Shown in pieces: positions 1-64,000 of a DNA stretch of 64,000 nt. How positions within the stretch are numbered: the stretch's first letter is position 1; each line of letters begins with the position of its first letter. The DNA comes from Malacoraja senta (taxonomy: Eukaryota): positions 10,418,001-10,482,000 of the forward strand of contig CM075990.1 of NCBI GenBank assembly GCA_038087875.1. Direction: 5' to 3'. The notes under the pieces were generated by a model. That model did not search any database, was not told where the DNA came from, and saw only the letters and a list, made by a program, of their open reading frames with translations. A program made the position numbers and the translations under genes.

Positions 1-160
1 CACGGAGAACAGAAACAGGTCCGCTGGCCCCACCATTCCCATGCTGATTATTTACACTGTGCCACAAAGCCTCACAGTTGTAACTGGACTCCAAGTGCTA
101 AAGTAGGAAGGAGAAGCACAATAATTCGTTTTATATTCAGTGGAATACAGAGAATTAAGG

Positions 161-258
161 TAGAACACTAAAGTGCCAGAGTTACTCTGTGGGTCAGACA
201 GCAAATCAAGAGAACATGGATAGGTGATGTTTCAGGTTGGGATCCTTCTTAAGACTGA
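161..258 (-). mobile_element. Degenerate Penelope-like element (PLE) terminal fragment
   Basis: Resembles the recurrent PLE terminal motif (gagtaactcagcgggtcaggcagcatc...gtttcgggtcgagacccttcttcagact) seen many times in the window. Confidence 0.55.
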
Positions 259-2644
259 TTTCAGAAAGAGGAGGAAAACTTCTTCAAAGCAGGCATACCT
301 TGCAGAAAATTCACAATGGACCATTAAAAAGTAGACTCAGGATGCTTGAATCTTGCGTGGAACACCAAGTGCTGGAGGAGCTACTCAAGGAGGATGGGAG
401 CATCTCTGGAAGCCATGGATAGGCATCATGGATCTGCAGTTCCTCGTGTCCACAGATAATTAAGGGGTGACTTCATTAGCATTTGGAAAGAATTGATAAA
501 GTAAATAAGGAGATTTATTTTCTATTGATGGCAGGCTAGGAAATATAACATTAAAATCAGAGCTGAGCCAATAACAGGCAAAATTATGAAACGGGTTTCC
601 ATGAGAAGAGTGGTAGAAGTTGTAGTTCTCTCCAGCAAACATACTGCATGAAGCATTACCTGAAAGGGAGGTGGAGACTGAGAACTGTATCACATTTTAA
701 AAAGTGGATGAGCACTTAAAGAGCTTTTAATCTACAAGGCAGTGGGCTGAGATTAACTAAACAGATCCTTTTCTAGTGAGCACGGACATAATGGACTGAA
801 TGACCTTCTTTTGTGTTATGAATTTCCATGATTCTGCAAAGCAGCAATAGATGCTGGCCAATTAGTAACTAAATCTGAGATCAATGGCTTTCTATGGAAG
901 GTGCATAAAAGACTATGGAGAAAAGAGTTGGATGGAGTTAAGGCATTCGTAAGGGAGGTCAGGAAGTACTTTTCCACGCAAAGAATAATGAAAATCTGGA
1001 ATTCTGCATCACACACGTTTGCGGTTGCTGGAACATGTAGAGCTCCCTAAAATAAGGATGACAGCTAATGCTGTCGTATAGACTCATAGAGGCCTCTCAG
1101 ACGATCATATTGATCAAGCCTTCCGTGACTTGATATTCAAGTTTTCATGCATGTCCTTGTTAAACCTCCTCAGTGACCTGGTTCACAAGGTGGCTAAATA
1201 GAGAAAAGGTTCAGTTGATCCCACTGTAAGAAGACAGAATGAGTTTAAGACTCGTACGTTCTGCCTGAGAACCTAAATGGAATTGCATTGAAGCATTTTG
1301 TACGGCAACGGACATGGGTAAAACACACCGTTTTGTTTCACATTTGTGAGTTGGCTGCTTTTCAATTGTCAGGATCTGTCTTGCTGTGTGAATGTACCCA
1401 TGATGTATAGTAGAGCGAGAACAATAAAGGCCAAGGGCAACGGGAAGTTCTCAGTCCCGTAACTGTGCTACTGTGTAGGTGACGTGTTTACTTTAGAACG
1501 GGAGAACCTCTGCTAAAAATAATACGCAGCACGTTACTGGCAAAAAAAAAATCTCATGGGCAATGCTCCAAAACCTTTCATTTCAGAACAAGGACTATGA
1601 TTCTCGTTGACACGATCCAAATTCTGTCAGAATTCGTTGAGCAGGTGGGGAAGAGTGTCGTAGCACCAAATGACAAAAAAATACTACGTGCATCTGGGAT
1701 TAATCTTTTCTGACCTTTAACGCAAGAATGCAAGGAAGTGTCACAACTTAACATTTGTAATAGTCAATGATTGTAGCCAGGCTGCCAGTGATGCTTATAC
1801 ATGCCCTAGCATCCAGCGCGGTCAGTATGTGAGGTTATCCTGTGACACTGTGCCACCATGTCAGGGGAATAGCCCTGTTTGCTTTCTTTGCTGTGAGCAA
1901 ACCATATTAGCAATTAATTCACTCTATTTGCCAGATAGAGTCAAAGGGAAATAGATAAAGGCAACTCGACGGTTTGCATAAGAATAACATATGAACTCAG
2001 TTCTTGTGCGTGGAACCAGCAGTGTTTCTAATGAAGAGATCATCCAGCAGTCAGCATCTGGTGGTCACTTTAATACAGTGGGCCTCAGGAAATATATTTT
2101 CCGTTCACTCTCCTTTGCAGCAAAACAGGCTATCAATAACATGCAACCCTATGAGCTCATATATTGCAATCACAAGTTTCAGTAAAGCGAGAGCGTAGAT
2201 CTTGTGATTTATTTGATTTAAATTGGTCATTTGAAATTTAAGATTATGATAAATGCCCTGTGTTTCCTTCAATACAAATGGATTAAGTGTGCGCTTTTGG
2301 AAAGAAAGGAAGGACAATGTGGATAAATACTGAACGCAACTTAGAACACCAAGGGACGTGTCAGAGCTAGACCATCCATGTACTGGTTTCCTCTCCAGTT
2401 TAGCAGTACAGAGGAAGGATTCTGTATTGCTAAACTGTTGACTGTTGTTTCCTTCCGCAGATGCTGCCTGACCCACTGAGTTCCTCCAGCAGTTCGTTTT
2501 TTACTACAGGTTTCCTGGGGTACCTTTTCCCACACCTGGAAAAACATCATCATCTGTTGCCCACCCCAATTGTCCTTAAGGAGTTGGGGAGGAGCCAATT
2601 TCTTGAACTACCGCAGGGTGGCAGCGGTAGAGTTGCTGCCTTGC

Positions 2645-2765
2645 ACAGATTCACCACCATCTGACGAAATAAATTTATCTTTATCTCCTTCCTAAAAGAG
2701 CGTCCTTTAATTCTGAGGGTATGACCTCTAGCCCTAGACTCTCGCACTAGTGGAAACATCCCCTG
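2645..2765 (-). mobile_element. CR1-like LINE 3' fragment
   Basis: Minus ORF FPLVRESRARGHTLRIKGRSFRKE..QMVVNL matches the C-terminus of the CR1 ORF2 at 41536-43047. Confidence 0.75.
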
Positions 2766-3481
2766 CTCTACTGTTCTATGTTCTGTGTTCTAACTGAGAA
2801 TCAAAGGTTATTTTTGCCTTCATTGTAATGCACAAATTGCAAAAGTAAATGGAGCTGTAGTCAGCTCGGCAAAAAGATCATCAATGCACAAACCTGCTGA
2901 AGGAGTCTCCATGAAGGGAAGCAAGTCTTTTTAAGTTTGGACATTTAAGCTTCAATCCTGTCTTTACCTTTAAGTTCTGTAAAGTTTGGGTTTCGGAACA
3001 CAACGATGAGTTTTGAGGCAGGCCCCGCAGGGTGACGAAAGAGCAATGATATGTGATGAAAGATGCAGAATCCGCAGTATATTCTGGTACCCATGAGCCC
3101 AAATGACAGCCCGAAAAACACGTCCCGAACATTGGCCACATGGTGTCAATTGTGATGGAGGTTGACACAGAGTGTTTGTATAAAGTCTCTTAGCAGAATA
3201 GACTTGTCAATGTGGGAAACAAATCAAACCCGAACTACTGAGTATTTTCCATTTTATATCAGATTTCCAAGAACTGCCAGGGTTTGCTTTTCGAAGTATC
3301 TAAATGGACAGCATATAGAAAATTAACACACTGATATTGTCTGTCTATTAAATATTTCAAAATTACATTCCGATGTCAATTTACAACTATGAAATGTTTT
3401 AGGACGGAATTATATCACTTGCTATTTTAAAGAGCGCCTTATCTAATTGGGGCACTGGGGGTTGTCCATTGTCAGAATATC

Positions 3482-3775
3482 AGGGTGGCACAGTAGCATA
3501 TCTATCGAGAGGCTGCCTCACAGCTTCAGGGACCCAGCTTCAATCCTTACAACCAGTGCTGTCTATGTGGAGTTTGCACATTCTCCTGTGACCACATGGG
3601 CTTTCCGGTTTCCTCCTGCATCACTTGAGTGTGAGCGAGCGATTGACTCTGGGGAAGAGTTGATGGAAATGTGGGGAAAATATTGTGGGTAGGTGGGAGT
3701 AACGTAGTTGGGGCACCTTGGTCGGCATGGATTAGTTGGGCCGAAGGACCAGTTTCTGTACTATATGACTCTAAT
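3482..3775 (+). mobile_element. tRNA-derived SINE with CR1-like 3' tail (degenerate)
   Basis: gggtggcacagtagc head, B-box-like cttcaatcc, core gtctatgtggagtttgcacattctcc, tail gggccgaagg...ctatatgactcta. Confidence 0.7.
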
Positions 3776-4839
3776 TAAATGGGATTAGTGTCGGATTAGT
3801 TTAAATGGGTGATTGATGTTTCGTGCAAACTCTGCAGCCAAAAGACCTGTTTCTGTGCCTCCATGCCAGGTTTCATAGCTTGTTAAATATGGATTTATTT
3901 GTACATTGATGTAACTACCACACACCTGAAGCTGAGAGCTTCTCTTTTTGGCAGTGTTTGACAAAATGGAACCTACTCACTTCTCTGTTTGTCACGGTGT
4001 ATTTACACATTCTCCTGTTATCTGGGCACAATGGAATCAACTGGTTAAGTAAGTTTACAACATCAAGAGTTAGCTCTACTTTTCCTTCCAGGAAACCCAA
4101 TGACATTGTGGTAGAAGCACCAAAGAGACACCATCAGGTTTGGGTATTAGAGTGTTGCATACGTGCCATTGCACAGAAACAGAATGTTAGAAGATAAGAT
4201 ATTTGAAGCAAATGTGATTCCCCGCATTTTTTTAGACGAAGTTAGGCTGATCTAAGCACACATTGAGGAAAACATTTATACCGGGTTGATATGAAATCAG
4301 AATATTACTCTACATTTTTTAACAAAGATTACAGAGCAATGAAGGAAACTAAAGAGTGTCTGTATTTTGAGTATGTGAAATTGTACTTCATAGTTTTACT
4401 ATACATCGGACACGATCCCCAAATGTAAATGGAAATGGAAAGAAAAGAAGGAATTGATTTATAATAAGTAAGCAATAAACACTGGCGCTCATCTCTCTAA
4501 TCACAATGTGAAACACAATCAACAGCAAAGTCTCACCAAAGGGAAACTTAGCAATTGTTTCCCTATTGCAACCATCCCTTCCTGTCAGTGGAGCTGTTTA
4601 GAAGCAAGATTAAAAGCATCATAACTTAGTGGAAGTTTCCTCTGGGCACTATATATAGTGACACAAACTGCCCTTATATAAGCAGGTTTATAATTCAGTT
4701 GCACACGATATATACAAGAAACTTGCAACCCCTTCTTGTTAGGGGCACGTTACCCTCAATAACTTGCACCTATCTCTCAATCAATGGCCTGGCCTGCAGA
4801 ATGTCTTCAAGTTTTCATAAAGCCCTAGTCCTCCTACAA

Positions 4840-4945
4840 TCAGTCCAAAGAAGGGTTCCAACCCAAAACATCGCCTATCCATGTTTGCTGGGGATGCTGC
4901 CTGACCTGCTGAGTTACTGCAGCACTTTATGTTCTCCTTTTTAAC
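4840..4945 (+). mobile_element. PLE terminal fragment (degenerate)
   Basis: cagtccaaagaagggttccaacccaaaacatcgcctatcc...gatgctgcctgacctgctgagttactgcagcac. Confidence 0.65.
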
Positions 4946-5247
4946 CATATTGCCTCTCCTGCTGTCTGCTTTATTTTCAATACTTAAATCTTATTTAGTT
5001 GCATACATAGTTCCATGATTCACTAAGATCCCAGATGCTCCTTGTCTAATTTCAGCTCTCACACCGAGCAACATATAGGGGACAACGTCTATCTAACAAG
5101 ACCAACAATCTCCAAGACATTCAAGATATACCAGACAATGCAGGGAGAGCTGATTTTATATTTTTGACATTTCTGGTTGACATTTTTGATGCTTGGATTG
5201 TTTATGGAACTGGATCAGAAGCACAAGCCAATGATCAGGACCGCAGC

Positions 5248-5410
5248 TGATTTGAATTGAATTGAATTGAATACTTTATTGTCACATGTGACAAGTCACA
5301 GTGAAATTCTTTGCTTGCATACCCAAGGTATATAAATAGTAACCCATAAAGGTTTCAAAGTAGCCCCGTCCCCCTGTGTTCTCCCCCTACTCACAGCGGT
5401 CCCCCCCGAA
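5248..5410 (-). mobile_element. LINE 3' tail (Rex/Babar-type) with (ATTGA)n microsatellite end
   Basis: (attga)n followed by ctttattgtcacatgtg, the reverse complement of the catgacaataaa tail of other Rex-like copies. Confidence 0.55.
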
Positions 5411-5435
5411 ATAAAAAAATTATGATTTCTCATAA

Positions 5436-5643
5436 GATAGACACAAAAAGCTGGAGTAACTCAGCGGGACAGGCAGCATCTCTGGAGAGGAATGAGTGAC
5501 GTTTTGGGTCAACACCCTTCTTCAGACGGAAACGTCATCCATTCCTTCTCTCCAGAGATGCTGCCTGTCCCGCTGAGTTACTCCAGCTTTTTATGTCTAC
5601 CTTCGGTTTACATCAGCATCTGCAGTTCCTTTCCACACATTCC
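5436..5643. mobile_element. Fold-back (inverted dimer) PLE insertion
   Basis: Two inverted copies of the PLE terminal motif; 13-bp TSD tgatttctcataa at 5423-5435 and 5644-5656. Confidence 0.85.
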
Positions 5644-7938
5644 TGATTTCTCATAACTGTTTTGGAAATCAGGAAGCATCACCGCTATTTTCATGCAGCC
5701 ATTTGCAATGAGTGAAAAGGGTCATACTATTCAATGCGGCTAAGAGTTGCTTTGTGTGCCAAATACATGCATCCTAAAGAATGTTGTAGTATTCTGTATT
5801 CAATGTTCGATAGTTAAATTTGTCAGTTGAATGTTTGTAAATCAAGGAACGATTGGCAAATGCAATAAAATGAACAGGAATATCTCAACATTACTGGAGA
5901 TGCTTACAGCCTTGATTATTTTACTCTACAAAACCATGAAATTGAAAGTCAGATAGCCAACATGGCTGACTAATTGTCATTTCAAAAAAATATATTGGGG
6001 GTTGCAACATAGGCTTTTAGTTTCACAAATCACAAGTACTTAATGTTCTTCACATAAATGCAAACATTTGGCCTCAGATTGGCCTTCACTTATAACTATG
6101 TAATGTTATAAGTGAAAAATGTAATTTATGGACTATGTACAACATATTATCTTGAACATACAAGTCAGGCAAATGCAAAGGAACCCCACACAAATAAATG
6201 TTTTGCACTCCAATTTATATGGAAGAACTACAGAAACCCTCCAGCTTTCAAACTATACTCTGCCAAGCCAACCAATTGATTGAAAAATAACAGTCCATTA
6301 GCAAGGGTTACACTTGAACTTTTTCTAAGTTGAAACGTAGTTCCCTTTTGTATCTAAACCCACTTTGAAGTAATCCTTGTTACGCTGGAAGGCTATGTCA
6401 GTGCCACAGTGTAATATTAGACTCACACCAAGGTATATGCAATTTTCTACTGATGTGTTGATAGTTTTTCAGGAAATAGACAATAGCTCCAATTTGTAAA
6501 ACCCAATTACTGAGTTGAATTGAACATAAATTTACTCAGAATGCTCCAAGTATAAACTGCAATGAAGATAAGATTTAAATTGACCTTAATTGCAATATTG
6601 CCTCAAGTCCAGGCTTTGAGAAGCATTTACTCAATCCCCAATCACTTTTGTGAAGCAGAGCGCATTATCCTTAATAAAACAAACCCACGGCTTGGAGAAA
6701 CTCATTTCTAATCTGCAGAAGTGGGTGGATGATGCCTGGATTGTGCTTCTGTCAAACATTCCTTTCACAAGGCAGTCTTTACAATGACAAGTTTATAAAC
6801 AAAATATCATCCTCACATGTCCCATCAGACAGCTTATTCTAGTGTGCTTTTCCTGGAAATGGGATCGCCAAGTTTAAATAGCCTGCAGCAATTCATCTGA
6901 GGATTATTGTGTATTGTCAGTTCTAAATTAGTTGTTATTTGATGCATCACCAATGTTGCAATTTTAAGACAATATATTAACTTGACAAATGTGCTAAATG
7001 ATCAGACTTGGCAGATATATATTTTGTGCCAATATTTTTCCTCACAGGCTCTGGGGTTTCTTTGGTTTTGTGTTGATTTGTCAAAGTCAAAAGCATTTGA
7101 AATTACAAAAATAACTTGTATGAGAATGCAAGAAAATTCAAAGTGAGAAAATGAACATCCAGCAAGCAAGATCATTCCATCCAGTGTCCCAGTCGGGGAC
7201 TTCAATCAGAGATCTCCTTATCAAAGCATTTTCAGTTCTAAAAATAGTAGACACTTGATGAGATAATCACCACTTTGCTTGGCCAAAAGTACCACTGACA
7301 TCTGATGACTTTTCAACTAAGTTCAGTGTACGAAAATCCTGTGCTGCCTTCATGGAATTTATATTTTTCCTTTATAACTAGGTTTTCACCATGTACTCTG
7401 GTTTCCTCTCACATTCCAAGGACGTGCTAGTTGGAGGATTAATTGACTGCTGTAAATTACTCCGAGTGAAGGTGACTAGAAGGTGAATCAGGCAAAGTTG
7501 AGAGAGAATAGTTTACAGATAAATAAATTGGGGTAATAGGATTGATGTACATTAAATGCTTTGAATGCCAACATGGACTTGATGGGGTGAATGACATCTT
7601 GCTGTATCGTGAAACATATGAAATAAATAAATAAAATTCTGCTTTCCAATGTGGCCGTGCTAGATGCATCTACGTATGACTCTAACGTTGACACTTAAAT
7701 GCCCCAGCAACTCATTTCATTCAAGGCATTTAGAAAAGGGCAGTAAATATTGTTCTAGCCTGTGGCATACAAATGCTAAAAAATGAATATGTAGAAGTGC
7801 CCGAACATACAATATTAGGAAATGGATGAATGAGAAGTCATAGCTTCATTATCAACATACCAAGATCATTCATTCTGACCAAGCTTTTATCAATTGTCAA
7901 GGACATAGGAACAACAAATTTTGATTCAAAGCGATTGT

Positions 7939-8031
7939 CTGAAGAAGGGTCTCGACCCGAAACGTTGCCTATTTCCTTCGCTCCATAGATGCTGCCTCAC
8001 CCGGTGAGTTTCTCCAGCATTTTTGTCTACC
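7939..8031 (+). mobile_element. 93-bp PLE terminal fragment starting exactly at CTGAAGA
   Basis: 19-bp TSD tttgattcaaa(g/a)cgattgt at 7920-7938 and 8032-8050. Confidence 0.85.
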
Positions 8032-8331
8032 TTTGATTCAAAACGATTGTAACTTTGTACTTTGCTGATTTTGTCGATCATTGCTACTTAAGATATTGCT
8101 TCAGATCACGTCAATAGATAACCATAACATCAGTCTTAATACTGGTACCAATGGAATAACTGAGGCATCAAACATTTAGTGATTTACATATAATCTACAT
8201 AACTTATGGAACTGAGAGCTTGAAGTTGCTATCATAGCTTTTTAAACAAAACTGAATATTAAAAAAGTAAGCCCACTTGTGTCTGTGAGGCAGGGAAAAG
8301 AGAAGTCACAAAAAGTGATCTGAAACATTAA

Positions 8332-8564
8332 AGGGCCTGTCCCACTTGGGCGTTATTTGCGCGTAATTTACGCGACATCATTTACGCGTCACGACGCACG
8401 ATGTGCGCGTTGTGCCACGAATGTGATGGGCATTACGCGCGCATGGTGTGTGGTGATGTAGGCAGTGACGCGCGGTTGTGCGGCACCCCAGGATTTTGGG
8501 ATGTACAAAATCTTCGCGCGCCATCTGCGTGACGCGCAAATGACGCCCAAGTGGGACAGGCCCT
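8332..8564. mobile_element. PIF/Harbinger-type MITE (family A)
   Basis: TIRs agggcctgtcccacttgggcgt...acgcccaagtgggacaggccct, flanked by TAA; CpG-rich. Confidence 0.85.
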
Positions 8565-9984
8565 AACCATTTCTCTTTCCACAGATGCTGCCTGAACTAT
8601 AGTATGTTTCCAGCAAGTTTTTTTTTACTTCTGATTTCTGTCATTAGTAGATTTTTGATTCTCACTTGCATTGTGCTCAGATTTCAGAGTCTAGAAACTG
8701 AATCCACGTATTTATACTACAAAATTGTTTAACAAATTCTGATATTCTGGTATTCCCCATTTCATGGGGCTCTGTTTCTTATCCAAAGCGAGCTCCGCAT
8801 TTTGTTCTCTGCCAGTTGCTTATTTTATTCCGTCACTATGGTCAACACCCAAACTATAAGTGCCAGACATTCCCAATAAAATCTTTAAACCACCATGAGC
8901 AAGTTATTCTTGTTTAAATAATACAGCAGTTCACTCCAGATCCAATAGTGCACCATTCAGATTATTTTCACCAAGATACAGAGGTGATTTGCAATGGTGA
9001 TATTTTCTAACCCATAAAATGTATTTTTTTTCCTGAGATAACCAACAAAATATTCATAAATGTTACTTCTAATCCCCCAATGAAGTTTATTTTGTGTACT
9101 TTATGCAATTCTATCCCCCCCAAACAACTTTGCAATAATTTTGTTATTATATCACAGACACTAAAGGATATGACACAGCCTGTCAGTGGCTCTAAAAGTA
9201 GTAAGCATGATAAATAAAATCTGACCATCACACAATTATAAATGTTTTATGACATTTTACAATGTTTTACGTTTTTTTTCTAGTCTCTGTACAATTGGAA
9301 TTAAAACTAAAATGGCCTAAATAATGTTGTATGTTTTCTTCCACTATATCCCTGTCGCCAGCAGCAAGTTATTCCTGACAGCAACAAAATGAAGCATCCT
9401 GTTATAAATCCCATGACCACTAAAATTCTCCAAGACACCCATAAAAAATATTGTAAATAATGTGGAGACTCTAAAAATGGCATGCTGCCAACTAGCGAAC
9501 AGATCTGCAGTTCAAAACATTGTAGGTGCCTGAAACTTCCATTTAGTGAAGCTGAATGAGCAAGAGAAAGAGAAAGATACCTAGATTTTTACTGGCTGGT
9601 GTGAGAATATTCATGTGCATGTGCACATGACACATAAATACCAACAGCCAGGTCAATATGCAGGTGGCTCCATCCCAGCACGCATTTATACCACCACTTG
9701 AGCTAATATTACCTCCGCACCTTGTTTCATATTCGTTAATCAACCATAAATCAGCTGAAAATTTAGGGGTATTAAGAGTCAAGAGAATCAAGAGTGTTTA
9801 TTTGTCAGTTGCAGCTTTTCAGACACATTTGACGCAACAACAAGAATAATATACAATAAATCAACAGTTACTCTAAGTAAACTAGACTTGGATACTCAAA
9901 GTACTAAAGTTTCTATTACAATTATAGTAATGCAAATATATGAAGCAATCCCATTTTTCTCCATATGCCCGTGCAGATAGTCAG

Positions 9985-10305
9985 ATACATTAAGTACAGA
10001 AACAAGCCCTTTGGCCCACTGAATCTGTGCCAATAAACACTCTTTATATTCAACCTCAACTCGTTTTATTCTTCTATTATTTCCATGAACAGATTCTACC
10101 ATGTGCCTGCACTCAAGGGACAATTCACAATGGCCAATTAACCTACCTAATCACATGTTTAAGAACAAGGGAAGAACCATAGCACCTCTGTAAATTCACA
10201 TGGCCTCAAGGAGATCATGCAAACTCCACCCAGATGGCAAAGGAGGTCAGGATTGAGCCCAGGGTGCGTGAGGCAGCAGCTCTAATCGTTGAGCCACTGG
10301 GCCAC
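9985..10305 (-). mobile_element. tRNA-derived SINE (degenerate)
   Basis: Reverse complement of the SINE seen at 38774-39110 (acagaaacaagccctttggccc...gcaaactccac...gaggcagcagctcta). Confidence 0.65.
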
Positions 10306-12189
10306 TCTTATTAGGTTACAACAGAATTTCAAAAAGCTGAATACATTTCTCCCAAAGAAAAAGATTCTTGCAGAATAAGCTCTTCTTGAGTAAAACAATT
10401 ATATTTCCTGATTCTCCTATTGACATACATCCGGGGTCTACATTGATACAACCCCAGGAGACTATGGTGTAAAGTCTTTCAACGTTCACCCATTAATCTT
10501 CCTTGTGACAACATGCTAGTCACATTTAGAACTTCTGACTTCTTTATTTTTCTTATGATCGTAATGATTTTTCAGGTTGTTTTCACAATCAGCATAGATG
10601 AAGACCATTCACCCCATCATAATCTATGCTGACTCTCGGAGCAATTCCGTCATTCCTGTTCACTCACATGTGGGCTTGCACGGGGGGGAAATAATGTTTG
10701 ACACAAGATAACATGGGTGACAGAAGGCCATCACCTGAAACTTTAACTGCTTCTTCCTTCAGAGATACTGCCTGACCTGCTGAGCTTTTTCTATTTCTAT
10801 TCTAGGCCTATCTTCTGTGAACCCATTGGGCCTAGGTTAACTTTATGACTACAGTTCATACTGTCTTTTGAAATAGAAGGAGATCCGTCACCTCACCTAA
10901 GCTGCTGATTCTTGGAGCAGCCGTATCAGTCCAAGCCCCTGATTGTTTTGCTGTAAACTTATTTTTCTCATGCGCATGAATGGTATTGGCACTTTGGAAC
11001 TAAAATGACCAGGGAGAATGGAAATGATAATGTAATTATTTTAATGAACTGCACCAAACTTCCCATCTTTAGGATTTATAATTATACTAACTGCAAGTGG
11101 GTGATATTTTCCCGTAATAGGCAAAACGTCTTTTCATTTTTTTAAATCTGTGTTTTGATCTGTGTATTCAAAGAGGATTTTGACAAGTTGCATTAGCATC
11201 CAGTTTGGAAATAATGAGTTGAAAACCTGGACACAGTTCAATGCAACATGTTTGCTCATCTATGTCACGTATTAAATTAAAAAATATATATATGGCGTGT
11301 AGAAGTTTCATTAATAACACAAAACTTTTGGTTAAAGGTTAAAATAAATGATTGATGCCAATAATAGCTAAAAACCTAACACTGTCAAGTCCACTATGTT
11401 AAGATTAAGGGGGTTAATATAGCTATTAAAATAGCAGAGAATTCTCAAACAAATTAACTGTTTCACTCCAACACTAATTTCCAGCCTTGTGTATTTTAAG
11501 GTTCTAAAAACAGAAAGTATTTGAAATGCGCAGCAGTTTGAACAGTAATCTAAAAGAGGAAATAGCAGATTAATGCTTGGTTCGACCTTCCATCCGAAGT
11601 CATTTTGCTTTTCATTCATTCATTCCCTGCTGTGCCTTCTTGGAAGTAAAAATAGCTCATTGAAAACAATTTAATCAGCAATTCAAGTAATTCTCCTGCT
11701 TCATTTTGGGCTCAGAACATGGGTAATTGCAATACACAATTAGTTTTGTCCTTTATGTCTTGCTTTGGTTTGTCCCATAAAGAGCTAAACAGTTCCTAAA
11801 CTAGTAATCAGATCAAAGCTCTGCATTCCTGCTTAATCCAGTCGTGTAACTGAGGGCTCATTAAACAACAAGGGAATCTCTATGAATGTGTCCATTCTCC
11901 ATCCGCTCACACAATGTCAAGGATCAGCTGAATGCATTAAAAGACAAAGGTTATAGGCCTATGAACAACTGCTAATGGTGTGTGTATTTGAATCACCTCA
12001 TTTCTATTAAAACTATTCCAGTGTGATTCCAGTGTAGTTACAACACTGACCTGCATCCAAAAATGTAAATCATAATTGATTTGATATAATTAATCCATAA
12101 ACTCAGGACAAATCCAATTAGCCCTATACCACTCCAAGACAAAAAACATTGCCCCTTACTATTTACCAGTGCCATGCTCAGATTGGGTT

Positions 12190-13330
12190 CCACCAGGCCC
12201 CTTGACTTTAGATCTCATTAAATCTTTGCTCCAAACATGGACAAGGGAATTAAATTCCAGCCTCATTTGGGCAAGTGTGAGTTTAAGCGGTCCCAGTATA
12301 ACTGATCAATGGAAACAATGAAAAGTCTCTCCACTAGAGGGAGTCAGATATACCACAGAGCATGGTTATTAATGTTGAGGCCAATTGTCTCAGACCCATT
12401 GCTGCCTATGGTCCAACTGCAACCCTGCTTCATCAACGACCCTCTTTTCACTCTATCACAAGTGGATGTATTCATTAATTTTTACACAATATTCGGTTCT
12501 ACTCAGATTTCCTCAGTAACCCATGCCTGCATGCAGCAAAGGTAGACAAAAATGCTGGAGAAACTCAGCAGGTGAGGCAGCATCTATGGAGCGAAGGAAA
12601 TAGGCAATGTTTCGGGTCGAAACCCTTCTTCAGACTGATGTGAGGGTGGGGGTGGCGGGAAGAAGAAAGGAAGAGGTGGAGACAGTGGGCTGAGGGAGAG
12701 CTGAGAAGGGGAGGACAAAGTAGGGACTACCTGAAATTAGAGAAGTTAATGTTCATACCGCTGGGGTGCAAACTGCCCAAGCGAAATATGAGGTGCTGCT
12801 CCTCCAATTTACGGTGGTCCTCACTCTGGCCATGGAGGATGCCCAGGACAGAAAGGTCGGATTCGGAATGGGAGGGGGAGTTGAAGTGCTGAACTGCCCT
12901 GCATGCAGCAAGACTTGGGCAAACTTCAGGAATGGCTGATAAGTGGCAGATGACATTTGTATCACAACCATCTTTGGTTCTTTCAGTAATAACGTTCCTT
13001 CCATCAAAAATCCCAAAGGTGTTGACAGAGGCTTATGTTTGCTTAGTATTCAATTCCACAAATCATGAAACAATCTGTATGTGCCTGCAGCAAGATCTGG
13101 AGACATTTAGGCTCGGGACTACGAAGTGGTAAGTTATGTTTCCATCACACAATTTCAAGCTTCTTGCCAACAAGAATGAGATTAACCCATCTCAGTTTGG
13201 TATCCAAGGACATTACGATGGTCAAATCTGCACTTTCAAGATGCTGATATCACCACTGAACAGAAGCTTAACCTTGGCCACAAGAGTAGGTCAGAAGTTG
13301 TAAGTTCTTGGTTGCTGGCTCCCAATGAGT
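12190..13330 (+). mobile_element. Old decayed non-LTR RT fragment (CR1/L2 group), interrupted by a PLE
   Basis: Residual peptides CFIND, CMQQDL, ADKWQMTF typical of CR1-group RT C-terminal region; many frameshifts. Confidence 0.55.
12540..12897 (-). mobile_element. PLE 3' fragment (end of GIY-YIG ORF plus terminal motif)
   Basis: Homologous to 29570-29931; 14-bp TSD cctgcatgcagcaa at 12526-12539 and 12898-12911. Confidence 0.85.
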
Positions 13331-13349
13331 ATTTTAATACCTGAAGTGT

Positions 13350-13495
13350 ATTAGACCATATATATACACATAAATAAACAGATAAAGTGCAATAGGCTGT
13401 TATAGTTCAGAGTTTGTTTGATGGCGAGTTTAATAGCCTAATGGCTGTGGGGAAGTAGCTGTTCCTGAACCTGGATGTACCAGATTTCATCTCTG
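13350..13495 (-). mobile_element. Rex/Babar-type LINE 3' fragment
   Basis: Reverse complement of ~15085-15225. Confidence 0.75.
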
Positions 13496-13655
13496 GAAAG
13501 CAAACAATATTGATCACATACATCCATCACTGCCCCGGGCTCTGAACTATCAAAACATTTTAAAGTATAACTTTGTCTCTTACAGTGTATTCTTATGTAA
13601 CTGGCTGATCTTCTGACTCCTACAGCTTTTTGACTAATTATAATACACAATGTGT

Positions 13656-14690
13656 AGCAATGTTATAACATTTTGAGATTTTAAAAATCAAGTCTGTCAT
13701 TTATCCCATCAGATAAAGCATAAAAAGACGTTTAATTTGACACCTAATTCACTTTCATATCTTCAGTATTAATAAAGTTATGGCCATTTTCATACTTGGA
13801 AATTAGCATCTTGTTCCCTATTGCTTTTCCATTGACTTAACACAAAAGCTGTGATCGAGGACAGTCAAAAGCCCATAACTTTCTTAAAAATTAAGAGAAC
13901 TGAAAGAAATTTTCAGTTATTATAGTTTGAAGCATTCTGAAACAAATATGAAACAATCTTACTTAGATGACATGAAATTAAAGCATATAATTAGTTAGTT
14001 ACCTAATTGTAGCTAATTACAAAATTCAATTACTAGATCTAAACATCTATCAATTTCTTAAGAATAGATTAACATTTTTAAATAGCCTAAGTGTCCAAAT
14101 AACATTCACACAAGAATTCACAATATAACATATATTTTATATCTCATTGTCATGGATTTATAGGCCAAATGGAAGGAATTTAATGTTGAATACCTGTAAA
14201 TTAATGGCCATTTAAATCATCTTGCGAGTGGGTTTTTCTGGAACGCGATCATTTGGAACGTTGCGGTTGCGCTGAATTTAAACCCGTATCGGCATGAAAA
14301 ATACTGCCGGTTAGTTCGGGGGAAAAAATTACCGTTTCGCAACTTAAAATGTGAATTAAAGGCATCTTAAGGAGCACTTGTATACATAAAATAAACGGCT
14401 TTCGTTTACCTGTCCCGTGCGTGAAATTCGTCCCCGTTGTCGGCGTTGACGGCTTTAGAAGCTGATTTTAAAATTGCTCCAGCGCTGAAATTGTCGGGCG
14501 AAAAAAATAAAAACACAGAATGCCCGTCGGAATGATTCTTCAGCAAAAGCTTGCACTCCGACGAAATATAATCCAGGACAAGGTAGGAGAAACCCGCGTT
14601 TTAACCCCCCCCCCTCAAAGGCGCCAAAATCACGCACACGGCCAGTGGCAGAATTGCAGCGCCACTGAAGGTAAGTATTGTAACATACCT
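13656..14690. mobile_element. Non-autonomous DNA transposon-like element with short imperfect TIRs
   Basis: Direct repeat acaatgtgt at 13647-13655 and 14691-14699; ends agcaatgttataa / ttgtaacatacct (10 of 13 complementary); CpG-rich right half. Confidence 0.7.
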
Positions 14691-14761
14691 ACAATGTGTG
14701 ATGGAATTTTCTTCACTTCCTTTAAGAAACTCATCATCGTAAGTTCTAAACAGCCAGAAAT

Positions 14762-15345
14762 CCATCAGCGCCGCTACTTCCTGAGAAGATTACGGAGAGT
14801 CGGTATGTCAAAGAGGACTCTCTTGAACTTCTACAGGTTCACAGTAGAGAGCATACTGACTGGTTGCATCATGGCTTGGTTCGGCAACTTGAGCGTCCAG
14901 GAGCGGAAAAGAATGCAGAAAGTTGTGACCACTGCCCAGTCAATCATCGGCCCTGACCTCCCCACCATCAAAGGGATCTATCGCAGTCGCTGCCTCAAAA
15001 AGGCTGCCAACATCATCAAGGACCCAAACCATCCTGGCCACACACTCATCTCTCCGCTGCCATCAGGTAGAAGGTACAGGAGCCTGAAATCTGGTACATC
15101 CAGGTTCAGGAACAGCTCCTTCCCCACAGCCATCAGGCTGTTAAACTCACCATCAAACAAACTCTGAACTATAACAGCCTATTGCACTTTATCTGTTTAT
15201 TTATGTGTATATATATATGGTCTATGCTATATAGACACACTGAACTGTTCTGTATTTATGCTTACAATACTCTGTTGTGCTGCAGCAAGCAAGAAGTTCA
15301 TTGTCCTATCTGGGACACATGACAATAAACTCCCTTGACTTGACC
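14762..15345 (+). mobile_element. Rex/Babar-type LINE 3' fragment (RT C-terminal region)
   Basis: ORF QRRYFLRRLRR..NFYR.TVESILTGCI.AWFG..PGH....LPSGRRYRS, then catgacaataaa and (cttga)n tail. Confidence 0.85.
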
Positions 15346-17199
15346 CTAAGCATTCACTCACTCTAACATAGTAGCCACAATGTATACTGTACCAACTATA
15401 AAGTGCACTCCAGCAAATTGCCAAGCTATTTTCAAAATAGTTCCCCAAACCCCATGATCTTCAGTAAGGCCATCAGTTGCAGGCATCCTTAACGTTCCTG
15501 ACTTAGTTGTATATTGTTGTTCCTTCATAATTGTTGGTACCAAATTCTGGAACTACCTCCCACATACTTCCAAGCAATGTGCATCTCTCCTCAAGGGCAG
15601 TTAAGGATGGGCAATGAATGTGCATAAGAAATCATGGCAACACATTGTATGTATTGCCTTCTGCTCGAACTTGAAAACCCTCCAAACACAAACCTTAATA
15701 GATCCATGTTCCAAGTAATGGAGGTGATAAATATGGCAAGATGCAAGATACTGCAGTGTGTACAAATTACAGGAACAATTGCAGCCTCTCATTTATGATT
15801 ATTTGACTGTATCTGTTGAATTGTGAACAAATAGTGCTTTCTCTTCATTGGCAAACGTCCTAGGTAGCAGAATGATTCTGGAAGAAGGCCCAATACTATC
15901 TTCCTAAAAGACAAACAAACAGGCAATAAACACAAGGTATACCAGGAATTAATCAAATAAAAATGAACACTAGCCTTGAGCCATGAGATACCACAGTGTG
16001 GTTTTGGTGAAGAACAATAAGCTCAGTGCAAAACAATGGTCAGACTTGTGTTCTATCCAAACTGTTATGGTTTATTTTATTAATGTTGGGGAACTTGGTC
16101 AGAAGGGAATGATGGATGGGTATTCTCATCGTGTTCTCTACAGCATACAGCCCAAATAGAAGCAGGCCTGGTCAGTGTGTGGAATTACGAGTGAAGTAGA
16201 CTTCTTGTCTCTATGGTCTATAGACACACTGAACTTTTATCTTCCGTTTTGTATTATGTTTACATATTCTGTTGTGCTGCAGCAAGTAAGAATTTAATTG
16301 TCCGATCTGGGACACATGACAATAAAACTCTCTTCTTCTCTTGAAATGAAAGAAATCAGCAGATAGATTTCCGTAAAGATCTGAGTCACATTGTATTAGC
16401 TACCAATGGAGTCACCAATCTATCTGGAGGAAAGGAGCACCTGTGATCATGACAACATTTAGCATAAAGTACTGGTGTGGTCTTGCAAATTAGTGTTGTA
16501 TGTATTGGTTACGCTAATAAGAATAACAACTTTTTTTTAAATGCAAGAACTTTCTGACCACAACATCTGTTGTCAGATGGCAAAGTTCTTTTTAAAGAAG
16601 AAAATTATTGCTTATATTTTTCCAAACTTCTGTAAATTGAGTAGGATATCTATGTTGAAAATTATTTATTTGGAAGACTAATAAACATTTGCATCTGTTT
16701 GACTCTTTCCAGTTAATTTTCATCCTACAGCTAATTCTTTATAAATTACAGCTGAAATAACAACCAAAGCAGGAATATAAACAGAACTTTATAACACGTA
16801 AAACGTATGGTGTACTGAAGATAGGGTTACATCGGAAACTCTGCGGAAACATTTTTGGTAAGAGTTACTGTGAGTATGGAGGTATTGCCTCTGTGGGACT
16901 CAGAGTCCTGTAAACCAAATGGAACCAGGTTTCCACCTTACATCATGCTTCCCCACTCCATCATAGGCCAGAGGTAATTGTAATTCCATATTTCCACGTC
17001 TCATTACAATGTAGGAGGAGGACACTTTAGTCTATCCAGACTATGCGGGCTGAGAGATCCCACTAATTTTCCCGCCGATCTATTTCCCCCCACATTCTTT
17101 TCAACTCCCTCAGATTCCACCTTTCCCTGCACACTAGGGGCAATATAGAGTGGCCAGTGAACGTACCAACCTGCGCGTCTTTGGAAGTAATTGAAAATT

Positions 17200-17305
17200 T
17201 AGGGGTGGCACAGTAGCTTAGCTGTTAGAGCCATTGCCTCACTGTGCCAGAGACCCTGGTTTGAACCTGACCTTGGGTGCTCTCCCTGTGGAGTTTGCAC
17301 ATTGT
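17200..17305 (+). mobile_element. SINE 5' half, truncated by CR1 insertion
   Basis: ggggtggcacagtagc...ggtttgaacctgacc...gtggagtttgcaca. Confidence 0.65.
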
Positions 17306-17446
17306 CAATAGACAATAGACAATAGGTGCAGGAGTAGGCCATTCGGCCCTTCGAGCTAACACCACCATTCAATGTGATCATGGCTGATCATCCACAATCT
17401 GTACCCCATTCCTGCCTTCTCCCCATATCCCTTGACTCCACTATCT
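17306..17446 (-). mobile_element. CR1 LINE 3' end
   Basis: (caataga)n tail then ggtgcaggagtaggccattcggcccttcgag, reverse complement of the CR1 3' UTR at ~43020-43141. Confidence 0.85.
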
Positions 17447-17625
17447 TTGCTTGGAAGTATTTATGGGAGGTAGTTCCAGAATTTGGTACCAACAATAATG
17501 AAGTAACAACAATACACAACTAAGTCACGAATGTTAAGGATGCCTGCAACTGATGGCCTTATTGATGATCATGGGGCCTGGGGAATCAGAGTTTGATATT
17601 TATTAGCAATATCCTTAGCCAGGCC

Positions 17626-18062
17626 ATTGCCTCTGCCACTGTCCAGGCCATCACCGGCTTTGACCTCCCCACCTTCAAAGGGATCTATCAAAGTCGCTGC
17701 CTCAAAAAGGCAGCCAATATCATCAGGGACCCACACCATCCTGGCCACACACTCACCACTGCCATCGTGAAGAAGGTACAAGAGCCTGAAAACTGTAACG
17801 TCCAGGTTCAGGAACAGCAGCTTCCCTACAGCCATCAGGCTATTAAACACAACAACAAATAAGCTCTGAACTATAACAGACTATTATTATTATTGCACTA
17901 TATTTGTTATTTATTGAGTATGTGTGCATGTGTATATATACACACACTGAATTTTTTATCTTCTCCCGTTATGTACTATGTTTATATATTCTGTTGTGCT
18001 GTAGCAAGTAAGAATTTAATTGTCCTAATCTGGGACATAGGACAATAAAACACTCTTGACTC
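17626..18062 (+). mobile_element. Rex/Babar-type LINE 3' fragment
   Basis: DLPTFKGIYQSRCLKKAANIIRDPHHPGH peptide and gacaataaa tail. Confidence 0.8.
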
Positions 18063-18427
18063 AAATGGCCTATGTCCTTTATCACCTTCTGGACTGGTAT
18101 TTTAACAAGGACTGCTCGCTGCATTACATGGGAATATGATGAAGATAGATTAGTTGGATGTGTGACAGGATATCTTCCCACACTTATTCGTATTTCCATA
18201 CCACAAACTGTATGTAATGAAATTAATGAGTAAGAGAACTATTAGTATTATGCAGGCTAAATTGGTGAAAACATGATTTCAATCAGGACTTAAAGAACCT
18301 CTTTAATGTTACTTTAGAAATTGAAAAACATGATAAAAAAAAAGCTGACTTGCAACCAAAACATCTCGGGGGGAAAAAACTGTTGCCATGTATCCTCCCC
18401 ACAGTAATCAGACGCCATGCTCTTTAG

Positions 18428-18508
18428 AACCATATAACCATATAACCATATAACCATAACAGCACGGAAACAGGCCATCTCGGCCCTTCAAGTCCGTGCC
18501 GAACATTT

Positions 18509-18551
<43 letters not shown>

Positions 18552-18700
18552 AAATAAAATACTACCCCCTAGTCCCATCTACCTGCACTCAGACCATAAC
18601 CCTCCATTCCTTTCCCATCCATATACCCATCCAATCTATTTTTAAAGGATAACATCGAACCTGCCTCCACCACTTCCACTGGAAGCTCATTCCACACAGC
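18428..18700 (-). mobile_element. CR1 3' end with (AACCATAT)n tail and an internal poly-T tract
   Basis: cacggaaacaggcc...tagtcccatctacctgcact...agctcattccacacagc; poly-T at 18511-18544. Confidence 0.7.
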
Positions 18701-21087
18701 AGAACACTGCTACTTCAACCATGAATGGTCATTGAATGACAGCAATCGTTTCAATTGATACTTGTACATCTATTAAGCAATGTAACGCACTGCCCCTCAT
18801 ATTTTTAGATTTTTAGATTGCAGTAACAAAAATAAACTTACAGCTCTCAAAAAATACCTTTATTTTGGAAAATCCTGCCAGAATTAAAAGATTTTCTTTA
18901 TATGAGTCTGAAATTCTTGGCCCCTAAACCTCTGTACTTCATTGACACAATTGCTTTTTATCACACAATATTCTGTAACACAAGGTTTCTTAAGAATGCA
19001 ACTAATGTGTTGTAGCAGAGCTACCTTACAATACTGTGCCAGATGAAAATTTTCCTCATAGTTCATGCTTTACTTGAGCAACAGCAACAAAGTTCTACCT
19101 GTTACCTAAAACCTACAATCAAATCCTCATAAAATCCTTCCAAAACTATTATTAAAAGCGTGACAACTAAAAATATCCCTAACCGTTACATATGGATGAA
19201 GTCCACTTTCAATTTATCATTATTCAAAAATATCAGGTTCCTCTTTAAATGGTGATTTCCCAGTGGCTAGTTTCCAAACCTTGGTTAACATCAATTTATT
19301 ATAGCTTCATTTAACCTAATTGCCAATTTTCTGTGAGAGCTCCAAATCCCACTTAAACTCCTCAGAGTGTATTCATGATTGGGCCGAGGACTGATAGTTG
19401 AGATGTTGGGGCAATTTCCTGTTATCCATCTACCTCCCTCACCACATTTTTTACTCCATCAGGAACCAATGATGGGCTCTTTTAAACATAATGCCTGCGG
19501 CCATAACATTTTTAATGTTCTATTTTAGTTAATACCACAATGATTTTTCTGAGGAAAAATAACTTTTAATGCCAGTGCATTCCAGGACAATACTGGAAAG
19601 TTTCCAATCCTCAGCTCCGACCAGTCATTACTACAGAGTTACACTTAAAACTGGAAATATTGTCTTTTGGCTATAGTAATGTTTCATTGTTTCAGACAGG
19701 ATAGAGACATTCTGTTTATCAGCAGTCTCACAAATAAGATACCCCACATCCTCTGCCGTGTCAAAAATTCCAAATGCAACGATGTGTTTATTAACTAAAA
19801 TAATTTCCTTTTAAAAGCCATAGCACCATATAATTTCAACCTCAATGGTTTTGCTTCAATCTACATTTTACCTAAAACCATAGCTGCTAATTGCAAAGGA
19901 TTGCATGTATTCCAGGAGCAATTATTCATGTATTCTCATGGATCAATGGAACCATTCCAAGTCAATTTCTTTATCACAGAAAATAATAAGTTAAAGTTTG
20001 TCCATTAACAGAAATCTGTGATCCATGCACTCTGCAACACTATTACTCCATTGACTACCAGTTTGATCAACTCGTGTTGTCCAGTCAAGATGCTCGTAAT
20101 AATGCCAGGTGGTCCTACTTTCTGGATCAATGCTGATTCCCAAGGAAGAATTTTGTTGGCAATGTAAACAAGATGGAATAACTCAAGGTTTGAGGATGAG
20201 AGTACGTCGCAGGTGAACTTTCACTGAATCACATTGGCAGTCAGCAATGTCCCAACAATTTACAATCTGTACTGATGACACGGATTAAGAGACTGCATGC
20301 TGTTGAAACAAAGATAGGTGCATAAAAACACAAATAACATCTGTAGAATTGTACATTTCTTCTCCATGTTTAATCTCTATCCCTCTTTGCTGCAGACATA
20401 TTGATTGTTCTTGTTCAAATTGATGCATATAATTCCAGCAGAGTTACATCAAAGGAGTTGTTTTTGTGCCTCTGAAAGCAATAAAAATCAAACTTTCTAT
20501 TTTACTTTCCAGATAGTACTTCAAAAGAATATTTGAGGATATTGGGCCCATATGAGCTGATTTTAAAAATAAACCATCTTAACATTTTCAATGAAACTGC
20601 AACTGCAGCAAAATGATGACTTGAATATGGGCAGGTAGCCTGTTGTGATCTCACGCTGCAGTGTTGATGAATGCATGATGTGTCATCGTTTCATTTTATT
20701 GTGCAGCACATTGCAGTGATATCCACCTGCCTTGTTTGCCTTGATCTCCATCATGAGCAGCACAGCTTCCTGCTGTATCTCTGACATGCATGCCCCCCCA
20801 CAATTTGGCAGCTGTTGCACACCATATGCCCGTGTTAACACAGGTATTAAGTCAATGCTAAGTTTGTTCATTGTGTTACTGCCTTGACCAATGCCCGCAC
20901 TTGATCATTGAGACAAGTCATAGAGCTGTATGGCCCAATTTCTCCATGCTGATCAACATGCATCATCTACAATAGTCCCACCTGCCCACGTTTAGCCCAT
21001 ATCCCTCTAAAGTTTCCTATCCATGTACCTGTCCAGATGTCTTTTATATGTTATTGCAGTACCTGCCCCAACTACCTCCTCTGATAG

Positions 21088-21208
21088 AAGGGTTTCGGCC
21101 CGAAACGTTACCTGTTTCCTTCGCTCCATAGATGCTGCTGCACCCGCTGAGTTTCTCCAGCATTTTTGTGTACCTTCGATTTTCCAGCATCTGCAGTTCC
21201 TTCTTTAA
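21088..21208 (+). mobile_element. PLE terminal fragment
   Basis: 15-bp TSD tacctcctctgatag at 21073-21087 and 21209-21223. Confidence 0.85.
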
Positions 21209-21330
21209 TACCTCCTCTGATAGCTTGTTCCACATACCCACCACCCTCTGTGTGAAATAAGTTGCCCCTTAGGTTCCAATTAAATCTTTTCCTTCTCACC
21301 TTACACATGCCCTCCTGTTCTTGATTATCC

Positions 21331-21700
21331 TTTTAGTTTAGTTTAGTTTATTTTATTTTAGTTTAGAGATACAGCATGGAAACAAGCCCTTTGGCCCACC
21401 GGGTCCGTGCCGACCAACGATCGCCGCACATTAACACCCACCAGGGCCAATTTTTACATTTATCAAGCCAATTAACCTACAAACCTGTACGTCTTTGGAA
21501 TGTGGGATGAAACGAAGATCTCAGGGAAAACCCACGCAGTTCACGGGGAGAACGTACAAACTCCGTACAGACAGCACCCGTAATCGGGATTGAACCCGGG
21601 TCTCCGGTGCTGCATTCGCTGTAAGGCAGCAACTCTACCGCTGCGCCACTGTGACTGCCGCTGCGCCACCGTGACTGCCTCTGCGCCACCGTGACTGCCC
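21331..21700 (-). mobile_element. tRNA-derived SINE with triplicated 5' 20-mer
   Basis: A-box tggcgcagcgg, B-box ggttcaatccc, (taaac)n tail; three 20-nt units at 21641-21700. Confidence 0.85.
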
Positions 21701-21881
21701 TTCTCTGGATAAAAGACACTGTGCATTCACCTTACCTATTTCACTCATGATCTTATACACCCCTATAAGATCACCCCTCAGTCTCCTATGCTCCAAGGAA
21801 TAAAGATTCCAACCTCTTCCTGTAGCTCAAGCCCAGGAGTCCTGGCAACATCCTTGTAAATCTTCTCTGCACTCGTTCCAG

Positions 21882-22081
21882 NNNNNNNNNNNNNNNNNNN
21901 NNNNNNNNNNNNNNNNNNNNNNNNNNNNNNNNNNNNNNNNNNNNNNNNNNNNNNNNNNNNNNNNNNNNNNNNNNNNNNNNNNNNNNNNNNNNNNNNNNNN
22001 NNNNNNNNNNNNNNNNNNNNNNNNNNNNNNNNNNNNNNNNNNNNNNNNNNNNNNNNNNNNNNNNNNNNNNNNNNNNNNNNN
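21882..22081. other. Assembly gap (200 N)
   Basis: Run of n. Confidence 1.
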
Positions 22082-22769
22082 TATATTCCATTCTATTTAC
22101 AGAAAATCCTAAAATTCCTTGCATATGCTCTTTTATCTCTGAACACTTGCAGGTTTTCTTATTTCAACATACAATTATTTAATTTCTTGAAATTATATAT
22201 GAAAGTAAAATATTTTTAATTTTTTGTACTTTCCGAAAATGCGTGGGGGGGGGGTGGGATGGTTTTAATAAAGGATCTGAAATATCATTCTGGGAAATTA
22301 AATTTCCCTCTCTGATTTTACCAACACTTTAACCCATTTATTTTAATCAAATGTACGTTTCTGCAATATCCTCCCCAGGTTACCAATGGCCAACTTATGC
22401 ACAGCCCTTACATATGAAGCACCATTCGGGAGATGCAAGGAATGGATTTGTCGACCACTGCAGGGCTCCAGGCATCTTCTGGTGTGTGCAAGCTGGGACA
22501 TTCCTGTGTGCCTCCTCATTCCCCCCCCACCCCCCACCCCCCACCCTCATCACACCCGAGCCACAACAATCGGGGGACTGGGTCAGACTGAGCCCCACTG
22601 GGAACTGAGCAGACTCAGAGCAGAGCTGGGTGGAGGAATGAGGTGATAGAAAAAAAGACTAGATGGACAGAGGTTAAGACAGATCAGGTGATAAAGAGCA
22701 GGAGTATTTACTGTTAGCAAAGTATGTCAAAGAAATGAGGTGGAACAGGAATGATCAGGGGAAACAATG

Positions 22770-23030
22770 CGAGAACAGGTTTTCTGAAGATGGAAAATTC
22801 AATGTTCACTCCAGAAGTTTGCAAAGTGTCCAAGCATAAGATATTGTTCGGCGACACAAGAGACTGGGGATGCTGGGATCAGGAGAAAAACAAAGTGCTT
22901 CAGGAACTAAGCGGGTCAGGTAGTATCTGGGGAGGGAATGGACAGGCGATGATTCAAGTTGGGACCCATCAGTGTGAAACGTCGCCTATCCATTCCCTCC
23001 CCAGTTGCTAACTGAGCTCCTCCAGAATCT
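22770..23030. mobile_element. Old PLE fragments including a fold-back terminal motif
   Basis: tcaatgttcactccagaagtttgcaaagtgtccaagc (reverse PLE ORF end) plus gtgcttcaggaactaagcgggtcagg...gaaacgtcgcctatcc. Confidence 0.55.
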
Positions 23031-23260
23031 TATGGTCTACAGAAGATATTGTTCCACAATTTTACATTGGGTCCCACTATGGCATTGGAGAAGGTTGCAG
23101 ACAGACAGATTGGAATAGGGGTGGGAATGGGAATTAAAGTGGCCTGCAACAGGTACATTTGATGGGTAACAAAACTAATTCCATTGCTTGCTAAATATGT
23201 GCGCATTTGATGGCAATTTAGAAGTGCATATTTTTATAATCAACATAAATTTTACTTGAA

Positions 23261-23463
23261 GAGCAATACAAAATGCTGGAGTAACTCATCGGGACAGGCA
23301 GCATCTCTGGAGAGAAGGAATGGGTGGCGTTTTGAGGGTCTCGGCCTGAAACATCACTATTCCTTCTCTCCAGAGATGCTGTCTGTCCCAGTGAGTTACT
23401 CCAGCATTTTGTGTCTATCTTCGGTTTAAATCAGCATCTGCAGTTCCTCCCTACACATTTCCT
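23261..23463. mobile_element. Fold-back PLE insertion
   Basis: Inverted pair of terminal motifs; target at(a/g)aattttacttgaa at 23245-23260 and 23613-23628. Confidence 0.8.
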
Positions 23464-23474
23464 ATGAATTTTAC

Positions 23475-23612
23475 CTCTTCTTCTTTCGTATGGCGTGCAC
23501 AGCCTAAAGTTGTTGGACAACTTGTTCTATTTGATCTTCCGTTTGTGCACGTCGAGTTGATTGCATTAGTCGAAACAGGGCGGACCACGTGAAGGTTGCA
23601 ATCTTCCACCCC
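23475..23612 (-). mobile_element. Short ribozyme-headed retroposon (SINE-like) with (GAA)n-type tail
   Basis: 11-bp TSD atgaattttac at 23464-23474 and 23613-23623; 3' end ccatacgaaagaagaag; no Pol III A/B boxes seen. Confidence 0.85.
23559..23612 (-). ncRNA. Minimal HDV/CPEB3-like self-cleaving ribozyme fold (predicted)
   Basis: GGGGUGG-AA-GAUUGCA-ACC-UUCACGU-GGU-CCGCCCU-GU-UUCGA-CUAA-UGCAAUC: P1 7 bp with G1.U wobble, P2 7 bp, P3 3 bp, 7-nt L3, J4/2 CUAA. Confidence 0.85.
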
Positions 23613-24334
23613 ATGAATTTTACTTGAAATGTGGAGATACTGTCAAAGGAGGCTGAGGTCAGGAGGTACAAGTAAATGGATTTAAATTCAGAGGCTCTTC
23701 TTTTCACGTCAGTCATTTGTATGCTTCTCTGTTGGCTTAGTCCTGCACTGTGTGAAGAGAAAGAAATATGTGTGTTTGAACTGAAAGGATACCCACTGCA
23801 GACGAGACTTCCTGCAGACTTTTCTTTTGTTCCGGTCTATGAGAAAGTACCAAAGAACATCGTAACCCATGCAGAACATGTGGTCATGCAATTATGTGTG
23901 ATGGTTTGCTAATGATAACAGGAGGTGAAATAATGAAATGTATAGGAAGGGATTCTTCTCATAGTGTCATCCACTAAAGTACTGTTGTTGAATAGAAAGT
24001 AACTGGATCAGCTTTCTCCTTGTGAGGTGGGAAACTGAAATAAACCTCAGGTTTGACCAGCAGTAGAATCGTGAATGAACACAATGCATTTCACACACAT
24101 AAAAGGGATGACAGAAAAAAACAAGCTGGATTATGAATTCACCAGCTGTGTTCCTAAGAGAAACACAGAAAGATGAGTTTATGTCTGTAAGCAGGAATCA
24201 TGTTGAGGAACATTATCTTCTGTCTGGGAACAGCGGGGTCTTTGTGACTCCAAATCAAATTCAATGACTTCAGATAACTCTTTTTCTCTTTTTAGCAGAA
24301 CTGGTCGGTTTTGCAGTAAGGTAATCCACGGCCG

Positions 24335-24800
24335 TTAAGATGGTACAGGTGGAGGAGTTGTTGTTCAATCCTGACCCCGGGTCATGTCTGTGCGGAGTTA
24401 CTATGTTCTCTCTGCGACCATATAGGTTCCCCCTGGATGCTCGGGTTTCCACACACATCCCAAAGATGTGTGGGTTGGTAGGTTACGTAGCCATTGTACA
24501 TTGCCACTGATGGTTCAGTGACTGGGGAGAGTTGATGGGAATTGGGAAGAATAAAAGAAACGGGTGCTTGTCGGTAGAGTTTGTACTTTCTCCCCGAAAC
24601 CTGCAAGGGTTTTTTCCCGAGATCTTCGTTTCCTCCCACTCTCCAAAGACGTATAGGTTTGTATATAAATGGTTTGGTATAAATGTAAATTGTCCCTGGT
24701 GTGTGTACGATAGTGTTAGTGTGTGGGGATCACTGGTCGGCGCAGACTCGGTGAATCGAAGGGCCTGTCTCCGTGCAGTATCTCTAAACTAAACTAAACC
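24335..24800 (+). mobile_element. Composite of two SINE copies
   Basis: Two successive gagtt...ttctc...ccaaaga cores and a (taaac)n tail at ~24785-24799. Confidence 0.7.
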
Positions 24801-25094
24801 ATCACCAGTTTATCAAAATAATTATGGACCTTCATTGCAGTAATCCTTTCATCCCCAGCTACCTCCGCTGAATCTACAGGTGAATGGAAGATTTAGGCCA
24901 GCCCCTCTGCAGTTTCCTCCCTTCCATCCTTCAGCAATTATGATGCATCTTATCTGAACCAGGCCAAGATTAGACTTTACAGAGACTCGAAAGTTGCAAG
25001 ATGGTGCCGGAACATGGCGACTCTCTGCTTACTGTTCCAGAAGAGGATCTCATGTATGTGTAACGATGGATACCATGCAGAACAAGGCAGATTA

Positions 25095-37457: not shown

Positions 37458-38012
37458 CTGTGGAGAGTCGGTATGTCAAGGCGGACTCTCTCGAACTTTT
37501 ACAGGTGCACAGTAGAGAGCATGCTGACCGGTTGCATCGTGGCTTGGTACGGCAACCTGAGCGTCCAGGAGCAGAAAAGGCTGCAAAAAGTCGTAACTAC
37601 TGCCCAGTCCATCATCGGTTCTGACCTCCCTACCATCGAGGGGATCTATCGCAGTCGCTGCCTCAAAAAGGCTGCCAGCATCATCAAGGACCCACACCAT
37701 CCTGGCCACACACTCATCTCTCCGCTGCCATCAGGTAGAAGGTAGAGGAGCCTGAAATCTGGTACATCCAGTTTCATGAACAGCTTCTTCCCCACAGCCA
37801 TCAGGCTATTAAACACAACTTCAATCAAACTATGAACGATAACAACCTATTGCACTTTATCTGTTTACTGATGTGTGTATATATGTATTCTATTGTATAT
37901 GGACACACTGATCTGATCTGTATTTATGACTACAATATCCTGTTGTGCTGCAGCAATGCAAGAATTTCATTGTCCTATCTGGGACACATGACAATAAACT
38001 CTCTTGACTTGA
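37458..38012 (+). mobile_element. Rex/Babar-type LINE 3' fragment
   Basis: ORF 37473-37745 NFYRCTVESMLTGCIVAWYG...LPSGRR; close to 14790-15340. Confidence 0.85.
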
Positions 38013-38111
38013 TTGGACTGTGACAATGTTAAACCAATACCATTTTGTGCATCCAACTCAACAGCACTTTGCACTAACCAGGTAACGTAATTATAACATT
38101 TTACATTCGGA

Positions 38112-38355
38112 AGTTTAGTTTAGTTTAGTCTGCAGCCCACCAAGTGCACGCCAACCATAGAGCAAGTTATAGAAGAGAATTAACCTGCGAACGTGCACAT
38201 CTTTGGAATGTGGGAGGAAACTGGAGTACCAGGAAAAAAACCACGCAATCACAGGGAGAGTGTACAAACTGCACACAGACACCACCTGTAGTCAGGATCG
38301 AACTGCACCCAGGTCTCTGGCACCGTGAGACAGCAGCTCTACTGCTGTGCCACTG
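38112..38355 (-). mobile_element. SINE (internally deleted)
   Basis: (gttta)n tail, tacaaactgcacacagac, cagcagctctactgctgtgcc. Confidence 0.7.
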
Positions 38356-38773
38356 AAGTGTTTGGCACCTGGTATCAATTGGCAGAGCACTGCAGCTCTG
38401 CACCTAGCCTATAAATGTTGCTGTACTGTAGATTTTGACAGATTAAATCACCTTTTTCATCACATTTAAATCTCTCCCCAGTTGCAAATATTCCTGAATA
38501 TTTTTTGCATGAAAAGAGCAAAAGTTATATACAATCGGTTTAGATCTTGTATGGTCAGCATCCTGATAATAAAATGGTGCCAAATGCTACACTTAGTTTT
38601 TTCGAGTCGTCAAGTTGAAGTTATTATCATGTGCATCAGTACAGCTACAATGAACATTTTGCTTGCAGCAGCAACACAGACTCAAGACAACACATTAAAA
38701 AGCATAAATTATGTGTAAATTCTGCAAAACGGTAAAAGCAAAGAGACTGTGCAAAAAAAAACCCAAGACATCT

Positions 38774-39110
38774 GGGCGGCACTGTGGCGCAGCGGTAGAG
38801 TTGCTGCCTCACTGCGCCAGAGACCTGGGTTTGATCCTGAATATGGGTGTTGTCTGTGCGGAGTTTGTACGTTCTCCCACTGACCATCTTGGGTTTTCCC
38901 CGGATGCATCAGTTTCCTCCCACACTCCAAAGACATACAGGTTTGTACGTGAATTGGTTTTGGTAAAGATTGTAAATTGTCCCTAGTGTGTGTGGGATAG
39001 TGCTAGTGCGCGGGGATCGCTGGGCGGCGCGGACTCGGTGGGCCGAAGGGCCTGCTTCCGCGCTGTATCACTAAACTACACTAAATTAAACTAAACTAAA
39101 CTAAACTAAA
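38774..39110 (+). mobile_element. Full-length tRNA-derived SINE with CR1-like tail
   Basis: A-box tggcgcagcgg (38785-38795), B-box-like ggtttgatcc, tail gggccgaagggcctg...(taaac)n. Confidence 0.9.
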
Positions 39111-39619
39111 CAAGACAGGATAAGGAGGAGTGCTCCTTCAAATGAGGCAACATGTTAGTCTGGTACAGTGGTTGCAAGAAAACAGAGTGGGAAGAATATT
39201 TAGGCTTGACAAAGGCTATTGTGTTGGAGAAAATGACAGACAAAATGGCCACCTCCATATGCTGTTCCTCACTAGTCTGTGTATGCAATATCCAAATTTA
39301 TCATAGTAACAAATGCATAAATATCTGCCCCATCACCCTTGTGCTGTTTTGCCGAAGTGTAGTTACATCATTGTTTTATCTAAAAAGGCAACGGGAAAAT
39401 GCCTTGAAAGCAATTCAGTAATTTTAATCAAAAGCAAAAAGTGCTCCAAATACTCAGCAGAAGGTGCCACATCTGTGGGAAGAGAAACAGAATCAATGTT
39501 TCAGTTTGACAACCCTTTGTCAGAACTGGGAAGGAGACTAAAAAGCTGTGGGGATGGTGGGGAGAAGCATGGGGATATGTATAAACAAGATTAAAATGGA
39601 ACATAGTACAGTACAGCAT

Positions 39620-40220
39620 AGGAATGAAGAGTCTCCTCCACAGTTGAAGTACTAGGGAACTGGGGAGTATCTAATGTTGTTCCTTTGTTTAAAAGGGAAG
39701 TAGGGAGAATCCAGGGAATTATAGGCTGGTCAGTGGTAGGGAAGCTTTTGGAAAGTATTCTTCAGATAGGTTTTTACTCCCATTTGGAGGAAAATGGGTT
39801 AATTAGGGACACTCAGCATGGTTTTGTATATGGCAGGATGTGCCTCCATATACAAAACTTCATTGTATGTGACTTCATTGAGTTTTTTGAGGAGGTGATG
39901 AAGGTGATTGATGAGGGTTGGTGGTGGATGTTAACTACATGGCATTTGCTAAAGTCCCCATGGTAGGCTGATCTAGAAGATTAGGAGTTATTTAAGAAAG
40001 AACTGCAGGTGCTGGAAAAATCGAAGGTAGACAAAAATGCTGGAGAAACTCAGCGGGTGGGTCTCAGCGACCCTTCTCTCGACCCGAAACGTTGCCTATT
40101 CCTTCGCTCCATAGATGCTGCCTCACCCGCTGAGTTTCTCCAGTATTTTTGTCTACCTTTGAAGATTAAGATGCGTGGGATTAACAGTGACTTGGTCGCA
40201 TAGACTCAGAACTGGCTTAC
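39620..40220 (+). mobile_element. Old CR1 RT fragment with nested fold-back PLE (39987-40160)
   Basis: SVVGKLLESIL...QHGF...IEFFEEV peptide; TSD gaagatta(g/a)ga at 39976-39986 and 40161-40171. Confidence 0.8.
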
Positions 40221-40368
40221 TGATGTGTTCCAGGCCCCCACTACCTCCTGTGTAAAAACAACTTTCCCCAGCACATCTTCAGTAAACTTCCCCCCTCCCA
40301 TCTTAAAGCTATGACCTCTAGTGTTGGATATTTACACCCTGTGGAAAAGGTTCTGCCTGTCCACCCTA

Positions 40369-41141
40369 TTCAATACAATTTATTTGTCTTTTGGACAAAT
40401 TTGTCATTTGGACCCCTTGAGGTCCAAACGAAATGTCGTTTCTGCAGCCATACATTACAAAACGAAAAAAGACCCGAGACACAACACAATTTACACATAC
40501 ATCCATCACAGCGCTGTGATGGAAGGCAAAAAAAACGTATCTTTCCACTGCACTCCCCCCCCCCCCCGATGTCAGAGTCAAAGTCAAAGCCCCCGGCGGG
40601 CGATGGTGATTATCCCGCGGCCATTAAAGCCACGCCGGTTAATGCAGGGTCGCGCACCGGGTCTTGGTGTTAGAGCCCCGGTGCGCGCTCGCAAAGTCCG
40701 GCGGCCATTCCAAGCCGCGCGGGGGGATAAAGCCCCGCTCCAGGTGCTCTTCAACCCCGCAACTCAGGCGGGAGAAGTCGCCGCTGCGGAAGCCCCGAAA
40801 AGCGGTCTCCCACCAGGGACCCGCGGGCTTCCTGTGTTGCCGTCCGCCAGACCCGCGGTTGTAGCCTCTGAATCTCCGGGGCTCCACAGCTCCACAACTG
40901 TCCACAACAGCCCCAGGTCGTTCCTGCTGGAGGCCGCTCCACGTTGCCCAGCCCCAACGACAACGGAGACCCGACAAAGAAAAGGTCGGGTCTCCCGTGC
41001 AGGGGAAAGATTTTAAAGTTCCCCCCCCACACACATACCCCGACAAAAAAATAATAAAAAACTACATAAAAACGAGACAAAAAATAATAAAAGACAGACG
41101 GACTGCAGAGGCCGCTGCAAACAAGAGTCGCGCCGCCCACC
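40369..41141 (-). mobile_element. GC-rich non-coding retroposon-like element with LINE-type tail
   Basis: Interrupts a minus-strand CR1 fragment (ccaccctat|...|ctatgcctctcata); ends gacaaataaattgtattg; several hairpins. Confidence 0.65.
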
Positions 41142-41432
41142 GAATGCCTCTCTATGCCTCTCATAAACCTATATACTTCTATCAACCTCCTCTCAACGTC
41201 CGACATTGCAGAGAAAACAATCGAAGGTTATCCACCTTTTCCAACTGGAGCTGAGACGTTCTATTCCAGCCAGCGTTCTGATAAGGTAATGGTGGGTTGG
41301 AAGATCAGGACCAGGGAGAACTCTATCCTTGTTCTGACCTGGAGGAGAGGCATTGAGAGCAAAAGTGAAGGGAATGGTTGAGATGCAGTCAAGCGGTTTG
41401 TGGAGGGAAAGCGACAGTTCAGGAAGAAGGAA

Positions 41433-43141
41433 GGAAGACATAAATAATCTGCCGGAAATAGCAGGGGACCGCGGGTCAAAGGAGTTGGAGGAATTGAGTG
41501 AAATCCAGGTTAGTCGGGAAGTGGTGTAGGGTAAATTGAATGGATTAAAGGCCGATAAATCCCCAGGGCCAGATAGGCTGCATCCCAGAGTACTTAAGGA
41601 AGTAGCTCCAGAAATAGTGGATGCATTAGTAATAATTTTTCAAAACTCTTTAGATTCTGGAGTAGTTCCTGAGGATTGGAGGGTAGCAAACGTAACCCCA
41701 CTTTTTAAGAAGGGAGGGAGAGAGAAAACGGGGAATTACAGACCAGTTAGTCTAACATCGGTAGTGGGGAAACTGCTAGAGTCAGTTATTAAAGATGGGA
41801 TAGCAGCACATTTGGAAAGTGGTGAAATCATTGGACAAAGTCAGCATGGATTTACAAAAGGTAAATCATGTCTGACGAATCTTATAGAATTTTTCGAGGA
41901 TGTAACTAGTAGCGTGGATAGGGGAGAACCAGTGGATGTGGTGTATCTGGACTTCCAGAAGGCTTTCGACAAGGTCCCACATAAGAGATTAGTATACAAA
42001 CTTAAAGCACATGGCATTGGGGGTTCAGTATTGATGTGGATAGAGAACTGGCTGGTAAACAGAAAGCAAAGAGTAGGAGTAAACGGGTCCTTTTCACAAT
42101 GGCAGGCAGTGACTAGTGGGGTACCGCAAGGCTCAGTGCTGGGACCCCAGCTATTTATAATATATATTAATGACCTGGATGAGGGAATTGAAGCCAATAT
42201 CTCCAAGTTTGCAGATGACACTAAGCTGGGGGGCAGTGTTAGCTGTGAGGAGGATGCTAGGAGACTGCAAGGTGACTTGGATAGGCTGGGTGAGTGGGCA
42301 AATGTTTGGCAGATGCAGTATAATGTGGATAAATGTGAGGTTATCCATTTTGGTGGCAAAAACAGGAAAGCAGACTATTATCTAAATGGTGGCCGACTAG
42401 GAAAAGGGGAGATGCAGCGAGACCTGGGTGTCATGGTACACCAGTCATTGAAAGTAGGCATGCAGGTGCAGCAGGCAATGAAGAAAGCGAATGGTATGTT
42501 AGCTTTCATAGCAAAAGGATTTGAGTATAGGAGCAGGGAGTTTCTACTGCAGTTGTACAGGGTCTTGGTGAGACCACACCTGGAGTATTGCGTACAGTTT
42601 TGGTCTCCAAATCTGAGGAAGAACATTATTGCCATCGAGGGAGTGCAGAGAAGGTTCACCAGACTGATTCCTGGGATGTCAGGACTGTCTTATGAAGAAA
42701 GACTGGATAGACTTGGTTTATACTCTCTAGAATTTAGGAGATTGAGAGGGGATCTTATAGAAACTTACAAATTTCTTAAGGGGTTGGACAGGCTAGATGC
42801 AGGAAGATTGCTCCCGATGTTGGGGAAGTCCAGGACAAGGGGTCACAGCTTAAGGATAAGGGGGAAATCCTTTAAAACCGAGATGAGAAGAACTTTTTTC
42901 ACACAGAGAGTGGTGAATCTCTGGAACTCTCTGCCACAGAGGGTAGTCGAGGCCAGATCATTGGCTATATTTAAGAGGGAGTTAGATGTGGCCCTTGTGG
43001 CTAAAGGGATCAGAAGGTATGGAGAGAAGGCAGGTACGGGATACTGAGTTGGATGATCAGCCATGATCATATTGAATGGCGGTGCAGGCTCGAAGGGCCG
43101 AATGGCCTACTCCTGCACCTAATTTCTATGTCTATGTTTCT
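41433..43141 (+). mobile_element. Young 5'-truncated CR1 LINE
   Basis: RT ORF plus 3' UTR; flanking direct repeat aagaaggaa at 41424-41432 and 43142-43150. Confidence 0.95.
41536..43047 (+). pseudogene. CR1 ORF2 reverse transcriptase domain (503 aa open, lacks endonuclease)
   Basis: KSPGPD, NYRPVSLTS, QHGF, YLDFQKAFDKV, GVPQGSVLGP, FADDTKL motifs; in-frame TAG just upstream at 41527-41529. Confidence 0.95.
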
Positions 43142-44416
43142 AAGAAGGAAAACATTTCAGAACCACATGTTCGGAAATTATAAATGCCAATATGAAATCA
43201 GAGTGTTGAAATGTTCAGCAGTTCAGTCAGTCTCTATTGATAGAGAATCAGAGTTAGCAACTCAGATCTTTTCCAACATCCTCAGAATTCTGCTGCATGA
43301 AATCCTGCCTTCTGACATTGATAGAGGCAAATACACACGCATAAAACATACAGGCTTATGTAGATTTATTTGACACCCAATCTTTCAATAGTAAATTATT
43401 CTGCTGCTATCATTCCCTTCACCTCCGTGGGATTAAATTAAAGTTATGACTGCAATACATCATTGCTGAAAATAACCAAGAAAGAAAAGGTTACCCTTAT
43501 AAATCTTTACAATTATTATACTATAAATGGGTTTTTTTTAATTCACAAAATTTTCAAATATCCTTGTAAAGTTTTCTGCAAAATGACTACATCAACAGAA
43601 AGTAACTGGCACAGTTCCTTTAAATGTATTTAAGAAATGCAGCCAATGTAAACAGACCTGATACGCTTTGGAAATAAGGTAATGACATTTATTAAGGGAA
43701 GTAGTATGTAATATGAAAGAATGAATGAGAAATAGCTTAGTATCCATTTAGGGTCTATAACATTTCAATGGGAAACTGTAGCATTAAAGTCAAGTACTTA
43801 TTTCTTTGCTTATTGAAGGAAGTAACAATGGTCTCTCCACAGACTTGCTGTAGTACATATAATAATATTATTCTGCTGTCTGTACTCTGTCTTCTACTAT
43901 TCCATGGCCCTTTTTGATATCAGCCTGCTCTGTAACGAAGTCTGTGCATTTCAAGCTGAGGAATGTAGACAGGCCTCCTGAATGTTAATCTGATAACTAC
44001 TGACATTTAACCCACTTAGATTGACATTGGGAGCTCTGTACCATGTCAAGAAATTGTCATGGCTTATCATTTTTCACGTTGTTTATAATTTGCAATGTGG
44101 TCCGTGTATTTCTGAATTACAGATAAATGGCCGGAAAAATCTGGGCAGATTTCAGTCTCTACGTTCAATGCTGCCTCAGGCATCATGCTGTTATAACCCA
44201 GAATCTGAGCCAACCTGGTACAACATAATTTAGCAACTCTTTGCACTGTGGGATCTGGAAAGTTGGCTAAAAACGGGGGGCAACTGATAAAGAAAATCCA
44301 GAAGAATTTAAGAGGAAATGCTGGCAGTACCATGCCAAACTCCTGTCATTTGCTTCTGGATATTTTGCTTCTGCATATTTTTCAATCTATGACAATGAGG
44401 GGATTGTGATCTGATA

Positions 44417-45235
44417 TTAGTTTAGTTTAGTTTATTGTCATGTGCAGTGATGGAAATGGGGGGGTAGGCAGGGGGACGGTGTTCCCCTACTTTTCCGTTT
44501 CCAGTTTTTGTCCAATTTGTGTACTAGAAGGGTCAGAAACGTTTATTAGCTATCCTCATAGCTGCCAAGTAGTACGGATTTTCCGTATTTCGTACGGAAA
44601 TGCATTACGAATACGGAAATACGAGTTCACGTTCTTAAATACTTTTTTTTTTTTTAAACATTCGCGTTGTTAAATACGGATTTTTTTTTTAAACGACCAT
44701 GGATAATCGTTACAATGAGTCACCGCTGCACCGGCCATGAGATGAAAACGATTTGTTAACTACCACTGTTAGCACTTGTTAACAGCCAGTAGTTAACACG
44801 TAGTTATACAATGTGTCACCAATACATCGATCCACATTCCTCAGTAAGTGTAATTGTGTTTTGACCAAGTATTAAAGACGCTACGTTCCTTGCGTACCAA
44901 GGTACAGTGTACCAAGGTGCAGTGAAAAGTTTTTGTTGTTGCGTGCTATCCAGTCAGCGGAAAGACGATACATGGTTACAATGAAGCCGCCCACAGTGTA
45001 CCGATTCAGGATAAGGGAATAACGTTTATAGCAAGATAAAGTCCATGAAATCTGATCAAAGAAAGTCCAAGGGTCACCAATGAGGTATTTACTGTAGTAG
45101 TTCAGGATTGCTCTCTAGTTGTGGTAGGATTGCTCAGTTGCCTGATAACAGCTGGGAAAAAACTGCCCCTGAATCTGGAGATATTTGTTTTCACGCTTCT
45201 GTACCTCTTGCCTGATGGGAGAGGGGAGAAGAGAA
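44417..45235 (-). mobile_element. Rex/Babar-type LINE 3' fragment, interrupted at 44445-44893
   Basis: (gttta)n-tttattgtcatgtg...gtaccaaggtgcagtgaaaag...ctgtacctcttgcctgatggga (LPSGKRYRS on minus). Confidence 0.75.
44445..44893. mobile_element. One-ended DNA transposon fragment (hAT-like terminus)
   Basis: Starts cagtgatggaaatggg; subterminal tacgga/tccgta repeats; no matching second TIR or TSD. Confidence 0.45.
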
Positions 45236-45910
45236 GAGGAGCTTTTATCATAGCATGGCTATTAGTGGATGTAGGAAGGGGAGTGTTGGTGACTTAGTAA
45301 CCATAGTTGGAAATAATGGCATGCAGCTGAAATGTCAGTAGTAACAGAAGACCATTGAGTTCTGACCCTCATCTATCTCATGAGGTCATAATGCTTCTTC
45401 CTATCCTTCCCTTATTTATTTGTATGTGGCTCCCAACTATCACTTCAGTTCCTATTGTTGCAATGTTGCACTTGGTACCCTTCATGCTTCTGATACAAAG
45501 GACTTTGCTCCTGTGGATAATTCCCTCCATAGATATTTCCATTTTTTTGCATTGGGATTTGAAAACACACTTCCTCGCCAATTCCCGCCTCCCTGTACAA
45601 TATTTTTGAAGCAGGAAGAATTCTCAAGTTGCAGCAACGGTGGGTATGTGTTGAGCAGGTTCCTTTCCAAACGGTAACACAGCTCGCAGCTCCAGCGACC
45701 TAGGTTCAATCCTGACCAAGAGTGCTGTCGTTTATACTTTTTATGTTCTCCCGATTATTGCATGGGTTTTCTCCGGGTGCTCTCGTTTTCTCCATCATTC
45801 CAGGTTGGCGATTTAGTGGGTCACAGTAAATTATCAATAGTATGTAAGAGTGATGGAATCCATGGGAATGTGGAGAGAATAATATGAGATTAGTGTTAGA
45901 TTAATGTAAA

Positions 45911-45990
45911 TGGTGACCTCATGGAAATCTTGGGTGGTGGGCAAGGTCACCAGAGGTTGCTGTTTAGGTCTCCTAAGTGGGACAGGGGCT
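45911..45990. mobile_element. Truncated Harbinger-type MITE (single TIR)
   Basis: Ends aagtgggacaggggct|TTA, the same terminus as the other MITEs. Confidence 0.6.
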
Positions 45991-46562
45991 TTACAGCGCT
46001 TACAGTGCCAGAGACCCGGGTTCGACAGGGTGCTGTCTGTACAAAGTTTGTACGTTCTCCCTGTGACCGTGTTGGTTTTCTGCAAGATCCTCAGTTTCCT
46101 TACACAATCCAAAGACATACAGGTTTGTAGGTTCACAAAAATGCTGGAGAAACTCAGCGGGTGCAGCAGCATCTATGGAGCGAAGGAAATAGGTAACGTT
46201 TCGGGCCGAAACCCTTCTTCTGAAGAAGGGTTTCGGCCCGAAACGTTACCTAAGGGTTTCGGGCCGAAACCCTTCTTCTGAAGAAGGGTTTCGGCCCGAA
46301 ACGTTACCTATTTCCTTCGCTCCATAGATGCTGCTGCACCCGCTGAGTTTCTCCAGCATTTTTGTGTACCTTCGATTTTCCAGCATCTGCAGTTCCTTCT
46401 TTAACAGGTTTGTAGGTTAATTGGCTTGGTATAATTGTAAATTGTCCCCAGTGTGTGTAGCATGGTGTTACTGTGCGGGGATCGCTGGTTGGTGTGGACT
46501 CGTAGGGCGGAAGTGCCTGTTTCCACACTGTATCTCTAAACTAAACTAAATTAAACTAAACT
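45991..46562 (+). mobile_element. SINE interrupted by palindromic PLE
   Basis: gagacccgggttcga B-box, SINE core and (taaac)n tail. Confidence 0.8.
46134..46403. mobile_element. Palindromic PLE insertion with duplicated centre
   Basis: Exact inverted arms; 15-bp TSD acaggtttgtaggtt at 46119-46133 and 46404-46418. Confidence 0.92.
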
Positions 46563-47172
46563 TAGTAAATATAAAGAGTGAACTGATTTCCAGAAGAACT
46601 CCAGTACTGATCTGCTTCTGATTAATTTGTAGGTGCGCCATTAATTTCACTAAGGTGCAATTCTATTGCAAGTATCTTGAGAAGCAAAATGTAGATAAGA
46701 TCCATTATTTTCATGCATCTCGTTGACAAACAGTTCCAAACTCAAATAAGATGGGGTTTTTCACCCAGGAAACCAGAGTAAGGAGTTCATAAGGTAGCAG
46801 GAAGCAGAGGTTATCTGATCATGTTGGAGGCAGAAAATGGTTTTTAAAAGGTTTATTTACCTTATGGGGATCTGTGATCACTGGCATTGCCAGCATTTTT
46901 TTGTCCTTTGGAAGATGATGGTGAAATATTGTCTTGAATCTTCTCTGGTGAAAGTGCTCCACCTAAACTACCCGATCTGGAGTTCCAGAATTTAGACCCA
47001 GTTGCCTTGAAAGACCTATGATTATATATTTCAAAGTCAGACTAGTGTGAGTGTTGGAGAGGTGCTTGTGGATGGTAGTGTTCCAAGGTGCCTGAAAATC
47101 TTGCCTTGGTTTGTAATAATGGTCATATATTTTGAACGTATTGTTATAGTTCATTGGACAAGTAACTGTTAA

Positions 47173-47582
47173 AGGACCTGTCCCACTTTCCCGAGTTATT
47201 CACGAATTCTCCCGAGTTTTCCACTTGATTCAAACTCGCAGAATATTTCATAACGGGTCCGTAGGAGGCCGTAGCGAGTCCGTGGATATATCGTAGCGGC
47301 TCGCTATGCCAGCCGTAGGTACTTGGGGCATCAGGTAAGTCGGGACATTTTTTCCAGCATGACAAATAATGGCCACGAGTAAAAAAATACTGGATGCCCC
47401 GAGTACCTACGAGGATGCCCCGAGTACCTACGGCTGGCATAACGAGCCGCTACGATATACCTACAGACTCCTACGGACCCGTTACGAACATTCTGCAAGT
47501 TTGAATCAAGGGGAAAACTCGGGAGAATTCGTGAATAACTCGGGACAATTTGTGAATAACTCATGAAATTGGGACAGGCCCT
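47173..47582. mobile_element. PIF/Harbinger-type MITE (family C), almost entirely palindromic
   Basis: aggacctgtcccac...gggacaggccct; TAA TSD at 47170-47172 and 47583-47585. Confidence 0.9.
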
Positions 47583-49779
47583 TAATCATTTTGTGGGTGG
47601 TACACACTGCAGCCACACTGCAGCCAATGATAGAGAGAATGAATGCGATAGATGAGTGCCAGTGAAACAGGGTACTTTGTCCTGAATGGTATTAAGTTCC
47701 TTCACAATGCAATTTCAAATGCATAATGCTGAAAAAACTGCGATATCCAATTGAATTTCCAGGCACATATAAAAAGAATGATAAATGTACGTGTTCCAAA
47801 TTATGAATTTCATTTGGTTTATAAGGAAGGTGAGAGTTTAAGTGGGGAAATATTTGAAACCCTTGAGTGCTGGGTTCGATACTTCCTGACAGATGTTAGG
47901 CTCCTGAGTAAATTGACTTTAGCCTGACTCAAGCCAATTATTACTACAAATCTGCAGCAGAGTGCTACAAATAACTTGGCACAAAACTGAGAATATAACT
48001 TAAAAACATTGTAAAGGAGCCACAATAGAAATGTAGTACTAGTCCAGTAGTAGTCCATAAAGGGGCCTAGACCAAGACATCTGTGACCTGTGAGTGGTTG
48101 ATGTTATAATGAATCAGTCTACAATATTTAAATCTTGAAGAAAACACAATCTTGTAAATAAGGAGCATCTTTGAACAAATATATTTGAACATCCTTCACT
48201 GTTTTGAGATTTGTATTTAGAAAATCTATTGCAATTGTCTTCAATATAATGTCAATGTACTGTATTAATACTGTATCTACCAGCTATGGAAACTCAATCA
48301 ATAACATTCTCTCTATAATACATATGTTTCATGGAGAAAATGCCTTTCTATGATTACGCTACTCCAGAGAGTAGAATTATAGCCTGTAACTTACATCCAA
48401 GTCACGTTTAATATTTGTCAGTTTGTTGTTACTTAAGTTTTATTTCCTTTCAAAATTTAAATTATGTGCTTCCAATAAGTACAACTTTTAGAGGAAACTG
48501 CCTTCATTTTCCTGTGTGATTTCTGTCCTCCTGAATGTCAGAAGAGTCAGAAATTGAAAGCTATTAATTACATACAGTGCGCTGGTCCTTATAAACTGGA
48601 GGCAGCAGGAAACTCATTGTTGTACCTATGAGATATAATAAAAAATGATACACCTACTTTAAATTTGTTTTACTGAAATTAAAGTTACCAACCCAATAGT
48701 ATTGATAGGGACTGCATGGAGGTTACACAGTGAGCAGGGTGGGGGGAGAGTTTTCAACTTGGCATCAAATTACAATAAAAGCCTATTTTAAAGGTATCCG
48801 GATTGATCATAGGGTTCATTATCCCAGCTTACCTGTGACTAAAGATCTAATACGTCAAATTGCTTTTGAGGTTCATGAGTATAATACATTCTTATATGAA
48901 GCATATTTCACAAAGATGTGGCCATAGATTTAAATGATCATGATTAAGATTTCCATCTTATCTAAGTTTCCCATTTAAATGCAGATTTTTGTCTTGGTTT
49001 TTGGATGAGGAAGTTCCTTTTAATCAGTCCAACTAATGTGGATTCCAAGCATTCAGAGAAATTGTTTTATTTCCACTGTAAATTGCATTCATTCCTGGAA
49101 TCCAGGAAGCCTTCATTTACCCCTTCATGTAATCTGTAATTGAAGAGCATCTTAATTTTATAGATAGATCAGGATTAGATTCATGAAGAAACATGTACAA
49201 GTAGGTGTTCACTTTAGGTTCTGAAGTGTAACTAGAATACTGAAGATACCAATCATAAGAATAATCCCAAAGTTCTATTGGTTTTAATGGGAAATTCCAC
49301 AGCATTGAGGAGCAGCTAGGAATTCTCCAATGATCAGGACTACTGGTCATTGGGGACCCCTGCCATCCATCACCCCACACCCAATCAAACGGCTAGAGTA
49401 TAATATTGCAAGCGCAAGACAGTAACCCTCTTGTGTTTGTTAACCCTGAGACTCTTAGTTTCACTGGAACCTCCCACTTTGATTTGGCCCATGCTCTTCA
49501 TTGTCCAACTCCACATGTTCATCTGCACCCTCAACTAGGATTACGTTGGAGGTTTTTGGGTAAATATTCAGAACCCTATGAAGAGAGTGCATGCTATTGA
49601 AGGAGCATCATGATAAGGACCTAACCCTAGAATTAACAATGTATTATTGTTCATCAAAATGCCACATGGAAAGTTTCTCAGTTGTCTCTTCCCAATGGCC
49701 AAAGAGCAGCACCCAAAGTTATATTGTGGATTCTTCCCATGAAAAATCACAATGAACTTCATCAGCATCGAACATTTAA

Positions 49780-50830
49780 TGTGACCGAATTTGACCTCAC
49801 AATAGCCTTTAATCAGGTTGACTGAGGGGGATTATGGAGGATCACTCTCAACCTTCCTTGTAATACTTTACATGACTGCCAACAAGCTTCCCATTGAGGT
49901 TAAGCTAACTTACTGGATTAGTGGTTTTGTTACTTCAAATCCAGAATTAAGACATCTGCAACCTCAGCATCATGTTACAGAACTCAGATGATGTTTGCAT
50001 AACTGCACAATCAAACCATTTTTGATCCCTTCAGCAAAGTGTACGAGGAAATGAGCCTTAAGTTAAATTTATCGAGCATGAAGGATCTTTGCCAAGCATC
50101 CCTACAATCAAGATCTATGACGAGATCCCAGTCCACGAGGATAACTTCCCATATCTCGGCAGCCACCTTCTATCGCGGGCAAATATTGCTCAAATCCATT
50201 ACCACTTCCAGTGCACCATTGTCCTGAGGGTAGCAGAGGACCAAGACTTCAAGCCAGGCACCACATTCAGTTTGTGGAGCAGCAGTGATTCCTGCCCAAC
50301 TGAACACTTTAGAAACATGGATAACATCACTGGCAATTCAAAGCACTGGAGGATCTCTACCAATGTGGCCCATGAAGCATTCTCCAAAGCAACTGACAGG
50401 ACAGGTAAACCAGTGTTCGGGTCCTCACCCAGACTAGCATCTCCAGCATGGAGGGGTTGCTCACACTCAGCCAGCTGATACACAAGCCACATCATCCATC
50501 AGATTCCCAAAACTCGCTGTTCTGTCACTGTTAGGCTACTTCCAGGAGTGATGGGAAACTATTTCAAGGATGTTCTCAAAGCCTCCTTGAAAGAAAATAA
50601 CATGCACTTCTGGAAATCTCTGGTCCAAAACCGCTGAGTCTTGTGGCGAAGTACATGGGAGGGCAGTGAGCACAAACTCTCTGATGGGGAAAACAATGGA
50701 CAAAACTTCAAACAATCCATTCACCAGACCCTTCAAGCTCCATCTGCCCCGTGTGTCAGTCTGTTGATCCTGCGGAGAATTTATGAGTCCCCATAGAAAA
50801 CACCGAAGTGTCTTGGAAGCTGGTTCCCTC
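49780..50830 (+). mobile_element. Decayed RTE-clade LINE RT C-terminal fragment
   Basis: YEEMSLKLN..K, PTIKI...DNFPYLGSHL peptides, typical of RTE RT after the catalytic DD. Confidence 0.65.
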
Positions 50831-51004
50831 AACCGCAAAGAACTGCATCAGATGATATTTAGCATGTAGGCTGGGCCAGGCAAGGGACTAAAATGAATAA
50901 AACTCTACAAACTATTCTGCAAAAAATAACATCTGGGAACTGCCATTGTAGATACTGGAGTTTGCTGGATCTTGGCAAACATTAAATTACTCTCAGATTT
51001 TCCA

Positions 51005-51700
51005 GCGCGGCAACATTAAAAGATAACATTTTAATTCAATAGCATCTCGAGGCAGTCCTGAGATGTATAACAAGCACTTTATAAATTCTTCCCAGTGTTA
51101 TCCAGGTTATTTTGGGTGGTCAATAGTTCCTGGAGTTTCACTTTGGATTAGTTAAGATTCCTCCAACTGAGAGCACATATAAACCGGTGTGGTTTGTAAG
51201 ATAAACAGGAGTGACAACTTTATCTTCTCCAGCTGTGTTAGGCTGAATGGCAGCTTACCCTTGTGAAAGCTGAACCATTCAACATTAGTAGTCACCAGAG
51301 ACAGTGAATCACTTCATAGGCAACTAGCTTTAGGGTCCCTTTCATTAACAAACGAGACACTCACTTCCTTGATCCGACAAAATGTGCAGAGGAAACTCCT
51401 GCTGTAACATAAGGTTATGAGAGCATTGTGTAGACATTCAATGGTGTGATGTTACACACGTAAAAATCTTCTATTTTTCTCGAAGGATCTGTGAAAGCAA
51501 CTATTTTTGAATTATTTCCATCACTGAAAATTGCAACAACAAGCTTCTTGCCATGAGACCTTGTCTTGAGCCCTCTATTTTCACAGCGAGATGCAGAGTA
51601 AGAAGCATCTTTGCATTGCATGCTCTTCTTATAGACATAAGGTGAATCTTGGACAATGTTGTTCCAGGTGTAAATACTGTTCGTCATCCACATCCCCACA
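51005..51700 (-). pseudogene. Fossil Gypsy/GIN(Ginger)-type integrase
   Basis: Ordered frameshifted motifs WNNIVQD..YKKSMQCK, GNNSKIVAFTD, FPLHILSDQGSE..FVNE, TPVYLTNHTGL, HWEEFIKCLL..RTA, YLLMLPR. Confidence 0.55.
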
Positions 51701-51832
51701 TACCACTGAACTGGGAACAACATCAGGTGAACTATCACCTGCATTGCGATCCTTTTGGGGGGCAGTGGGGGGGGGGGGGGGAAATTGAGTGAACTGTCGA
51801 CCATCCCCATCATCCCTGACATCCATCCTGAC

Positions 51833-51929
51833 TATATGGGGAGAAAGCAGGAATGGGGTACTGATTGTGGATGATCAGCTGGCTCGAGGGGCCTACTCCT
51901 GCATCTATTATCTATTGTCTATTGTCTAT
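51833..51929 (+). mobile_element. CR1 extreme 3' end
   Basis: tatggggagaaagcaggaatggggtactga...gcctactcctgca...(ctattgt)n. Confidence 0.8.
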
Positions 51930-52344
51930 CCAACCTTCTGATCTCTAAAGGTTTAGGTCCCCATCTTCTGTTTTCTGATTGCTCCTGGTGTCTGCAATCT
52001 TCTGAGGCCAGGCCCTAAATGCCCACACTCCTGCTACCCTAGCTTCTGTCAAGGGGGACATCTGAGGTAGTAGAAATTTACGATCCCTCAATATATGAAG
52101 ATCCTTGCTGGAGATATAAGAGATATCTGACTCAATTTCTTCCCTCATTTACCGCTTCCTTGACCTGAATCTCGCTGTAAGTCCTCTCCTTCCACCCTCC
52201 CACCCTTCCCAGCAAAAATGACCTCACTGAAGAGCATAGCAATAGTTTCCCCAAAACTCTCCACACAACCATCATAACACAGTCCCCTCAGCCCAAAGAC
52301 CACTAGATTTCAATGCCATCATCACCTCCCTGTATTCCCAACTC

Positions 52345-53821
52345 TTTTTAGTGTAGTGCCGATGGGATGGATAGGTTGCAGGTGCCCTGACAGTGGGAAA
52401 CAACACCTATAGCTGACAATGTTGTGGCTTAGTAACTTTAAATTGTCCTAAAATCCTACTCCCCAATTTATGAAAATGTAAGTATTATGAAAATGTAAAA
52501 TATTCAGGAATTATTATAGATTTCAGCAGCAAATTGGAATAGAAAAAGTAGAAGGCACATGAACAGGATGGATGTCAGTCATGATTTGTGCAGGTGCAGA
52601 TGCAGAGAGAATCTCAAGTTTTTAACCAATCTTAGTTGATGTCTTTGCACGTGAACACGATGGATGTCAGTAAGACTGTCATCTTGAAATAACTTAACAG
52701 GCTTACTTTCCATTGAAGATCTGTGAAACTGGTTTACAGCTGAATTCTACAATTGAATTGAAGGTTTGAAACTCATCGCTATTTCCATTTAACACAACCA
52801 GCTTAATGAACCAGAATTTCTATGTAGACACAAAATACTGGAGTAACTCAGCGGGACAGGCAGCTTCTCTGGAGAGAAGGAATGGGGGACGTTTCGGGTC
52901 GAGACCCTTCTTCAGATCAGATCAGTTTGAAAAAGGGTCTCAACCCGAAACGTCACCTCTCTCCAGAGATGCTGCCTGTCCTGCCGAGATACTCCAGCAT
53001 TTTGTGTCCACCTTCAATTTAAACTGGCATCTGCAGTTCTTTCCTGCACAGAATTTCTATATATTAGGTTTTCTATTGAAATATATATATATACTATTGG
53101 CAAGCAGAGCAATGTCGCAATCATGATTAATTAGATTTGGTGGTCCATACACAGCCAACTTTGAAGCAACAACACAAACTGGTTATCCACTGTTGTACAG
53201 CCCTCAGTGATTGTTCTCTAGGAACAAAGCAGCAAAGAAAGTGACAGAGCCAAGCAATGCTGGATATTTCCATCTTTTTGATAGAGGTCTAATTTTTCAT
53301 CAATGGCCCTTGGGCTCTTTGGACAGATGGAATTATCAAGAGAACTGGAAATAAAGTGGGCATGATAATCCTGCTATCTGCCTAATTTTTGAGTCTTCAG
53401 TTGACAAAGGTGCGAATAGACTGACAGTCAGTGGAATTTACTGCTTGAAAGTACTGCAAAGCCAATCTCAAACACATAATTACACACAGTACACCCTCAA
53501 TACCAATTTTCTCCGGCATGTTTTCTTTCCACCTTTGATGCAGAGGCACCAACTAAGATTGGTTAAAAACTTGAGATTCTCTCTGCATCAGCACAAATCA
53601 ATACTGACATCCATGCTGTTTGTGTGCCTTCTACTTTTATCTATTCCAATTTGCTGCTGAAATCTATAATAATTCCTGAATATTTTACATTTTCATAAAT
53701 TGGTGAGTAGTATTTTAGAACAATTTAACGTTACTAATCCAGAACATTGTCATTTATAGATGTTCATTTCTACTGTCAGGGCACCTGCAACCTATCTATC
53801 CCATAGGCACTGTACTAAAAA
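52345..53821. repeat. Long inverted repeat pair (52345-52649 / 53539-53821), probable old fold-back DNA transposon
   Basis: e.g. aatattcaggaattattatagatttcagcagcaaattggaatag is exactly complemented in the right arm. Confidence 0.9.
52824..53048. mobile_element. Fold-back PLE insertion
   Basis: 12-bp TSD cagaatttctat at 52812-52823 and 53049-53060. Confidence 0.88.
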
Positions 53822-54912
53822 TGGAAATCAAGGTCACCACTGTTCTACTTGTTTATGACTCTAGATTAATCCAATCCAATGTTATTGTATTATCTAACGT
53901 GCTGGCCAGCCCTTCTGTCTCCTTGTCCACAGGAAAGCAGCATGACCTTGATAACGTGCAATGATGATACTAATTTGATGATCCACATTCTCGTGAAGCA
54001 AGGTTCAATGAAAAGTTACGTTCTTTTGTAAACGACCAAGCAATACCTATCAAAGTTCATCATCGATCAATCTATGTGATATTTTGTTTTGATTTGATCT
54101 ATTGGCATACATATGTGAAACAAGTGCACACTTTCAATTGTTACACCTAAGGGGATCTTAATTGATTGCTATTTGTAGTGACATCATAAATGTATTTAAA
54201 AGGAAAGTGTTAATAATACGTGACCTATTATGAACAATGTGCATCCTTAAGGGTCCCGGTCAAACTGGGAAATTTAAAGAACAATTTTTTTCTAACTTTA
54301 AGCAATGTCGGTTTTTTGAATATTTCTTGATCACATGAAATACTGCGTGTTTGTTAGATAAGACAGTCCATTTGCCAGTGCACCTAGTGAGATTTATTAT
54401 TCAATCCACAGGTAGCTCTTCAATTTCTGCACTGAATCATATTTATGGCCTCCATCTAATTTCATGTCATGGAAAGGGGCCGTTAAATCATGGTACACTC
54501 AGGAGTTGCTCAAAAACATAAAATTTAATCTCACATGATGGGAGCATGTTCATAGAAATATCTTATGTAGCTGGTATCTTGTTACTTAATGGCCAGAAAC
54601 TTAACAACTACATATTCTTCACTAGGAATGATTAAAAAGCATACGTGGAATTGAACATGGGTGAAGCTGCAAAATCTCTGATCAATCACCTGGCATTCAG
54701 TCCAGTTTATTACAATGGAACCAAGCATCTAGTTTGTTGAATGATCTGCAACAAATATGATGCATTCCTGTTATAGGTTCCTGCCTATATATATTTGATT
54801 TAATCCCCAAACATGTTTAAAACAAATTTAAAAAATAAATGATGTGCCATGAAAAATATATTTTACCGTTATTTCTAATCCTATGGTTTGAACTTGTTAT
54901 TCAAATATAATG

Positions 54913-55045
54913 AGTAGGAAGGAACTGCAGATGCTGGTTTCAACCAAAGATAGACACAGAATGCTGGAGTAACTCAGCAGGAAAGGCAGCATCTCTGGAG
55001 AGAAGGAATGGGTGACGTTTCGGGTCGAGACCCTTCTTCAGACTA
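54913..55045 (-). mobile_element. PLE terminal fragment
   Basis: Reverse complement of agtctgaagaagggtctcgacccgaaacgtcacccattcc...cagttccttcctac. Confidence 0.85.
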
Positions 55046-56214
55046 GAGTTTGTATGTTGGCAATGTTGGCAAAGTCACTGCCATTTGCCATCGTGCCATC
55101 ATTTGGACAAGGGGTGACATTTCGGGTCCAGATCCTTATGAATTGTTTGTGTTTCACTCTTGCAGTAGTTGGTGCCTTAATTGTGTAATGACTATTAATC
55201 AATCAGAATTGGGTGAATTGATATCAAGATAACACATTCCTAAGTGTTTCCTAATGTTTATAGAAATTCTACATCCTGAATCATGTAAGAATCCTGAAAA
55301 TACTAAATCTTGTGTTAAATTGACCATGATTCTAGTTTGGCATTTAATTAACCTCACTGAGATAGTTATGCACATATCTCAGGTGCCAGTCTGAACTGCG
55401 ATGCCCTCTTGATCCCAGCATTTATGGTCCAGATTCACACAAAAATAGCCACTTAGACAAGAACTGGGGAATTATCTGCATTAAAGTATAAATCATGGCA
55501 TTCAGGAAATGAGGGCAAGATACTGAGAAGATAAAAGGTTTGTGGTGGTATAAAGTTCATTGTAGGCAAGTTTTTTGTCTGTAAAGTACTTGCATGTCCT
55601 TTGTGGTTTTACTGAATCCCTATATCATTCTTGAAAAGCATGCAATCTGACCTGTCACAGAGGTTACCTTTTGATCATCTGTCCATATCAGTCACCTCAT
55701 CTAATTCTCAGCAGACCTTTGCCTATTCATGAAGCACTAAAACCGGCTGATGGAGGCCAGCTGTTCACAGCTGTTGTAGTTGGTGTCCACATGTTGGGTA
55801 GGAAATAAAAGTGGAGGCAGAACAGATTACAGTACATAGATATGCCAAAAAAAGCTCTGCTCTAAAAATGTTTTGGTGTTGCAAATCTTTTCCTCCGCAG
55901 GGCTTGCTGTTTTCTCCATCAAGTCATCACCACATCCCAACAATCATTGCTAACCCACTGTGACCAGAGATCTACTTAGTAAACCAGTCACGTTTTCTGT
56001 TTGTTTTTAATTTTCTTCCCCTTCTTTTATGTCTGCCTTGGTCACATTCCCACGCCAGGACCTACTGCTGATTCCACTCTTCACAAGATATCCAAAGTTT
56101 GGTTTGGACTGGTTTGCTTTGATTGTTCCCTCTTGTAGGAAAATGCACATATCTCTCTCAGAACAAACCTTGAAGACCCCTTTGTCTTTGTCAATTATTA
56201 ATCTGTGTAAATGT

Positions 56215-56735
56215 ATTCCAAGCTTGAAGTGTAAGGAACACAATTTATTTTTTACCCCCCACCCCCCCACCCCCCCCCCCACCCCCCCCCCCCACCCCCC
56301 CACCCCCCCATATTTCATTTGGGCAGCTTCCACCCCAGCGGTATGAATATTGATTTCTCTACCTTCAAGTCATTCTTGTATTCCCTCTCTCTCCGTCCCT
56401 CCCCCACCCTAGTCGTTGTACTAGTTCACTGTCATCCTGTTGAGTATCATTGTCTGTAACTCGTTTTCACATCGCCCACAGCTAACAATGGCCTGTTTCC
56501 TTGATCATTGATACTTTTTTGTATTTCTTTCATTCGTTTGTTCTATATCTCTCTATAGCACCGTCTATATATCGCATTTCCCTTCCCCCTGACTCTCAGT
56601 CTGAAGAAGGGTCTTACCTTCTGTACCTTAATTAGTTAAGTAACTTGAACTTGACTCGAAACTTCACCTATTCCTTTTCTCCAGAGATGCTGTCTGACCC
56701 GCTGGGTTACTCCAGCTTTTTGTGTCTATCTTCTA
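56215..56735 (+). mobile_element. PLE 3' fragment with poly-C expansion
   Basis: atatttcatttgggcagcttccaccccagcggtatgaatattg...ctgaagaagggtct...gagatgctg; homologous to 32090-32450. Confidence 0.8.
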
Positions 56736-56890
56736 TATAATTTTAAGTTTGATTACATTTAAATTGGATGGATTCTCATTATACTTGTTGACTTCAGCTT
56801 TCTCATGACTGCGAATGTTTAGGATTTATCTGCATAAAAGAATCGTTCTTTAAAGGTCAAGAACAGGATAACAAATATGGATTAAGACCT

Positions 56891-57108
56891 TAAGACATTA
56901 GAGACTGCAGATGATGGAATCTGGAACAAAAAAAACAAAGCGGGTCAGTGGGTCAGGCAACATTTGTGGAAGTAATGGGCAGACAACATAGAAACTCAGT
57001 GGGTCAGGCAACATTTGTGGAAGTAATGGGCAGACAACATTTTGGGTCAAAACCCTTCTTCAGTCTGAACCATCATCTGTCTATTTCCTCCACAGAGCAG
57101 CCTGACTA
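56891..57108. mobile_element. Old fold-back PLE with 45-bp internal tandem duplication
   Basis: TSD attaagacct at 56881-56890 and 57109-57118; duplicate units at 56945-56989 and 56996-57040. Confidence 0.7.
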
Positions 57109-59814
57109 ATTAAGACCTGTTAGAAGGGTTGCCACAACTCCATTCAAGTGATTATTTCCACAGAAGCGCTTTTGATTCCATAACAGTAGTTTGTTACCAG
57201 TTCCAACTTGAAATTATTACTCTTGGACCAGATGGAAAATTGAGAATTCCCTGATGTATAGAAGGAAATGAAGACAACCCAATGGTGTAGTGCACATCTG
57301 TGGACAGGGTGATATTTTTTACTAATTGTTGAAATGACAATGCTAAAAAAAAAAGTTTAAAATATTTTCAGCAAGAATTGCCATGACTCACTACCTTTTC
57401 CGAAGAATCATAATCAATGTGGTATAGTTACTTAAATCACAAGCAAGGTTTTGTAAATGCCATTATGATTGAATGATGACAGACTCTCAAGTTATCAGCC
57501 AAATTCTAACATAATATGTTTATATGCTTCCAACGTGCTCCTTACCAAGATTTTTTTCTAATTCACTCCTTCATTCATGAATGTCACAGGCAAGGCCAGC
57601 ACTTATCATTTATCTCATGTTGTCCTTGTGAAAGCAGTGCTGGCTATCCATTTAAAGTACTGGAGTTTGTATGATGAAGATGCTCCTGCAACACAGTTAG
57701 ATAGGCATGATCCTTTTATCAAACATGAATGGAAGATGTACAGTATATTTTCTATTCATAAACTTTATTACTTTAAAAGAGATTTGGCGACAATGGTGAT
57801 TTTTTTTGTCTTTGGAGAGAATAGTGGCCTTGGAAAGTGTTATTGTAGAAGTGTTTGTAAGTATGTAATGCATACTCTGGACAATGCTGTAAAGGAGCTT
57901 CAAGAAGCGCTGAGCATGGCAGTAAAAGTTGCCTGAACATTGAGAATGAATATTATAGAATATCTTGTGTGATTTTCAGTGCACAGGAAGCAATAGTTCA
58001 CATATTCCAAAGACTTTCCATTGCAAATCTCAAACTCTAGAAGATGCTTGAAAATTATGTATACAACTTGCTTGCTAAATTGGCTTCCGACTTGAGAAAT
58101 ACCTCATCTTTGTTTACTGATTTGGCATATCAGATTATAAAGGACCACTTAATATGCTTATAAAATTCTAGTAACACTTTAAATTAAACTGAGATATTTT
58201 CTTACAATCCAGATACTGAGTGTTTAATGTATCAGGGGGCATGCTCATTTTATTTTCTATTGTTTATCTGTCCTATGTTAATCCTGGAAATCTAGATACT
58301 GCAACCTGTGTGACACACATCAGCCTCTTTGCGTGTGGATGTTCCTGCATTAAATGATCAGTGTTCTGACAAATAGAAGCTGCCTACCAAGAGGTCTTAA
58401 ATACGCAATCAGACAGTAATGAATTTCTAGGTCATCACATTTTTCTTTGACACCTGGATTTATCTTCCAGTTTTATAGGTATACAGTACATCATGATATA
58501 AATTCCTGTTTGCATAATAATATTCCCTTAGAGATGGGCATAATTCCTACCCTTGATGTGGCTCATTTCATATGATACTCTAAATATATATATTAAATCT
58601 CTCCCGTAAATTCACCTTGATAGCACAATTCTCAAAGGCAGTTGTTGGAGTGTAACATTTCTACACCAAAGATTCTAACTTAATGATTTATCTACATTTT
58701 AACTGTCTTGGGCATGTCATTTATATAAATCCTTCTCTTCATCTCTATCCCAGGACCTACATTTTAACAAGCAGTTAGACAGTAAACAAGGGAGTTAGCC
58801 TTATGAGCACAAACATGGTCTAGTATAGAACATTTTGAAGACAGGGGAAATTAATTCTATTGAGGGACTTAAAGTGGAACTCCAGAAATTATAACCTACC
58901 TAAAAGCTCTGAAATGAAATCTGAAGCGAAGGTAGGAAAATTGGCAAAATAAGAGCATGATCACGAAACTACTTAAAGGACATTTTGAAGATAATATTTA
59001 TTTTCGGAATAGCTAATTCTGCCAAAAATATTCAATATCTCTTTATTTAGTATGTCTGGAATATAGCCTGTGAGGAAATGTACAAAAGAAATGGCTCTCA
59101 TGCTCAGAAGATGTACTATTCAGGATGAGATACATATTCCAAAGTCAGGTGAAAATAAAAGAAAAATAGACAAAAATTCCTATCTGCATTTTCTTGTGTG
59201 AATTATAAGTATGGCGTAGTTATGCTTACTCCTTTTTGTCATAACTGGAATTTTGGCCCCGAGAAGGGTTAAACAAAAACAGACTTCTATAACTATAATG
59301 TTCTTTGAAAAACAGTATTTATAGATGTGTGGCAAGGGAAGTGCACCATTCTGCCTGCTGCTTTCTGGCCTTCTAATATGATTTATAAGCCCCATGGACG
59401 TTAACTATTCTTTGTAGCTTTCCACATAAAGTTCCAAAGTTCTTCACCATAAAAATGTATCAAAAACTTATTCTCATGTAGAAGTCAGACCAAAAAGCTG
59501 TCTCCATGATTAGTCAGAACATGAATCCAAAGACACATTAAAAATCTGGAATAAAACCCCCAACATTCTGTATCCACAAGTTCATGAAATGTCAGTAATT
59601 TTCATAATGTTGTTACTTTTTGCTGCACTAGCATGGAAATCTGTTTGCTTCCAATGGGAATAATGTTGCTCAAAATACACTCTTTATAATGTAGAATATA
59701 ACATATAATGATGATGAACTGTGTGCAGTGTTCCAATAACAGCCATAAATAAATTCGGGCTTTATTCATTTGGGTACAAGATTAAATGATGTCTTAAAAT
59801 AATAACGTTCACAA

Positions 59815-60120
59815 TTGCGAAAAATTTCAGCATATGTTTGTTTTAACCTCAGGACATCTCAAAGCACCAGGAGCAAATAACAAATTTTAAGCACAGTTTC
59901 GGTTGTAAAGTTGGAAATTCTACAGCTAATTTGTACAGAGCATGGTTGGACAAAAATCAATAAAATAATGACAAGATCATCAATTTTGCTTTAATGATGC
60001 TCAATGAATATTGGATAAGAATGAGGGAGGATTTCCTGCTTCCCCTTACATAGTGCCACAGGAGATTTTAGGGCCATTTTAGAGGGTAGATAACGTGTCT
60101 TATTTGAACATGTTGGAAAT
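59815..60120 (-). mobile_element. Ancient Deu-domain SINE (SacSINE/AmnSINE-like), highly decayed
   Basis: acctcaggacatctcaaagc...cagctaatttg...aatattgg...cctgct...atagtgccacaggagatttt recognised as the DeuSINE reverse complement. Confidence 0.55.
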
Positions 60121-62394
60121 AATGTAAATGCTATTGTATTAATTTTTAGGATAAAAGAAACAACAGTTGTTGACTAACCATCATTTTAAACAACTGTAAC
60201 ACAACCTTGCTATTCTTAAGCTCCAAGTTTATTCTTTACAATAAAGGGCAAAATATAATTTGCTAACTTAATGATAAGTTGGACCTGCTGACTAACTTGT
60301 GATTCCCACACTAGAACATGGAAATCCCTCTGAGCTTCACTCATTTGTGGTCTCTCTACATTTAGATAATAACCTGTCTTTGATACTTCTTACTGAAGTG
60401 CACAATGTCATACTCTCCCACGTTAAACTCAATTAGCCAGTTTATTTTTGCGCAATTGTGGTATTTCACATATTGTGTACATTTAAATAAAGACTGTTCA
60501 TCTTTTGATTTTTTTTTCATGTCCTCTCTGGATTTGCTCCGTGCGAATGACTTGGTTTGCATTTTCTGCCACATCCTGGGGAAGGAGAGAGCTGTTCCCT
60601 TAGGATGGGCTTCACCTGAATCATCTGGGGAACTTGCTGCTAAATTTCCCCCTCACTCTGTTGTGCCACCACTCTCTTATTGTCTCTTGATTTATTAAAC
60701 ATCCCATTCTTGGAGCCGTCCTGCCTTGGATTTACTTTAAATCCCTGTCCAGGACTCTATTTATGCGACTCACCAGGACTCTGACCCCAGCACGGTGCAG
60801 GTGAAGCCCTTCCCAATGTTACAGCTCTCTACTTCCTCTATACATTGAAGTCATCCCCTATTTGAGGTGTACATGCGTGGTGACTTGGTAATGGGATTTT
60901 GACTCACTCAGATCCCATGGTTGACTCAATAAAGGTAACTCTATGGGATGGGTGGATAACCAATACAAGCCTTTATACTTTGACTTAATACATTTGTCTT
61001 TATGCTTGAATATCACCAGAATGCAGAAGGATATCATGTAGCTATTGGCCAGCATGAAATACACAATGAACCACTTTGATCCAGGTTCACAATGAACAGA
61101 AAGCATTTGAAGGCTTTCTACTCATGAAAGAGAGCATCCATGTTGATTTACATGTATATAAAATTTGAAGAGTTCTGTCCTTTAAGAGTGAGAAAAGGAA
61201 TGAGCAGCAATTAATGATGCTCAGATTAGTCAGAAACAAACAGATCAACATGATGGGTAGTGGATTATCTTTTTTTTTAAACTTGAATGTTACCATTCGC
61301 AAATGAAAGCAAATGGAAAATTATGCAACTTAGAAACTACATGGGAACATAAGTCTTTGAAGTTCACCTTTAGAGTGCATTGACCATTAAAAATTACAGA
61401 TAACTTTATGAATTTGGGAACTCAGAGGTCCACATGCATTGCAAGGAAATATGATGTGCTTCCACAGGCCACTGAAATAAATGAATGATTCCAATGTAAA
61501 ACTAAATGAAATTTGAGACATTAAATTGTAGACGCACGAGAGAAACGTGACATGAGTTGATCTGACACAGGGTGGGTCACCTGATTTTGGAACAGTTGAT
61601 CTCCACCATACTGATCATGTTAAGCTCAGTTTTATATAGACTATCCAACAACATACTTGCACTTTATTCTCCTTAAAAGGGTGTATCCAGCAGGAAGTAG
61701 CCAGGAAGATTAACAGGATGCTTTATTGCATGCTCAGGGTTCAACAAACGTTCACAACACGTCACTCTTTATGTGTGAAAGGAGCCGTAGGTTACTTAGT
61801 GACAACTGTGATTATGTCACTGCAGATGTCCTTCAAGTCAAATTATTCCATCAGATTTGCAATAATGCCAAAAATAACTTGTATTATTGACAATGTTTTG
61901 ATCTTTCATGGAACAAAAGTTGGGCAAAGGGCACTGAGGCAACGGTGCTGCTTCCTGCCTCTTTATCAAATACTAAAGTTGTAATTTTCTGCACTGTTGC
62001 CAACAAGTTACAAGTTGTTGGCAACAGTCACATTCACAATCAGTCCAAGAAGGCTCCCAACCCAAAACATCACCTACCCATGATCTCCAGGGATGTTACC
62101 TGACCCACCCAGTTACTCCAGAATTTTGTGTCTTTTTCTGTAAACCAGCTTCTACAGTTCCTGGTCTCTAAAGTTACGTATCTAATTGTTTCTACATTGC
62201 ATACTGTCATACACCTCATTGTTTATCAAAAGAGCCGGAGGCAAAATTTCATGACAATATCTCTTTGTGTTATTTACATGATTGGAAATATGAAAATGTC
62301 CAAATACCTGAATTTATGTTAAAAGCATGAACTAAGTTATAGAGAATAATTTGGAGCAAAGATTTCATGGACAACTTACTGTATGTTCTAGAGT

Positions 62395-62597
62395 AGTCCA
62401 TATCTGGAATGAACTGCCAGAGAAACTATAAAGTGGGTACAATTATGACTTTCAAAAGACATTTGGACAGATTTATAGATATGAAGGGTTTGGAGGGATA
62501 TGGTCAACTGCAGGCAAATGAGACAACCCAGAATGCCAACTTAGTCGGCATGGACAACTTAGGCCAAATGGCTTGTTTCAATGCTATATGACTCTAG
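62395..62597 (+). mobile_element. CR1 3' fragment (old)
   Basis: tggaatgaactgccagag...TFKRHLDRF..KGLEGYG; ctatatgactcta tail. Confidence 0.75.
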
Positions 62598-63010
62598 CTC
62601 CTGTTGCAGCAACAGGGAGTACATTCATTAGAACAGAGAGGAATAGCTGCAAGGAAAAGAGTACGCAGGTGGTAATGTATATTTGTGATAAGTATCTGAG
62701 TTTGCTTTAGTTTTTCTTATTGTTTAAAGCAGTTTAATTGATTTAACTGTTTTAATATATTTGTAATGATTCATTTAATTGTTAGTATTTTTTTAATGAT
62801 TCTGTTTGTCAGGTACTTTCAGAAGCATTAGTTGTCCTGAGCTAGCATATCCTGAGCAGACACCACTGTTTTGTAATTTTTCTCAGATGACAGCATAACA
62901 GTGCATCAGGTTTGTGCACAACATTACAATTTCAGACTGGAATAGCGCTAGTTAGTATAATGACATGGGGTATTTACAAAATGTAAAGCTGTAAGAATCA
63001 AAAGAGCTTG

Positions 63011-63036
63011 TATATATATATATATATATATATATA
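63011..63036. repeat. (TA)n microsatellite
   Basis: tatatatatatatatatatatatata. Confidence 0.95.
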
Positions 63037-63059
63037 ATTGTCACCATTAATTACATATT

Positions 63060-63480
63060 ATTTTTTTATTTCAAAAATAAACTTTATTCATAAATTTAAA
63101 AATATACCAATGAAAAGCGTGCAATGCTCTTTACATTCTTTGTGTCAATCTCTACATACAGCGTTGTTAGTTTAAGCACAGTTGTGTTAGAACATCATTC
63201 TTTTCTTTATCGGTGGCACCATTGCCAGTCATGTGGTCTCCAGAGTTGATAGCTTCTTCCTTTATGTGAGGAGTGTCGACGCCAGTATCAACCCCTCAAT
63301 GTTCAATAAGAGAAGGTAGACTGCAGTCCTCACTACAGACCCTTTGCATTGCTTCACCGACCTTCAGTGCATCCCTCCGTATGCACTTTTGAAGTCAGCA
63401 ACAATCCCTTACCGGCATCAAGTAACACTCCAGTGTACTGAAGGTGCACACAGAGACAACTCTTCGGCTTTCTCCTTCGG
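63060..63480 (-). mobile_element. Possible Tx1/L1-like LINE 3' end (decayed)
   Basis: Minus-strand peptide IRRDALKVG followed by aataaag and an A-rich end. Confidence 0.4.
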
Positions 63481-64000
63481 ATACTCTCGTGTTCAATCAG
63501 TGAAAGCAGTTCCTCTTTCAATTGTCGCCGCCCCTACACCAACCCTCCCCAGTCCAGTCACTTCACATTAAAGCTTCACCTCGCCACCATCATGCTTAAA
63601 ATCACACAGATTACTCATCTATATAACCATGAACTCTGTCATTCCAATGGGACCTCTGCCCACAATCACAAAATTGGAATGAGTTGACTGCTGGCCTGAT
63701 AATCACAGGCCCTTTTAAAATGTCTGCAGTTCCTTCCTCTTAAATGTTTTGTTAATTAAGTATGAACAGCTCCACAATAAAGTAGGTCTAATTTCAAGTC
63801 CATACTGATTGTTATCTAGAATAATTCAGAGCGTAAAAGAGCAGTTTTGTTAAAAGCACATAAAAAGCCCATAGCCTTTGTCTGGGGAAGTTATGTCCCA
63901 AGAGACTATAAAAGGTTGTTTTAATAACCCAGTCTAAATGAAACTAAAGGTGAATATGTTCAGGCTAAAGAAACTACAGGGGAGGTATTTCAGCAGTAGA

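What the first reader, a model, noticed from the sequence alone, without database searches (positions are those of the whole stretch)
23475..23612. 137-bp retroposon whose 5' end is exactly a minimal HDV/CPEB3-like ribozyme
Seen: the minus strand from 23612 reads GGGGUGG-AA-GAUUGCA-ACC-UUCACGU-GGU-CCGCCCU-GU-UUCGA-CUAA-UGCAAUC. All HDV-fold elements are in order: P1 (23606-12 / 23577-83, G1.U wobble), P2 (23597-603 / 23559-65, 7 perfect bp), P3 ACC/GGU, a 7-nt L3, a single C-G P1.1 pair and J4/2 CUAA (putative catalytic C at 23569). P4 is reduced to ~5 nt, giving only 54 nt in total. G1 directly abuts the 11-bp TSD. The rest of the element is structured (gtgcaca/tgtgcac stem, aagttg/caactt hairpin) and ends ccatacgaaagaagaag. 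Established: HDV-like ribozymes define the 5' ends of R2, RTE and Ingi/L1Tc retrotransposons, and L3 UUCACGU followed by GU after P1 matches the mammalian CPEB3 ribozyme as I recall it. Inference: a promoter-less SINE-like family that cuts itself out of host transcripts and borrows a LINE RT, with an Ingi/Vingi- or RTE-like tail.
Basis: partly seen in the sequence, partly recalled or inferred. Interest (0 to 1): 0.92.

Follow-up and report, generated by a model that had tools for sequence, protein, structure and literature searches.

The report
Self-cutting RNA heads a jumping-gene family
A 137-base mobile element present in thousands of copies, and the longer jumping gene it derives from, both begin exactly at a very small hepatitis-delta-type self-cutting RNA fold, a known trick of such elements but here in an unusually stripped-down form.

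Summary
Window 23476-23612 (minus strand) is a 137-nt retroposon with a (GAA)n-like tail and an 11-bp target-site duplication that abuts G1. Its first 54 nt fit every element of an HDV-like double pseudoknot without P4.

It is a large, partly very young family. The ribozyme-core 22-mer has 2,689 exact copies and the 3' 22-mer has 5,201.

The element is an internally deleted derivative of a ~3.4-kb endonuclease plus reverse-transcriptase LINE, RTE-like by architecture. That LINE starts with the same 54 nt and ends with the same ~35 nt.

Two sister LINE families carry full-size HDV-like folds in their 5' regions, with different but complementary helices.

In two single-cell cDNA runs, 757 and 673 reads share a loose end at G1 whose consensus is the template-switch oligo (agreement 0.79 and 0.69). 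RNA 5' ends therefore lie at G1 in vivo.

The core nearly equals published P4-less "minimal" HDV-like ribozymes from gut phages.

Cleavage itself is untested, every Rfam score is below threshold, and no intact partner LINE was found.

Verdict: real, and a new variant of a known kind.

The parts
23613..23623 (-). 5' copy of the 11-bp target-site duplication (gtaaaattcat), directly abutting G1
23559..23612 (-). 54-nt P4-less HDV-like ribozyme fold (positions 1-54 of the element); predicted cleavage 5' of G1 (23612)
   Evidence: RNA 5' ends at 23612
23606..23612 (-). P1 5' strand GGGGUGG (pairs with 23577-23583; G1.U36 and U5.G32 wobbles)
23597..23603 (-). P2 5' strand GAUUGCA (pairs with 23559-23565, 7 Watson-Crick pairs); J1/2 AA lies at 23604-23605
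23584..23596 (-). P3 ACC (23594-23596), L3 UUCACGU (23587-23593), P3' GGU (23584-23586)
23577..23583 (-). P1 3' strand CCGCCCU; position 32 (23581) is G in the SINE and A in the LINE, and both pair with U5
23570..23576 (-). G37 U38 (P1.1: G37-C22, U38.U21) and the linker UUCGA that stands where P4 would be
   Evidence: PMC4836649 passages
23566..23569 (-). J4/2 CUAA; putative catalytic C44 at 23569
23559..23565 (-). P2 3' strand UGCAAUC
23541..23558 (-). Positions 55-72, shared with the LINE 5' UTR just after the ribozyme; includes stem arm CGTGCACA (23544-23551)
23513..23540 (-). Positions 73-100, middle part specific to the SINE; 5' arm AAGTTG of the hairpin at 23518-23523
23488..23512 (-). 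Positions 101-125, identical to the LINE 3' end: CAACTT, the LINE stop codon TAG (23504-23506), and stem arm TGTGCACG (23494-23501)
23475..23487 (-). (GAA)n-like tail GAAAGAAGAAGAG; its length varies between copies
23464..23474 (-). 3' copy of the 11-bp target-site duplication

Best explanation
The element is a non-autonomous, internally deleted derivative of an RTE-like LINE. It keeps the LINE's first ~72 nt and its last ~35 nt plus the (GAA)n tail.

Proposed mechanism:
1. The first 54 nt fold into a minimal (P4-less) HDV-like self-cleaving ribozyme.
2. Copies are transcribed as parts of longer host transcripts.
3. The ribozyme cuts just 5' of G1 and frees an RNA whose first base is G1.
4. 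A LINE reverse transcriptase recognises the shared 3' end and copies the RNA into a new site by target-primed reverse transcription. This gives 9-15 bp duplications that abut G1.

Shown: the fold's fit, the family structure, the shared LINE ends, the RNA 5' ends at G1, and read-through transcripts.

Inferred: catalysis, the 5'-OH chemistry, which reverse transcriptase acts, and the lack of a promoter.
For: Fold:
- All helices and core bases are in place: G1.U36, U20/G25, C22-G37, C44, A46, A47.
- My descriptor finds this site only, with 0 hits in 60 shuffles.
- The P3-L3-P3', linker and J4/2 core differs by one base from published P4-less HDV-like ribozymes. An example is ribo_nr 1782, ACC|T|TC|ACGT|GGT...GA|TTTCGA|CTAA.
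- 13 of the 127 rows in part 1 of that supplement have this TC/GA-TTTCGA type, and 'TTTCGA' occurs 323 times in the file's 7,704 rows.
- Four ribozymes of that P4-less class cleaved in vitro (PMC10879173 passages).

Position:
- 30 of 30 young copies start at GGGG with unrelated upstream flanks.
- In 20 of the 25 with a duplication of 9 nt or more, the duplication ends at G1 or overlaps it by 1-2 G.
- In an unbiased sample of 28 hits to the 3' motif, 24 were full- or near-full-length SINEs, 1 was a LINE and 3 were truncated.
- Of the 9 LINE-type junction loci fetched (L098-L106), L102 starts at G1 and L100 at G2; in 6 others the first bases are missing or changed; one (L098) has no ribozyme there.

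Conservation:
- LINE, simple deletion form, older SINE and young SINE differ in the 54 nt only at positions 8 (J1/2), 32 (A or G, both pair with U5) and 45 (second base of J4/2).
- In RNA reads, 4 of 54 ribozyme positions vary in 10% of reads or more (8, 32, 42, 45), against 15 of 83 in the rest (table 3).
- C44 is present in 20 of 20 copies chosen without regard to it.

Sister LINE families (44-57% RT identity) have full-size HDV-like folds in their 5' regions:
- L116: GGGGGAC/GCCCCCC, GGAUCA/UGAUCC, GCG/CGC, with a P4. Rfam CPEB3 model 19.9 bits, E=0.046.
- L117: GGACUGC/GCAGCCU, AUACAGA/UCUGUAU, ACC/GGU. Rfam HDV 21.9 bits and F. prausnitzii 21.3 bits.
- These give compensatory changes across families in P1, P2 and P3.

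RNA:
- In single-cell cDNA runs X21 and X22, 757 and 673 reads share a loose end at 23612 (G1). Its consensus (agreement 0.79 and 0.69, so most but not all of these reads) is the reverse complement of the template-switch oligo, with three extra G. The oligo's identity comes from a methods section.
- Bulk runs show reads that run on into diverse flanks, which indicates co-transcription.

No Pol III-type ancestry: no tRNA, 5S or 7SL match at E<=10, and ARAGORN found nothing.

Precedent: RTE and Baggins elements carry 5' HDV-like ribozymes and lack their own promoters (review PMC6765202 passages).
Against: - No cleavage was measured.
- Every Rfam score is below its gathering threshold (16 against 44 bits for this element). 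Older copies give no HDV-family hit at E<=10 in a larger search.
- Within the family there is no compensatory double change, only one one-sided change.
- P1.1 is a single G-C pair plus U.U and P4 is absent, so the rate could be low.
- G37-C44 and U38-A43 could close a UUCG hairpin and trap the catalytic C.
- Bulk oligo-dT RNA-seq shows 424 reads (X23) crossing the 5' junction into flanks and no pile of read starts at G1 (table 6: none). These libraries are unstranded, so antisense transcripts cannot be separated out.
- An RNA 5' end at G1 is also what a transcription start would give.
- No copy of the partner LINE with a long open frame was seen (longest 449 aa; at most 442 aa among the copies scored). 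No LINE shares the young subfamily's exact tail. The enzyme that made the 99-100% identical copies is therefore unidentified.
Confidence: 0.8

Rival explanations
1. G1 is a transcription start. The first ~100 nt act as an internal promoter, as in many LINEs. The HDV-like fold is then either inactive or a second function of the same sequence, as in the L1Tc Pr77/L1TcRz dual system.
For: - Template-switch reads only show that an RNA 5' end lies at G1.
- Uniform DNA 5' ends fit a fixed start just as well.
- The abundant SINE has lost the TTTT run that the LINE and the simple deletion form carry. That would suit RNA polymerase III.
- A dual promoter/ribozyme is documented for L1Tc/NARTc (abstract of PMC3383444 in the listing).
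Against: - No A/B box, tRNA, 5S or 7SL similarity.
- Sister LINE families keep the RNA fold through compensatory changes while the primary sequence differs. That points to selection on RNA structure rather than on a DNA motif.
- The catalytic C and the core bases are kept.
- Bulk reads show the copies inside longer transcripts.
Confidence: 0.1
2. The fold is real and selected, but its main role is not cleavage. It could protect the RNA 5' end, help translation initiation of the LINE frame, or mark the end of the template for the reverse transcriptase.
For: - HDV-like ribozymes of R2 and L1Tc were proposed to act like IRESes (review PMC6765202 passages).
- The LINE frame begins within about 65-120 nt of the 5' end.
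- The 5' arm CGTGCACA next to the ribozyme pairs with the 3' end TGTGCACG.
Against: - The non-coding SINE keeps the fold and the catalytic C although it has nothing to translate.
- Such roles would not by themselves place both the RNA and the DNA 5' ends exactly at G1.
Confidence: 0.07
3. The resemblance is chance. The 54 nt are simply the start of a LINE 5' UTR that happens to fit a permissive descriptor.
For: - All Rfam hits are below threshold.
- The shuffle control covers only about 7.7 Mb (both strands counted) against a 1.94-Gb genome.
Against: - Three LINE families each have an HDV-type model as an Rfam hit in their 5' region: at the 5' end itself in two of them, and the only ribozyme-family hits in those scans.
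- The core differs by one base from published minimal HDV-like ribozymes.
- The site is exactly where known retrotransposon ribozymes sit.
Confidence: 0.03

Closest known systems
HDV-like ribozymes at the 5' ends of RTE and Baggins non-LTR retrotransposons (Ruminski et al. 2011; that paper is not held, so it is known here only through review passages in PMC6765202)
   Same: A LINE with one endonuclease-plus-RT frame starts with an HDV-like double pseudoknot whose G1 is the element's first base. Co-transcription followed by self-release is the proposed logic.
   Different: Here the fold has no P4 and is 54 nt long. A short deletion derivative, not the LINE, is the abundant form. The RTE assignment rests on architecture only.
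Non-autonomous derivatives that keep the ribozyme: R2 SIDEs (PMC3414825) and NARTc of L1Tc (PMC3185411, PMC3383444); abstracts seen in the listing
   Same: An internal deletion keeps the 5' ribozyme and the 3' end that the reverse transcriptase needs.
   Different: The insertions are dispersed rather than rDNA-specific, number in the thousands, sit in a large chordate-like genome, and carry a minimal ribozyme.
Minimal (P4-less) HDV-like ribozymes and theta ribozymes of gut Caudoviricetes phages (Riccitelli 2014, recalled through citations; PMC10879173 passages and supplementary file 6)
   Same: Same field layout and lengths (P1 7, J1/2 2, P2 7, P3 3, L3 7, linker 5-6, J4/2 4). The core is nearly the same: ACC-UUCACGU-GGU, G(A)UUUCGA, C(U/G)AA.
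   Different: P1.1 has one Watson-Crick pair (GU against UC) instead of two. The host is a eukaryotic retrotransposon, whereas that paper placed about 99% of minimal forms in phages and searched only human, mouse and protist genomes among eukaryotes. The exact sequence is not in its list.
Mammalian CPEB3 ribozyme (Rfam RF00622; PMC4836649 and PMC10919898 passages)
   Same: L3 UUCACGU at positions 20-26, GU after P1 giving one G-C plus U.U in P1.1, and J4/2 CGAA in the older subfamily.
   Different: No P4, and other P1, P2 and P3 sequences. The CPEB3 model gives no hit on this element at E<=10. It does hit the sister LINE family's ribozyme (L116, 19.9 bits, E=0.046, 29 of the first 39 columns identical).

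Membership tests
HDV-like (delta-like) self-cleaving ribozymes | Nested double pseudoknot: P1 and P2 crossing, with P3 inside P1, in the order P1-J1/2-P2-P3-L3-P3'-P1'-P1.1-(P4)-J4/2-P2' | tested here: met
   P1 has 7 of 7 pairs (2 wobbles), P2 7 of 7 Watson-Crick, P3 3 of 3; unique in the window, 0 hits in 60 shuffles.
HDV-like (delta-like) self-cleaving ribozymes | Core bases: G1 in a wobble or pair at the cleavage site, U20/G25 in L3, the C of L3 paired with the G after P1 (P1.1), a catalytic C opening J4/2, then two A | tested here: met
   The roles of these bases come from PMC4836649 passages and from my own knowledge.
HDV-like (delta-like) self-cleaving ribozymes | Score at or above the curated Rfam threshold of an HDV-family model | tested here: not met
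   none. RF02682 at 16 bits against 44, E=1.1, model positions 1-74 with P4 skipped; none for older copies. I assume, but did not check, that Rfam holds no model of P4-less forms.
HDV-like (delta-like) self-cleaving ribozymes | Covariation that supports the helices | tested here: inconclusive
   Within the family there is only U5-A32 to U5.G32. Across three LINE families, P1, P2 and P3 differ yet stay complementary. That comparison rests on 2 copies of one sister family and on 1 full plus 1 truncated copy of the other.
HDV-like (delta-like) self-cleaving ribozymes | Site-specific, Mg2+-dependent self-scission 5' of G1, abolished by C-to-U at the catalytic C | not testable with these tools
   Only indirect evidence: RNA 5' ends at G1.
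Minimal (P4-less) HDV-like ribozyme motif of Riccitelli 2014 and the theta-ribozyme paper | The 13 fields as delimited in supplementary file 6, with their lengths: P1 6-7, J1/2 1-3, P2 7, P3 3, T, NN, NCGY, P3', P1', NN, linker 5-8, J4/2 C..A(+1), P2' 7 | tested here: met
   Compared by eye with the 127 rows. Every field length fits. The descriptor file itself is a picture and could not be read.
Minimal (P4-less) HDV-like ribozyme motif of Riccitelli 2014 and the theta-ribozyme paper | Two-base-pair P1.1 (NN after P1' complementary to NN in L3) | tested here: not met
   GU against UC gives G-C plus U.U. All 127 rows seen have two complementary bases. CPEB3 has the same one-pair form (PMC4836649 passage).
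RTE clade of non-LTR retrotransposons (partner LINE) | About 3.2-3.5 kb, a single frame with an AP-endonuclease and a reverse transcriptase, very short UTRs, and a short-repeat 3' tail (features recalled, not read here) | tested here: met
   - Exo_endo_phos_2 34.6 bits and RVT_1 89.1 bits.
- Length of about 3.4 kb estimated.
- The stop codon lies 27 nt before the (GAA)n tail.
RTE clade of non-LTR retrotransposons (partner LINE) | Placement within RTE in a reverse-transcriptase phylogeny | not tested
   No reference RT sequences were at hand. The Atlas gave only generic RT clusters, commonest phylum Chordata.
Pol III-derived SINEs (tRNA, 5S, 7SL) | A head related to a Pol III gene, with internal A/B boxes | tested here: not met
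   No such Rfam match at E<=10. ARAGORN found 0 genes.

The most novel reading that the evidence does not exclude
A P4-less 'minimal' HDV-like ribozyme, a form so far placed almost wholly in gut phages, arose or persists inside an animal LINE lineage. Its sister families still carry full-size, CPEB3-like versions.

On this reading, LINE 5' ribozymes of this group would be the pool linking three things treated as separate: phage minimal ribozymes, retrotransposon ribozymes, and the mammalian CPEB3 ribozyme. CPEB3 would then be a domesticated LINE 5' end.

The minimal form would also work in vivo, yielding abundant RNAs of about 140 nt that start at G1.
Probability: 0.15. Interest if true: 0.8.

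Novelty: new variant of a known kind. Interest (0 to 1): 0.58.

Why it matters
HDV-like ribozymes at retrotransposon 5' ends are established. Natural P4-less forms, however, were reported almost only from gut phages, and their origin was called open (PMC10879173 passages).

This case offers several things:
- A eukaryotic genome with thousands of copies of such a minimal form, sitting at a functionally meaningful place.
- In vivo RNA ends at the predicted cut site.
- Close relatives that still have P4. This gives a natural series for asking what P4 contributes and how a ribozyme shrinks.
- A clean case of a SINE-like family made by internal deletion of a ribozyme-headed LINE.
- A LINE ribozyme (the sister family) that is the best non-mammalian-looking match to the CPEB3 model seen here. 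That makes the retrotransposon origin of CPEB3 testable.

For annotation, the 54-mer marks true full-length 5' ends of this family.

Tried and rejected
- **Rfam at gathering thresholds** on the whole window: nothing.
- **Rfam relaxed scan on older copies:** only chance-level non-ribozyme hits.
- **Single-strand folding of the 138 nt:** z-score 0.19, uninformative because the fold is a pseudoknot. P1 and part of P3 do appear in the minimum-energy structure.
- **DNA search with the 5' 60 nt** in the genome: 0 candidates, probably because the tool skips very common words. Replaced by exact-pattern counts.
- **Ribozyme followed by non-SINE sequence:** the pattern gave one rearranged copy only (L051). 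The LINE was found from the 3' end instead.
- **First six LINE loci** (L072-L077): all 5'-truncated.
- **LINE with the young subfamily's exact tail:** 16 near-matches, none exact.
- **Long open frames in the partner LINE:** none among the copies scored.
- **Guessed 5' ends of further sister-family copies:** five of six loci missed them.
- **Our exact ribozyme in the published list of minimal ribozymes:** absent.
- **Earlier notes of this scan:** nothing on this genome or sequence.
- **Papers:** Ruminski 2011 is not held. One literature search was too loose to be of use.
- **Prior description of this family:** searches for HDV-like ribozymes with SINE, RTE, shark, or non-autonomous plus vertebrate found none. 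Dfam and Repbase could not be consulted.
- **Read-through ratio in bulk run X23:** 424 reads cross the 5' junction against 819 at the 3' junction. I considered this as a sign of cleavage and set it aside, because the libraries are unstranded and depth differs along the element.
Full report
**The observation.**
- On the minus strand, from 23612 downward, the window reads GGGGUGG AA GAUUGCA ACC UUCACGU GGU CCGCCCU GU UUCGA CUAA UGCAAUC. A further 83 nt follow, ending in GAAAGAAGAAGAG.
- The same 11 bases (gtaaaattcat) lie directly before G1 and directly after the tail.
- A descriptor I wrote for the fold asks for a 7-bp P1 with G1.U, P2 of 5-8 bp, a 3-bp P3, U and G at L3 positions 1 and 6, C at L3 position 3 facing a G after P1, and C..AA before P2'. 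It found this site alone in the window and nothing in 60 dinucleotide shuffles of the window on both strands.
- Rfam's curated thresholds give nothing in the window. A relaxed scan of 301 nt gives one ribozyme hit, HDV-F-prausnitzii, on exactly 23559-23612. It spans the whole model with P4 skipped, but reaches only 16 bits against a threshold of 44 (E=1.1).

**It is a family.**
- The window's genome (1.94 Gb, 6,182 contigs) gave 1,114 first-look candidates for the 138 nt. All 40 that were scored are 99-100% identical from position 1 to 136-138.
- The ribozyme-core 22-mer occurs 2,689 times exactly and a 22-mer of the 3' part 5,201 times. The reversed controls give 0.
- All 30 fetched young copies start at GGGG after unrelated sequence.
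- 25 of those 30 have a duplication of 9 nt or more. It ends at G1 in 12, overlaps G1 by one or two G in 8, and leaves one extra base in 5.
- The first 20 genome hits of the core 22-mer show older subfamilies. J4/2 reads CGAA in 12, CUAA in 3, CAAA in 3, CCAA in 1 and is disturbed by an indel in 1. Position 8 is A or G. The C that opens J4/2 is present in all 20.
- In the first 6.35 Mb of contig C1, 28 hits of the 3' motif comprise 24 full- or near-full-length elements, 3 truncated ones and 1 LINE.

**Where it comes from.**
- Two loci with the 3' motif continue upstream into a coding sequence (...HIVNDCP...) that stops at the TAG inside CAACTT-TAG-GCTGTGCACGCC, 27 nt before the (GAA)n tail.
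- A protein query from this region found 2,078 candidates. A DNA query 1.65 kb further upstream found only about 60. This is the usual 5'-truncation profile of a LINE.
- The longest copies reach about 3.4 kb. They encode an endonuclease (Exo_endo_phos_2, 34.6 bits) and a reverse transcriptase (RVT_1, 89.1 bits).
- Their 5' ends are the same ribozyme. L102 starts GGGGUGGGAGAUUGCAACC... after unrelated flank and continues ...AAUGCAAUC AACCCGACGUGCACAAACAAAUAGAU into LINE-specific sequence.
- A junction pattern in that 5' UTR has 77 hits of two kinds. One kind is the LINE. The other is a plain deletion form in which about 96 nt of LINE 5' end are joined to about 38 nt of LINE 3' end (L107-L113).
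- The abundant 137-mer is a further modified version of that deletion form. It is therefore not a Pol III-type SINE.
- Consistent with that, there is no tRNA, 5S or 7SL similarity.

**Is the fold meaningful?**

*Within the family.* The 54 nt are nearly frozen.
- LINE, deletion form, older SINE and young SINE differ only at position 8 (J1/2), position 32 (A in the LINE, G in the SINEs, both pairing with U5) and position 45 (second base of J4/2).
- In RNA reads only 4 of the 54 positions (8, 32, 42, 45) vary in 10% of reads or more, against 15 of the other 83 (table 3).
- This is conservation, not covariation.

*Across families.* Covariation comes from sister LINE families found with the RT query at 44-57% identity. 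Some of them have open frames up to 986 aa.
- One sister family is represented by L116 and L115, whose flanks diverge just upstream of the G run. It begins GGGGGAC UAU GGAUCA GCG UUCUCGU CGC GCCCCCC GU, then a 25-nt P4 region, then CCAA UGAUCC.
- Rfam's CPEB3 model aligns to that sequence end to end: 19.9 bits, E=0.046, 29 of the first 39 columns identical.
- A second sister family is represented by L117, with a 5'-truncated second copy L122. It has GGACUGC/GCAGCCU, AUACAGA/UCUGUAU, ACC/GGU, L3 UCCCCGU, a long P4 and CCAA. It is hit by the HDV and F. prausnitzii models at 21-22 bits.
- P1, P2 and P3 thus change sequence between families and stay complementary, apart from one A.C mismatch in P1 of each sister family.
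- All these Rfam scores are below the curated thresholds. The 5' boundary of the second sister family rests on a single full copy.

**Comparison with known minimal forms.**
- Passages of the theta-ribozyme paper state that minimal HDV-like ribozymes lack P4. They also state that about 99% of them lie in Caudoviricetes phages, that only human, mouse and protist genomes were searched among eukaryotes, and that four examples cleaved in vitro (PMC10879173).
- Its supplementary file 6 lists 7,704 sequences cut into 13 fields.
- The window element fits every field length. Its core ACC|U|UC|ACGU|GGU ... G|UUUCGA|CUAA differs by one base from entries such as ribo_nr 1782 (...GA|TTTCGA|CTAA).
- 13 of the 127 rows I read have this TC/GA-TTTCGA type, and the word TTTCGA occurs 323 times in the file.
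- The one deviation is P1.1: one G-C pair plus U.U instead of two pairs. The CPEB3 ribozyme has the same arrangement (PMC4836649 passage).
- The exact sequence is not in the file.
L3 is UUCACGU followed by GU in the Rfam consensus and in a mouse primer placed 18 nt from the cleavage site (PMC10919898). J4/2 is C57-G58-A59-A60.
- The CPEB3 model nevertheless does not hit this element. The shared bases are largely the family-wide core.

**RNA.**
- Twenty of the 24 listed public runs hold 80% or more of the sampled words of the 138 nt. They come from 11 studies, with eight coded organism labels and one metagenome.
- I laid two bulk oligo-dT runs and two single-cell runs of one organism label on window 23380-23720.
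- The unique flanks have no depth, while the element has depths of several hundred. The reads therefore come from the family at large.
- In the single-cell runs the best-supported loose end at the element's 5' boundary (757 and 673 reads, agreement 0.79 and 0.69) reads CCCATTCACTCTGCGTTGATACCACTGCTT on the plus strand. This is the reverse complement of the template-switch oligo given in a methods section.
- In that consensus the oligo's GGG is followed by the element's own four G. Strand invasion at an internal GGG would have left three or four G, not seven. Most of these cDNAs therefore ended at G1.
- The bulk runs show reads running from the element into diverse flanks at both junctions: 819 and 812 reads at the 3' side, and 424 at the 5' side in X23. 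The copies therefore sit inside longer transcripts.
- The tool reports no pile of read starts in the bulk runs (table 6). Those libraries are unstranded, so the degree of cleavage cannot be read from them.

**Mechanism and its weak points.**
- The best reading has four steps: co-transcription, self-cleavage 5' of G1, recognition of the shared 3' end, and target-primed reverse transcription.
- That 3' end consists of the stem TGTGCACG, which pairs with CGTGCACA next to the ribozyme, plus the (GAA)n tail.
- Catalysis, 5'-OH ends and the lack of a promoter are inferred.
- A start site at G1, possibly combined with a ribozyme as in L1Tc, is the main rival.
- The enzyme source for the young, 99-100% identical copies is not identified. 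Copies of the partner LINE that I saw are broken, with a longest frame of 449 aa. No LINE shares the young tail exactly. Related families with long frames exist, but I did not examine their 3' ends.

**Novelty.**
- The kind is known. Known cases are 5' HDV-like ribozymes of RTE and Baggins, R2 and L1Tc, and ribozyme-keeping deletion derivatives such as R2 SIDEs and NARTc. This rests on review passages and abstracts in the listing.
- New here are the P4-less form in a eukaryotic retrotransposon, its amplification to thousands of copies, the in vivo 5' ends, and the side-by-side presence of full-size relatives.
- My literature searches found no description of this. Dfam and Repbase could not be checked, and Ruminski 2011 could not be read.

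Noticed in passing
L116 (G000:C4234:69028-69828, minus strand, about locus 352-425) and L115: A sister LINE family (51-53% RT identity, open frames up to 978 aa) begins with a 73-nt full-size HDV-like fold. Its best Rfam match is the mammalian CPEB3 ribozyme (19.9 bits, E=0.046, 29 of the first 39 columns identical).
   Followed up: partly
L117 (G000:C4794:29037-29837, plus strand, 404-500); truncated copy in L122: A second sister LINE family (about 45% RT identity, open frame up to 986 aa) has an HDV-like fold of about 95 nt with a long P4. It is hit by the HDV and F. prausnitzii models at 21-22 bits. Its 5' boundary rests on one full copy.
   Followed up: partly
window 23544-23551 and 23494-23501; LINE loci L102, L052: CGTGCACA just after the ribozyme is the reverse complement of TGTGCACG at the LINE 3' end. 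The full LINE RNA could therefore pair its two ends. The deletion derivative keeps both arms, and the older SINE subfamily extends the stem to 10 bp.
   Followed up: no
L086 (about 2100-2200) and L093 (about 2290-2350), in LINE orientation: An inverted copy of the ribozyme segment is joined to the LINE body at an internal point, like the 5' inversions that twin priming makes in L1.
   Followed up: no
L107-L113 and LINE 5' UTR loci against the SINE copies: The LINE and the simple deletion form contain GUGUUUUGG (a run of four T), while the abundant 137-mer has no TTTT. This may be chance, or it may bear on which polymerase transcribes it.
   Followed up: no
window 23476, single-cell run X21 (table 7): 313 reads continue beyond the (GAA)n tail into T-rich letters on the plus strand, that is A-rich on the element's strand, though agreement is low (0.4). 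In the bulk runs the same place shows mixed flanks. This could be oligo-dT priming near the tail or added A tails.
   Followed up: no
window 23380-23463: A different interspersed repeat lies right after the 3' duplication. It has several-fold higher RNA depth than the element and many reads that join opposite strands, so it is a foldback-like repeat.
   Followed up: no
L005 (G000:C1527, 5' junction): About eight extra G lie between the duplication and G1 in one young copy. Five other copies have a single extra base there. These look like untemplated additions at the 5' junction.
   Followed up: no
L102, minus strand, locus 44-90: The LINE 5' UTR holds a hairpin GGCCCUUCCCAGGGCC. Rfam's histone 3' stem-loop model matches it at chance level (17.6 bits, E=0.26).
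   Followed up: no
supplementary file 6 of PMC10879173, rows 3045 and 4494: Among 7,704 published phage-type minimal ribozymes, one has the same P1 as the LINE form (GGGGTGG/CCACCCT) and another has the same P2 (GATTGCA/TGCAATC). Chance is likely, given the size of the list.
   Followed up: no
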